Assembly: GCA_030390025.1 (NCBI GenBank)
Contig: CM059432.1
Coordinates: forward strand, 97,156,001 to 97,220,000
Direction: 5' to 3'
DNA from: Squalus acanthias
Taxonomy: Eukaryota
DNA: 64,000 nt
The notes beneath the pieces were generated by a model. The model was not told the DNA's origin. It saw nothing but the letters and a program-made list of their open reading frames with translations, and searched no databases. Positions 1 through 64,000 of the stretch are shown here, piece after piece. A program made the position numbers and the translations under genes. Within the stretch, counting starts at the first letter, position 1. The number at the start of each line of letters is the position of its first letter.

Positions 1-239
1 TTTAGGTCCTTGGAATAGTTGGCATCCACCTGAACTACTGGAACAGGCTGACAGCGCCTTAGTTTAATGTTTCATCCACGTGAACTAGCAAAACAGTCAG
101 ATGGGTTTAATGTGTCCTCTTGCAGAGAGCCAGCACGGGCTCGACAGACCAAATGGCCTTCTACCATGCTGTAACCATTCTATGATTCTATGATTCCAAA
201 GACAAGATCACCATACATTTGATCAGTAAACTAGGCTAA

Positions 240-583
240 CACTTCAGTGAAGTACTGTAGGAGTGCTACATTATTGGAGGAGCTCTCTTTTGGATGGGAC
301 ATTAAACCAAGGCCTTGTTTGCAATCTCGGGTGCATATAAAAGATCCCATGGCAACATTCAAAGAAGAGTTTTCCCAGTATCCTGGCCAACATTTATCCC
401 TCAACCAACATCACTAAATACAGATTATCTGGTCATTTATCATATTGCTATTTGTTGTGCACAAAGTGTCTGCTACTTTTCCCTACATTATAAAAATGAC
501 TACACTTGAAGAACACCTCATTGCTGGAAAGCATTTTGGGACATCCTGAAAGGTGCTATATAAATGCAGCTTCTTTCTTCTTT
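240..583 (+). mobile_element. 5'-truncated SacSINE1/AmnSINE1-like (Deu-domain) SINE
   Basis: Collinear with the fuller copy at 17879-18343 (aaaagatcccatgg...aacagattatctggtcatt...tataaatgca tail). Confidence 0.75.
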
Positions 584-584
584 C

Positions 585-1019
585 ATAGAAACATAGAAAC
601 ATAGAAACATAGAATCTAGGAGCAGGAGTAGGCCATTCGGCCCGTCGAGCCTGCTCCACCATTCAATACGATCATGGCTGATCATTCAAATCCAGTACCC
701 TGTCCCTGCTTTAATCCCCACAGTACACATATCCCACCCTACCCCCGTATTTAATTCCCCCTAACATATCCCATCCTATCCCCATAACCCCACATATTTA
801 ATCCCCACCTAACACTAAGGGTCAATTTATCATAGCCAAATCAACCTAACCCGCACATTTTTGGACAGTGGGAGGAAACCGGAGCACCCGGAGGAAACCC
901 ACGCAGACACGGGGAGAATGTGCAAACTCCACACAGACAGTCAGCCGAGGTCAGATTCGAACCCGGGTCCCTGGCACTGTGAGGCACCAGTGCTAACCAC
1001 TATGCCACCGTGTTGCCCC
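585..1019 (-). mobile_element. HE1-type V-SINE (tRNA-derived head, V domain, CR1-derived tail)
   Basis: On the minus strand: tRNA-like head with B box (ggttcgaatc), V-domain core (plus strand ggaggaaaccggagcacccggaggaaacccacgcagacacggggaga) and CR1-type (catagaaa)n tail. Confidence 0.85.
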
Positions 1020-1619
1020 GTTTCTTTCACTGTTTTACTGTGAATCATTACACTTGTGCACAAAGGCTATTCTGCATACAGAGTAACATTTGATCTCACA
1101 ACCTTACGGAAGCCTTGACAAAGTTGCATAAAACGTTACCTCATTTCTGGGTCCTGAGCAGCCTAACCAATGGTCCTTAAAGGAACCACTGGATGCCACT
1201 CAAAATTTTGTGGATTCAGAAGGAGGAGGAGTGCTCCTGCTGGTTTCACAAAACAATTGCAGGCCGCTACTGACCCACCCTCACTCCCCTCCCTATCACC
1301 TCTACTCCACCCCACACTCCCTTCCCAGACTTACTTCTGGGCTTCGGTATAGACAAGCTGCATCGGGACACTTATTTGGCACCTGCAACTGACTTGATTT
1401 ATTTTTATGAGGCCTGAGGACTAATTTCCTGTGGTCCTTGGGCCTTTCCGTTACGGCACACTGTTGCTTCGTGCCACTGGAATTGCACCCGCTTTGGGGC
1501 GCTATGGATTTCAGACCCCACAGTGATTTTGAGAGCCAGCAAGGCAAAGACTTGCATAAATATGGTAACACCATTGAATTGATAGATACAGAATTAATAA
1601 AAATGTTTTATATGTATAT

Positions 1620-1800
1620 AGGATGTAGAGAAGCTGATCCCACTTGTGGGGGAGTCAAAGACTAGGGGTCATAAATATAAAATAGTCACTAATACTCCAA
1701 TAAGGAATTCAGGAGAAACTTCTTTACCCAGAGAGTGGTTAGAATGTGGAACTTGCTACCACATGGAGTAGTTGAGGCAAATAGCATTGATGCATTTAAT
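1620..1800 (+). mobile_element. CR1 LINE 3' ORF2 fragment
   Basis: Encodes the CR1 C-terminal motif RNFFTQRVVRMWNLLP. Confidence 0.75.
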
Positions 1801-2441
1801 GGATGGTGTGTGACTTGGAGGGGAATTTGCAGGTGGTGGTGTTCCCATGCACTGCTGCCCTTGACCTTCTATGTGGTAGAGGTCACGGGTTTGGGAGGTG
1901 CTGAGATAATTCAAGAGTTAAAAATACATATGGGTATTTACAGACATAATCTGAGGGCTGCATGAATGTTGAAAGAGTAGGAAAGAGCTCTACTGCCATT
2001 ATAATAGCTATCAGATATTCCAGCAAATGTAAGACATCAAGGAATAGGAGACAAACCAATCCTCTTGCAAATCAGGGGAAAAGCTCTTGATAAACTGATT
2101 ACCTAGTAAGTGACATCAAGAACTTTTGATTTATTACCTACAACGTATCTCTAGAATGTATCAGACATTTTCACTTTTTGTCTTTTGCTTCCCAGTTCCC
2201 TTCCCTTGACTAAATCTCTCCCATGTTCTTGTCTTCACAGATGGTAAAACAGTTGTATTATTGGAAATGGTGTTTCCTTGCAATGTGGTGGAGCTGTAAT
2301 GTTATTGTTGAGCTGCGTGAGATCTACTCCAGTATTGTGAAAAGAGTAGAATCAATGTCACAGAGACATAGAGTCATAACGGCACAGAAGGAGGCCATTC
2401 GGCCCATCGAGTCCGTGCCGGCTCTCTGTAGTGTAATCCAG

Positions 2442-5225
2442 TCAGTCCCGTTCTCCTGCTCTATTCCCATAGCCCTGCAAGTTTATTTCCCTCAAGTGCC
2501 TATCCAGTCTCCCCTTGAAAACATTCATGGTCTCCGCTTCCAGCACTTCCGTTGGCAGCGAGTTCCAGGTCCTCACTACTCGCTGCGTAAAAAAGTTTTT
2601 CCTTATATCCCCCCTGTATCTCTTGCCCAAAACCTTTAATCTGTGTCCCCTAGTCCTTGTACCATCAACTAGTGGGAACAGCCTTTCCCCGTCTAGCCTA
2701 TCTAAACCCATCATAATCTTGTACACCTCTATCAAATCACCCCTTAACCTCCTTTGCTCTAATGAAAACAAATCTAGCTTCTCCAACCTGTCCTTGTAGC
2801 TAAGAACCCCCATCCCCGGAACCATTCTGGTAAATCTCCTCTGCACCTTCTCAAGGGCCTTCACATCCTTCCTAAAGTGTGGTGACCAGAACTACTCCAG
2901 TTGTGGCCTAACCAGAACTTTATAAAGGTTCAGTATAACTTCTCTACTTTTGTACTAAATACCTCTATTTATGAAGCCCAAGATCCCATATGCTTTGCTA
3001 ACCACTCTCTCAATAAGACCCGCCACCTTCAGGGACCTATGCACATTAACTCCCAGGTCGCTCTGTCCCTGCACACTCTTTAAAACTGTGCCATTAAGTG
3101 TATATTGCCTCTCCCTGTTCCTTCTGCCAAAATGCATCACCTCACACTTCTCTGTATTAAATTCCATCTGCCACTTGTCTGCCCATTCTGCTAGCCTTTC
3201 TATGTCCTGTTGCAGTCGATTGGTACCATCCTCACTGTTTGCCACACCCCCAAGTTTGGTGTCATCGGCAAATTTAGAAATTCTACTCTGTATTCCAATA
3301 TACAGGTAATTTATATATATCAAAAAAAGCAGTGGCCCCAGCACTGACCCCTGGGGAACACCACTGTCTACCATCCTCCAGTCTGAAAAACAGCAATTTA
3401 CCACAACTCGCTGCTTTCTGTCCTTAAGCCAATTCCTTATCCAAGCTGCCACTGACCCACCTATTCCATGAGCCTCAATTTTGTTAACCAGCCTTCTCTG
3501 TGGTACTTTGTCAAACGCCTTCTGAAAATCCATGTAGACAACATCCATTGCATTCCCTTCATCAATCCTCCCTGTTACTTCATCAAAAAATTCAATTAGA
3601 TTAGTCAAACACGATCTGCCTTTTAAAAATCCATGTTGGCTCGCCTTAATTAGCTTAAACCTCTCCAAGTGCCCGTTAATTTTTTCTTGTTTATTGTTTT
3701 TAAAACTTTAGCCACCACTGATGTTAAACTGACTGGCCTGTAGTAACAAGGATTGTCCTTACACCCTTTCTTGAGCAGTGGTGTCACAATTGCCACTTTC
3801 CAATCTTCAGGCACCTCCCCCGCATCTAGGGAAGATTAGAAAATTATGGCAAGCCCTTCCGCTATCTCCTCTCCCAATTCCCTTAGCAACCTGGGATGCA
3901 AGCCATCTGGACCAGGCAACTTGTCCACTCTAAGCATACCCAGCCTTTCTTAGTACATCCCGTCTATCAATTTTCACCCCTTCCATTGCTTCTACCTTTT
4001 CCACTTCTATCGATATTTTGTCAGCATCCACCTCCTTAGTAAACACCAATACAAAGTACTCATTGAGTATTCTAGCCTTGACCTACGCCTTTAAGCATAT
4101 ATCGCTTTCTTTGTCTCTAATTGGCCCCACCCCGCCTCTTACTACCTGCTTACTGTTTACATGCTGGTAGAAGATTTTTGGGTTCCCTTTTATGTTAACC
4201 GCCATTCTACTCTCATATTCTCTCTTTGCCAATCTCATTTTCATCTTCACTTCCCCTCTCAACTTATTGTATTTGGTCTGGTTCTCCCTTGAAGAATTCA
4301 CCTGACATTCATCATACACCCTCTTTTTTTGTTTCATCATCTTCTCTATCTCCCTCGTCATCCAAGGAGTCCTTGCTTTGGTTCTCTTACCCTTCCCTCT
4401 TGTTGGAATGTACCTAGCCTGTACTTGGAACATCTCCTCCTTAAAGATCACCCATTGTTCCATTATAGTTTTTCCTGTCAGTCTTTGGTTCCATTTTACC
4501 CTGGCTAGATCCTTTCGCATCCCACTGAAGTTAGCACTATTCCAGTTTAGAAGTTCCACTCTCATTGTTCCATACTCCTCTCTATTGCTAATCTAAATCT
4601 TATGATACGATGATCACCCGTACCCAAGTGTTCTCCCACAGACACTTGGTCGACCTGGCCCACCTCATTCCCCAGCACCAGATCCAGCAATGCCTCCTTC
4701 CTAGTTGGGCCAAGAACATACTGGTCAAGGAAATTCTCCTGAACACATGTCAGAAAGTCCTCCCCCTCCTTTCCCTTTACCCTAGCATTATCCCAATCGA
4801 TATTTGGGTAATTAAAGTCCCCCAATATCACCACTCTATAGCTCTTGCATATCTCTGTGATTTTCCTGCAAATTTGCTCCTCTACTTCCCTCTCACTATT
4901 TGGAGGCCTGTAGAATACCCCCAATAGTGTGATCATACCCTTTTTGCTCCTCAACTCTAACCAAATGGATTCTGTCCTTGTCCCCTCAAGAACATACTTC
5001 CTTTCCAACACTACAATGTCTTCCTTAATCAGCACTGCCACCCCACCTTCCTTTTTTCCTTCCCTATCTTTTCTGAATACCTTGTACCCTTGAATATTAA
5101 GTGCCTAGTCCTCACTGTTTTTAAGCCACGTTTCCGTTATTGCCACATCATACTGCCACACGGCTAATTGTGCTTATAGCTCACCAACTTTATTCACCAC
5201 ACTTTGTGCGTTTACGTACATGCAT
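2442..5225 (-). pseudogene. CR1 ORF2 (APE endonuclease + reverse transcriptase), disrupted by stops/frameshifts
   Basis: ORF pieces 4562-5041 (GVFYRPP, ILGDFNYP, GDH), 4083-4565, 2955-3668 (DFQKAFD, GVPQGSVLGP, KFADD) and 2442-2864. Confidence 0.93.
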
Positions 5226-5400
5226 TCTAAACCCATTTTTTAATTTTTCACAGTTTTTCTTAGTCTGCTCCTGTCTAACATGATACTACTTCTGCCTCTA
5301 GTACTACTTTCTTCTCTAGTACTATCCAACACACTCACTCTTTTATGCATCTTATTCCTCTTTACTACTCCTATATGCTGGTGCCCATCCCCCTGCCAAG

Positions 5401-6352
5401 CTAGTTTAAACCCTCTCCAACAGCATTAGCAAACCTCCCCGCGAGAATATTGGTCCCAGCTCTGTTGAGGTGTGGCCTGTCCGGCTTGTACAGGTCCCAC
5501 CTACCCCAGAAATGGTCCCAATGCTTCAGGAATCTAAAGCCCTCCCTCCTGCACCATCTCTCCAGCCACGTATTTATCTGTTCTATCCTCCTATTCCTGT
5601 ACTCACTAGCACGTGGCACCGGGAGTAATCTGGAGATTACTACCTTTGAGGTCCTGCTTTTTAATCTCTTTCCTAACTTCCTATAGTCTGCCTGCAGGAC
5701 CTCATCCCTCTTTCTGCCTATGTCATTGATACCGATATGGACAACGACCTCTGGCTGTTCACCCTCCCCCCTCAGAGTGTCCTGCAGCCGTTCAGTGACA
5801 TCCTTGACTCTGTCACCAGGGAGGCAACATACCATCCTGGAGTAGCGTCTACATCCACAGAAACGCCTATCTGCTCCCCTAACCAATGAATCCCCTATCA
5901 CTATTGCTCTTCCACTCTTCTTCCTGCCCCCCTGTGCAGCTGAGCCACCCGTGGTGCCGTGGCCTTGGCTCTGGCTGCTCTCCCCAGAGGAACCATCACC
6001 CATACCAGTTTCCAGAACTGTGAACCGGTTAGTGAGTGAGATGCACTCTGGGGATTCCTGCCCTACCTGCCTGGTCCTCCTTCTCTGTCTGCTCGGTTAC
6101 CCATTCCCCCTCTACCTGCACATTCTGAGGCTGCGGGGTGACCACTTCTAGAAATGTGCTTTACAAGTATTTCTCAGCCTCGCGGATGCACTGTAGTGAC
6201 TCCAGCTGCCGCTCAAGCTCCGAAACTCGGAGCTCGAGTTGCTGTAGTTGGCGACACTCCCTGCACACGTGGTTGTCCAGGCCACAAGAAGCATCCAGGA
6301 TTTCCCACATGGCACAGGATGTGCAAATCACGGGACTGAGCTTCCCTGCCAT
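5401..6352 (-). pseudogene. CR1 ORF1 (N-terminal Zn/leucine-zipper region + SGNH/GDSL esterase), premature stop near 6161
   Basis: CTSC...CREC plus LQQLELRVSELERQL (6161-6352); VIGDSLVRG, VVHIGINDIG, DRPHLN (5401-6003). Confidence 0.9.
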
Positions 6353-6619
6353 GCCTTTATTTACCAGACTCTTGATGTAATTTAGCAGAAATAAACTTAA
6401 ACCTTAACAAAAAACACTCAACAGCTACCCACCAATCAGCACTTCCCTCTATTAGATGGGCTATGAACTACTTAGCAGAAATATACTCAAACAGAACAAA
6501 AAAAACTTACCACAAATACTCACCCTATACTCACCTCTCAGCTCCCTTGTGCCAGCGACACCTTTGAATTCTGACGTCACTCCTTCGTTGTGTCGCTTGC
6601 CGACTGTCTCCCTTGCAGG

Positions 6620-7245
6620 TAGTCCGCTTGCTCAGACTCCCAGTCCTCTGCTCCACACTGCCTTTATTCCCGGTCTCCGACTCTGTTCCTCCCACTGGTC
6701 CGCTCGCTCAGACTCCCAGTCCTCTGCTCCACGCTGCCTTTATCCCTGTTCTCCGACTCTGTTCCTCCCACTGGTCCGCTCGCTCAGACTCCCAGTCCTC
6801 TGCTCCACACTGCCTTTATCCCCGGTCTCCGACTGCATTCCTCCCACTGGTCCGCTCGCTCAGACTCCCAGGTCTCTGCTCCGTGCTGCCTTTATCCCTA
6901 ATCACCGACTCCATTCCTCCCACAGGTCCGCTCGCTCAGACTCCCAGTCCTCTCCTCCGCGCTGCCTTTATCCCCGGTCTCTGACTCCATTCCTCCCGCA
7001 GGTCCGCTCGCTCAGACTCCCAGGTCTCTGCTCCACGCTGCCTTTATCCCCGGTCTCTGACTCCGTTCCTCCCGCAGGTCCGCTCGCTCAGACTCCCAGT
7101 CCTCTCCTCCGCGCTGCCTTTATCCCCGGTCTCTGACTCCATTCCTCCCGCAGGTCCGCTCGCTCAGACTCCCAGGTCTCTGCTCCGCGCTGCCTTTAGC
7201 CCCGGTCTCTGACTCCGTTCCTCCCACAGGTCTGCTCGCTCAGAC
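6620..7245. repeat. 76-bp tandem array, about 8 copies, at the CR1 5' end
   Basis: Unit ggtccgctcgctcagactcccagtcctctgctccacgctgcctttatccccggtctccgactctgttcctcccact; copies start at 6697, 6773 and onward. Confidence 0.95.
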
Positions 7246-7632
7246 TTGTGTTTTGTTACCTGTTGGTTTTCTATAATAAATTTATTTTCTCATAGCTTGC
7301 ATTGTTCTACACTCTATTTGAGCCTAACTAAATTAGTCGAGGGTCAGCCATGTGTTGTAAGTCAGAAGCTCAGGGAGGCTATTTTACGATTCACTGGAGC
7401 ACCCGGTGTTCCTATGCCTCAAGTAAATGACCCACAACATGAACTGACGACGTTGCTCCCTTTGGGGACAACAACAATATGTTCATCCCTACTCCTTCTT
7501 CTCACATCCCACTTCCCCCTCACCCCACAAGCCTTTTGAACTTTCCAGCTAATCATGCTGTATGCATGCATTTCTCCCTTCCTGCCCCCCTACCCTCACC
7601 TTAACCCATCTTTTGTGCATTTATGCTTTCAG

Positions 7633-8622
7633 ATAATGAGCAAGCACCTGAGCAGCCTGTCCCTGAGGGCACCGTTGAGAGTGATGCAGGAGAGGAGGAG
7701 GAGGAAGAACACACCGCATCACTGCATGTCTCACCCGCAGGCACCAGCTCAGATACTGGCACTACGCGTTCTTTAGAGGCAAGTATAGTAGTGGGATTTG
7801 CACAGGCTGATGCACTGGGAATGAGCGGGCTGCATCAAGGCCAGGGAGAAAGGGTAGCTCGGGGGTCAGCTCCCCGGAGGGCATGCAAACCGGGATGATA
7901 GGTGCAATGGCAAGGGTTCCCGAGAACCTGTCGGCAATGGTAAGGAGCGTGGAGGTGTACGCCTCCAACATTGCACAAAGCTCTGCACACAACATGGAGC
8001 CCACCATTTCCAGTCTGCAAAGGATGGTAGATGCTCAGAGAGACCGTGGCGACCCAAACCTGATGCCACATGTGATAGGCGATCTGGCAGCTTCCATTGC
8101 AGCACAGGCAGAAGCGATGCAACGTCTTAGTGCTGTAATGCAGTCTCAGCTTGATGCCACACAAGCTCTGACTGCTGCCATCGTGGCTGGGTCTACCACT
8201 GTCGACCAGGACTTTCACGGTGTCACAGCAGGCCAGCAATCTGTACTCCAGCGGATTGGTAGGATGCTGAGGTGCTGCCCCAGGGGAGTGGCTGTGGGTC
8301 AGTGGAGCAGGAAGCTGCTGTCCTCTCTCAGGATGACAGCATTCCTGCTCCCACCACTGGCTCTTTGCCCTTGTCGCTGCCTGTCATCCAGCCAGCCCAG
8401 ACTACTGCCGCCCATGCTGAGGTGGTGCAGTCTAAAGCTGGGCCTTCCAGGCCCAGAGCTGGTCGAGGGCATCCTGCAAGGCCATCTGAAGTCTCCCGCA
8501 CGGACACTCAGCAGCCTTCCACCAGCCATGCTGCAGCCACTGGGCCAACACTTCATAGGAGCACTAGAGTAGGCAAAGGCACAGTAACAAGAGGCACTAA
8601 GGGATTGCACAAGGGTGAATAG
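7633..8622 (+). pseudogene. Harbinger partner (Myb/SANT-type ORF2) gene, last exon remnant, frameshifted
   Basis: Follows the acceptor tttcag; homologous to 37504-38576 (ATQALTAAIVAG, GQQSVLQ, AVLSQDDSIPA, AAHAEVVQS, AGPSRPRAGRG). Confidence 0.85.
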
Positions 8623-8772
8623 TAAATATTGTTGTTGTAAGGATGTGTTCACTGATTATTAATAAATTTATTAATTCACTGGATGATTTTGTATTGTCCC
8701 TCATTTCAGCTGTGCCTGCGACAGGGATGGAATGATGGGGATATGATGAGCAATGGGGATCTGGGGTTGAAT

Positions 8773-9770
8773 TTACTGGAACCACAGTCTGATGAGGTGG
8801 TCACGGACCGCCCTTCCAGAAGGTCGATTGAGTGGCTGCCTTCTCCCTCGCTCCTGTTCCTCCTCCTCCTCATCTTCCTCGTCTTCCTCATCCTCCTCCT
8901 CATCCTCCTCCTCCTCCTCTCCCTCTTCCTCCTCCTGAGGTGGTCCCGCAATCCCTGCTGGCAAGGGCTGGGACCTCATGATGGCCAGATTGTGGAGCAT
9001 GCAGCAGACCACCATGAAATGGGACGTCCACTCAGCCGAGTACTGGAGGGCTCCTCCTGAGTGGTCAAGGCAGCAGAACCGTTGCTTGAGCACCCCGATG
9101 GTCTGCTCGATGATGTTCCTGGTGGCAGCATGGTTCTCAATATATGACTGCTGGGCAGGAGTGTTGGGTTGCGGAGGGGAGTCATGAGCCAGGTGGACAG
9201 CGGATAGCCCTTGTCTCCGCGTAGCCAGCCGCGAGCTTGATGTGGTGGCTGGAAGAGTGCTGGCACACTGGTCTGGCGCAGGATGAAGGCATCGTGCTGC
9301 TGCCAGGATAGCGGGCATTGACATTGAGGATTCACTGTCTGTGGTCGCACACCAACTGAACATTAAGTGAGTGGTAGCCTTTGCAGTTACTGAAGATCTC
9401 ACGATTGTTATGTGGTGCCCGCAAAGCCACGTGGGTGCAGTCAATGGCGCCCTGCATCATGGGGAATCCTGCTATCCTGGCAAAGCCACATGCACGCTCA
9501 TCCTGCTTCTCTCTGGTGATGGGGAAGGAAATGTAGTCCCTTCTCCTACTGTAGAGAGCCTCTGTGACCTCCCGGATGCAGCGATGAATGGCGAACTGCG
9601 AGATGTTAGCTACGTCTCCTGTCACAGACTGGTAGGATCCACTGGCAAAGAAATTGAGGGAGACGGTGACCTTGACTGCCACTGAGAGAACCGTCCTTGT
9701 CCTGATCTGAGGCTCGAGGTCTGGTTGCAGGAGGTGGCAGAGTTCTGTGACCACCTCCTTGCTGAAGTGC
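8773..9770 (-). pseudogene. Harbinger DDE transposase (HARBI1-like), 5'-truncated, frameshifted
   Basis: [54 protein letters not shown] and an acidic tail. Confidence 0.92.
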
Positions 9771-12089
9771 TAGAGGTATCAAACCAGTTGTTGTTCTAAT
9801 ATTTCCCTATGCAAAATGATAAATTGCCCCAGTGAAGACTTGCTTTTGTTGTTCATATCAAGGTGATGAATGCTTCTTCTGTGGAATAAAACTCTTCCCA
9901 TTTTATGTACCCAGTATCAGCATCAAGCACTCCCAGGTCCAGTGTAGCACAGCCAATGCAGAGTAAAGCTTCTCTACTCTGCCCCATCAACATACCTCAG
10001 CCCGAGCTTCCCCTGCATCTCTTTGAATGAGATTATTAATTATTGCTGAGCATGGGATATTTTTGTATTGTATGCCCATGCCCACTAGAAATTTGATTGA
10101 GGCTGCTCAATTTCATTTCACGTAAGACCCCTGGATTTGAACTTAGAGCAGAGGTGAAAGGTCAGTTTAGCAATTACACCAGAAATTTTCCAATAACATA
10201 TGCTTCTAATTACAAGTGCCAAACTCTGCTTCACAGTTTTGGCTGGAACATTGTTATACTTTAGAACAAGTTAGAAAATACATATATTAAATAAAGACTG
10301 CTGACAGGTGGTAAATGGTTATTGAGTGAACAAAAGGTTATAAACTGACTTGAGAAATTGCCAACAGGAGTTTAAACTTTCTGATCAATATGTATTTAAT
10401 AAAGATCACATTAATCCTTCATCTACTTCACTCTTGCTGGTTCTAGAAAAATAATCATAACATCGCTATAGAATTTTTAAAAAGTTATAAGTTACATAGC
10501 TGTTACAGGATACAAGTTAAGGGATTAGGCAGCACAATAATGATTTGTATAGCATTAATTCAGTTACTGTGATTTTTCTATACAGCATGTAGAATTCTCA
10601 CACCACAATATACTTTGTTTTATAAGATCAGAAAAAAAAATAGTTTTTTGAAGATTATGACCATTCATGGGGTATTAGTCAGGTTCAGTGATAAAGGCAT
10701 TAGTGCCAGATTTGTTTTTGTTAAGCTTTGTTCCCTCTGGTGTCTTAGGCTTGATTGACACTGTTGGTCTCAAAATGGTTTAGCAGCTGATTCATATTCA
10801 TAAGAATGGCTGAACCTCATAAAATCTGGTTTTAAATTCGAACATGCTCTTGATTTGAACTGTCAGTGATGCTCAGAAGAAAATGTCCCTATATGTTATG
10901 ATTAAAATGTTATTTTTTAGCAAACAGGACTGGCTGTTTTCTGTTCCCTTATGCAGCCTTCTGCATAGCATCATAGATAATTACACTAATCAGTGTAATC
11001 GAAGCATGCTGGTTGTAAACCTCTATGCAACATACACATTACAGAGACATGGAGCTAGTTGTTTTGCTGCCCTGGGATGTTTACATTTCTTAATACTCTT
11101 CTCAGCATGAAACGGTATCATTTATTGACAGATTTCATGCTATGAACTTCCCTATACTTTCCCCAAAACTATATTCAAAGTTAAGATATGAAGAGGTTTC
11201 ATGCTCACAGTTTTTGATGCCAGACATGTCTACTTAAAAATACATTTAGTCATTAATTCCAGTTTAAACTTTTAAAAAGAGTTCACTGTCAAAAAATGCT
11301 ATTCATTTTAATGCAGAGTTAAAATAAGTGTGATACGATACCATCCACTGCAACATGTCCTTAAGAACTTGAGAACAACTGAATAGTTAATTGGCAGGAT
11401 ACCAGATGTCTGCTTACAGGTGATAGTAAAGGATCATACCAAAAGTTGTCAGGCTAAACAAAATGCCTATCCTGTATTTCTCTTCATTAATTCAATATCC
11501 ATGCCAGCCATAACTTCTGAGTTTACCTTTTTCAACTTCCTTAAGATTCATACCCATGTTACGATGTTGTGAATTCAGTGCATTCATTAAGCCTACACTG
11601 CATATTTAGCGGTTGGAAATACACACTCTATATTCTACGTATAATGGAAAAACAATTGACTTTTATCTTGTGCAGAATTTCATGAGAAATCAGTATTCTA
11701 AATATATAAAGCATGTTTTGAATTTTAATGTTAAACCTCAGATTAACTGCATTTCAACGTGATTTATTCTATAACAAAATAGTTTGAAAAATATTGATAA
11801 CTCAATTCAGGAAATGCTTGAAAATATTATTTTGCATAAGTGCATAAAAGAGTCTGTTGTGAAGATTTTAATTTTCATGTGTCAACCTCTAATAATTATT
11901 ACAAACAACTTATTAGGTGGTTACTTATTAGTCTAGTGATTTTAATATACAAGTTTTATTCTTTTCTGCTATTTCTTGCAATTGCTACAACAGAGTTGAG
12001 GACTCTATACTGCTACATTCAGTAGGACTATGCATTTGTGATAGCAAAATGTAATCCTGATTCATTGCTCTACAAATGTTAGATACATT

Positions 12090-13182
12090 GGCCCTGAATT
12101 TGCGGTTGGCGGCGTAGCTATGGAGTACACCGCCGACTTCCGAATGGAATCCGCACTTACCCTTTTGAGAAGTTGCTTTGAAACGCTACGGAGTTGTGCG
12201 CAGCGCAGTGGCCCACGGATCCCAGGGGCACACTGTTGTGCATAAGCGTACCTGGGATCACGTGGGGCGGTGCTCCTTTCTCTTCCTGACTCTTAACCAA
12301 TCAGGAAACGTAGAAATCTCTGATGGGACAGCATTAAGCTTTGCAGAAAGTCCACCAAATTGCAAATCCACCACCACCCCCCCCCCCCCCCCCACCATCT
12401 CTAATTGATTATTGAAGACCCTTTCCTTAGTTTGTGGGTTTGCATGACTTTCTGCAAGACATTAAATATTCATATTTTCATTTAATAATGTGCACTGTGA
12501 ATCACAAAAGAAGTGAGGGTGATTAGTAAACAGAAATGATGTCTTTTGTTTATTTATACAATGGTTTGCCTTCTGCTGTTTGGCACAAAGCCTATCCAAA
12601 GACAGATGGTCCCAATAATATCAATGTAATTAGCAGCTGACCTTGTTTTATTTTTACTATTGCCACCGCACTTTCCAAAAGAAGTTTTACCGAACACAGT
12701 AAATTGAAGTTATTTGATTTGTACAGTTTAACCTAACTGCATAGATATTAAAGTAATTATTGATACTTTAGTACACTTTAGCAGATAGTTAAATGTTTCT
12801 GGCCTCTGGATAGGAACTATAAAACTCGATTGGGATGGTTTTTAAGGGCTGTAGCATAAACCTAGCTCAAAATTTCTCATCCCCCCTCCCCTTATGCCAT
12901 GCAACAGGCTCCTGTGCCTGTTTGCACCAGCCGTAAAAATTTTCAGGGTAATTAATGTGCAGTAGGTGGGCATTTGCCCAATTTTTTGACAGCACATCAT
13001 TTGAATGAGGAATTGAAAGTCGCAGCGGATCCTCTGTCCATTCGGAATTTGACAGATCGCAAGTTCGGGATTTAGCGCATGCGCAAGTGCATGTGGAAAT
13101 CCCGAGCTTGCGGTCAATTTCAAAGGCGGTATGATGGCGTACACTGAGAGTACGCCGTCATATGGACCGCAAATTCAGGGCC
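12090..13182. mobile_element. Non-autonomous Harbinger-type MITE
   Basis: Perfect 17-bp TIR ggccctgaatttgcggt / accgcaaattcagggcc, with subterminal hairpins. Confidence 0.8.
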
Positions 13183-13856
13183 ATAATATGGGCTCCCATT
13201 TGTTTCCTGTATAACTTAAAAATCATACCAAAAATGTAAAACTGGCACAATAAAAATATCAACATTAGCAATTGTTTCACTTCTTTTTAAATCTATATTA
13301 TGGTTTGTGATTATTTGCATACCTTCTGCATACTGTATTCTGAATCGGACATTGCGGAAATCATTATACTAACCATCGCTGTCAAAAGAAGATGTTGCTG
13401 CTGACGTTTTACTTGGTCTAGTCAATTAAATGCCTTCTAAATAATTCAAATTCTGTGCATTTTCTGTATTTATTGGCATGCAAAAAATACCTACAGATTC
13501 CAACAGAATACCAGCCCTTTTGATTTATTTGACCTATCCATTAATGAAAACAAATTGCATATGATTGATTCCATGAAAGCAGTGCCTATTATTGAAGTCA
13601 CAGTCCTACACACCTCATAGTTGACACTATTCCTTTTTACATTTATTTCTAGGGGAAAAGAATAGTGGAATACTAATTTAGATGTCATTTTTAGTTAGTT
13701 TAGTCAGTTAATGTCTGACAGATAAATGTATGTTGACATATAATGCTCAAGCTCTGCTGTGACAGTAATTCACGTTTCTCAAGTAGTTTCACATGTGAAT
13801 TACATTGAAAAGATGTTTCTACATTTTCCGAGCTAACCTAATAGCCAATGGCATTA

Positions 13857-15621
13857 TTGAACTGGATTTTCCAGGACATCAGCAGGCAGGATCGGTGGCG
13901 GGTTGGGTGGGTAAGTGTTTTTTTTTCACAGCAGGTCGGGACCCCACTGTGAACCTGCTGCCACGTGCCTTTCCCCGATGTCAGGTCTGTCAGCGCTAAG
14001 CAGACCTGACATGCAGTGGCGGGGGACCCAATTCAGGTAATTATGACCTTGTTTAGAGATAATTAAGAACATATTTGAGCTCACCTTTTGATTTTACGTG
14101 CTCGCCTACGGGATCCTCGCTGCTCGGGGATCGTGTCTGTCAAGCTGAGGCAGGAGTTCAGTGCCCATTGAATCAGCTGTTGAGTTGACAGCTTCAAATG
14201 TCAAGTAAAAGCTCCCACCTTACAGAGATATCTTCCCTCAGCCACAAGCTCTTCCTCACTGCATTTCCACAACAGATTCACCAGGCTGTAAGTCTTTACA
14301 CAAGTCTCCATCCTGTCTGACCTGATTACCCCTCTCACCATTGACAGATATTTTCTGTCATCTCTACTTCACCCGCCATCTATTCCATCAGCATGGGTGC
14401 CCTTTATACTATCTCACCTTGGTCCTCAGAATCCCACCATGATCAGCCCCAATACCAGCAGCACCAGGCACACCAGCAGCACCAACAACAACACCACCAA
14501 CCTTCTCCGCAATCACCTGATGCTGCACAGGACTCAAGGCATCAGCACCCGAGCATATTGCTGCCCAGGAGGCCAGGGATGGCCTCACCATGGACAGATT
14601 TAATTGACTTGACACTGTACACCCTGACTGCCACATGATGCGCCAGGTTGGCACCACGCCATACCAGCACCGTAAAGCATCCCTACAATGCCCAAGCCAT
14701 TCATTTCACACTCATCACCATTGAAGGGGTACCGTTATGTCTCACCATTCTCACCATTTACTAAGCCACTTCCAAAGGTGCACACAAATCTGTCCAAGAA
14801 CACAACGTGTTGAAAATAAAGATTTCAATCTTTGACACCACATTAACAGAAACTTTACATGACATTGCATAAAACACCCAAGTGCCTACCCTTGTGTGTT
14901 GTTAGTTGATATGATTGGACTAGGATGAAGGTGAGTGTGAGGGGTGGCTTGTGAGATGGGGATGTGATAATGTAGATAGAGAGGGATGGGTGGAGGTGCA
15001 AGGTAGGTTGGTGTGAGTAAAGATGTGCAGGAGTAGGGTAGGGAAGACAGAGTGATGGGGATGTGATGAGAGGCACAGCAGGATGAGGTTGAGTGTAGCT
15101 TTGTACTAACGCTTCATGATCTACTGAGATGTTTGCGGCACTGCATCCAGGTCCTCCTGACGACATTCCTGCTTGTGCCCTCCTGTGCAATGTGCAACCA
15201 GGCTGTGTTGATCTCCTGGGGAAGTCTCTTTCGCACATGGGAAGGGAAGAGAACCTCCCTGTTTGCTGTGACTCCCTCCATAAGCATATGGAGGGAGTCA
15301 TGGGAGAGCCTGGGTACAACCCTGCACCTCCGTGCAGTGCTTGTCAGTGTTTGCAGCACCTCAATGCTGTAGAACACTGACAGCACAAATGTCAAAAGAA
15401 AGTTGGCCATGGTCCCTTTAACGAAACCGGCTGATGACGCGTCATCAAATGATGTCACCAGACCCGCTTCCTGTAATTGGCTGGGAAACATGCTGGGTAG
15501 ACTTAACAAGTCCAATCAAGGTAAATTCATTTCAGAGGCCAGGATGGAGACAGTAGCAAGGCCAGGACCCGCCACCGACGTCGCCCGCCACGGACCCGCC
15601 GAGGTCAGCAAAATCGCGGCC
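13857..15621. mobile_element. Harbinger internal-deletion derivative retaining Myb/SANT exon 1 (minus strand, about 15114-15330)
   Basis: PRLSHDSLHMLMEGV..REVLFP..AWLHIAQE..RRTWMQCRK matches the Myb exon at 39290-39526; ends resemble ctggatttt / aaaatcgcggcc. Confidence 0.75.
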
Positions 15622-15752
15622 ATCGTGGATACTAAACCTCGCCTCAGCTCATTAAGGGAAAAGACACAAATTATAAAAATAAGTTAATTATTAATTGATA
15701 ATCTGTGTCATGTAATGCCCTTTCCAAACAAATATATCCCAGTAAAATCAAT

Positions 15753-16665
15753 GGGCCAGATTTTGCTCTGAGCAGTGAATGAACGGTGCTAGTTGTTTGT
15801 TACACTTGCACTTGCCCATAGACTTTCTATGGGCTTTTGCACTGGAAGTTCCTGTCAAGCAAATATCCAAAAAGCACCATGCCATCTACAGGGCATCTGG
15901 GACCTGTGTGAAGAGGGCAAGCAATTGGCTCCTTAACCAATCAGTTTGAAGAGTCGGTAATGCAGTGCAGTCTGAACCAGGAAGTGACAGTTCTGATGAA
16001 AGGTCATCAGCCTGAAACGTTAACTCTGTTTCTCTCTCCACAGATGCTGCCTGACCTGCTGAGTATTTCCAGCATTTTCTGTTTTTATTTCAGATTTCCA
16101 GCATCCACAGTATTTTGTTTTTGTATTAGTGTCAGTTAGAATATTTAATTCAACGTCAAATCAGGTTCAGAAATGAAAGAAAGAGAGGGAAGCAAAGATT
16201 GGATAAAGAGAGAGAGATAAAAGAGACAGAAAGACAAAGTAAAAAAAAAATTACATTTTTTAAAATCTCCAACAATAATTAAAAGCTAAAAGAATGAGAT
16301 TCCAACCTTGTAAAAGTTAATTTTCAGTGTCAGAGAGGTTGTTTTGCAGTAGTTAAGACTTACCTGACATTAAAAGGATACTTAGACTGGGATAGACAAA
16401 GCCCAACTTTATCTGGCAAGTTTAGTCCATATCTATGAGGTAAATACAGCAAGTTCACGCCGTTCATTGTAGTTGAATGGTGAGTTAGATGACGAGATAC
16501 CGTTTTCGCGCACCTTCTGGAGAAGCAGGGCATCTTGGACAGCAACCTCCTGATTTCTATGTATAAATGCAAATGTGCAATCGCCGGAAGTTGCTGTCCG
16601 ATTTCCAGGTAAATAACAATGAGCAATGTTAGCCTCACCATTATTTCTACCGCAAAATCCGGTCT
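15753..16665. mobile_element. Harbinger-type MITE with a nested Penelope-derived fragment
   Basis: Degenerate TIRs gggccagattttgc / gcaaaatccggtct; related to the element at 60761-61060. Confidence 0.65.
15989..16128 (+). mobile_element. Short Penelope (Neptune)-derived element with hammerhead motif
   Basis: agtt-CTGATGA-aaggtcatcagcct-GAAA-cgtt-aact followed by the common gatgctgcctgacctgctgag tail; flanked by a duplicated agtg(a/t)cagtt. Confidence 0.8.
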
Positions 16666-16810
16666 AAAAACTTTATTATAAATGAGATTGATGTCTTAGA
16701 CTGTCTAGATAGGACTCAACACAAATAAATCCCCCCAGATGAATGGTATTTATCGCAGTGCTGAGCGAGACTAGGGAAGAATTTGTGAGGCAATGATCTG
16801 TATTTTGCAA

Positions 16811-17830
16811 CCCCTACGGGTGCGTACGAGGTGCATACGCACCCGTAAGGGCCGCGCAAGTTCTGGGTTTTCACGTGCGAAGTCCATGCACGGAAACCCA
16901 GAACTTGCGATCTGCCAAGAATCTTCTTGACAGATCATCTGCATCCCTGGGAAAAGGGCCTCTGCAGGTGGAGAGTTGGGCTATTTGCCCAACTTCTGCC
17001 CAGCGAATGCCCGTGAAATTCTTACGCCTGGTAAAATCAGGCGTAAGGCCTGCTTTTACCAGCATAAGAGTTTAAATGAATATAAAAAAAATTTTTTTTC
17101 AATTATTTAAACATTAAAAACCCTGTAAAATAATGTAAGGTTATTTTTAGCCCCTTTAAAACATTTAATTATTTTTTTTAATTAAATTTTTGTTTTAAAT
17201 GTTTCATTATATTGGCCGAGAAATTCCGTTCCCTAGGGGTGGGTACGCGCTGTGTACTCACCCGTAGGGCCAACTGAAGTGTCGGTTTTCCGCATGCACT
17301 GTGCTCTGCAGAAAGGGCTTGACTGGACAAATGCCTGTGCCGGTTTTTTCCACACTGGCTTGAGTCCAGGTAAGTCAGGAACAGCTGCGCCTAGAAAAGC
17401 AGGTGCAAGGCTTGCTTTTAGCAGGCTAATAGTTTAATAAAGTAAAAAAAAATTCCACTGATTTATCATTTTAAAATACTTTAAAGAAAGGTAAGTTTAT
17501 TTTTAGCCCCGTTAAAAACTTTAATTATTTTTTCAAAAATTTTAATTTTTGTTTAAAATAGTTAATTTATGTAATTTATAGTCATTTTAAAAAATGTGAT
17601 TTTTAAAAAAAATGTATTTGAAGTTTTACTTATGTTTTGGGGCCGATCTCTATTCATAGATTTGGCAGGTCTTCCTGTCAAATCTATGAATGGAGATTCC
17701 CTGCTCTGATTGGCTCCCCATGCCCACGTGATCCCAGGGACGCTGCGAACTAGCTGCGCCCCTGGGATACATTTTTCCAGCGTTTTCTGTTGTTATTTCA
17801 GGAAATATATATTGGCTTTCGAAAGGGTAC
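16811..17830. mobile_element. Two related palindrome-rich MITE fragments
   Basis: Hairpin tacgggtgcgta/tacgcacccgta near 16815-16847 and a long hairpin at 16855-16910; a second related copy starts near 17213. Confidence 0.6.
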
Positions 17831-17878
17831 ATTGCAGATTCAACGGAATGATACCAGGGCTTAAAGGGTTCAAGTAAT

Positions 17879-18343
17879 CAGCCGTGTCTCAATTGGTAGC
17901 ACCCTCGCCTCTGAGTCAGAAGGTTGTGGGTTCAAGTACCACTCCAGATCTTGAGCACAAAAAATCTAAGCTAACACTCCAGTGCAGTACTGATGGAGTG
18001 CTGCAGTGTTGGAAGTGCTGTGTTTTGGATGAGACATTAAACTGAGACACTGTGTGGCCGCTCAGGTGGACGTAAAAGATCCCATGGGATTATTTCGAAG
18101 GAGAGCAGGGGAGTTATCCCCAGAGTCCTAACCAATATTTATTCCTCAATCAACGTCACTAAAACAGATTATTTGGTCATTATCACATTGCTGTTTGTGG
18201 GAGCTTACTGTGTGCAAATTGGCTGCCGTGTTTCCTACATTACAACAGTAACTACACTTCAAAAGTACTTCATTGGCTGTAAAGCGCTATGGGACGTCCT
18301 GCAGCCATAAAAGGCGCTATGTAAATGCAAGTCTTTCTTTCTT
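17879..18343 (+). mobile_element. Full-length SacSINE1/AmnSINE1-like tRNA-derived SINE
   Basis: tRNA-like head (A-box-like start, B box ggttcaagt), Deu-like core and aaaggcgctatgtaaatgcaagt(ctt)n tail. Confidence 0.85.
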
Positions 18344-18344
18344 T

Positions 18345-18775
18345 ATGGAGAGAGGTTGCATAAACCTGGCTTGTATTCCCTTGAGTTTAAAAGGTTGAGA
18401 GGTGATATAATCAAGGTGCGTAAAATAATTAAGGGATTTGATAGGGTAGATACAGGGAAATTTCCGGTGGGGGCATCCAGAACAAGTGGACATAATCTTA
18501 AAATTAGAGCCAGTCCATTTAGGAGGCAAATCATGAAGCACTTTTTCCACGCACAGGATAATGTAAATATGGAACTTGCTCGCCATAAAACTCTGGATGC
18601 TGGACTAATTAAAATTTTAAAAGCTGAGATCAATGGATTTTGTTGGGTAAGGGTATCAGGGGATATGATACAAGGGTGGGTAAATAGAGTTGAGGTAGAG
18701 ATCAGCCATGATCTAATTAAATTTAGTGGAGGGTCTTTTGTGTAGCCATGGGTAGACTTCATTATATGTCCTCCC
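18345..18775 (+). mobile_element. CR1 3' fragment
   Basis: GLYSLEFKRLRGDII...RTSGHNLKIRA. Confidence 0.85.
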
Positions 18776-19099
18776 AGTGTTTAATAGCAGGACAAACACT
18801 TTGGGCTGGATTTTGAAGTTGGAGTCGGGTTGAGGTCGGGAATCACACATTCTGGCTTGTGAACCCGCTTCCATCGAGATGTGGCCAACCCACTGTATTT
18901 TCCCTTGATTGACCTTGTTGAGCCCGCCCAGTGGGCTCAGCAGGCCAATTAAGGGCCACCCGGCAACAGGTGACGTCACAGACTGACATTTCATCTGTCA
19001 AGAGCTTTTGACAGATGAAATATCAGCGTTTGACAGCTCTGTGAAGCTGTCAAACACTGACAATCTGTACTCTAAGTTGATTCCTTCCTCTCAGGCTAT

Positions 19100-22036
19100 A
19101 AGGGCTATAGCGCTGCCGTTGGCAGTGCTGGCCTTAGAAATGTAAATCCGCAGAGCGTGATGTTAGTCGGGTCCTAAGCACACACAGAAAAGCGAACGTG
19201 AAGCAGACCTAGAGAGATGCTGTTGGTGTCTTCTTAAAGGGAAACACACATCTTTCAGGTAAGTTTGGATTTAAGCTTTTGGACTTTTTAAATATATTTT
19301 ATTGAAGTAGTGGCTTGGTGCAATAGATGTTGAAAGTATTTAAAGTGTGCAGGGAGTGCTGCTGGATGCTTGCAAGGCTTTGGATGGTAAAGGAAGGCAT
19401 CTGAGAAGACAGAAAATGCTGCAAATACTCAGCAGGTCAGGCAGCATATGTGGAGGGAGAAACAGAGTTCACGGGCAGAATTTTCATTGAGCCGTGGAGG
19501 TGGGTTTGGAGGCAGGACTGGATTGAAAATAGCTGAATCAGGGGTCCCGACCCCATCCTGCCCCCCAACCCGCCTCCATGCCAGTTTCGCTGGAGGCGGG
19601 TACCCGACCTGTGCTGGGATCCACCTCCCCGAGGCGGGAAGGGGATTAGTGGCAATAGACTGCCTGTTACTAGGTAGTTAACAGGCAGTTTTTTGCCTAA
19701 TCCCTATTTTTATGCCTGAAATGTGGGCTCTCCGACAGGTCCCAACCACACCGTTTCAGCGAGGCGGACCGTGGGTCTGCAGGGGTTGGAGGGGTCGATA
19801 TGTCCGGTGGGCAGGTGAGTGATGGGTGCATGTGTGCAGAGGTAAGTGTGTAAGGTAAGTGTAAAGTGTGGAAAAAAGTTTTACTTACCTTAACTTCCTC
19901 CTGCAGGTGTCAGCCCTTCAGGTCTCGGGAGTCAGAAATCTCACCGGCACAGAAAGCAGAATGGCCGTTGAGCTGTCAAAAGCTGCAGTCAGTGCTTTTT
20001 GTTCTGCAGAGATCTCTAAACCAGCCTGAGAGGAAGGAATTAACTTAGAGTACAGATTGTCAGTGTTTGACAGCTTCAAGGAGCTGTCAAACGCTGATAT
20101 TTCATCTGTCAAAAGCTCTTGACAGATGAAATGTCAATCTGTGATGTCACCTGTTGCCGGGTGGCCCTTAATTGGCCTGCTGAGCCCGGGCTCAACAAGG
20201 TCAATCAAGTGAAAATACAGTGGGTTGGCCACAAGTCGATGGAGGCGGGACTACAACCCAAAAAGTGGGAGTCCCGCCTCCATCCCGTCCCCAGTATCAA
20301 AATCCAGCCCCACGTTTCAGGTTTTGATGCTGCCTGACCTGCTGAGTATTTCCAGCATTTTCTGCTTTTATTTCAGATTTCCAGCATCTGCTCGCAGAGG
20401 GATGAGGAAGATGCAGAAGAGAAAGAAGCACAAGAGGAGAAGGCAAAAGGAAGGATGCAATGCAGCCAGCCCCTTTCTGATTGGGATATCCAGGATGGAA
20501 TCATCTGCCTGTGGTACCAGTGACCACAACCCCAATTCCCCTTTCAACATTTGTCCCACACCTTACCTTCCCTCTGTTACTGACCATCACAGCATTCTCT
20601 TGGCCACAATGTTGGAATAAAAACCACCACAAACCAAAATTTCCAATCCAACTTTATACATCTATTCATTCTATATGATGTCAAGAAATCAACTAATCAC
20701 CCTTGTGCATTCCCTTAGTGACTGTCTTGTGTGTGCCTTTGCCTATCCTACTGATGACATGCAGTGCTACCCCAGTGGTTGCAGCAAGTCTTCTGGAAGG
20801 CTCCTGACTTTCAGTGGGTGACACTGCAGATGGCCTTGCAGGATGACCTCTAGGAGTTGGTGGCGGGGAGTGTCAAATCGAGTGATGGTGTTTCTTCTTC
20901 ACTCTCCTCTCCCTATTCTTCATCAACCACTGGCTGGGCAGGCTGGATTTCTTTTGTGTGTGAAATGAGGAAGGCACAAGGGTAGAGTTGTTGTGAGGGG
21001 AGGGCGAGAAAGCAAAGGTGCATGCATAAACCATGCGCACCTTCTAAATCAGAAGATATTGTAGGATGAGGGGGAAGTGGGATGTGAGAAGGAGGATAAT
21101 GTATGAGGATACCAGGATCTTGTATCCTTTCAGCCCTGCCACTGGCCAAGGGCTCAGCCATGCCTCTCTCAAGAATGGCCAGCACCGTCTCCTCCAAGGG
21201 AGTGAGGTGAAGCTAGGAATGTGAGGTGTGCCTCATGTTTGGTACAGATTGTTGGTAGGTGAGTGATGGGTGGGGGTGGGGATGGTGCAATGAGCAGTGT
21301 GTGAGGCTAGTGGTGCAACTGGTAGGAGACGACTTTTGAAGATGCATTCACTGACCTTGATCACTGGTCTGACATCATGAAGCTTCTTTGGGTACTGGAG
21401 GTCGTAGGGGCAACACTATTGGCAGTGACGGCCTCTGTGATCTGGTCCCACATCCTTCTTTCTGGAGGGCCTCCTGGCCCCCTGTGAGTAGAGGACCTCT
21501 CTTGCAATGTTGACCCCCTGCACAAAGCTGGAGTGCTGCGTGTGAGACCCTGGGGCCCCTTCCCTGGCTTGTTGAGCCATTTGTGTTTGTACTGAAGCAC
21601 TTTTACCAGTTTTATAGGTAGTTCAGCTTTAAGAGTTGAAGGCTTGCCATTTGGGAATTATTTTTAATGTTAATTTTTTTCAGAAGGCAGTTGAGCTCTA
21701 AGGTCTAAGGACTGCCTATTTTTAAATTATTTTTTTTTTTCATTTTAGAAGGCATTTAAGCCCCTTTAAGGGCTCGAGACTGCTTTCAAAAATGACAACC
21801 TTGCTTTCAGACAATGCTGTTCTTGCTTCAGGGACGCTACGCCCACGCTACATTGGGCATCCTGCTGACAGTAGCACCGGAAAAAGAAGGTTGCACGGTA
21901 GGTTCAGCACTGCTCTAATTTAAACTAGCACGCAGCACCAAAATACCGATGCTGTCTGCGCTATGATTTTGGGCAGCCGTTAACTTCGGCCCACGGTGGC
22001 ACCAGCAGGTTTCCAGCATTCTGCAATTTCTAGGCC
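19100..22036. mobile_element. Non-autonomous Harbinger derivative (Myb remnant on minus strand, transposase core replaced by a Penelope-derived fragment)
   Basis: Collinear in reverse orientation with 51163-53390; MWDQITEAVTANSVAP Myb remnant near 21360-21480; right end gcaatttctaggcc. Confidence 0.75.
19473..20310. mobile_element. Harbinger-type MITE with 3-bp TSD (CAC)
   Basis: TIR gggcagaatttt / aaaatccagccc; cac at 19470-72 and 20311-13; the paralog at 52885-52901 shows the empty site. Confidence 0.88.
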
Positions 22037-22292
22037 TCTGTTTCTCTCTCTCGCTTTCACTTTCTAAAGTTTATAGAACAAAAAGCAACGTCTACAATAG
22101 GTGGGGGTGCAATCAAAACACTTGTCATGTTTTTCTGTTTCTTTCACACACACATAGGCACACACAGGCACACACAGCCTCTCTGAGGGGTTTTTAAAGC
22201 TACTCAATATGAATCAGTAGACCTTGAAATTTGTTCCCTAGCTTTTCTTCATGATATTTTTTTCAGCAGAAACTGCTTTAATCTAAAGAAAG

Positions 22293-24700
22293 ATTCCTCA
22301 CTATAGCTGACTCACTGAGAGTGAAGATATTCCTCACTGTAGCTGACTCACTGAGAGTGAAGATATTCCTCACTATAGCTGACTCACTGAGAGTGAAGAT
22401 ATTCCTCACTATAGCTGACTCACTGAGAGTGAAGATATTCCTCACTATAGCTGACTCACTGAGAGTGAAGATATTCCTCACTATAGCTGACTCACTGAGA
22501 GTGAAGATATTCCTCACTACAGCTGACTCACTCAGAGTGAAGATATTCCTCACTATAGCTGACTCACTGAGAGTGAAGATATTCCTCACTATAGCTGACT
22601 CACTGAGAGTGAAGATATTCCTCACTATAGCTGACTCACTGAGAGTGAAGATATTCCTCACTATAGCTGACTCACTGAGAGTGAAGATATTCCTCACTAT
22701 AGCTGACTCACTGAGAGTGAAGATATTCCTCACTATAGCTGACTCACTCAGAGTGAAGATATTCCTCACTATAGCTGACTCACTGAGAGTGAAGATATTC
22801 CTCACTATAGCTGACTCACTCAGAGTGAAGATATTCCTCACTATAGCTGACTCACTCAGAGTGAAGATATTCCTCACTATAGCTGACTCACTCAGAGTGA
22901 AGATATTCCTCACTATAGCTGACTCACTGAGAGTGAAGATATTCCTCACTATAGCTGACTCACTCAGAGTGAAGATATTCCTCACTATAGCTGACTCACT
23001 GAGAGTGAAGATATTCCTCACTATAGCTGACTCACTGAGAGTGAAGATATTCCTCACTATAGCTGACTCACTGAGAGTGAAGATATTCCTCACTATAGCT
23101 GACTCACTGAGAGTGAAGATATTCCTCACTATAGCTGACTCACTGAGAGTGAAGATATTCCTCACTATAGCTGACTCACTGAGAGTGAAGATATTCCTCA
23201 CTATAGCTGACTCACTGAGAGTGAAGATATTCCTCACTATAGCTGACTCACTGAGAGTGAAGATATTCCTCACTATAGCTGACTCACTGAGAGTGAAGAT
23301 ATTCCTCACTATAGCTGACTCACTGAGAGTGAAGATATTCCTCACTATAGCTGACTCACTGAGAGTGAAGATATTCCTCACTACAGCTGACTCACTGAGA
23401 GTGAAGATATTCCTCACTATAGCTGACTCACTGAGAGTGAAGATATTCCTCACTATAGCTGACTCACTGAGAGTGAAGATATTCCTCACTATAGCTGACT
23501 CACTGAGAGTGAAGATATTCCTCACTATAGCTGACTCACTGAGAGTGAAGATATTCCTCACTATAGCTGACTCACTGAGAGTGAACATATTCCTCACTAT
23601 AGCTGACTCACTGAGAGTGAAGATATTCCTCACTATAGCTGACTCACTGAGAGTGAAGATATTCCTCACTATAGCTGACTCACTGAGAGTGAAGATATTC
23701 CTCACTATAGCTGACTCACTGAGAGTGAAGATATTCCTCACTACAGCTGACTCACTGAGAGTGAAGATATTCCTCACTACAGCTGACTCACTGAGAGTGA
23801 ACATATTCCTCACTACAGCTGACTCACTGAGAGTGAAGATATTCCTCACTATAGCTGACTCACTGAGAGTGAAGATATTCCTCACTATAGCTGACTGACT
23901 GAGAGTGAAGATATTCCTCACTATAGCTGACTCACTGAGAGTGAAGATATTCCTCACTACAGCTGACTCACTGAGAGTGAAGATATTCCTCACTACAGCT
24001 GACTCACTGAGAGTGAAGATATTCCTCACTACAGCTGACTCACTGAGAGTGAAGATATTCCTCACTACAGCTGACTCACTGAGAGTGAAGATATTCCTCA
24101 CTACAGCTGACTCACTGAGAGTGAAGATATTCCTCACTACAGCTGACTCACTGAGAGTGAAGATATTCCTCACTACAGCTGACTCACTGAGAGTGAAGAT
24201 ATTCCTCACTACAGCTGACTCACTGAGAGTGAAGATATTCCTCACTACAGCTGACTCACTGAGAGTGAAGATATTCCTCACTACAGCTGACTCACTGAGA
24301 GTGAAGATATTCCTCACTACAGCTGACTCACTGAGAGTGAAGATATTCCTCACTACAGCTGACTCACTGAGAGTGAAGATATTCCTCACTACAGCTGACT
24401 CACTGAGAGTGAAGATATTCCTCACTACAGCTGACTCACTGAGAGTGAAGATATTCCTCACTACAGCTGACTCACTGAGAGTGAAGATATTCCTCACTAT
24501 AGCTGACTCACTGAGAGTGAAGATATTCCTCACTATAGCTGACTCACTGAGAGTGAAGATATTCCTCACTATAGCTGACTCACTGAGAGTGAAGATATTC
24601 CTCACTATAGCTGACTCACTGAGAGTGAAGATATTCCTCACTATAGCTGACTCACTGAGAGTGAAGATATTCCTCACTATAGCTGACTCACTGAGAGTGA
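22293..24700. repeat. 36-bp satellite/minisatellite, about 67 near-identical copies
   Basis: Unit gagtgaagatattcctcacta(t/c)agctgactcact(g/c)a repeated head to tail with no spacers. Confidence 0.98.
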
Positions 24701-24760
24701 TGCATCCTGAAAAATTAGGTTCACTGCCCATTCTCAGACTACACAATCTGAATTCATATT

Positions 24761-27700
24761 AACATATGAATATAAGAAGTAAGAGCAGGAGTACGGCCTC
24801 TCGAGCCTGCTCCGCCATTCAATAAGATCATGGCTGATCATCGACCTCAACTCCACTTTCCCGCCTGATCTCCATATCCCTTGATTCCCCTAGAGTTCAA
24901 AAATCTATCGATCTCAGACTCAGCATTCACAGCCCACTGGGGCAGAGAATTCCAAAGATTCACAATCCTCTGAGTGAAGAAATTCTTCCTCATCTCAGTC
25001 TTAAATAGCCTAACCCTATCCTGAAACTATGACCCCTAGTTCTAGACACTCCAGCCAGGGGAAACAATCTCTCATCATCTACCCTGTCAATCCCCTTCAG
25101 AATCTTGTATGTTTCAATGAGATCACCTCTCATTCTTCTAAACTCCAGAGAGTATAGGCCCATTCTACACAATCTCTCATCATAGGACAGCCCTCTCATC
25201 CCAGGAATCAATCTAGTGAACCTTCGTTGCACCACCTCCAAGGCAAGTATATCCTTCCTTATATAAGGAGACCAAAACTGTGCACAGTACTCCAGGTGTG
25301 CTCTCACCAAGGCCCTGTACAATTGTAGCAAGACTTCCTTACTCTTATACTCCAACCCACTTGCAATAAAGGCCAACATGCCATTTGCCTTCCTTATTGC
25401 TTGCTGTACTTGCATGCTAGCTTTCTGTGTTTCTTGCATGAGGACATCCAAATCTCTCTTGAACAGCAACATTTGAAAGTTTCTCACCATTTAAAAAATA
25501 TTCTGTTTTTCTATTCTTCCTACCAAAGTGAATAACCTCACATTTCTCTACATTATACTCCATCTGCCACCTTACTGCCCACTCACTTAGTTTATCTATA
25601 TCCCTTTGCAGACTCTTTGTGTTCTCCTCACAGCTTACTGTCCCAACTAGCTTTGTATCATCAGCAAACTTGGATACATTACACTCGGTCCCTTCATCTA
25701 GGTTATTAATATAGATTGTAAATAGCTGAGACCCCAACACTGATCCTTGCGAAACCCCACTAGTTACAGCCTGCCAACCTGAAAAAGATCCGTTTATCCC
25801 TACTCTCTGTTTTCTGTCCATTAACCAATCCTCTATCCATGCTACTCCCAACCCCATGAGCCCTAATCTTGTGTAATAATCTTTTATGTGGCACCTTATC
25901 GAATGCCTTTTGGAAGTCCAAATATACTACATCCACTGGTTGCCCTTTATCTACCCTGTTAATTACATCCTCAAAAAACTCTAATAAATTCGTCAAACAC
26001 GATTTCCCTTTCATAAAACCATGTTGACTCTGCCTAATCATGTTATGATTTTCTAAGTGATGTGATACCACTTCCTTAACAATGGATTCCAGCATTTTCC
26101 CGACGACTGATGTCAGGCTAACTGGCCTGTAGTTCCGTTTTCTCTCTCCCTCCTTTCTTGAATAGCAGTGTTACATTTGCGACCTTCGAATCCGCTGGTA
26201 CCATTCCAGAATCTAGGGAATTTTGGAAGATCAAAACCAATGCATCCACTATCTCTTCAGCCACCTCTTTTAGAACCCTAGGATGTAGGCCGTCAGGTCC
26301 AGTGGATTTGTTGGCTTTTAGTCCCATTAGTTTCTCTAGTACTTTTTCTCTACTTATATTAATTACGTTAAGTTCCTCACCCTCATTAGACTCTTGGTTC
26401 CCCACCATTTTTCATATGCTTTTTGTGTCTTCTTCTGTGAAGACTGATACAAAATATTTGTTTAATGTTTTTGCCATTTCCTTATTCCCCATAATAATTA
26501 CTCCTGTCTCAGCTTCTAAGGGACCAACGTTTACTTTTGCTATTCTTTTCCTTTTTACATACTTGTAGAAACTCTTTCAATCTGCTTTTATATTTCTTGC
26601 TAGTTTTCTCTCGTATTCTATTTATTCCCTTTTTATCAATTTTTTGGTCAACCTTTGCTGGTTTCTGAAACTCTCCCAATCCTCAGGCTTACTATTATTC
26701 TTTGCAACATTATAAGCTTCTTCTTTCAATCTAATGCTATTCTTAACTTCTTTAGTTAGCCACGGTTGGATCTCTTTTCCCGTGGAGTCTTTGTTTCTCA
26801 ATGGAATATATTTTTGTTGAGAATTATGAAATATTTCTTTAAATGCTAGCCACTGCTCATCTACCGCCATACCTTTTAATCTATTTTTCCAATCTACCTT
26901 AACCAACTCGCCCCTCATACCTATGTAATTGGCTTTATTTAAGTTGAAGACTCTAGTTTCGGACTTAGGCAAGTCACTCTCAAAATTAATGTAAAATTCT
27001 ATCATATTATGATCACTCTGCCCCAGAGGATCCTTTACTATGAGATTGCTAATTAACCCTGTCTCTTTACACAATACAAGATCTAAAATAACCTGTTCCC
27101 TGGTTGGTTCCATGACATATTGTTCTAGGAAACTGTCCCAAATGCATTCCATGAACTCATCCTCCAAACTACCTTTGCCAATTTGATTTGTCCAGTCTAT
27201 ATGAAGATTAAAGTCCCCCAAGATTATTGCATTACCTTTGTTGCAAGCTCTTACTATTTCTTGATTAATATTCTGTCCAACGGTATAGCTACTGTTAGGG
27301 GACATATATACTACTCCTACCAGTGTTTTCTGCCCCTTGTTATTCCTTATCTCCACCCATACTGATTCTACTTCATGATCTTCCGAGCCAAGATCCTTTC
27401 TCGCTACTGTCCTTATGTCATCCTTTATTATCAGGGCTACTCCCCCTCCTTTTCAATTCTGCCTGTCTTTTCGAAGCCTCAAGTACCCTGGAACATTTAG
27501 TTCCCAACCTTGGCCACCTTACAACCATGTCTCTGTAATGGCTATTAGATCAAACCCATTTATCTCTATTTGTGCCACTAGTTCATCTATCTTGTTACGA
27601 ATGCTTCGTGCTTTCAGATAAAGAGCCTTTAATTTTTTTTTTTTAACATTGTTCCCTGCTTTGACCTTATTCTCTGCTGCACTGCTACCATTAAACTGTC

Positions 27701-28150
27701 TGTCCCTTCCTGTCACACTCTGCTTATTTTTACCCAAATCGCTACACTGCTCTATTGCCTTGATCTTTCTCTTTAGATTTCTAAATTTCCCCTCACCTGA
27801 CCCCTACCCCACTTTTTTAGTTTAAAGCCCTATCTACAGCCCTAGTTATTCGATTCGCCAGGACACTGTCCCAGCCCGGATTAAGTGGAGCCCGCCCTGA
27901 TGGAACAGCTCCCTCTTTCCCCAGTACTGGTGCCCGTGCCCCATGAATTGAAACCCCTTTTTCCCACACTACTCTTTGAGCCACGCATTTAACTCTCTGA
28001 TCTGCTTGACTCTATGCCAATTTGTGCGTGGCTCAGGTAGTAATCCAAAGATTATTACCCTTGAGGTTCTGCTTATTAATTTAGACCCTAGCTCCTCAAA
28101 ACTCCCTCAGCAGAACCTCATTCTTAGTTCTACCTATGTCATTGGTTCCT
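24761..28150 (-). mobile_element. CR1 LINE truncated within ORF1; ORF2 disrupted
   Basis: ARSIRNKIDEL..IAITETWL, ILGDFNL, QSDHN, GPDGLHPRVLKE, DFQKAFD, KFADD and a CR1 3' tail. Confidence 0.92.
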
Positions 28151-28439
28151 AGTGCACGGCATCAGAGCACTCGGCAATAATATCAACTCCAAGCCCAGGC
28201 TTTTAGGAGAGGTTGAGGCCTTCAAGTAAAAAAGTTTAATCAGACATTAAAGAATACAAATGACAATTCAATGGTTAAATATAATCATGTCATTATGAAA
28301 TATGTAATTTTAAAAAATGGTGGATGAAATGATTTGGAAAGCATTTTGAGAGAATGATGGTAAACTTGTGCCAGATGTGCAACCAGAATGATGAGTTTCC
28401 ATAGGTTGTTCCATTATAAATGTGGACATGGAAATTTAG

Positions 28440-29010
28440 AATGGAAATGTTGACACAAAAAGTATGACAAAAACACAATGACAGGAAATCAAGGAATTTG
28501 AAAAGGAAGTTTTGGGAGATATGGGCATGGAGCTTGGAGGCAATGTACATTTGAGGACTTTAAAAAGCAAATGGGGCTTACAGATGAGGCGGTAGTTGGA
28601 AAAGGCAGGTAGTTCGAGGGGAGGTTTTTTTGAAGAATAAGTTTATGATGGTGGTTTGGTAAAGAAGGAGGACAATGCCTGAGCAAGCATGGGCACCAGG
28701 AAAGGAGTTGAGTGGGGAGTGGATCAAGGAAACAGGATATGAGCTTGGACAGGGCAGGGAGGAGAAGGGTGAGGAATTGCAAAAGCACAGGGGCCCTGGG
28801 TTAATCTGGGTGGTAGATGGGGGGAAGCTGAAGCTTGGGTCAGGAGAAAAGGAAGGAAGGTTAAATTGGAGGCAGCTGCATGGATGGTCTTAATCTTGAA
28901 GATGAACAATTCTTGTGCTTCTGTCAGTTGGTATTTCAAATAAGGGCAGATGGGGTAAGAGAAAGAAGGGTTTTATGGAGGCAGTTGGTCATGGAAGAGA
29001 AGGACTTGCC
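28440..29010 (-). mobile_element. Old L2-type LINE RT remnant
   Basis: Degenerate SCFLDPLPTQLL and NY-P motifs typical of L2 ORF2. Confidence 0.55.
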
Positions 29011-29409
29011 CTCCAGAAGCAATGGCAGTTTTGGCTGAGGATAGTTGAGTATGTTAATGCTTGACCTGGCAATTGGTGACTCGGCCAGTTATGTGTCAGT
29101 TACACTCGAATTTGCACCCTCGAATGAGGCAGCCAAGATAGAGGATATAATGGGGAGAGTGACAGAAGTGGGAGACAGTGATTGGTTGCCTGGGAATAAG
29201 GGTATCAAAGACAGAAGTGAGGGAACGGTTAAAAAGTCAACCGCATAAATGTGTTGTGACAAGTTGAGGCCCAAAGGTAAGGGAATTGGGAATTTATGAG
29301 GGACCTGGGGGAGAGTTTTTTCCATGGAGTATTACAAAGTGCACATAAAAAAGCCAAGAAAAGGCAATTCTTTAATCTTTTTGTACAATTTTCTAAATAA
29401 GAAATAATT

Positions 29410-29743
29410 TGTCAGTTGATTGGACCCTCCTGCCCCCGCGATCAGACCTCCCCATCCCCGCCCCCCCAGGGATCGGTGACCACTACTCCCCCCCAAGATC
29501 TGGACAATCCCCACGCTCCCACTAACCCAGTTGCAGGCTCCTTACCTGCTCCTGGGCTGTGGCCTCCACCGGAGCGTTTCCTGTCCGACAGGGAGCCAAG
29601 CCTGTCAATTTGGCTGGCTTCCGGGGAGGCAAACTGCTGGAAAAATTGATGCATGCTTTGTAGCCAAAGCTCCACAACGTGCGGGGAAACCCGGACTCCT
29701 CCCCACCCCGCTCACAAGACCCGCCCCAGTAAATATCAGGGCC
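29410..29743. mobile_element. Right part of a Harbinger-type MITE
   Basis: Similar to the 31193 and 32327 copies; ends aatatcagggcc. Confidence 0.6.
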
Positions 29744-31120
29744 AATGTTTCAGGTCGATGACCTTTCGTCAGAACTGAAAATGTTACAGATGTAACAGGT
29801 TTCAAGCAAGAGGCAGGGAAAGGGGGAGGGGAGAAAAGATCAAAAGGGTAGGTGAGTGATAGGGTGGAAGGCAGGAAGGATTAAATGACAAAAGGGATGC
29901 TGGTACAAAGCAAAAGGGGACAGTAATGAGACAAGTAAAGAAAAAAAGATGGATCTAGAGGAGCTGTAATTGGCAACAGCAGAATCATTATCAACAGCTG
30001 CTGTCCAAAAAAATGGGAGTGGTGATTATAATCTGAAATTGTTGAACTTGATGTTCAGTCTGGAAAGCTGTAATGTGCCTAATCAAAAGATAAGGGGGTA
30101 AAAATTGAGTCGCGCCCCATTTGGGGCGCTAACCTCGCCGGGGCGCGACTTTTAGCGCCCCGAAAAAATTAGCGGCCCCGCGCCGGAACTTCAGTGGTTG
30201 CGCCCCAAGAGGGAAGCGGGGCGCAACTGGAAGCACCCCGCATCCCTCTTGGGGCGCTGCGAGTGAATATCCTGGCGTTACGTGCCGCAGCGCCACGCGC
30301 TGCGGCACGTCGCGCCGCGGTATTGCAGGCCTTCCTCCCCTTCTTAAAGGGGAGGGGCCTTGCGCAGCGCGAACCGGGGCCCAGCTGGGCTCCCAGGGAT
30401 CGGGAGTGCCGGCAAAAGAGCCCGGCACTCAAGAGAAGTGCCGGGCTCTTGGAGCGCAGCCGGCACTTCACGGTGGGGGGGCTTCACGGGGGCCGGGGAC
30501 AGCAACGGGGGCAGGTGCTGGCAGGCGGCCAGCAACAAAAATGGCCGCCTGCCACCTCCCCTTTAAATATCGCCGCCCCGGCCGCACGTACGCCCCCCTG
30601 AACCCGTCGGACATAGCGTCTGGCGGTAAATCAGGGGGCGCGACTGAAGATCACGGCCGGGGCGCGAGCGGGGCGCTGCGCACGGCGATGACGTCATCGC
30701 CGGCGGCGCAGCGCCACAGGGCGCTACCGGCTGCCGCCGCCGCTAACCTCCCACTAAATTTTTCGGGAGGCGTGGGCGGCGCTGCGCCCGGGCGTTAGCT
30801 GCTTTACGCCCCATTAGCGCCCATTTAAGGCGCTAACGGGAGGCGCAAGCAGCTGAATTTTTCCCCCAAGGTTCCTCGAGCTTCCGTTAAGCTTCATTGG
30901 AACAGTGTACGAAACCAAGGACAGAGAAGTCAGAGTGGGAGTGGGACGGAGAATTAAAAAGACAGGCGACTGGAAGCTCAGGGTCATGTTTATGGACTGA
31001 ACAGAGGTGTTTAGCAAAGTGATCACCCAATCTGCGTTTGGCCTCCCCATTGTAGAGGAGACCACATCGTGAGCAGTGACTACAGTATACTAAATTGAAA
31101 GAAGTACCAAGTAAATCGAG
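29744..31120 (-). mobile_element. Penelope (Neptune) 3' fragment (GIY-YIG remnant + pLTR with hammerhead core), split by a MITE
   Basis: Minus strand CSRCGLLYNGEAKRRLGDHF-like remnant near 31020-31080; CTGACGA-aaggtc atc gacct-GAAA at 29748-29772. Confidence 0.8.
30095..30867. mobile_element. GC-rich Harbinger MITE with TSD AAG
   Basis: TIR ggggtaaaaattgag / ctgaatttttccccc; aag on both sides; ends homologous to the element at 35607-39884. Confidence 0.9.
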
Positions 31121-31192
31121 CTTTGAAATAGTTGAGTCTAGACTCTAAACGTAACAAAAGTCTTGGAAACAATACAGCCTGTGTGAGATACT

Positions 31193-32065
31193 GGGGAGAA
31201 TTTTAACTCCCAAAAAATGGGTGGGTAGGAGGTTAAAGAGTTAAAAAACTGAATGCCAACCCCAACCATGCTCCAACCTGCCCACCTCTGGTTTTAATGG
31301 ATGCAGGGTGGGGGCAGGCAGCCAACCCGCTCACAGGAGGTGGGTCACCCATTTAAATAATATAATGAGGCTCCGTGATCCACCATTACAAATTTTACTC
31401 TGGCTGACCGGGTTTCGCAGGCCTCGGGGAACCCGCCAGCTAAAGGGAGGCAAGGACTGCTTGATTCAGGAGGTAGGTGCCTTTCCACTTACATCCTGGA
31501 TCCAGTGTCGCTTCCTCGCCAACCCCCCATGATTGGACCGCCCCCAACCTCCCCCGGTGAGGCCTCCAATCCCCACAAGGCCTCCGACCCCCTCCCATGA
31601 GACCTCCAATCTCCAATCCCCCCAACTGGCATTCAATTCTTGCCCCCCCGGCCCCAACCCCCTCTGGCCTTCAGACTGCCACCCTCCGGCCTCCCACCTC
31701 TGGCCCCGATCCTCTTTGGCCTCCCACCTCCGGCCCCAATCCTCTTCCAGCCTCACTCCTCCAGCCCTTCGGTCCCGATGTTCATCCAGCTCCGATTCTC
31801 CAGACCTGATCCTTCTCCAGCCTCTGATCCCTCTCCCCTGATCCCTCCCTCCCTCCTCTCCGTGGCCTGGTGCTGCTGGTCTACCCGCCCGCTAGCCAGC
31901 CTCTCCAGCTGGCTGGCTGCGGGTGGGAATTTAGTGCCTTGAGATGCGAATCTTGGCCCTGCCATTAAATTCAGCATGGCCTGCTGGAAACCTGTTCTCT
32001 CCCGACCGCTATCCAAACCCCCACCCTCCCTCCGCTCCCTGCTCCCTACCCGCCTCCATTCAGTA
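31193..32065. mobile_element. Harbinger-type MITE, C-rich interior
   Basis: Starts ggggagaatttt; homologous to the adjacent copy at 32327. Confidence 0.65.
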
Positions 32066-32326
32066 TGTCAGAAATCAACTTAGTGGTGAAACCAGAAAAT
32101 ATTGCAAATAAGTATCAGATCTTTCAGCAACTGAAAGAGAAAGATATTTTAATGCTTGAGCTGTTATTCTTCACCAGAATCAATTTCACCCAAAACCTTA
32201 CTCTATTCTCTCTCCGAAGCTGTTTGATTTGCTATGCATTTCTGGGGTTTTATGTTTTTGTTTTATATTGCTATTTGTTGTTTTTCATTTAATCTGTTCC
32301 TTAAATCAACTCTGCAGTAATCCATA

Positions 32327-33228
32327 GGGGGAATTTTAAACTAAAAAAAAGGCCGGTTAGTCCGTGTGGGAAGTTAAAGTGTTAAAAATGTGAATCCCGA
32401 CCAGAACCTACCTCCAACCCGTCCACTTCTGATTGTAACGTAGGCGGGATGGGGGCGGGCAGCCAACCCGCTCCTAGGAGGTGGATCCTCCACTTAAATA
32501 TTATAATGAGGCTGGAAGCCTCTGCTTTAACCTCCATTTTGAATTTAACTTTAGCTGGTTGGGTTTTGCAGGCCTCGTGAAACCCGCTAGCTAATGCAAG
32601 GCGAGGACTGCTGGATCCAGGAGGTAAATACCTTTACACTTACCTCCTGAATCCAACGCCCATACCTAACCCACCCCTGCGATCAGAGAACCCCCCACCC
32701 CAAGCCTCCAATCCCCCCCACGTGGACTTCCCCACCCACCCAATGCTTCTCCGGCCCTCGATCCTGCCCCGACTCCCCCCCCCCCAACCCTGCTGATCCC
32801 GGCACGCGATCATTCTCCGACCACACCACCCCCGCCGTGCTGCTCCCTGCCTCCCGATCTTCCCCCGACACCCCCCCCAACTCATCCTGATCTTGGCCCG
32901 CGATCATTCCTGACCCACCACCCCGCCCCCCCACCCACTGTGCTGGTCGCGGAACCCGATCTTCACCCGACCCTCCCACTCCTCTGGCCCACCCTGTGCT
33001 CCTCCAGCTGCCCCCCCGGCCCCCACGCGATCCCTCTCTCCCTCCTCTCTGCGGCCTAGAGCCACAGGCCTATGCATCTGGAGCCAGCCAGCCAGCCTCT
33101 CAATCTTGCTGGCTGCGGGTGGAAACAGAGGTTTCCCATGCAAATCAGGCCCTGCCATTAAATTCGGCAGGGCCTGCGGGAAACCCATTCTCCCGGGTTT
33201 GTCCAGAACTTCCCTCTGAAAACCTAAC
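32327..33228. mobile_element. Harbinger-type MITE, same family as 31193
   Basis: Shared blocks ggcagccaacccgctc, ggaggta and ggccctgccattaaattc. Confidence 0.65.
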
Positions 33229-34649
33229 CGGAAATGAAGACATCATAAGGAAATCTAAAATTGTAATTGGCAGAAGACCAAATTAAGAAACTGGAAACGT
33301 TTCTCTTTTTAAAAAAAAATTATGAAAGGCTCTGTGACACAAAACTATCATATGTACTCTGCTTGTGTAGCATGGCTGCGTTTAAGAACACTACTCCATT
33401 TTTCTGGTTTGCCCTGGGGAACTGTAACAGAGAAGTAATTGGTGAAGAAAGTGTCCTTGTATTCTGTTGCCAATGACTTTGTACACACAGGTAGTTTGTT
33501 GACTGGCAGACTGTGTGCTGTCTGTGCTAACATAGGGATTGTCATTTTAATTTTAGTTTGTTTTTTTACATTTATCTATCAATTATTCTATTCAGCACAA
33601 CACCACTGTAGTCTTACAGCTGTCATCAACACTCCAAGTAACTCAGAGTACAGCACATCTTATTTCATAAAGTTATATGCTTTTAGGAACACTGAAATGC
33701 TATTGTTTACTTTTATTTTCCTTAATGTGCTATTATGGCAACATAGCTTGTGTAAATCTATTCATCTGCCCTGTCTGCTATTGAGGACTTTGTCCCATAC
33801 TCATGCCTGGCTAACTTTGCATTGGTGTTGTATTTCGAGTGATTGTTTTTTGCAAACCATTCAATAAATTAAGTGTATCAGTGCAGAATAGAGTGCATAA
33901 AGAAACTGATTGCAAGTTTTAGTAACACAAGAGTTTCCATGTTGATTGGTTCATGAACCTTCCGATTTCAATTCCTTAGCAAACGGAAAGAAAAGCAAAA
34001 ATTATGAGCAATGTAATAGCAGAAGTTAAAAGGAGGTTCTGCATGAAGGTTATCATTCCATTGAAGAAGGTGGCATTGAAGAGGACATTAAACACAGGAC
34101 ATGCTTCTGTTCAAAACAGCTCTAATAAGAAATAACAAATAATTTATCATGTTGAAGTCTTTCACAGCACTTCACAGAATAAATTACTTTTGAAGTGCAA
34201 AGACTGTTGTTATGTCGGCAAATATAACATGCATGTTGTTCCCTATGCCGAGTTACTCATCAAATACTCTAGCTCACTCCTTCTTTGAACACCACTTACA
34301 ATAATCACCCTGCTGACTGTATCTATCAGAAATATCAGATAGACCTACCACAAAACATGAAATGGATGCACATGATATATATGTACATAAATACGTGTAC
34401 TATTGTCCTTCAGAGTCTTGAGGTGAAATTTGAGGTGAATTGCTGTCAGCAATATTTGCAATGACATCTTACCACGTTACTATAAAATTCTCGTGTGCAT
34501 GATTTTAACATTTATTAACAAATTTAAAGTAAACTAGTTAACAAATGTGTTAAAATAGCAGATGGAGGAGTATCATATTGGCACACTCACAAGTTCATTA
34601 CAAATATCCCTGCACTGCACAATGATTTAGATGCCATTACTTTTAACTC

Positions 34650-35060
34650 CTAGGAGTATAGGAACAGATTTAAGCCATTTAGCCCCTTGGGCCTGTACCA
34701 CTATTCAATTAGATCATGGCTGATCTGTCACTCCATTTATCTGCCTTTGATCCATATCCCTTTTAATACCTTTATTCAATAAAAATCTATTTAACTCAGT
34801 CTTGAAAATTTCACTGACCCAGCATCCACAGCCTTTTGGGAGAGAGAGTTCCAGATTTCCACTACCCTTTGTGTGAAAAAGTGCTTCCTGATTTCGCTCC
34901 TGAATGGCTTAGCTGTAATATTAAGATTGTGCCGCTTTGTTCTGGATTCCCGCACCAGAGGAAATAGTTTCTCTGTATCTACCCTATTAAATCCTTTTAT
35001 CTTTTTAAACACCTCAATTAGATCACCCTTCAACTGTCTAAACTCAAGGGAATACAAGCC
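34650..35060 (-). mobile_element. CR1 3' fragment
   Basis: YSLEFRQLKGDLIEVFK...HFFTQRVVEIWNSL. Confidence 0.85.
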
Positions 35061-35100
35061 AATTTTGGGCCTGTTTTCTACCCTTAAGAGTCAAGCAATA

Positions 35101-35280
35101 GGGGCAATTTTGACTTTGGGCAATAGTGTAAAACAGATGATATTGGATCAACTGCTTGTTTTACATCTCTCATGATTTGACATTGAAGTCAATGGAAATG
35201 AAAATCAGGAGAGATGCATAATGGGCAGCTGATCTAATATTGTCCGATTTACACTGTCACCCAAAGTCAAAATTACCCCC
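35101..35280. mobile_element. ~180-bp fold-back MITE, TSD ATA
   Basis: ggggcaattttgactttggg ... cccaaagtcaaaattacccc, with the arms pairing further inward. Confidence 0.85.
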
Positions 35281-36040
35281 ATAATATAGGACTGGAGTCA
35301 CGTGTAGGCCAGAGAAGGTATGATTGGCAGATTTTCTTTCCTGAAGGATATTAGCTAACCGGTTGGGTATTTTTTTCTGGTGCTATCCCACAAATTACTA
35401 GAATTATTTAATTCAGTTCACAACTTATCACTACAGTACCATACTGGTAGTTCCTAGATGGGAAAAAGTCCACAAGACTGCCTCTTTTGCCAGGGTCCAT
35501 CATGCAATTATGACACCTGTGGGGTTCGCATATATTGTGAGGAAGTGCAGTGTGATACAGGTCACATGTATATTGAACACATTTAATTTCTAGTATAACA
35601 GATATTGGGGAAAAAATTCAGTTGGTTGCGCCTCCCGTTAGCGCCTTAAGAGGGCGCTAATGGGGCGCAAAGCAACTAGCGCCCGGGCGCAGCGATGTTT
35701 ACGCCGCTCGCGAAATTAACTAGACATTTTGCGGCGGCGCTAAACAATACCGCCCCGATCTCCTGCGCATGCAGATCTTGACATCATACGAGGGTGCAAC
35801 GCCCTTGTGACGCCCCGGAGCGGAAATTGAGTGGCGCCCCCATCCTTTCCGCCTGCCGCAACCAACGACAGGAAGACTGGAACGCTCCCCAGTCGCTGTG
35901 GGGCTGGGGGGGGGGGTGGGTGCTATTTAAAGGGGGCCTCTTCCTGTCTTTCTCTGTGGTAGACATTTTTGCACCACTCGTTCTGAGAGAGAGAGAGAGA
36001 GATTCGGAGAGAGAGAAAGAGAGACTTCTGCATTGAGTCA

Positions 36041-37287
36041 ATGCTGTGTGAGGTAGTTTTGGCTACTGATCATAACTTTGCAGGTACTTTGGTTTTTGAC
36101 CGTCATAACTTTGATTGCCAAGAGACTTTGTGGGCTGCACTGATTGGGGGCGTCGTCCTGCGCCACCAGAATCGGAGGACACAGAGATGCAGAGAGAGAG
36201 TGGCAATCATGGCCAGACGGAGGAGGGCCAACAGGCCTCTATACAGGAGACCTTACCCTCCCAGGGTATTTCTCCAACAGTTCTCCTACATTCATATGTC
36301 TGAGGAGCAGTATTTGCGTAGGCTGCGCTTCAGCAAGGAGGTAGTCACTGAGCTCTACCACCTGCTGCAGCCAGATCTGCAGCCTCAACTGAGGTCCAGG
36401 ACGTCTCTGTCGGTGGCAGTGAAGATCACAGTGGCTCTGAACTTTTATGCCACTGGCTCATTTCAATCAGCTACTGGGGACATCGCCATATCTCCCAGTT
36501 CGCGGTGCATTGCTGCATCCGTCAGGTCACAAATGCCCTCTATAAAAGGAGACGAGAGTACATCTCTTTCCCCATGACCCCGAACAAGCAGCAAGAACGC
36601 GCAATGGGCTTTGCTAGGATAGCAGGCTTCCCCATGGTGCAGGGCGCCATTGACTGCACGCATGTGGCTTTGCGTGCTCCGCATGAGAATGCCAAGGATT
36701 TCCGCAACAGAAAGGGGTTCCATTCCTTAAATGTTCAGTTGGTCTGTGACCACAGACAGCTGATACTCGCTGTCAATGCCCACTATCCTGACAGCTGCCA
36801 CGATGCATTCATCCGGCGCCAGACTACTGTGGCAGAACTTTTCCAGGCACCGCATCAGCCAGTTGGTTGGCTTCTCGGGGACAAGGGATATCCACTGGGC
36901 ACCTGGCTGATGACACCGCTCCGTATGCCCAACACCCCTGCTGAGCTGCGGTACAACGAGAGCCATCTCGCTACCAGAAACATCATTGAGCACACAATCG
37001 GTGTGCTGAAGCAACGGTTCCGCTGTCTGGACCACTCAGGAGGAGCCCTGCAGTACTCGCCTGAGCGAGTCTCCCTCTTCGTAGTTGTGTGCCGCATGCT
37101 GCATAACCTGGCAATCCTCAAGACCCAGCCAATGCCACCAGGCCTTGGAGCACCACCAGAGGAGGAGGAGGAAGACGAGGAGGAAGAGGAGGAGGATGAT
37201 CATCAGCAGCACCAAGGCGGGAGGGCGGCCCACAATGGTGAAACTGCAAGGGCCGTCCGTCAACGGCTGATAGCAAGCCGCGTCTAG
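36041..37287 (+). pseudogene. Harbinger DDE transposase with one frameshift near 36488 (true start uncertain)
   Basis: ORFs 36041-36577 and 36505-37287; catalytic motifs GAIDCTH, GDKGY and IEHTIG are all present. Confidence 0.93.
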
Positions 37288-37503
37288 GGCCCTGCTGAGG
37301 AAATGGCTTCTGCCATTGAGAACAACATGAATGAAATCAACCCGCAACCCCTGAGCCGGCCAAGGCAACAATGATTCCAAAGACCAAACATGTACATTTT
37401 GAATACAAAAACTTATTTATTTTACAAACTCTGTGTGTGTCATTTCTTCATGACAAACTAATAGAAAGAAACAGAAAACAACAGTCATTAACATAACTGG
37501 TTC

Positions 37504-39526
37504 TCACAACCTGGAGATAATGTCCAAAACACTAAACAAAAGTTTGAACACGAACCTGGGCCTTTCATAAAAAAATGACCAACATTTTGTCACACCTCCT
37601 ACTTTTTGCCCTTCGAGGGTGATCTCCTTCCCTTGCGCACTTTCCCCCCTTCCCACCCTACTGCTCCTCCGTAATGGGACCTCAGTGGCTGCAGCAAGGC
37701 TGGTGGAAGGCTGCTGATCGTCAGACCCTGACACTGCAGATGCCCCTGAAGGACGGCCTCGACCAGCTCTTGGCCTGGAGGGCCCGGCTGCAGACTGCAC
37801 CAACTCTGCATGGGCGGCAGCAGTCTGTCCTACAGGCGGTGGCAAGTGCAGTGGAGAAGTGACAGTGGTGGCAGCAGGAATGCTGTCATCTTGAGAGAGC
37901 GCAGCAACTCCCTGCTCGACCGACACACTGGCACTCCCACGGGGCAGCACTTCAGCATCCGGAGCAATCTGCTGGAGCACAGATTGCTGGCCTGCTGCGG
38001 TGCGGTGAGAGCCCCGGGGAAATGTGACTGCACCAGCGAGGATGGCAGCAGTCAGTGCTCGCGTGGCCTCAATGTGAGTCTGCATGAGAGCTGTCAGAGA
38101 TGGGGTCATGGCAGCCAATGACTGAATTGCAGCACTAAACATTTGCGTGGCATCCGCCTGTGCTACAGCGAAGTGCTCCACACTCCTTGCCAGTGATTCA
38201 ATGCATTCGGGCACCCTTCCTACCGCACCCATGAGCTCAGTGTGCATGTCTACTGCCTGGGTGTTCATTTCAGCGATCAGTCGATCCTCCTCTGCGTCCA
38301 GTGCAGTAGGACTCGCTGGCATACACTCCCTCCGGGGAGAAGGCCCCCGAGCTTCCCTAACCCCATCACGTTGCTGCAGCCTGCTGTGTCCTGGAGCTTC
38401 ACCCTCATCAGACCCTTCCCCCCTGCTCCCCTCCAGGGAAGGCGTGTTCCCAGTGTGGGCATGGGCTTCCTTGGGAGAGGGTGGCACTGATGCTCCGCCT
38501 TCATCTTCATCCTCTCCTGCAGCTTCACTCCCACTGGCAGCATGAGGGCCCGTCTCCTCAGCTGGTGAATCACCATCTGAAAGTAGGGAGGTACAAGAGT
38601 GGCTTTACTATGAGGACAGGGGGCAGTAAGGGAGGAAGGAGTGGAGCGATTTAGTAAGTTGGATTGAAAGTGTCAAAGGCTGGTGTTGTGAGGGACAAGT
38701 GGAAGGAGAGAGGACAAAAAGGTGATGACCTTACCATTGCTGTCCAGAACGGGGTCGGCGTCTCCAGTGGTGACGGGACTGATCACCCGACTTGCCACAA
38801 TCCTCTGGACGTGCGCCTCAAGATCGCTGAGGGGTTGCAGCTGAGGCCGCCCTCCACCCGTCCGTTGCTGCTGTCTCCTATTATGAGATAGCTTGGCCTG
38901 CAAGAAAAAGGACGGCGTCTGAGTAAATATACAGCCATGGTCTTGCCTGATGTGCCTCCCATGGATTAATAGCCCTTACTGTATGCAGCCATGGTCTTGC
39001 CTGATGTGCCTCCCATAGGTGAATAGCCCTTACTGTATGCAGCCATGGTCTTGCCTGATGTGCCTCCCATAGGTGAATAGCCCTTACTGCATGCAGCCAT
39101 GGTCTTGCCTGATGTGCCTCCCATAGGTGAATAGCCCTTACTGTATGCAAAGTGTGGAATATGTGTGTGTGTTTCATGAGAGAGCCATAGGTGTTATATG
39201 AGTGTTGGACATTGGGGATTTAAGACCCTCTGGCCATAGAGTGAGGTTGAGATGGAGGGATGGAGAGGTATGGAAAAATAGCCACTCTCCCTGACGACCC
39301 GAGTGAGGTTGTTGAACTTTTTTCGACATTGTATATGGGTCCTGGGCACCATGCTCCTGGAGGAGACGCTCTGAGCCACCTCCCTCCACACTCTTCTGTA
39401 CTCGCGCGGCAAAGGCCTCCTGCCACTCTCAGGGAAGAGTATAGATTTTCTGCACTCCACCGCGCCAACCAGAGCATCCAAGGCCCGCTCGCTGAAGCGC
39501 TGAGCTCGTTCTCTCACCCTCTCCAT
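37504..39526 (-). pseudogene. Harbinger Myb/SANT-like DNA-binding partner; exons 39526-39290, 38897-38735, 38576-37504
   Basis: Exon 1 RFSERALDALV..WREVA..RTHIQCRKKFNNL; acceptors ttgcag and tttcag, donor gtaagg; phases join in frame; the intron 1 donor reads GAGAGT. Confidence 0.88.
38932..39148. repeat. 54-bp tandem repeat, 4 copies, in the Myb gene intron 1
   Basis: Unit cagccatggtcttgcctgatgtgcctcccataggtgaatagcccttactgtatg. Confidence 0.95.
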
Positions 39527-40623
39527 AGTCCTTGGCTGGAAGATTTAGGCACAGGTCATCCAGGCCGAGATTCAAGGCTCCAATGAGCAGGGTGTGGCTG
39601 GAGTGCAAGATCGACCCTCCCCTTTAAGAACTGTCCAACGCCAGTGTGTCTCTGTTCAATCGCTAACTGACAGCACCTGCGCTGCGCCCGCGCTCTGAGT
39701 TAGCGCCTCGCTCCTCGGCCTTTGCGCCTTAAGACAGATGTGTAGTGCCTGATTTAGCGCTCCAATCACCTCCAGGGGCGATAAAAGTCAAGTTTGCAGT
39801 CGGAGGCGATAATTAGCGCCAGGCGCTAATCTTTGCGCCCGGCCGATAATTGCGCCCAAATGGGGCGATACCAAATTTCTCCCCAATTTACTTTTAACAT
39901 TGGGCCGATGATTTTGTTGAATCCTAGCTCAGATGCTGTCTGAATGCTAATTTCTGATCCACCTTCCACATATATTTTTCCAACTGTGATATTATATTGT
40001 CCCATAACTGGTTGAGCTTCTTTTGGTCCATATCTTAAATTGCTTTTTTGATGTAGTATGTATTGTCTCTGTCTGCTGTAGTGGTTTTCATTGACCAAGT
40101 TTATACTTACTCCAGGGACTAAGATTACATTCACAAAGTTATTCGGCATGAACCTCTGTCATTAGTTGTTTTGGATATGTTATATAACATGGCAGAAATT
40201 TATCCATTATCTGTATTGGATGAATTAAGGCCTCTATGGTGTATCCAAGCAGCATTATACACTTGCTACACTTTATACGTTGTGCTCCTTTGTGTACCAC
40301 CCCTTAGACAATTCTTGTCTCATTAGCTAATGATTTGATAGAATGTCCTGAGAAGTGTTTTGGTTTGCTGCCCAATCACTACAGTTTAGCTGTTGCAGAT
40401 CAGGATGCTTCAACAATTCAAATATTTATTACCTGATAATGTTATTCTGTTTCCATGCGTCATTTTGTTTACACTTGGTTTGTTGTGGAGTGTTTTGTTA
40501 CTGTTACAGTCCTGTGCTTGTTCCTGGAATTCTGACATCTTAAAAGTTTGAATCCATCAGCAAGTCTTTCAGACTCATGCTTGGATCCCCTTGCCCCTCA
40601 ACTGAGGCAGGTGATCCAGGATC

Positions 40624-41040
40624 AACAACAACTTGCATTTATATAGTGCCTTTGACGTAATAAAATGTCTCAAGGCACTTCACAGGAGCATTATAAAACA
40701 AAATTTGACACCAAGTCACATAAGGAGAAATTAGGGCAGATGACCAAAAACTTTTTCAAAGAGGTAGGTTTTAAGGAGCATGTTAAAGGAGGAGAGAGAG
40801 GTAGAGAGGCAGAGAGATTTAGGGAGGGAATTCCAGAGCTTAGGGCCTCGGCAGCTTAAGGCATTGCTGCCAATGGTAGTGAGATTAAAATCGGGGATGT
40901 GCAAGAGGCCAGAATTGGACTAGCACATATATCTCGGAGGGTTGTTGGGTTGAAGGAGGTTACAAAGATAGAGAGGGGTGAGGCCATGAAGGGATTTGAA
41001 AACAAGGATGAGAATTTTGAAATCGAGGTGTTGGAATAGT
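40624..41040 (-). mobile_element. L2-type LINE 3' end
   Basis: Tail acttgcatttatatagtgcctt and a degenerate L-WNSLP-like C-terminus on minus. Confidence 0.65.
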
Positions 41041-41329
41041 CAAGTCTACATTTGTTGCACTTCCTCGTGGCAATTGCTTTTTATAGTTGAGTGGCATCTC
41101 AATTTTAAAATTCCCCTCCCTAGTCTGACTCAAAAGATCTGCTGGGTTCAAGGTGGACAGAAGCAAAGACTGTACTGCCACCAATTGGACGGGATTCCCG
41201 CCAAACCAGAAAATCCAGGCACCTATGTTATTCAGTTAGCTGACTTTATACATCACAAAATATGGAATTGGTTTGTATAATTACACCATAACAGATCGTT
41301 ACCATCTCCATTGTCTCAAGCTTCTGTAT

Positions 41330-41645
41330 CAGGGCTAGTGGTGTGGAGGTTATGGTGCTGGACTAGCAACCAAGAAGACATCAATTTGAATCCCACCATG
41401 GCATATTGTGAAATTGAATTGAATTAATCAAGAAAAAATGCTGCTGAATGGTTCACCAATGTCCTTCAGGAAAGGGAACCGCTAGCCCTACCTGGTTGGC
41501 ATATGAGTCCAATCCCACACTATATGATTGACTCTTAATTCCCTCTGAAGTGGCATTCATCTACAAGTCACTCAACTGTAAAAACAATTGCCACCAGGGA
41601 GAGTAACAATGTAGCCTTGCCAACTCTGCCCACATACCTTATGAT
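41330..41645 (+). mobile_element. Decayed tRNA-derived SINE
   Basis: tRNA-like head and a gccttgcc...gcccacat tail shared with the LINE end near 50995-51015. Confidence 0.5.
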
Positions 41646-42679
41646 TTATAAACAAGATCTGCCACTTGTGTATGGCTATGTGATGGCAGAGAACTGGCAC
41701 TGACATCACTGTCAACTGGCTGTCGCGGTGCCATTCCAACAAAGTTATTGCTGGAGAACATTTCCCCATGAGGCTCATTAATCTGCTTGAGCATTGGACA
41801 GTGATCCTGTATCAGAGCTCTGAAACCTTCCCTGACACTTGTCTGTGGCCTTTCTCCAACAAAGTCTAACTCAGCTGTGACTGTTTCTTTAATTTTAGAT
41901 CCCAACGTCTCGAAAGCAGCAGTGAGAACATTCATGTCAGATGCTCGTACTGTGACAATGGCCTGCAGTCAGCAGTCAGACTTTGTTTCAGACAAACTCT
42001 TCCACCACATCTGGGTTGCTGGACTGTTCCACTTTAGCCAGACTACCTTCAACAGTCATGTGCAAGGAACCAAGTAACTGCTGAATACGTTCCTGCTGCT
42101 ATACCAGCCTTCCATTTGGAAGAAGACCCACAATGGTCTATATTGTCAGGGGGGACCTCTGCATTGCATGAGCTGGTTGCTCCTGACACTGCACCACTAG
42201 TACCCCATCATTAAAACTAAACTGTGGTTCACCCTGTGACTCCACAACAAGATCACTATCTGCAATATCTATATCTGTGTGGGTACTTGGTGGAAATGTG
42301 GAGATTCACAATTGGTGCTGATGATAAATGGCTACTCTAGTCCTACTAGAAATGGACTAGTTTCTTATTGCTATGAAGAAAGCTAATGGTACATTATGAA
42401 GAAAAAAATATTCATCAAGTATTGCATTGTCATTACCTACTTTATAATGCACCGTGCATGATCACTGTACCTAAACATGTTAATGCAACATATAGTAGAA
42501 ATCATAGAATATCTGAAGAATATATATACATGAAGAGTCGTGTGCTCCACTCCAACCTCTGTAGGCCATATTGTCCAAACTATCTCTGCCAAAAACATCA
42601 ATGATGGGATGTAAACATTTTCTGATATGAACCTGCACCAGCTGTTCAACATTGTATCCTTTAGTTTTTTGTTTAAACA

Positions 42680-43038
42680 CAGAAGTATTTAAAGTATTTG
42701 ACAGGGTAGATAGAGAGAAACTATTTCCTCTGGTGGTGGAGTCCAGAACAAGGGGACATAACCTTAAAATTAGAGCTAGGTACTTCAAGGGTAATGTCAA
42801 GAAGCACTTCTTCACACAAAGGGTAGTGGAAAACTGGAACTAACCCCAAAAAGCTGTTGAGGCTAGGCCAATTGAAAATTTCACAACTGAGATAGATTAT
42901 CTTTTATTAGGCAGGGTTATTCAGCATTATGGAACTATGGTGGGTAGATGGAGTTAAGATACAGATCAGCCAAGATCTAATTGAATGGTGGAACAGGCTC
43001 ATGGAGCTGAATGGCCAATTCCTGTTGCTATGTTCCTA
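42680..43038 (+). mobile_element. CR1 3' fragment
   Basis: FDRVDREKLFPL..HFFTQRVVENWN plus a CR1 tail. Confidence 0.85.
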
Positions 43039-43524
43039 GAAATAGCAATATAGACAGGGTGCGTTAGCCATGGTAATTTCTTCTTGAAGTATATTTTAAG
43101 TCGTATGATAGTATGGGCAATATTATTTACATAAACCTGCTATTTCACTGCAAAGAAATGCCTTGTTGAATTCTTGCTAATATTTTTCTGCAAGTAGTTT
43201 CCTTTTGCACACATTTTTTGCAGGCACATCTACCAGTGTCCGTGATGTGCTGACACATTTGTTTCCTTTTTTTTGGGGGGGTATTCTCCCAAACCAAATA
43301 AGCCATCTATGCACTACATTACAGGGTTTGCCAGGACATCTAAGACCTTGTTTTTAAATATTGTCTTTTCAGTTTTGTTGTACTGCCACTGCTGAGAAAA
43401 ATTGTGCATTCCACAGTAGCATCAATTAACTTTCAGATATTTATACCAGTTAAGTGGCTTGTTAGATGCTTGAAAAATGTTAAAGGATCATTATTGCTGG
43501 TATATCAAGGTTCACTGCTATTTA

Positions 43525-45290
43525 GAAACATAGAAACATAGAAGATAGGAGCAGGAGTAGGCCATTCGGCCCCTCGAGCCTGTTTCGCAATTTAATGAGA
43601 TCATGGGTGATCATCCAAATTCAGTACCCTGTCCCTGCTTTCTCCCCATATCCCTTGATCCCCTTAGCCTTAAGAAATATATCTAACTCCTTCTTGAATA
43701 TATTTAATTAATTGGCCTCAACTGTCTTCTGTGGTAGAGAATTCCACAGGTTCACCACTCTCTGGGTGAAGAAATTCCTCCTCATCTCAGTCCTAAATGG
43801 CTTACCCCTTATCCTTAGACTGTGACCCCTGGTTCTGGACTCCCCACCATTGGGAACATCCTTCCTGCATCTGGTCTGTCTAGTCCTGTTAGAATTTTAT
43901 AAGTTTCAATGAGATACCCTCTTATTCTTCTAAACTCTAGCGAATGTAAGCCTAATCGACCCAATCTCTCTTCATACGTCATTCCTGCCATCCCAGGTAT
44001 CAGTCTGATGAATCTTCGCTGCACTCTCTCCATGGCAAGAACATCCTTCCTCAGATAAGGCAACCAAAATTGCACACAATACTCAAGGTGTGGTCTCACC
44101 AAGGCCCTGTACAACTGCAGCAAGACATCCTTGCTCCTGTACTCGAATCCTCTCGCTATGAAGGCCAACATACCATTTGCCTTCTTAACCGTCTGCTGCA
44201 CCTGCATGATTACCTTCAGTGGCTGGTGCACAAGGACACCCAGGTCTCGTTGCACTTCCCCTTTTCCCAATCTATTGCCATTCAGATAATAATCTGTCTT
44301 CCTGTTTTTGCTACCAAAGTGGATAACCTCGCATTTATCCACATTATACTGCATCTGCCATGCATCTGCCCAATTACCAAACCTGTCCAAATCATACTGG
44401 AGTTTCTCTGCATCCTCCTCACAGCACACACGCCCACCCAGCTTTGTGTCGTCTGCAAACTTGGAGATATTACATCTAGTTCCGTCGTCTAGATCATTAA
44501 TATATATTGTGAATAGCTGGGGTCCTAGCACCGATCCCTGCGGTACCCTACTAGTCACTGCCTGCCACTCAGAAAAAGACCCATTTATTATAACTCTTTG
44601 TTGCCTGTCTTCCAACCAGTTCTCTATGCAAGTCAGTACCTTACACCCAATCCCATGTGCTTTAACTTTGCACGCTAAACTCTTATGCGGGACCTTATCG
44701 AAAGCCTTCTGAAAGTCCAAATACACCACTCCACTGGTTCTCCCTTATCTATTCTACCAGTTACATCCTCAAAAAATTCCAGTAGATTAGTCAAGCATGA
44801 TTTACCTTTTGGAAATCCATGTTGACTTTGTCCGATCCTGTCACTGTTTTCCAAGTGCTCTGCTATTACATCTTTTATAATGGACTCTAGCATTTTCCCC
44901 ACTACCGATGTCAGGCTTACCGGTCTATAATTCCCCGTTTTCTCTCTACCACCTTTTTTAAACAGTGGGGTTACATTAGCTACCCTCCAATCCATGGGAA
45001 CTGTTCCAGAGTCTATAGAATTTTGGAAGATGACCAGCAATGCATCTACTATTTCTAGGGCCACTTCCTTAAGTACCCTAGGATGTAGATTATCAGGCCC
45101 TGGGGATTTATCGGTCTTCAATCCCGTCAATTTCCCTAACACCATTTCCCTACAAATACTGATTTCATTCAGTTCCTCCCTCTCATTAGACCCTTTCCCA
45201 ACATCTCTGGGAGGTTATTTGTGTCCTCCTTTGTGAAGACAGAACCAAAGTATGTATTTAATTGGTCGGCCATTTCTTTGTTCCCCATTT
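43525..45290 (-). mobile_element. 5'-truncated CR1 (RT domain, frameshifted)
   Basis: ORFs 44675-45145 and 43815-44729 (NYRPVSLTS, PQGSVLGP, KFADD); (catagaaa)n tail. Confidence 0.93.
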
Positions 45291-46866
45291 GCTTGTTTCC
45301 ACTAATTAAATCTGTTTTAACAGAAAATGCATGTTCCAAAATTATGCATTCCTGTGATTTCACTTGTGGTTTCCAAATATTAAAAAAAGTAGGCCTCTCT
45401 TGTACTTTTGGAAAAGATGAACATTGGTCCCCTTAAATATGCCCAGCAATAGCAAGACAGGCATTATTGGAATCATCTCAATATTTAAAGATGTATGACA
45501 GTAAGTGTCAAAGACAAACAAAAAGGTCCACCAAAATTGTATTGAATTGTTTCAGTAAAGTAGAGGAACTCTTTCTAAGGGAGAATACAAGCTGTGAGCA
45601 TGAGCAGCTGTCCTGATTTAAATTGTATTGAAATGGGGAGTTTTTCACAAAGAGGAGGCAAATTCTTGGTAATACTGCATAGCTGCATCTTGATTTTACT
45701 ATGTTTAACATTTAACAGTACACAAGGCAACAAGGTCCAACATTAAACAATGAACATGAAATAGTTAGTAATCTTGAGAACGGGGAGTGTTTTGCTACTA
45801 ACAATCATGGAATCATTAGTTTTAATATTACAGCATGATAAGGACAAGAGAAATGAACAATAAAATTAATGTACCAAATTTCTAAAGAGCAGATTTTATT
45901 GCTGTGAAGGAGGGACTGGGGAGGGTGTGCTGGGAAATTATATTAGCATAGAAAATCACAAACAGAAAGAATGAATGCTTTTACATATAAACTGGTCTTA
46001 AAAGCAATTGCAAAACATTTTTGAATGCATTAAATATTTTGTTTGCAACTCATCAGATAATGAAGCAGTCTGTGCTCACATGCAGCAAGACCTGGACAAC
46101 ATTTAGGCATGGGTTGATAAGTGGCAAGTAACATTTGCACCACACAAGTGCTAGGCAATGACCATCTCCAACAACAGAGTCTAGCCATCTTCCCATGACA
46201 TTCAATGGGATTACTATTGCCGAATTCCCCATCTATTAATATCCTGGGGGGTCACCATTGATCAGAAACTTAACTGGACCAGCCACATAAGAACATAAAA
46301 ACAGAAGGATTAGGAGCAAGAGTAGGCCATACGGCCCCTCGAGCCTATTCAATAAGATCATGGCTGATCTTTGACCTCAACTCCACTTTCCCGCCCGATC
46401 CCCATATTCCTTGTTTCCCCTAGAGTCCAAAAATCTATCTATCTCAGCCTTCAATATACTCAATGATTCAGCATCCACAGCCCTTTGGGGTAGAGAATTT
46501 CAAAGATTCACAACCCTCTGAGTGAAGAAATTCCTCCTCATCTCGATCTTAAAAGGCCGACCTCTTATCCTGAGACCATGCCCCCTAGTTCTAGACTCTC
46601 CAGCCAGGGGAAACAACCTCTGAACATTTACCCTGTCAATCATCCTCAGAATCGTATATGTTTCAATGAGATCACCTCTCATTCTTCTAAACTCCTGAGA
46701 GTATAGGCCCAATCTACTCAATCTCTCCTCATAGGACAACCCCCTCATCCCAGGAATCAATCTAGGGAATCTTCGTTGCACCGCCACTAAGACAAGTATG
46801 CCCTTCTTCAGATAAAAGTGAGAAGTCGCACAACACCAGGTTATAGTCCAACAGTTTTATTTGAAA

Positions 46867-46904
46867 TCACAAGCTTTCGGAGCTGCTGCTCCTTCGTCAG
46901 GTGA
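46867..46904 (-). ncRNA. Minimal type I hammerhead ribozyme motif (intact core)
   Basis: Minus strand UCAC-CUGACGA-A-GGAGC AGCA GCUCC-GAAA-GCUU-GUGA. Confidence 0.75.
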
Positions 46905-47133
46905 AGTGAAGGAATACGAATCAGCAAAGCATATATAGACAGAGAACAATGCCTGTGCAGCGTACAATGTCAGACGACTACAGTTAATCTTTCTGACTGC
47001 CTTTTATCACACCTCGGCAGAGAGACAATCAGGTCAGTCAGGAAGGCATTATATCAAAGACATAGCAAAATACAACTAAGACAATGAGGTGGGGTCAATG
47101 TGTCAAATGCTGCAGTCTGTATGGAAAACCATA

Positions 47134-49049
47134 CAGACATGCATCAATGCCAGATTCATCAGCCGCACTCACAAGACAGTCCAGAATGTCACCCGAGCAC
47201 AACGCAACGCCATCCATGCTCTCAAGACCAACTGCAACATCGTCATCAAACCAGCGGACAAAGGAGGAGCCATCGTCATACAGAACAGAATGACTATTGC
47301 AAAGAAGCATACCGACAACTGGACAACCAGGAACACTACAGACAGTTACCCGCAGATCCGACCAAAGAACACACCCGCCAACTCAATAGACTGATCAAGA
47401 CCTTCGATCCAGACCTTCAAAGCATCCTACGCGCTCTCATCCCACGTACTCCCCGTGTGGGAGACTTCTACTGCCTCCCAAAGATACACAAAGCCAACAC
47501 ACCCGGACATCCTATCGTATCAGGCAACGGAACCCTTTGTGAGCACCTCTCTGGATACGTCGAGGGCATCCTGAAACCCATCGTACAGGGAACCCCCAGC
47601 TTCTGTCGCGACACTACCGACTTCTTACAGAAACTCAGCACCCATGGACCAGTTGAACCAGGAACACTCCTCGCCACGATGGGCGTATCAGCACTCTACA
47701 ACAGTATCCCCCACAATGACGGCATCGCTGCGACAGCCTCAGTACTCAACACCAACAACCGCCAATCTCTAGATGCCATCCTACAACTCATCCGCTTCAT
47801 CCTTGACAACAATGTCTTCATCTTCGACAACCAGTTTTTTACCCAAACACACGGAATAGCCATGGGGACCAAATTCGCACCCCAATACGCCAACATCTTC
47901 ATGCACAAGTTCAAGCAAGACTTCTTTGCTGCACAGGACCTCCAACCAACGCTGTACACCAGATACATCGACGACATTTTCTTCCTTCGGATCCATGGTG
48001 AAAGATCACTGAAAAGACTACACGATAACATCAACAAGTTCCATCCCACCATCAAACTCACCATTGACTACTCCTCAGAATCAGTTTCATTCCTGGACAC
48101 ACGAATCTCCATCAAAGACGGACACCTCAGCACTTCACTCTACCGCAAGCCCACGGACAACCTCACGATGCTCCACTTCTCCAGCTTCCACCCTAACCAC
48201 GTTAAAGAAGCCATCCCCTATGGACAAGCCCTGCGAATACACAGGATCTGCTCAGACGAGGAGGAACGCGATGGACACCTATGGACGCTAAAAGACGCCT
48301 TCGTAAGAACGGGATTTGACGCTCGACTCGTCAATCGACAGTTCCGACGGGCCACAGCGAAAAATCGCATAGACCTCCTCAGAAGGTGAACACGGGACAC
48401 AACCAACAGGGTACCCTACGTCGTCCAGTACTTCCCCGGAGCAGAGAAACTACGCCATGTTCTTCGCAGCCTTCAACATGTCATCGATGACGACGAACAC
48501 CTCGCTAAGGCCATCCCCACGGCTCCACTACTCGCCTTCAAACAGCCGCCTAAACTCAAAAGTACCATTGTTCGCAGCAAATTACCCAGCTTTCAGGAGA
48601 ACAGCGACCACGACACCACACAACCCTGCCACGGCAACCTCTGCAAGACATGCCAGATCATCAACACAGATACCATCGTCACATGTGAGGACACTACCCA
48701 CCAGGTACATGGTACATACTCATGTGACTCGGCCAACGTTGTCTACCTCATACGTTGCAGGAAAGGATGCACCGGAGCATGGTACATTGGCAAGACCATG
48801 CAGACACTGCAACAACATATGAACGGACACCGCGCAACAATCGCCAGGCAGGATTGTTACCTCCCAGTCGGGGAATACTTCAGCAGTCAAGGACATTCAG
48901 CCTCGGATTCGCGGGTTAGCGTTCTACAAGGCGGCCTTCGAGACACACGACAACGCAAAATCATCGAGCAGAAACTGATAGCCAAGTTCCGCACCCATGA
49001 GGACGGCCTCAACCGGGATCTTGGTTTCATGTCACGCTACATGACGTAG
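47134..49049 (+). pseudogene. Penelope RT + GIY-YIG endonuclease (frameshift near 47290, stop at 48387)
   Basis: IKPADKGGAIV, FYCLPKIHK, GIAMGTKFAP, YTRYIDDIF, Cys-rich linker (CHGNLCKTC), NVVYLIRC..WYIGKT, GLNRD. Confidence 0.93.
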
Positions 49050-49346
49050 AGTCATCCAGACTCGAGTCGTCGTTGGCTTATTCACAGATGTGATTTCCAG
49101 TAAAAAAAGTAAAAAGTTTAAAGTTTATGGTTTTCCATACAGACTGCAGCATTTGACCCCACCTCATTGTCTTAGTTGTATTTTGCTATGTGTTTGATAT
49201 AATGCCTTCCTGACTGACCTGATTGTATCTCTGCCGAGGTGTGATAAAAGGCAGTCAGAAAGATTAACTGTAGTCGTCTGACATTGTACGCTGCACAGGC
49301 ATTGTTCTCTGTCTATATATGCTTTGCCGATTCGTATTCCTTCACT

Positions 49347-49384
49347 TCACCTGACAAAGGAGCAGCAGCTCCGAAAGCTTGTGA
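49347..49384 (+). ncRNA. Hammerhead motif with G8>A core change
   Basis: tcac-ctgacAa-a-ggagcagcagctcc-gaaa-gctt-gtga. Confidence 0.65.
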
Positions 49385-51162
49385 TTTCAAATAAAACTGT
49401 TGGACTATAACCTGGTGTTGTGCGACTTCTCACTTTTGTCCACCCCAGTCCAACACCGGCATCTCCGCATCACTTCCTCAGATAAGGAGACCAAAACTGT
49501 GTACAGTACTCCAGGTGCAGTCTCACCAAGGCCCTGTACAATTGTAGCAAGACTTCCTTAACTCTTGTACTCCAACCCCCTTGCAATAAAGGTCAACATG
49601 TCATTTGCCTTCCTAATTGCTTGCTGTACTTGTATGCTAACTCTCTGTGTTTCCTGTACGAGGATACATAAATCTCTGAACACCAACAGTTAATAGTTTC
49701 TCACGATTTAAAAAAATATTCTGTTTTTCTATTCTTCCTACCAAAGTGAATAACCTCACATTTCCCCATATTATACTCCATCTGCCACCTTATTGCCCAC
49801 TCACTGAACCTGTCTATATCCCTTTGCAGGCTCTTTGAGTTCTCCTCACAGCTTACTTTCCCACCTAGCTTTGTATCTTCAGCTAACTTGGATACATTGC
49901 ACTCGGTCCCTTCATCTAAATCATTAATATAAATTGTAAATAGCTGAGGCCCAAGCACTGATCTTTGCAGCACCCCACTAGTTACAGCCTGCCAATTGAA
50001 ACTGACCTGTTTATCCCTACTCTGTTTTTGGTCCGTTAACCAATCCTCTATCCATGCTGATATATTATCCATAAGCCCTTATCTTCCGTAGCAACCTTTT
50101 ACGTAGCACCTTATCGAATGCCTTTTGGAAAACCAAATAAACTACATCCACTGATTTCCCTGTATCTACCCTACTAGTTACATCCTCAAAAAACTCTAAT
50201 AAATTCATCAACTGTCAATGATTTCCCTTTCATAAAACCATGTTGACTCTGCCTAATCATATTATGATTTTCTAAGTAACTGTTACCACTTCCTTAATAA
50301 TGGATTCCAGCATTTTCTCGACAACTGATGTCAGGCTAACTGGCCTGTATTTCCCTGTTTTCTCTCTCCCTCCTTTATTGAACAGCGGTGTTACATTTGT
50401 TACCTTCCAATCCACTGTGGCTACAAGAGCAGGTTATAGGCTGGGTATTCTGTGGCAAGTGACTCACCTCCTGACTCCCCAAAGCTTTTCCACCATCTAC
50501 AAGGCACAGTCAGGAGTGTGATGGAATGTTCTCCACTTGCCTGGATGAGTGCAGCTCCAACAACACTCAAGAAGCTCAATGCCATCCAAGACAAAGCAGC
50601 CCGCTTGATTGGCACCCCACCCACCACCTTAAACATTTACTCCCTCCACCACCGGCGTACTGTGGCTGCAGTGTGTACCATCTACAAAATGCACTGCAGC
50701 AACTCGCCAAGGCTTCTTTGACAGCACCTCCCAAACCCGCAACATCAACCGCCGAGAAGGACAAGGGCAGCAGGCTCATGTGAACATCATCACATGCAAA
50801 TTCCCCTCCAAGTCACACACCATCCTGACTTAATAATATATTACTGTTCTTTCATCATCACTGGGTCAAAATCCTGGCACTCCCTCCCTAACAGCACTGT
50901 GGGAGTACCTTCACCACATGGACTGCAGCGGTTCAAGAAGGTGGCTCACCACCACCTTCTCGAGGGCAGTTAGGGATGGGCAATAAATGCTGGCCTTGCC
51001 GGCGACGCCCACATCCTGTGAACGATTAAAAGAGAGCAAACAAGGAAGGATTGAAGGGTTTACTAAGAAGGGGGTGATAATGTAAAACGGCCGATATCAG
51101 ATCAGCCGCCCATTATAAACCTAAGTCAAAATTACCTCCAAGATATTTTTTTGAAATTCAAA

Positions 51163-53390
51163 GGGGGAAAAATTTCATGGCTGCCACGAGCGTTGCCAGA
51201 GTCACCGGCAACTCAGGGTAACGGCCGCTGAAAATGGACGAAACGCTACCGGAGAAAAATTCGTGCTGGGGGCTAAAGATTTTTACTCCAGCAATAACTT
51301 ACTGTGTAACACCTTCCTGGTGGCGTTAGTGCGGGAATGGAAGGCAAAGTTCCCATCCTGAACTGGCATTCCAGCTTCTAACAGCCTCTCGGAGCCAGGT
51401 TATGGAGTTCACAAGGAATTGTGGGTAATTAAAAGGGCTATGAATTAAGAGGGCAATGCGTTCAGAAATAATAAAACTTCAAATGAAGTCTCAAATGGAA
51501 GTCTTCAGCACTTAAAGCTGAATTCCCTTCCGAACCTAAAAAAATAGGAAAAGTGCTTCATCACCAACACAAAAGGCTCAGCAAGCCAGGGAAGGGGCTC
51601 CAGAGTCTCACACGCAGCACTCCAGCTTTGTGCAGGGGGTCAACACTGCAAGAGAGGCCCTCTACCCACAGGGGCCAGGTGGCCCTCCAGAAAGAATGAT
51701 GTGGGACCAGATCACCGAGGCCGTCACTGCCAGCAGTGTCGCCCCCCCCCACCACCTGGCTCCAGTGCCCAAAGAAGCTTCATGACCTCAGACCACTGGT
51801 CAAAGTCAGTGAATGCAACTTCAAAAGCCGTCTCCTACCAACTGCACCACTAGCCTCACACACTGCTCAATGCACAACTTCACCCCCCTCCATCCTCCAA
51901 TCACTCACCTACCAGCAATCTGTACCAATCACGAGGCATATCTCCCATTCCTAGCCTCACCTCACCCCCTTGGAGGAGATGGTGCAGGCCATTCTTGGCC
52001 GGGGCATGGCTGAGCCCTTGGCTAGCAGTGGGGCAGAAAGGATACAAGATTCTGGTATCCTTATACGTTATCCTCCTTCTCACATGCACCTCTTGTTTTC
52101 ATGCCCTCCCCTCACCATAACTCCACCCTTGTGCCTGCCTCATTTCACACACCCAAGAAATGCAGCCTGCCCAGCCAGTGGTTGGCCAAGAAAAGGAAGA
52201 GGGGAGAGAAGAAGAAGAAGAAGAAAAAGAAGAAGAAGAAGAAGAAGAAGAAGAAGAAGAAGAAGAAGAAGAAGAAGAAGAAGAAGAAGAAGAAGAAGAA
52301 GAAGAAGAAGAAGAAACACCGTCACTTGGTTTGACACTCCCAGCCACCAGCTCCTCAAGGTCAACCAGCAAGGTCATTTGCAGTGTCCCCCACTGAAAGT
52401 CAGCAGCCATCCACCTGCCATGCTGCAGACACTGGGGTAGAACTGCATGGCATCACTAGAATAATCAAAAGCACACACAAGACAGTCACTAAGAGAATGC
52501 ATAAGGGTGATGAGTTGAGTTCTTGATGTCATATTAGATGCATAGATGTATAAAGTTGGATTGGAAAGATTGCTTTGTGGTGGCTTTTATTTCAGCATCA
52601 GGGCCAAGAGGATGCTGTGATGGTCAGTAACAGAGGGAAGCTAATGTGTGGGACTAATGTTGAAAGGGGAATTGGGGTTTTGGTCACTGGTACTGTAGGC
52701 GGATGATTCCATCCCGGATATCCCTGCCAGAAAGGAGCTGTCTGGGTTGATTCCTTCCTTCAGCTTCTTCTTCTTCTGCTTTCTCCTCTTCTGCATCTTG
52801 CGCTTCCCTCTGTGAGAGGATGCTGTAAATCTGAAATAAAAGCATAAAATGCTGGAAATACTCAGCAGGTCAGGCAGCATCTTGACCTGAGACGTGAACT
52901 CTGTTTCTCTCGCCACAGATGTTGCCTGACCTGCTGAGCATTTGCAGCATTTTCTGTCTTCTGATGCCTTCCTTTACCATCCAAAGACTTGCAAGTGTCC
53001 AGCAGCACTCCTTACATATTAAAAAACTCTTAACATCTATTGCAGCAAGCCACTACTTCAGTAAAATCAAAAAAACGCAGTCCAAAAGCTTAAATGCAAA
53101 CTTAACTTTAAGAGGTGCTGACAGTTCCTCTGTGAGTCTGCTTGCACGTTGCGTTTACCTGGCGTGTTTAGGACCCAACGCTGAACTCAGCACTAAGGTC
53201 CAAGTTTGCCATGGTGACATCACCACTCCCTCATTTTACTTTGCAGGGTAATACATCTTCATGGCAGTGCTGCTGTGACTGGGAAAATGGAGGACGCAAC
53301 GAGACCTGCCACCAGCTGGCGAAAGAGTGGCGGCCACCCTCTTTTCGCCATTTTTTGATGGTAACGGGTGGCGTAAAGCCCAAAAACTCT
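51163..53390. mobile_element. Non-autonomous Harbinger derivative, paralog of 19100-22036
   Basis: Starts gggggaaaaattt; Myb remnant on plus; the same embedded Penelope-derived hairpin at 52820-52955. Confidence 0.75.
52208..52315 (+). repeat. (GAA)n microsatellite, about 36 units
   Basis: Seen directly in the sequence. Confidence 0.98.
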
Positions 53391-54436
53391 TTGTGAATGT
53401 AATCAGGTTAATTTTTGACTTCTCCCAGTTGTTCTTCTGTTCCCTCTTTGTTTAGGCCAGTTGCCCAAAGGGGCTGCTCCAGGCTAAGCATGCCAGATCA
53501 GGGTCCAACCTGAAAAGTTAACTAATCTTTCAATTTCAGGAGCTGACTAACATGCTTTGCATTTCCAGCAACTGTTTTAACTTTTATTTCAGATTTTCGA
53601 CATCCTTTTATTTTAAATAAAGGAGTATTAGGACAAAAAGAGGAAAGTGTAAAAAATGCGGTTGGCGTCAAGGTTTCTTTGGAGAGGTAGATAGCAGGCA
53701 AAGCATTAGAGAATATATATATCCTCTTAAAATTAATGTAAAGGTACCGTGGAGGAGGATAAAAATAAAATGAAGTTTTGAAATTAACTTTGTATTAACA
53801 ATAGATACCTTTAATTCTATAACCTAGTTTAAGGGAAGCATCCAAAAACAATGTAAAATATGAACTTTTGAAATCTTTTTTATGCATCTTTAACAGGATA
53901 AAAGGGAAAGGAAGCCAGAAGATTTGCCAGACATAGAGGGGATAAATTCTAGCATGGAGGAGCCCGTGGATTTGGGTGCAGGTGGCCGGAGTTAAAACCG
54001 GGGAAAATGACAGCACGTCGGGAAGCCGGCTTCAACCTGTCGACTTCCTCATTTCACTCCAGTGCGTTAGGCTGTGTGCGCACAACTCCCTCAGGAGAGG
54101 CGGGTTGCCTGTTAACATATGTTAATCACCCAATTACAGCAATATTAACACAGACTTTTGAGTTTAACGTCGGGTCCACGGGTTTCCCGGGCTTCCTGAA
54201 ACTTGCTAGTACAAGCAAGTGGAGAACATTGCGGCAATTGAGGGGGCTTAGACATTCTCGTGGAAATATTGCAATAATTACTCAGTAATCACAGCTGCTT
54301 TATTACCTGCTAGTGGGAAAGGGTTTGTTCACAGTACTTTTGCTTTACTACACTTTGGTGGTTTGTTCTATCTATCACATCAGGAGAGCTGGTGCTTTGG
54401 CTACCTTCATTTGGACCTCAGATGCAGACGAAGAGG

Positions 54437-55220
54437 ACATAAGAACATAAGAACATAAGAAATAGGAGCAGGAGTAGGCCAATCGGCCCCTCGAGCCTGC
54501 TCCGCCATTCAATAAGATCATGGCTGATCTGATCCTAACCGCCAATCTACTATCTATCACAGAACCATCTCCTGCATCTAACAGAATTGCACACACGAAA
54601 TAGGAGCAGAATCAGGCTACACAGTCCCTGGGCCCGCTCCACTACCCACAGGGCCATGACCGATCCGAACCTAGACTCATGTCCAAATTCCTGCCCGCTC
54701 CCCGTAACCCTTAATGCCCTTTACTTCTAGGAAACTGTCTATTTCTGTTTTAAATTTAATTAATGTTGTAGCTTCTACAGCTTTTTGTGGCAGCATATTC
54801 CATGGACCTACCACCCTCTGAGTGAAGTAGTTCCTCCTCATCTCAGTTTTGAAAGAGCAGCCCCTTATTCTAAGACTATGTCCCCTAGTTCTCGTCTCAC
54901 CCGTCATCGGGAACATCCTCCCCGCATCCACCCGATCCAACCCCTTCACAATCTTATATGTTTCAATAAGATCGCCTCTCATTCTTCTGAACTCCAATGA
55001 GTAGAGTCCCAATCTACCCAACCTCTCCTCATATGACCACCCCCTCATCCCCGGGATTAACCGGGTGAACCTTTTTTGCACTGCCTCGAGAGCAAGGATG
55101 TCTTTCCTTAAGTAAGGACACCAAAACTGTATGCAGTATTCCAGGTGCGGTCTCACCAATACCTTGTACAACTGAAGCAATACCTCCCTATTTTTATATT
55201 CTATCCCCCTAGCAATGAAA
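54437..55220 (-). mobile_element. CR1 3' fragment with a duplicated tail region
   Basis: FIARGIEYK..VRPHLEYC..FTQRVV; (cataagaa)n tail. Confidence 0.88.
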
Positions 55221-56314
55221 GCCTGCTGGTCACAGAGCTGTAGCTGCAGAGGAGAAAGGGGAGCAGCAGAGAGGGGCGCCTCGCAGGAGGCACTATCCAT
55301 GACACAGGGTCTACAGGCAGAGGATCATCTTCCTTGACATGTCAGAACAGCAGTGCTTCAGGAGGCTCAGGTTGTCGCATCAGGTGGTGGCAGACATCTG
55401 CAGCCTCCTAGAAGAAGACCTGCTGGCAGCTGGGCCTGGTAGCCATGCTTTACCAGTGGCTGTCAAAGTCACCACTGCCCTCACCTTTTTTGCCTCTGGA
55501 TCTTTCCAGGGCTCTGCTGGAGAAATTTGCAGGATCTCCCAGTTGGCGGCCCACAAATGCATAAGTCAGGTGACTGATGGCTTGTTTGCCAGGGCCGGAA
55601 ATTCTGTCAACTTTGCCTGCGATGATGCCAGTCAGAATGAGTGGGCGCTCGGGTTTGCGTCTCTGGCTGGCTTCCCACAGGTGTAGGGTGTCATCGACTG
55701 CACACACCTGGCAATCCGGGCATCCGTAGATCAAGCAGGAGTATTCGCCAACTGCAAGGGCTTCCACTCCATCAATGTGCAGCTGGTGTGCAACCACAAA
55801 AAGGTCTTTATGCCGGTGTGCGCAAGATTCAAAGAGAGCTGCAATGATGCTTTCTTCCTGCAGCAGTCCAAGCTTCCTGACATCTTTGGACCTAGAAGCA
55901 GAGTTAAGGGGTGGCTTCTAGGAGACAAGGGATGCCCACTTAAAACTTGGCTCATGACACCTATCAGAAACCTGACCAATTAAGCCCAACAGCTCTACAA
56001 TGAATGCCATATCACCACTAGATGTGTGATTAAACAATTCATTAGCATGCTGAATATGTGCTTCAGGTGCCTGGACAGATCTGGAAGCCCCCTTCAGTAT
56101 GCACCAGCCAGGGTGTCCAGAATGGTCGTGGTGTGATGTGCTCTGTACAACATTGCGCTGCAGTGAGCTTTGGACCTGCAGGAGGAACAAGGTACAGAGC
56201 GCAGATCCTCTTCAGAGGATTCCAAGGAAGATGACGACGAGGAATGTGATGAGGGCAATGCACCCCCAGCTGCTCACATTCCTGCCCAGGGTGCCAGGGA
56301 TGCCCTTATTATTT

Positions 56315-58080
56315 AAAAAAAAAAATTAATTCATTTTTATGGGATGTGGGCATCGCTGGTAAGACCAGCATTTATTGCCCATTCCTAATTGCCCTTGAGA
56401 AGGTTTTGGTGAGCCGCCTTTTTGAACCGCTGCAGTCCGTGTGGTGAAGGTACTCCCACAGTGCTGTTAGGGAGGGATTTCAAGGATTTTGACCCAACGG
56501 CGATGAAGGATCGGCGATATACTTCTAAGTTAGGATAGTGTGTGACTTGGAGGGGACCTTGGAGGTGATGGTGTTCCCATGTGCCTGCTGCCCTTGTCCT
56601 TCTAGTTGGAAGAGGTCGCGGGTTTGGGAGGTGCTGCTGAAGAAGCCTTGGCGAGTTGCTGCAGTGCATCTTGTAGATGGTACACACTGCAGCCATGGTA
56701 CGCCAGTGGTGGAGGGAGTGATTGTTTAAGGTGGTGGATGGGGTGGCCAATCAAGCGGGCTGCTTTGTCTTGGATGGTGTCGAGCTTCTTGAGTGTTGTT
56801 GGAGTTGCACTCATCCAGGCAAGTGGAGAGTATTCCATCACACTCCTTACTTGTGCCTTGTAGATGGTGGAAAGGCTTTGGGGAGTCAGGAGGTGAGACA
56901 CTCACCGCAGAACACCTAGTCTCTGACCTACTCTTGTTGCCACAGTATTTATGTGGCTGGTCCAGTTAAGTTTCTGGTCAATGGTGACCCCCAGGATGTT
57001 GATGGTGGAGGATTCAGTGATGGTAATGCCGTTGAATGTCAAGGGGCGGTGGTTAGGCTCTCGCTTGTTGGAGATAGTCATTGCCTGGCACTTGTGCGGT
57101 GCGAATGTTACCTGCCATTTATCAGCCCAAGCCTGAATATCATCCAGGTGTTGTTGCATGCGGGCATGGACTGCTTCATTATCTGCAGAGTTGTGAATGG
57201 CACTGAATACTGTTCAGTCATCAGCGAACATCCCTATTTCTGACCTTATGTTGGAGGGAAGGTTATTGATGAAGCAGCTGAAGATGGTTGGGCCTAGGAC
57301 ACTGCTCTGAGGAACTCCTGTAGTGATGTCCTGGGCTGTGATGATTGACCATCAACCACCACAACCATCTTCCTTTGTGCTAGGTTTGACTCCAGCCAAT
57401 GGAGATTTTTCCCCGCGATTCCCATTGACTTCAGTTTTACTAGGGCTCCTTGATGCCAGACTCGGTCAAATGCTGCCTTGATGTCAAGTGCAATCACTCT
57501 CCCCTCACCTCTGGAATTCAGCTCCTTTGTCCATGTTTGGACCAAGGCTGTAACGAGGTCGGGAGCCGAGTGGTCTTAGCGGAACCCAAACTGGGCATCA
57601 GTGAGCAGGTTATTGGTGAGTAAGTGCCGCTGATAGCACTGTCAATAATACCTTCCATCACTTTGCTGATGATCGAGAGTAGACTGATGGGTTGGTAACT
57701 GGCCAGATTGGATTTGTCCTGCTTTTTGTGGACAGGACATACCTGGGCAGTTTTCCACATTGTCGGATAGATGCCAGTGTTGTAGCTGTACTGGAGCAGC
57801 TTGGCTAGAGGCAGCGGCTAGTTCTGGAGCACAAGTCTTCAGCACGACAGCCGGATGTTGTCGGGGCCCATAACCTTAGCTGTATCCAGTGCACTCAGCC
57901 GTTTCTTGATATCACGTGGAGTGAATCGAATTGGCTGAAGACTGGCTTCTGTGATGGTGGGGACCTCAGGAGGAGTCCGATATGGATCATCCACTCGGCA
58001 CTTCTGTCTGAAGATGGTTGCAAAAGCTTCAGCCTTGTCTTTTGCACTCACATGCTGGGCTCCACCATCATTGAGGATGC
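56315..58080 (-). mobile_element. 5'-truncated CR1-group LINE (second family)
   Basis: GPDNI, YQPISLLS, ALDIKAAFDRVWH, WADKWQVTFAPHKC; short A-rich tail. Confidence 0.88.
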
Positions 58081-60760
58081 CAGGATCACTTTGGTTCGGC
58101 CAGTGAACTGAACTCAGAAGCACATGCAACAGCCACAACTCCCGTCCCACCCACACCCCGCCTGCTGTCCTGCAAACAACCAACCACCCGTTGCACATCC
58201 CCCCATTGTTCCCTGTCAACTCATCTCTTCCCATTCATCATCAAACAACTTAAAAGGCAACTTGCCACCCAGCAACCAAGAATGAGCAAGATGGAAAAGT
58301 GGTGCAAAGTAATAAAATTTACGTGCTTCAAGTAATGAACAGAAACTTAACAACATAGCAGCTTATCATACCCCCATGTGGATACCCTTGTGTAACTAAA
58401 AAGCCTTAGTCTTCCATTTCCTATTGCTTCTATGCAGTGTAACCCCTGTGGCTTGAGCAGAGGTAGAGGCAAGCTGCTCACATCCCTGTTCTGACTGCTG
58501 TGATGTTCTTGGCCAATGTCCTCTGGGTTTTGGAGCCCATGAGGGCCTTGCCAAAGACTGCTCTACCTGAACATGTGCAGACGTAGACTCGGCCATTGGG
58601 AGATGAGGCAGCATGTGGACTACTGACTGGGGGGACGGCGGGGGGACAACAGGGTGAGAAGTGGAAGCGTTTTGAGTGGAGTCCCCACTTCCAAGTCCGC
58701 TTTCACCATCATCCCTCTCATGAGCCAGCCGCAGTTCACTGCTGCCACTGTGCTAGAGAGAACTTTGGTGCAAATCAGTGCGGCACTGTAAGGACAAGGC
58801 TAAGGTATCTGTCATCATATTTAAGGTGGCAGACATGTTGGCATCCATGGTCAAGGCCTGCATGGACACATTTGATTGGAGCATTTGATGTTCCACAGAG
58901 TTAGCTACTCTATCCATGGAAGAACACATCATCGCAATGGCCTGCAACATAAACCCACTCATGCTTGATGCGGACTCTCCATTCTCTCTGCAATTGTGGT
59001 CAGTGTGCTTGGGAGGCCTGTTAGTACATCGCACAATCTCTGCTGCTGCTCAATGATTCTTCTTCCCATTGACGCCACCCGGGTACAGTATCTGTGTCCA
59101 GCTGAGCAGAGGTTGGAGAGGGCTGTGGCCGCCAATGCGGACTCTCTACTGCTGTCCCTGCCACCAGGTGAAAACCTAACTATCTGTCTAACTGGACCCA
59201 CCGAAGTGTGAGTATCTGAGCTGGTGTATGGTATGTATGAGTCCTGTGATGGTGCACCCTCAGACGGATTCAGCTCCTCTGAGGAATTGTTGTCCACAAC
59301 CACCATTAACTCCTGCTGCAGCATGAAGGCCCTGTCAGAGATAAAAGACATGAATGTGTACTGGCAAGGTAAGAATGTTGCAAGTTATTATATGAAGATG
59401 ATCATATTTTACCCACTGTTGAAATCAAGTCAGCATGACTGAGTACCGTATGACATGTGAGTGGTTGATATTTAATTGTGTCACCAGGTAGCTGTCTCCC
59501 CATCTCCAGGCACGTCAAAACTCCACTGATCTTCAGCACCTCCTTGTCTGCACTTATCAGCTGTGAGATGGCTGGTGGGCCACCTCCAGTTCTCTCCCTC
59601 TCCCTGTGTTCTGTGCTCATTCACCTGCAACAAGGGAAAGAACAGACCTATGAGTGAGTATAATGGCATTTGTTCAGCCGATGGATGGAGAGCATTTGGT
59701 GAGGGTGAGTATCAGGGAGAGGCATGAAATTGCATCAGGATGAGGGAGAGTGGCAGGGGTGGATGGATAGATGGGCATGAGAGGAAGTGCACAGACAGAG
59801 AAGGATGGGTGCACCTGCAAGATAAGAGGGTGTGAGGAGTGATGTGTGAAGAAGGCAGAGTGAGTGGTAGGAGGTGATGCACACAGCAGGATGTAGATAA
59901 ATGTGCAACTGTACTCACCTTTCCGAACCTGGTTAAGTCATTAAACTGTTTCCTGTACTGCATCCAGAAGGGTGGCACTACGATCCTGCTGCTTACCTCC
60001 TGGGCAACCTCTAACCACTCCTTTGTTTCTGCCACAGGTTTTCTCCTCCCATTGCTGGGGCATAGTATGTCCCTCCAGCTCCTCACAGCCCCCAGCAGTA
60101 CATCAAGGGATGCAACATTGAACCGGGGGTGCAGTCTTTGAACATCTCAAATCCATTGTTGAAGTTGCTCCTCTCTTCTTCTCAACTCCAACTCCTCCAA
60201 ATTGCATCTTTGGATTGGTCCTTTAAATACTGCAGTTGAGATCGTGTCATGCGGGTCCTCATCACGCCCGCTGCCACTGATTGGACGCCAAATCCGAAAG
60301 TAAAATTATAATGAGGTGGCTGAGTTAAAAAGCCAGTGACAGACGCGCTGAACATACTTCTGTGTTTCCCACTCAATATCGGATCCCCCCTCCCCCCACC
60401 CCCCCCCCCCCCCCCCCCCACCCCTTGCACCCAACATGTCTCTCAGTTAATAGCGGGGCCATACTCACTAAGTAACAGCTTCAGAAATTTCTCATGTTAA
60501 ATACATCAAAGGCATAAAAGCTTTAAGTGTTAAACGCATGAAAAACATTGGAGACACCTGTTAGAGCCACGATGGTTGTTCTCAGAACCAAGATATTTTA
60601 TTAACAAACCTGCTGTCAAATAAAAAAGAAGCCAACAGAGAGTCTTGGGGCTACTGCTCACATTCAACAGCCAGGTTTTTCCCATCTGCCATATAACGAT
60701 GGAAGAGCAGACTTTGCAACTCCCAGCTTCTCTGTCATCAACCTTAAGACCGAAGACATT

Positions 60761-61060
60761 GGCCCAGAAATTGCTGGAATGGCGCATCACGTGGCGAGCG
60801 ACATGAATTAGACTTTTTACCTCACCCATCTGATTGCACTATATTTGCGCCGCATATTGTTGGAAACATGAATTGATAATGATGCAATGATGTCAATGTC
60901 GCATTTGGGACCTCATAAACCTAATGGTCTAATTCCTTAACCAATGAAAGAGAAGGAAAGAGAAAGAAACAGAGCGAATTACGAGAAGGAAATAGGGTGA
61001 ATTAGATGAATTTAGATACTGAAAGAGAAATAAAGAGAGGGAAAGGAAGAGAATGCATTA
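60761..61060. mobile_element. Left part of a MITE interrupted by the LTR element
   Basis: ggcccagaaattgc start; shares ccttaaccaat and a purine tract with the 15753 MITE; similarity stops at 61060. Confidence 0.6.
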
Positions 61061-62745
61061 TGTAGAATTCGCAATATATCGCGATTTTATTAATAAGGAG
61101 AAAAACACATAGTTTCGTTCAAACAGCTTTTATTTCAGCAGAATGCTGTCAGGTTTTCAAAGTGGACACAAGCAGCTGTAAAATGGCCGCCGCACCTCGT
61201 GGCAGAACATTCTAGACTTTTCAACAGGCAGACAAGATGGCGTTCCAGTAAACATTTGTGCAAGATCGATTAAGACTCAGCACATTGAAGATAATACATG
61301 AGACATCATGGGTTTACAGTATACACATAAATACTGAAATCGGTCTCCCAGGTACGAATAAAAGCTATTGTACCAAGTAATCAAGAACCCATCCAAAGAC
61401 ATTAATATGTAGAATCCCAACGACTCTACGATGAGAGAGCCGTTAGCGGGTAGTTACAGAAAACACTTGGAAGCCCCAAAACCCCTCCGGGGAGAACACC
61501 GACCGATTAAACAATGGGAGAAATATTAACAGGTACTCAGACATTTACGAGTAGCCCCAAAACCCATTAAAACGAAGATCACTCTATACAAGACATTTGA
61601 GCGCCAAACCCTAACAAAAGAAAAGACATTAAGGTTGGGCGGGAAACGGAAGATTTTGCACTATAATTGCAAGCTCCAAACCGTCCATCTTTCTCTTATT
61701 TGGTTGACTCTTATCCTCGTGGCTGCTCCTGTGCTCTTGACTCGCCGTCTTGTTCCTGTTTGCCTCGTGTCTCTTTTCAAAAGACTGTTGAACTTTACGA
61801 TCCGCTCGGATCTACCTCGTGTCGTGTCACGAAGACCTGTGTAGAACTGGGCTCTGAAGCCTTGAAGCGGGCGCACCATCCCGATAAGTCGGTAAACGGT
61901 GTTGGAACCGAAGGCCCGAGATGAGATGAGATGAGAAGAGAAGAAGACCATACTTATCGCCACGGTCAGTAAGCTCCGACCGTGCCTGTAGGTCGAATAG
62001 ACATTTTCCTTGCCAGGAAGACTTCTTTGAGTTCTACAGAACTGACACAGGAAGACTCTTCTTCGAGTTTTATCGAACCGGTGTGAGGGCACAGGAAGAC
62101 TCTTTTTTGAGTAGAGTCGGAACTCCGAGGACAACACAGATCTTCATGACAGCAGACGTTCCAGCCTGCTAGCCGGAGCAGAAAGGAGTAAACAAGTGGG
62201 GCCAGGAGACCCCCTGATCGACACGTGGGCGCTGCGGTGAAAAACATCCGATCAGAGTTTTCGGAATTCTCCGAGTTATCACGAGTGGTGAGCATGAGTC
62301 TCGAATCCTACGAATCTAGCTTAGGACAGATATTGATAGGGGAGGGTTTCAAGTATTAAGGATAATTGTAATGTGTGCCCCCATTTACGATGTGTCGTTC
62401 GTTCCTCGTTTCCCTGAAATTAGTTACATAACTGCATGTAAGATTGTACTGTCATTAATCTGTGCTTATGACATGTATTTCGTAATCTTAAGTATTATGC
62501 AATAAAGATTTTCCATTTCGTACCATTCAACCGAGTCTACCTGAGTTTCATCTCCATTACTGCTCTCGCATCTAAGTCCAGTGTCTAGAACCGTAAGGGC
62601 GAGTGGGTCGAACCACTCACAGGTGTGTCTAGTGCTCCCAGACTGGCTGGAGACCAGAACAGGCAACAAGGCCTAAACCCGCACTAGCACCCGGGCTGCA
62701 CAGAGCCACACGAATCTCACAGGCTGAGAGACAAAAACCCTTACA
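61061..62745 (+). mobile_element. Candidate 5' LTR (~1685 bp; left boundary uncertain)
   Basis: TGTA...TACA termini, AATAAA at 62501, PBS 5 nt downstream; alternative starts TGTAA at 62367 and TGTAAG at 62437. Confidence 0.65.
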
Positions 62746-62749
62746 GAAA

Positions 62750-64000
62750 ATGGCGACCGCGGCAGGACACTGGCAGCGAGAGGGCAGTGTGTTAGACTTT
62801 GGTGTGAATGTACGAAATGTTATGCAGGAAAAGATAGCAGATTATGTGTTCAGAAAGGTAAATCTAACTAAGAAATGGATAAGTGACCTGTTAGCGGATA
62901 AGAGTCCACTAGAGGCAGCCGAGAGGTGGACAGATAGTAAGGAACATAAAATGACAGTCGAGAAAGCAGTCTGGTTAATGTGTTACAAAAGGCAGGTCCA
63001 GATTTCAAACCAGGTCATTACAGCGCAAACAGCTCGGATCAGGCATTTAGAGGAGGAAATGGATGAGAAAGTCTCTGGAGGGGAGTTGCTCATCAGGAAT
63101 TTAAGTGCGCTGCACCGAGAACGCCAGGAAATCACCAGTCACCACAAAGCAAAAATAGATTACCTCGAGTGTCAGGTCACTGAGGCAAAGTTAAGTGAGG
63201 GCAGACTAAAGGAACGATGTGCCCGCCAAGCTGCCCAAATAAGAGCCCAGGAAGAGAGCTTAACGGGGGTTAGGGCGGCATATAAGATGGCCCTTGAGGA
63301 TAAATTTCAGGGGGCCGATCATAGCGCCTGCCAAAAGGAGATAGAGCACCTTAAAAGGGCCGTGAACAAAGCGCACGGCATGGTGTGCCTTATCAGTCCG
63401 TCAGCACACCAGCCGCTAGTAGATGAGGAGTTTCAGAAATTCCCACCAAGTAAAGCAAAGGAAGTATTAGCCACTATGCCCTCCGCGCCACCCAGCTATT
63501 CGGAAACCTGGGTAAGGGAGGAAGTAGTAGAAGAAATGAAAGAGCCCACTGAGGGAGAAGTGGAAAAGGGACCGTTGTGTCCAGTTACGGGTATAAAAAG
63601 GGGCCCAAACGGGAACGGTGGGGAACCAGGGGATCTCCTCAACCAGCTTGTGTTGCCTCACAGCTCACACCAGCTGAGAGTTATGATAAATCACGTACGG
63701 AAGCTAACCGAGTCAGACGACCCTTCCGTACATTTCAGAGAAGTTGAGCAAACCGCAGCCATTAACGGCTGCGATGATGGGGAAACAGCAAAAATGCTAT
63801 TATTTTCGTTAGGCAGTTCAATCCTTCAGTGTCTCTCGGACGAGAGCAAGAGGGGAACCAAGACATATGAGGCATTAAAAAATGAGGTCCTAGAAGTGTT
63901 GGGGATGGACGATGAAGGTCCGTTTGCTAGAGTGGGACAGACAGTGCAGATGGAGGGAGCACCCCCGAAGGTTTTTGCCGACAGGCTGTGGCCAGTATAT
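62750..64000 (+). CDS. gag: Gag-like polyprotein, 417 codons with no stop, running off the window
   Basis: Hand translation MATAAGHWQREGSVLDFG...; coiled-coil-like region, DHSACQKEIEHLK, PSAPPSY and a capsid-like region (DDPSVHFREVE..KMLLFSL..YEALKNEV..FADRLWPVY); sits directly at the PBS. Confidence 0.88.
   Translation, partial: MATAAGHWQREGSVLDFGVNVRNVMQEKIADYVFRKVNLTKKWISDLLADKSPLEAAERWTDSKEHKMTVEKAVWLMCYKRQVQISNQVITAQTARIRHLEEEMDEKVSGGELLIRNLSALHRERQEITSHHKAKIDYLECQVTEAKLSEGRLKERCARQAAQIRAQEESLTGVRAAYKMALEDKFQGADHSACQKEIEHLKRAVNKAHGMVCLISPSAHQPLVDEEFQKFPPSKAKEVLATMPSAPPSYSETWVREEVVEEMKEPTEGEVEKGPLCPVTGIKRGPNGNGGEPGDLLNQLVLPHSSHQLRVMINHVRKLTESDDPSVHFREVEQTAAINGCDDGETAKMLLFSLGSSILQCLSDESKRGTKTYEALKNEVLEVLGMDDEGPFARVGQTVQMEGAPPKVFADRLWPVY
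62751..62768 (+). promoter_or_regulatory. Primer-binding site complementary to tRNA-Arg(UCG) 3' end
   Basis: TGGCGACCGCGGCAGGAC is the reverse complement of GUCCUGCCGCGGUCG-CCA, a vertebrate tRNA-Arg(UCG) end as I recall it. Confidence 0.88.

Follow-up and report, generated by a model that had tools for sequence, protein, structure and literature searches.

A broken provirus of a young, probably SnRV-like retrovirus family in a shark genome, and its predicted F-fold envelope protein

The end of the window (the whole stretch of 64,000 nucleotides analyzed) holds the front of a 12.8-kb provirus spanning 61061-73830, in numbering continued past the window. We interpret it, with a probability of about 0.75, as a broken provirus of a young shark family resembling snakehead retrovirus (SnRV), which likely spread by re-infection of the germ line with an envelope protein (Env) predicted to have the F fold. 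The provirus is ordered LTR, primer binding site (PBS), gag-[UGA-CUAG]-pro-pol with tether and RNase H, env, LTR, and its features are as follows.

61057-61060, + strand: left target-site duplication (TSD) ATTA; the same four bases follow the 3' LTR at L002:4831-4834
61061-62745, + strand: 5' LTR, 1685 bp, TGTA...TACA, paired with the 3' LTR past the window
62354-62359, + strand: candidate TATA-like box TATTAA; further TATTAA in the LTR at 61088 and 61524
62501-62506, + strand: candidate poly(A) signal AATAAA; second AATAAA in the LTR at 61357
62750-64000, + strand: gag codons 1-417; ATG overlapping the start of the PBS; coiled-coil-like N-terminus
62751-62768, + strand: PBS for tRNA-Arg(TCG), 5 nt past the LTR end
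past the window, + strand: remaining gag codons, including a CCHC knuckle and one frame break
L001:5552-5558, past the window: TGA-CTAG gag-pol junction
L001:5555 to L002:82: pro-pol, with protease, RT, tether, RNase H, integrase and low-complexity tail; two frame breaks
L002:336-2687: env, 783 codons, with a likely Ig V-like domain, RQRR site, F-like ectodomain and transmembrane helix; one stop
72136-73830 (L002:3136-4830), past the window: 3' LTR, 1695 bp; short purine run just upstream

Most structural elements of the original prediction were recovered. The TGTA and TACA ends lie at 61061 and at the close of 62745, and both the expected 3' LTR and the TSD were found. All 1685 bp of the 5' LTR recur in the 3' LTR, so that the match is not confined to 62367-62745; the pair is 99.2% identical (98.6% counting gaps), with 14 substitutions in 1685 columns (K2P 0.0084) and one 10-nt indel. 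The 18-nt PBS is perfectly complementary to the 15 terminal bases of a host tRNA-Arg(TCG) gene plus CCA, and the start of the internal region is identical in 27/27 and 14/14 resolved family copies. The 417-codon frame is open from 62750 up to the window end, CpG retention is evident from observed/expected ratios of 0.88 in the LTR and 0.70 in the provirus interior against 0.40 in the remainder of the window, and the proposed TATTAA and AATAAA motifs are present as sequence, although neither is unique in the LTR. The prediction was likewise right that this is a young endogenous retrovirus with env, carried by a chondrichthyan. RAG2 of the host is 93% identical to that of Heptranchias, 82-85% to those of other sharks and rays and 60% to that of Latimeria, which identifies the host as a shark.

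The copy had also been described as apparently intact, which does not hold for the assembled sequence. The gag frame halts after 470 codons, compared with 601-603 codons in unbroken family copies, and the frame is broken near 64134 (gag), 64968 (protease/RT) and 66840 (RNase H). All three breaks are private to this copy, being found in none of 19 aligned copies, and env carries a stop at codon 315. These lesions may be real mutations or assembly errors.

To judge from its sequence, the RT carries Retroviridae motifs and resembles that of SnRV (class III, clade Huo); the RT and RNase H region of the two is 34% identical. SnRV likewise uses a tRNA-Arg primer. The RT motifs LPQGF, QYVDD and LDISNGFWSI match the SnRV row of Dataset S3 of PMC7947760, and by-eye RT identity to the query was ~42% for SnRV, 36% for MuLV, 34% for FFV and 31% for Loki-Str. 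Pol contains a tether and a second RNase H (RT_RNaseH_2, E 6e-22, followed by RNase_H, E 2e-11). In the RT tree, the query fell on the same side as P0018, a sequence with an RT nearly identical to the published SnRV row, with a support of 81/94; in the full-Pol tree, the SnRV side received 77/29 and does not form one clade if rooted on gypsy. Both trees were built without foamy, Loki or ERV-L references. The branch dividing gypsy rows from all retrovirus rows was supported at 100/100, which, with the dual RNase H and env, sets the element apart from env-less Ty3/Gypsy. An AU test joining the query to putatively epsilon-like fish ERV rows rejected this placement for full Pol (p 0.007), while RT alone gave p 0.33. 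Whether SnRV is the sister is not settled by the tree; the family likely belongs to an SnRV-like group (class III, clade Huo).

SnRV, an unclassified member of Orthoretrovirinae in clade Huo, shares with the shark family its RT motifs, a single gag-pol frame split by a stop and a provirus of 11-13 kb. It differs in the junction (UAG-GGC versus UGA-CUAG in the shark), in its Env tail (136 aa versus about 20-40 aa) and in having non-coding sequence between PBS and gag, where the shark gag ATG overlaps the PBS. A 205-codon ORF between env and the 3' LTR of SnRV is absent from the shark family, for which ORFs of at least 100 aa were listed, and the 1.7-kb LTRs of the shark family are unlike those of SnRV.

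This simpler genome plan also fits a second reading, in which sharks, frogs and coelacanth carry a separate deep lineage near the base of Retroviridae that only resembles SnRV. By path length, the query lies nearest to Pol proteins of frogs and coelacanth that belong to no named family (41-45% identity) rather than to SnRV (34%), homologues of Env come from sharks, one skate and frogs, and a basal position of the query was not rejected by AU tests (p 0.12 and 0.37). However, the RT tree groups the query with SnRV, and clade Huo is broadly defined and spans all vertebrate groups (PMC6001957), so that the distinction may be a question of rank only; we consider a separate deep lineage unlikely.

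Among the affinities originally proposed (lokiretrovirus-, foamy- or SnRV-like), the SnRV-like one fits best; the RT motif of lokiretroviruses is absent, and neither the primer nor the gag-pol layout is foamy. Foamy viruses use a tRNA-Lys primer, have a Gag without a Cys-His box and a pol separate from gag, and encode tas/bet. The shark family resembles them in its long LTRs, which had suggested the foamy affinity, in YVDD and in the F-fold Env (8RM0/8RM1), but that affinity is opposed by the tRNA-Arg primer, the CCHC knuckle in Gag and a pol in the gag frame, and there is no room for tas/bet. A lokiretrovirus was our first reading, based on the F-like Env and on Pol hits labeled 'NYNRIN-like', and was dropped on the published RT alignment (PMC7947760 Dataset S3), in which, by eye, 24/24 Loki rows have PFG instead of PQG and lack the Q ahead of the catalytic motif. 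That this is the first chondrichthyan lokiretrovirus is thus hardly credible, even though the F-like Env with an RXXR site, the tether and dual RNase H and the long LTRs recall that group and its detection in 0/6 chondrichthyan genomes would leave room for one, given that by-eye identity is lowest to Loki, that six motifs of database relatives are absent from the available part of the Loki supplement, and that the F fold fits other Env models as well.

The Env model matched hPIV3 F in Foldseek (E 3.8e-12), NDV F in VIA (Z 12.0 over 327 residues, rmsd 18.2) and foamy Env 8RM0/8RM1 (VIA Z 8.2-8.3), and Env is accordingly predicted to have the paramyxovirus F fold. The fold search also matched Env models of WEHV-1 and WDSV (walleye epsilonretrovirus), and because these and foamy Env match too, the fold is not diagnostic of a lokiretrovirus. 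At the sequence level, Env gave no match to PF00523, no Pfam hit under E 0.1 and none in a search against the PDB; a profile search returned only weak coiled-coil matches, and the A2 profile was swamped by the zinc fingers of a chimeric homologue. Ahead of the F-like core there is likely, though weakly supported, an Ig V-like domain (E 0.1 for Pfam Ig_3, with 0.0085 for the best homologue; Foldseek E 0.01-0.06 on a model of pLDDT 38). The available part of PMC7947760 mentions no Ig domain in Loki Env. Gamma-type Env also has an N-terminal IgV-like domain before the fusion machinery (10.1101/2024.03.17.585361), but there it sits on a SU/TM protein and in the shark on an F-fold core.

The family exceeds 3,000 copies: an exact env 20-mer occurs 3,152 times in the assembly and an exact RT 20-mer 667 times. 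At about 10 kb per copy, the family would amount to some 30 Mb, or close to 1% of the assembly, and it may already be catalogued in Repbase or Dfam. Scanning IMG/VR with the RT query gave no match. Copies for comparison were the first listed for the exact motifs, not a random draw. LTR divergence among them ranged from 0 to 0.018, and four pol-less copies have identical LTR pairs, which indicates that the family is young. A 4-bp TSD flanked 18 of the 22 copies with both ends resolved (30 fetched), one further 4-bp TSD having a shifted end, and all 11 resolved pol-less pairs (20 fetched). Few SnRV-like ERVs have been described from chondrichthyans, and those are old (PMC4422223); CmiERV lineage I of the elephant shark, likewise an SnRV-related ERV of a chondrichthyan, has one complete copy rather than thousands and, by its description, an LTR divergence of 0.033, against 0-0.018 here. 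As such relatives were already known (PMC4422223), the suggestion of an undescribed chondrichthyan lineage stands only in part.

Next, variants were counted in env of 19 pol-bearing copies, a twentieth being dropped as misaligned over the env end. Shared variants (22 N/94 S) gave an omega of 0.07, against 0.39 for singletons (89/68; p 2.6e-10), and the 15-copy main subfamily gave 0.05 against 0.39; the counts ignore transition and CpG bias, and shared variants are not independent. In 18 pol-less copies, shared-variant omega was 0.07 for env and 0.23 for gag. The dN/dS of 0.05-0.07 for shared env variants points to spread by re-infection. Intracellular retrotransposition, with env kept only through a recent burst or host use, could account for the thousands of copies, for tandem arrays in which some copies have a common LTR and for a large non-autonomous subfamily. 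Yet across copies 79-99% alike, amino-acid changes common to several copies are rarer in env than in gag in both subfamilies, no env stop is common to copies, and the 18 pol-less copies have no shared indels in env. No env-less subfamily appeared in 27 + 20 + 16 loci, although the 16 had been selected for a motif in env, and in one of the 27 no start of env could be detected. We therefore regard retrotransposition without re-infection as improbable.

About a third of the family, ~1,000 copies, makes up a younger subfamily that has lost pol, while its gag and env are still under selection. An estimate of four fifths, taken from the two 20-mer counts, was rejected: among 16 env loci with neither exact motif, 14 carry diverged pol, one is pol-less with the bridge and one is truncated, which lowered the figure to about one third. 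A search with the pol-less bridge, a coiled coil, found 40 near-identical places, and overly strict patterns for the pol-bearing junction gave 0 and 4 matches; the bridge is not significantly similar to Gag of the 61061-73830 copy (E 0.22). The read-through frame (coiled coil plus Pol tail) is open in 14/14 pol-less copies, and 9 of its 11 shared indels are multiples of three, versus 3 of 39 in non-coding parts. Four contig sets covered 30/30 bins of a natural pol-less copy, with no GT-AG joint among the matches listed; this mapping gives no starts or ends and says nothing on expression. Among the sequencing runs listed as containing the family, none was of RNA. The low env omega of pol-less copies could stem from recombination with helper copies. 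BHIKHARI elements of zebrafish are also young, non-autonomous and endowed with a coiled-coil Gag, but they are Loki-related and gag only, whereas the shark subfamily keeps gag, env and the read-through frame (10.1101/2024.03.25.586437).

In the mechanism we propose, RNA from the 5' LTR would be primed by tRNA-Arg(TCG). Ribosomes would stop at the UGA to yield Gag, and occasional read-through would yield Gag-Pro-Pol; the in-frame UGA-CUAG is conserved in 27/27 copies and corresponds to a known read-through signal, UGACUA in alphaviruses and UGACUAG in human genes. It is not among the retroviral read-through contexts in the available part of PMC13517186. Env would be made from a spliced RNA, be cleaved at RQRR and fuse membranes as a class I F-type protein, its N-terminal Ig-like domain probably being the receptor-binding part, and new copies would have arisen mostly via particles needing Env. 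Pol-less copies may encode Gag and Env themselves while depending on pol-bearing copies for protease, RT and integrase, with a putative read-through product of Gag, coiled coil and Pol tail. More tentatively, and with a much lower probability than the main reading, we hypothesize an ongoing two-part invasion by pol-bearing enzyme donors and a pol-less partner selected for its capsid, its Ig-tipped F-type Env and a Gag read-through protein in which the coiled coil replaces the enzymes, i.e., a division of labor rather than ordinary hitch-hiking.

Together, our results place this family next to foamy viruses and lokiretroviruses as a third case of a retroviral Env with a predicted F fold, and the matches to walleye epsilonretrovirus Env are relevant to the question whether retroviruses had an F-type Env ancestrally. 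Very high ERV copy numbers are usually tied to env loss, in contrast to this young, thousands-strong family with env still under selection. The pol-less subfamily makes the question of trans-complementation testable by sequence analysis alone. If the two-part reading is true, an F-fold Env with an Ig receptor domain would be in use by a class III lineage of sharks and frogs.

The sequence analyzed was the window together with the 25 kb directly downstream of it, from an assembly of 3.7 Gb. RAG2 from this assembly identifies the host as a shark, with 93% identity to Heptranchias, 82–85% to six further elasmobranchs, 75% to Callorhinchus and 60% to Latimeria. The element is a provirus, genuine and young but broken, that belongs to a large shark endogenous retrovirus (ERV) family, and its parts, numbered onward from the window, are as follows.

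61061–62745, 5′ LTR with TGTA…TACA ends, from self-comparison
five bases beyond the 5′ LTR, 18-nt PBS complementary to the last 15 bases of a genomic tRNA-Arg(TCG) gene plus CCA
64552–64558, gag–pol junction TGA-CTAG, the gag stop, in frame with protease
64555–69082, pro-pol, from Pfam domains, ending in about 290 low-complexity residues
69336–71687, env, 783 codons
72136–73830, 3′ LTR outside the window, from self-comparison, with a purine run just ahead

The LTR termini and the PBS of the original prediction were borne out, a full-length partner LTR and a target duplication (ATTA) were located, and the suspected env was found. The two LTRs differ by 14 substitutions in 1685 columns (K2P 0.0084) and one 10-nt indel; this divergence translates into 1.9 or 19 million years at rates of 2.2e-9 (from PMC7947760, consulted in part) or 2.2e-10 (from PMC4422223, likewise), both borrowed rather than host-specific. 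The gag ATG overlaps the PBS. Pfam recognized a CCHC knuckle, an aspartyl protease, RT, an RNase H-like tether and a second RNase H, followed by an integrase part with H2C2, rve and SH3-like domains, while the 448 nt between env and the purine run with the 3′ LTR hold no ORF of at least 100 aa. Contrary to what had been supposed, the copy is not intact: frame breaks lie near 64134, 64968 and 66840, shared by none of 19 aligned copies, and env has a stop at codon 315.

The primer tRNA of the family is a highly amplified one. Its 3′ end has 429 exact matches genome-wide, and in G000:C26:38.99–42.2 Mb (fetched loci L005 and L006) 1.6-kb units that match it form long tandem arrays, with tRNA-Ser(GCT) nearby. 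Elsewhere in the window, the description of every other element as decayed overstates the decay of the frame at 47088–49049 (+), presumably a Penelope-like RT with a GIY-YIG-like part, which only one stop interrupts (433 + 219 aa). Two pieces at 7811–9456 and 35987–38604, which we take to be Harbinger-like transposase, are each paired with a facing ORF on the other strand, and a tandem array of about 2.4 kb at 22278–24762 (36-bp unit) is open in several frames.

The TGA-CTAG junction was in frame with protease in all 27 resolved internal regions and was present in 17 of 20 loci of a pol-less form described below. According to the portion of PMC13517186 available, read-through is supported by UGACUAG in human genes and, among several viruses, by UGACUA, and the retroviral contexts given there are UAG-based or UGAAGA, UGACGA and UGAAGU. 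As UGACUAG is a known signal elsewhere, we infer that ribosomes may read through UGA-CUAG in the shark family, in contrast to the UAGGGC context listed for snakehead retrovirus (SnRV) in the same source.

The best named Pol matches were proteins from frogs and the coelacanth, annotated as 'NYNRIN-like' or 'integrase-like' (41–45% identity), besides one unnamed relative at 87%. Pol matches first suggested a lokiretrovirus, a reading overturned by a published RT alignment: all 24 lokiretrovirus rows shown in PMC7947760 have PFG, without Q ahead of the catalytic motif. The shark RT carries LPQGF, QYVDD and LDISNGFWSI, as the SnRV row does, and identity by eye over about 264 columns was about 42% to SnRV, 36% to MuLV, 34% to FFV and 31% to Loki-Str. 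The consulted part of that paper also reports lokiretroviruses in 0 of 6 chondrichthyan genomes.

Trees were computed for RT (55 rows, 280 columns) and full Pol (30 rows, 918 columns), drawing 54 and 29 of 120 listed matches, the remainder being mostly gypsy-like; the stored homologue P0018, which matches the published SnRV RT row almost exactly, was used as SnRV. In the RT tree, the query fell on a 17-row side with P0018 and frog, coelacanth and bird proteins (support 81/94), and in the full-Pol tree the SnRV side had support 77/29 and formed no single clade when gypsy-rooted, foamy, lokiretrovirus and ERV-L references being absent from both. AU tests on full Pol rejected grouping with epsilon-like rows (p 0.007) and kept a basal placement (p 0.12); RT alone kept both (p 0.33 and 0.37). 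Together, RT motifs and trees firmly point to Retroviridae and, of the lokiretrovirus-, foamy- or SnRV-like options proposed originally, probably to an SnRV-like element of clade Huo, class III (framework in PMC6001957, SnRV genome plan in PMC12193657, both seen in part). Five RT proteins of 1,230–1,290 aa (P0026, P0027, P0029, P0030, P0034; crane, falcon, parrot and two unnamed) lie, joined to one another by short branches, on the same side of the RT tree as SnRV; they might represent a class III pol gene domesticated in birds.

All homologues that sequence searches returned for Env lack a functional name; 51 of them had E up to 0.001. Organisms, known for members of a five-match list and ten looked-up homologues, were Rhinoraja (up to 75–77%), Pristiophorus, Mustelus, Chiloscyllium, Heterodontus and three frogs (about 20% identity). 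An Env model (34 alignment rows, the stop entered as X) reached pLDDT 61.6 and was good across much of aa 240–650. Foldseek matched it to hPIV3 F (E 3.8e-12; 237 matches under 0.001) and VIA to NDV F (Z 12.0), the top 11 rows all being F proteins or foamy Env; the ectodomain is thus predicted to resemble the paramyxo-/pneumovirus F fold. In BFVD it also matched Env models of WEHV-1 (E 2e-9), WDSV (3e-7) and feline foamy virus (7e-5), so this fold is no marker of lokiretroviruses; the walleye epsilonretrovirus entries are Q9WHI8 and A4GTG3, respectively. The 240 residues ahead of the F2-like part contain C…W…DxGxYxC, which we take to be an Ig motif. Pfam Ig_3 scored E 0.1 here and 0.0085 in one homologue, V-set 0.045 in another; UniRef labels the Chiloscyllium homologue 'Ig-like domain-containing', and a model of this part (pLDDT 38) matched mostly antibody, nanobody and TCR chains (E 0.01–0.06), an unrelated enzyme accounting for 2 of the 49 listed rows. 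An N-terminal Ig V-like receptor-binding domain is plausible, if weakly supported, by analogy with the gamma-type Env described in 10.1101/2024.03.17.585361 (seen in part).

Long, open Env homologues include P0254 (Chiloscyllium punctatum, 739 aa), P0253 (Mustelus asterias, 673 aa) and the P0289 cluster (Mantella aurantiaca, 16 members); the two lone shark proteins may belong to young proviruses or represent env genes captured by the host. The Pristiophorus gene models P0125 and P0249 join env pieces to Niban 1-like and zinc-finger genes, which may reflect exonised insertions or else artefacts of annotation.

Across the assembly, exact matches numbered 3,152 for an env 20-mer, 667 for an RT 20-mer, 955 for the pol-less junction, and 85 and 252 for the LTR/PBS junction and LTR end of this copy; diverged copies escape these counts, which also take in unplaced contigs that may duplicate haplotypes. 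Thirty loci were fetched from the 85; both ends were present in 22 (median K2P 0.0057, range 0.0006–0.018), 18 of these with a 4-bp TSD. With this copy counted, 27 interiors were resolved, of which 21 had pol and six did not; gag was open in 10 and env in 12 of the 21, and all three frames were long in at least two copies (pol measured in 15). Copies 11.0–11.1 kb apart occur at G000:C2:78010682 and 78021813, C5:162269802 and 162280833, and C889:378803–389944; at locus L038 a further internal region begins after the downstream LTR, an arrangement of tandem proviruses sharing one LTR.

In pol-less copies, gag and the 11 initial protease codons are retained and lead into a repeat-built stretch of about 240 nt, absent from this copy, whose translation looks coiled-coil-like by eye and which joins back in frame to the Pol tail. 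In 20 further pol-less loci, 14 of them resolved, gag was open in 10 and env in 10 (two unmeasured), and the read-through frame was open in all 14 (368–423 aa). Eleven LTR pairs gave a median K2P of 0.0006, four being identical, all with a 4-bp TSD. As 14 of 16 env loci with neither exact motif carry pol, the pol-less form makes up about a third of the family. Between 25 and 39% of the sampled words of one pol-less copy were present in five coded organisms, and four sequencing runs matched to it cover all 30 bins, one run possibly being the window's source; close relatives thus exist in other organisms.

Our literature search found the family described nowhere, and likewise no account of SnRV-like ERVs with an F-fold Env or of sharks with a pol-less subfamily that keeps gag plus env; Repbase, Dfam and bioRxiv supplements, outside its scope, might list the family. 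The proposed undescribed chondrichthyan lineage is borne out only in part: SnRV-related ERVs are known from the elephant shark, with an LTR divergence of 0.033 (PMC4422223, as far as consulted). Further related literature, also seen in part, comprises 10.1101/2024.03.25.586437, 10.1101/2023.10.26.564294, PMC12583693, PMC10435555, PMC11089739, PMC12287698 and PMC12440569.

A second pol-bearing subfamily (4 of 20 aligned copies) shows 83–92% similarity across gag and Pol tail and 95–98% in RT and much of env, reflecting either recombination or uneven constraint. In 18 pol-less copies, omega was 0.07 for env and 0.23 for gag, and 0.72, near neutral at the amino-acid level, for the read-through frame, where 9 of 11 shared indels keep the frame versus 3 of 39 in non-coding parts. 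Their Gag and Env may be kept by selection of their own or may be refreshed by recombination with helpers. For 19 pol-bearing copies, variants shared by at least two were set against singletons: omega was 0.10 versus 0.35 for the enzymes, 0.23 versus 0.52 for gag and, in the opposite direction, 0.82 versus 0.57 for the Pol tail. For env it was 0.07 versus 0.39, a silent excess that persists when the comparison is confined to the main subfamily of 15 copies or to just the N-terminal 241 codons. Where env is under selection while the elements replicate, this normally signals spread by re-infection.

Follow-up and report, generated by a model that had tools for sequence, protein, structure and literature searches.

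A Gag protein encoded at the end of the window carries the seven residues PSAPPSY, in which a P(T/S)AP motif and a PPxY motif overlap by one common proline. The window is the whole 64 kb stretch of DNA that was analysed. The heptamer is encoded by CCCTCCGCGCCACCCAGCTAT at 63479-63499 on the forward strand. It is in frame and forms residues 244-250 of the gag open reading frame; the earlier note had described the motif at this position. The overlapped motif is probably a late domain. The PPxY half would then be the older occupant of the site and the PSAP half an addition made in one lineage, within a family in which such motifs change place.

Table 1 Features of the element within the window.
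Feature	Position	Strand	Basis
Likely 5' LTR, ~1.7 kb, TGTA...TACA ends	61061..62745	+	ends read from sequence, contig depth
AATAAA within likely 5' LTR	61357 and 62501		
gag ORF, 417 codons, open to window end	62750..64000	+	open reading frame
Likely primer-binding site, tRNA-Arg type	62751..62768	+	degenerate 18-base pattern matches; overlaps first gag ATG
N-terminal long helices / coiled coil, residues 68-207	62951..63370	+	AlphaFold2 model
Predicted disordered linker holding the motif, residues 209-300	63374..63649	+	pLDDT <50
PSAP, P(T/S)AP-type motif, residues 244-247	63479..63490	+	sequence; likely TSG101-UEV ligand by analogy
PPSY, PPxY-type motif, residues 247-250	63488..63499	+	sequence; likely NEDD4-family WW ligand by analogy
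First capsid lobe, residues 303-390	63656..63919	+	AlphaFold2 fold, VIA-align

Late domains are textbook features of retroviral Gag, endogenous retroviruses included. The endogenization of koala retrovirus is said to have involved a late-domain change. Late domains in Gag are thus well known, and so is the overlap itself.

P(T/S)AP binds the UEV domain of TSG101, PPxY binds the WW domains of NEDD4-family ligases, and many retroviruses have both (PMC8402826). The overlapped late domain of Ebola VP40 can restore budding of a minimal Gag (PMC8402826). The earlier note had named these binding partners and the VP40 overlap, in agreement with this source (PMC8402826). Late motifs are found in MA and p12 of MLV, in p15 of HERV-K and, as a PSAP, at residues 284-287 of foamy virus Gag (PMC8402826, PMC8278194, PMC3874623). 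The release of HERV-K(HML-2) uses the PTAP in p15 (PMC3874623). The frog endogenous retrovirus XtERV-S carries a PSAP (PMC8278194).

Both halves of the heptamer match their consensus exactly. Single halves are common: all six frames of the 64 kb window together contain 6 P[TS]AP and 16 PPxY. The combined pattern P[TS]APPxY occurs once, and that is this motif. The codons of PSAP contain two CpG.

Shuffling excludes a chance origin of the heptamer locally. The overlapped form was produced by 0 of 200,000 shuffles of the whole protein, 6 of 200,000 shuffles of a 63-residue linker and 3 of 400,000 shuffles of the 27 residues around the motif; these counts hold for one window alone, out of many that were scanned. 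Independent support comes from motif enrichment across the family, counted with the window omitted.

The set used for this holds one protein per cluster of more than 300 amino acids (n = 7). The window is omitted, as are 5 proteins redundant within their clusters and 16 fragments that are shorter. The seven relatives are not fully independent, since P0001 and P0003 are 81% identical. Shuffling followed four schemes, one global and three confined to blocks of 40, 20 and 12.

P[TS]AP is observed 4 times, against 0.11-0.22 expected, and 4 or more occurrences were reached in 0 of 5000 shuffles under each of the four schemes. The 11 anagrams of this motif have 1 match altogether. For PPxY the enrichment looks modest, with 3 observed against 0.18-0.51 expected (P 0.001-0.011); its anagrams have 3 matches altogether, two of them to YxPP. 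At least one late motif is present in 4 of the 7 relatives, and the other 3 have none. Late motifs are thus enriched throughout the family at shifting places, which are the linker, the start of the capsid and the region after the zinc knuckle.

The overlapped form itself is a different matter. The named relatives of the open reading frame come from one skate, three sharks and one frog. Retrieval gave 28 proteins, and 11 of them reach across the linker (P0001, P0023, P0024, P0025, P0002, P0003, P0004, P0026, P0015, P0022 and P0017), representing 7 lineages. The earlier note had proposed conservation among related elements as a check, and for the overlapped form the outcome is negative: none of the 11 has it.

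The motif site lies equally far from a conserved His/Cys anchor in several relatives. There P0003 reads PPSY, all four Rhinoraja proteins (P0001, P0023, P0024 and P0025) read SPSY, and P0002 reads APSF. In the Heterodontus Gag P0015, which is 25% identical, a PPAY aligns to the motif and a PSAP follows ten residues on. This order, PPxY and then PSAP, is that of HTLV-1 and M-PMV.

Other motifs lie elsewhere in the protein. P0002 has a PTAP and a PSAP after the zinc knuckle, and P0022 a PPNY before the knuckle. P0003 and P0024 have a PTAP near the likely start of the capsid, in P0003 perhaps inside it. The PTAP of P0024 is PTAL in P0001 and P0025. Neither type of motif is found anywhere in P0001, P0004 and P0017.

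In three near relatives the heptamer stands out as a conserved island: 4-5 of its 7 residues are identical, versus 6-9 of 28 on one side and 5-6 of 24 on the other, or roughly a quarter.

Further relatives were also sought. Viral contigs scanned with queries A2 and P0022, together with metagenomes, held no related locus. There was no Gag relative in 61 metagenome loci matching a motif-flanking pattern, nor in 24 viral loci matching the primer-site pattern. A short-fragment search with residues 195-310 found none.

The protein itself is, going by its predicted fold and its relatives, the Gag of an LTR retroelement. Its frame is the first one behind a likely LTR and primer-binding site. Apparently complete relatives are about 490-650 amino acids long and have one CCHC knuckle. 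The zf-CCHC knuckle is present in 7 of 10 aligned members; for the window copy it would lie past the window end. The Gag assignment of the earlier note thus stands, on the capsid fold, the zinc knuckle in 7 of 10 members and best fold matches that are retroviral Gag.

An AlphaFold2 model, built on a 10-sequence alignment, has helices at residues 68-185 and 192-207, with a block-mean pLDDT above 87 over residues 71-170. The motif is predicted to lie in an unstructured stretch between this coiled coil and the capsid, which is the usual site of a late domain. The model also agrees with the earlier note, which had placed the motif between coiled-coil-like and capsid-like regions. Pro278 (63581) is a possible first residue of the mature capsid.

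The coiled coil is closed by a His-x-x-Cys (63314-63331, residues 189-194) with a helix after it. H191 and C194 are near-invariant as far as the frog relative. This could possibly be a metal or disulfide clamp.

The predicted capsid lobe was compared to known structures with VIA-align. It matches the CA-like domain of PEG10 (Z 8.8, rmsd 3.6, 74 aligned), Copia (Z 8.1), dArc1 (Z 8.1) and the CA-CTD of MLV (Z 7.6, rmsd 2.6, 74 aligned). Some 25 capsid rows besides PEG10 also align to these residues. An MLV-like capsid N-domain was considered and rejected, as orthoretroviral N-domains only rank 43-46 with a Z of about 4.5.

Foldseek with the window model returned no match at E <= 0.001, and Pfam had nothing above its cut-off for the window protein (SlyX, at E 0.047, is below it). 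ESM Atlas held generic Gag clusters only. The capsid-nucleocapsid part of the relative P0027 has 9 BFVD matches at E <= 0.001, and 8 of these are named retroviral Gag or Gag-Pol. The top matches are a toad endogenous retrovirus Gag and the Gag of walleye epidermal hyperplasia virus 2. The P0027 capsid has two compact lobes, resembling the capsids of Arc, Copia and foamy viruses. As to membership in Retroviridae rather than Ty3/Gypsy, the best viral fold matches are retroviral Gags, but the capsid lobes match Arc, Copia and PEG10 equally.

How the motif might work can be sketched by analogy. The PPSY would be a ligand of NEDD4-family ligases, and the PSAP one of TSG101. These partners would bring in ESCRT, which would cut the neck of a budding particle. 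Binding, exposure of the motif and a role in release are all inferred here.

The closest parallel is human LITAF, also called SIMPLE. It has a PPSY at residues 20-23 with a PSAP overlapping it, in a flexible region, and so contains the same seven residues as the window motif (PMC5142333, PMC3514783). The PPSY of LITAF pulls down NEDD4, and TSG101 binding and endosomal sorting both depend on its PSAP (PMC5142333, PMC3514783). Because LITAF binds both partners, the heptamer can engage TSG101 and NEDD4. LITAF differs in being a host protein of endosomal sorting and not of viral budding, and no homology is claimed beyond the motif.

The earlier note went further and held that the motif implies extracellular particles. 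The motif by itself does not carry that conclusion, which is weakened by the endosomal use in LITAF and by foamy-virus Gag, which is released only together with Env (PMC7828637). In addition, neither of the first two methionines of the window Gag is followed by a glycine at position 2, so there is no myristoylation glycine. Given this, Gag likely reaches the membrane via its coiled-coil end or via Env, as in foamy viruses. Particle release would likely need more than Gag.

It is conceivable, if rather unlikely, that the motif binds TSG101 and NEDD4-type ligases for intracellular ends, or that it is a leftover in an element that copies itself within the cell, and that there are no infectious extracellular particles. 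The ends in question could be budding into endosomes, trafficking or ubiquitin-driven turnover of Gag. By analogy, LITAF puts the same motif to use in endosome-to-lysosome sorting, and the PPxY of the adenovirus capsid is reported to serve entry (PMC2841620). The lack of a myristoylation glycine fits this as well. So do the thousands of slightly different contigs, which suggest heavy germline amplification, and the close skate relatives whose gag frames are open without a canonical PPxY. The late motifs of retroviral Gags that have been tested do, however, act in release (PMC8402826, PMC3874623).

Two further readings concern which residues matter. It could be that only PPSY counts, that PSAP arose by chance before an existing PPxY in a proline-rich linker, and that the overlap is incidental or private to a subfamily. 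Once a PPxY is there, three further residues suffice, and at this site PSAP is found in 0 of 11 relatives versus PPxY in 2 of 7 lineages. Yet it is P[TS]AP that is the more strongly enriched across the family (4 versus 0.1-0.2), suggesting repeated selection for a TSG101 site; the reading is quite unlikely. Very unlikely is that the match to late-domain consensus is incidental, and that the conserved unit is x-P-S-[YF]-x-x-x-W (63488-63511, residues 247-254), kept for another job such as a protease site or another partner. This core persists at the same place in the window, in P0001, P0023, P0024 and P0025, in P0003 and in P0002, even where PPxY is broken. The island may thus be kept for another reason, and the core may, from its sequence pattern, be a second signal. 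Such an incidental match would leave the exact heptamer unexplained, given the 6 in 200,000 linker shuffles, and also the PPAY and PSAP of P0015, which come without the tryptophan core, and the family-wide enrichment. A late domain is still the preferred reading.

As a probable late domain, the motif can be compared to known systems. Ebola VP40 has the identical overlap geometry (PMC8402826). It is a filovirus matrix protein with Thr and Glu where this Gag has Ser and Ser, and its function was shown by experiment, whereas here it is predicted. Several retroviral Gags have two types of motif: PPPY and PSAP in M-PMV, PPPY and PTAP in HTLV-1, and PSAP, LYPAL and PPPY in MLV (PMC8402826, PMC3874623, PMC8278194). 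As in the window Gag, these often lie between the N-terminal domain and the capsid, endogenous viruses included. The motifs in those Gags are separate, whereas here they overlap with PSAP first.

Prototype foamy virus Gag is similar in its N-terminal coiled coil, its proline-rich linker with a PSAP and its lack of a myristoylation signal (PMC7828637, PMC8278194). It also has a two-lobed compact capsid, and the PFV capsid aligns with Z 5.3-5.8. Unlike foamy Gag, the family has a CCHC knuckle in 7 of 10 members, and the window Gag has a PPxY.

The snakehead-retrovirus clade and the lokiretroviruses are fish-type endogenous retroviruses. The Gag of Bik-1 shares an N-terminal coiled coil and a capsid domain, but is described with a glycine-rich end and not a zinc knuckle (PMC12193657, PMC7947760, PMC12067270). 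The comparison of the window Gag with four Gag proteins of the lokiretrovirus supplement was made by eye only. The available part of this supplement contains no PSAP, PTAP, PPSY or PPPY, although line breaks in it can split motifs. In their available parts, PMC12440569, PMC12067270, PMC7947760, PMC13524379, PMC5210030, PMC10435555, PMC12193657, PMC11341202 and PMC7196810 do not mention late domains for these lineages. Neither the overlapped form in retroviral Gag nor late domains of endogenous retroviruses in sharks were the subject of any paper found; this is a weak negative from mainly open-access literature, in which one search missed even LITAF.

For the most part, the finding confirms that this abundant element has the build of a budding virus. 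Motifs of the ESCRT-recruiting type now extend to a little-studied family of Gags in cartilaginous fishes, to which a frog relative belongs, and the compact overlapped form is now seen in a Gag. A bolder claim would be that no retroviral Gag before this one had an overlapped late domain of the Ebola and LITAF type, and that a deep lineage of fishes arrived at it independently, in a family where motifs are repeatedly gained, moved and lost, and where the state of the motif marks subfamilies with enveloped particles versus intracellular ones. That is doubtful. Still, the seven residues could be useful as a marker: their gain and loss across copies, set against retention of env, could show when an endogenous virus stops leaving cells.

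The element belongs to a many-copy family. This follows from 7,524 contigs in run X3 on a stretch of 3.2 kb, most of them 90-99% alike or better; the summed depth of these contigs is not a copy number. The window copy departs from nearly all contigs at several places and therefore has private changes, and its frame is still open. Among the 40 variants listed, out of 470, none falls within the heptamer, and the nearest are at 63458 and 63537. One X3 contig that spans the motif has 9 differing letters and 3 gap positions, with their places not given. Within the 64 kb window there is no second copy of the element. There is also no env or pol in the window, which ends inside gag.

Contig depth climbs sharply between 61014 and 61120 (one bin), and a contig from run X11 departs at or before 61061. 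The likely LTR ends come from the sequence, and the partner LTR presumably lies outside the window. An Rfam search of the LTR found nothing above chance. The retrotransposon Troyka was rejected as an identity: its termini are 5'-CG...CG-3', and the LTR ends inferred here are TG...CA. A GA-rich flank of the LTR (60921-61060) recurs in several further contigs, where the sequence upstream of it differs. Within the LTR, the region 61842-62132 is variable in length; it has short direct repeats (62014-62112) and joints at which 45-71 bases are missing from other copies.

The likely primer-binding site starts five bases past the likely LTR. The degenerate 18-base pattern of this site matched 24 viral loci; 8 of the 24 are the 3' end of a tRNA gene, and 6 of those are tRNA-Arg. 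The gag ATG overlaps the primer-binding site (62750-62768), so the first residues of Gag are set by the tRNA. Relatives start with MATAAG or MATTKG, fitting two alternative primer tRNAs.

Elsewhere in the window, remnants labelled as LINE and Harbinger from a reading of their translations are abundant, which gives it the look of a large vertebrate genome. Together with the skate, shark and frog relatives, this makes a cartilaginous fish the likely host. A tandem array at 22293-24700 consists of 67 copies of a 36-bp unit; the copies are 98% alike, and both strands of the array have open frames.
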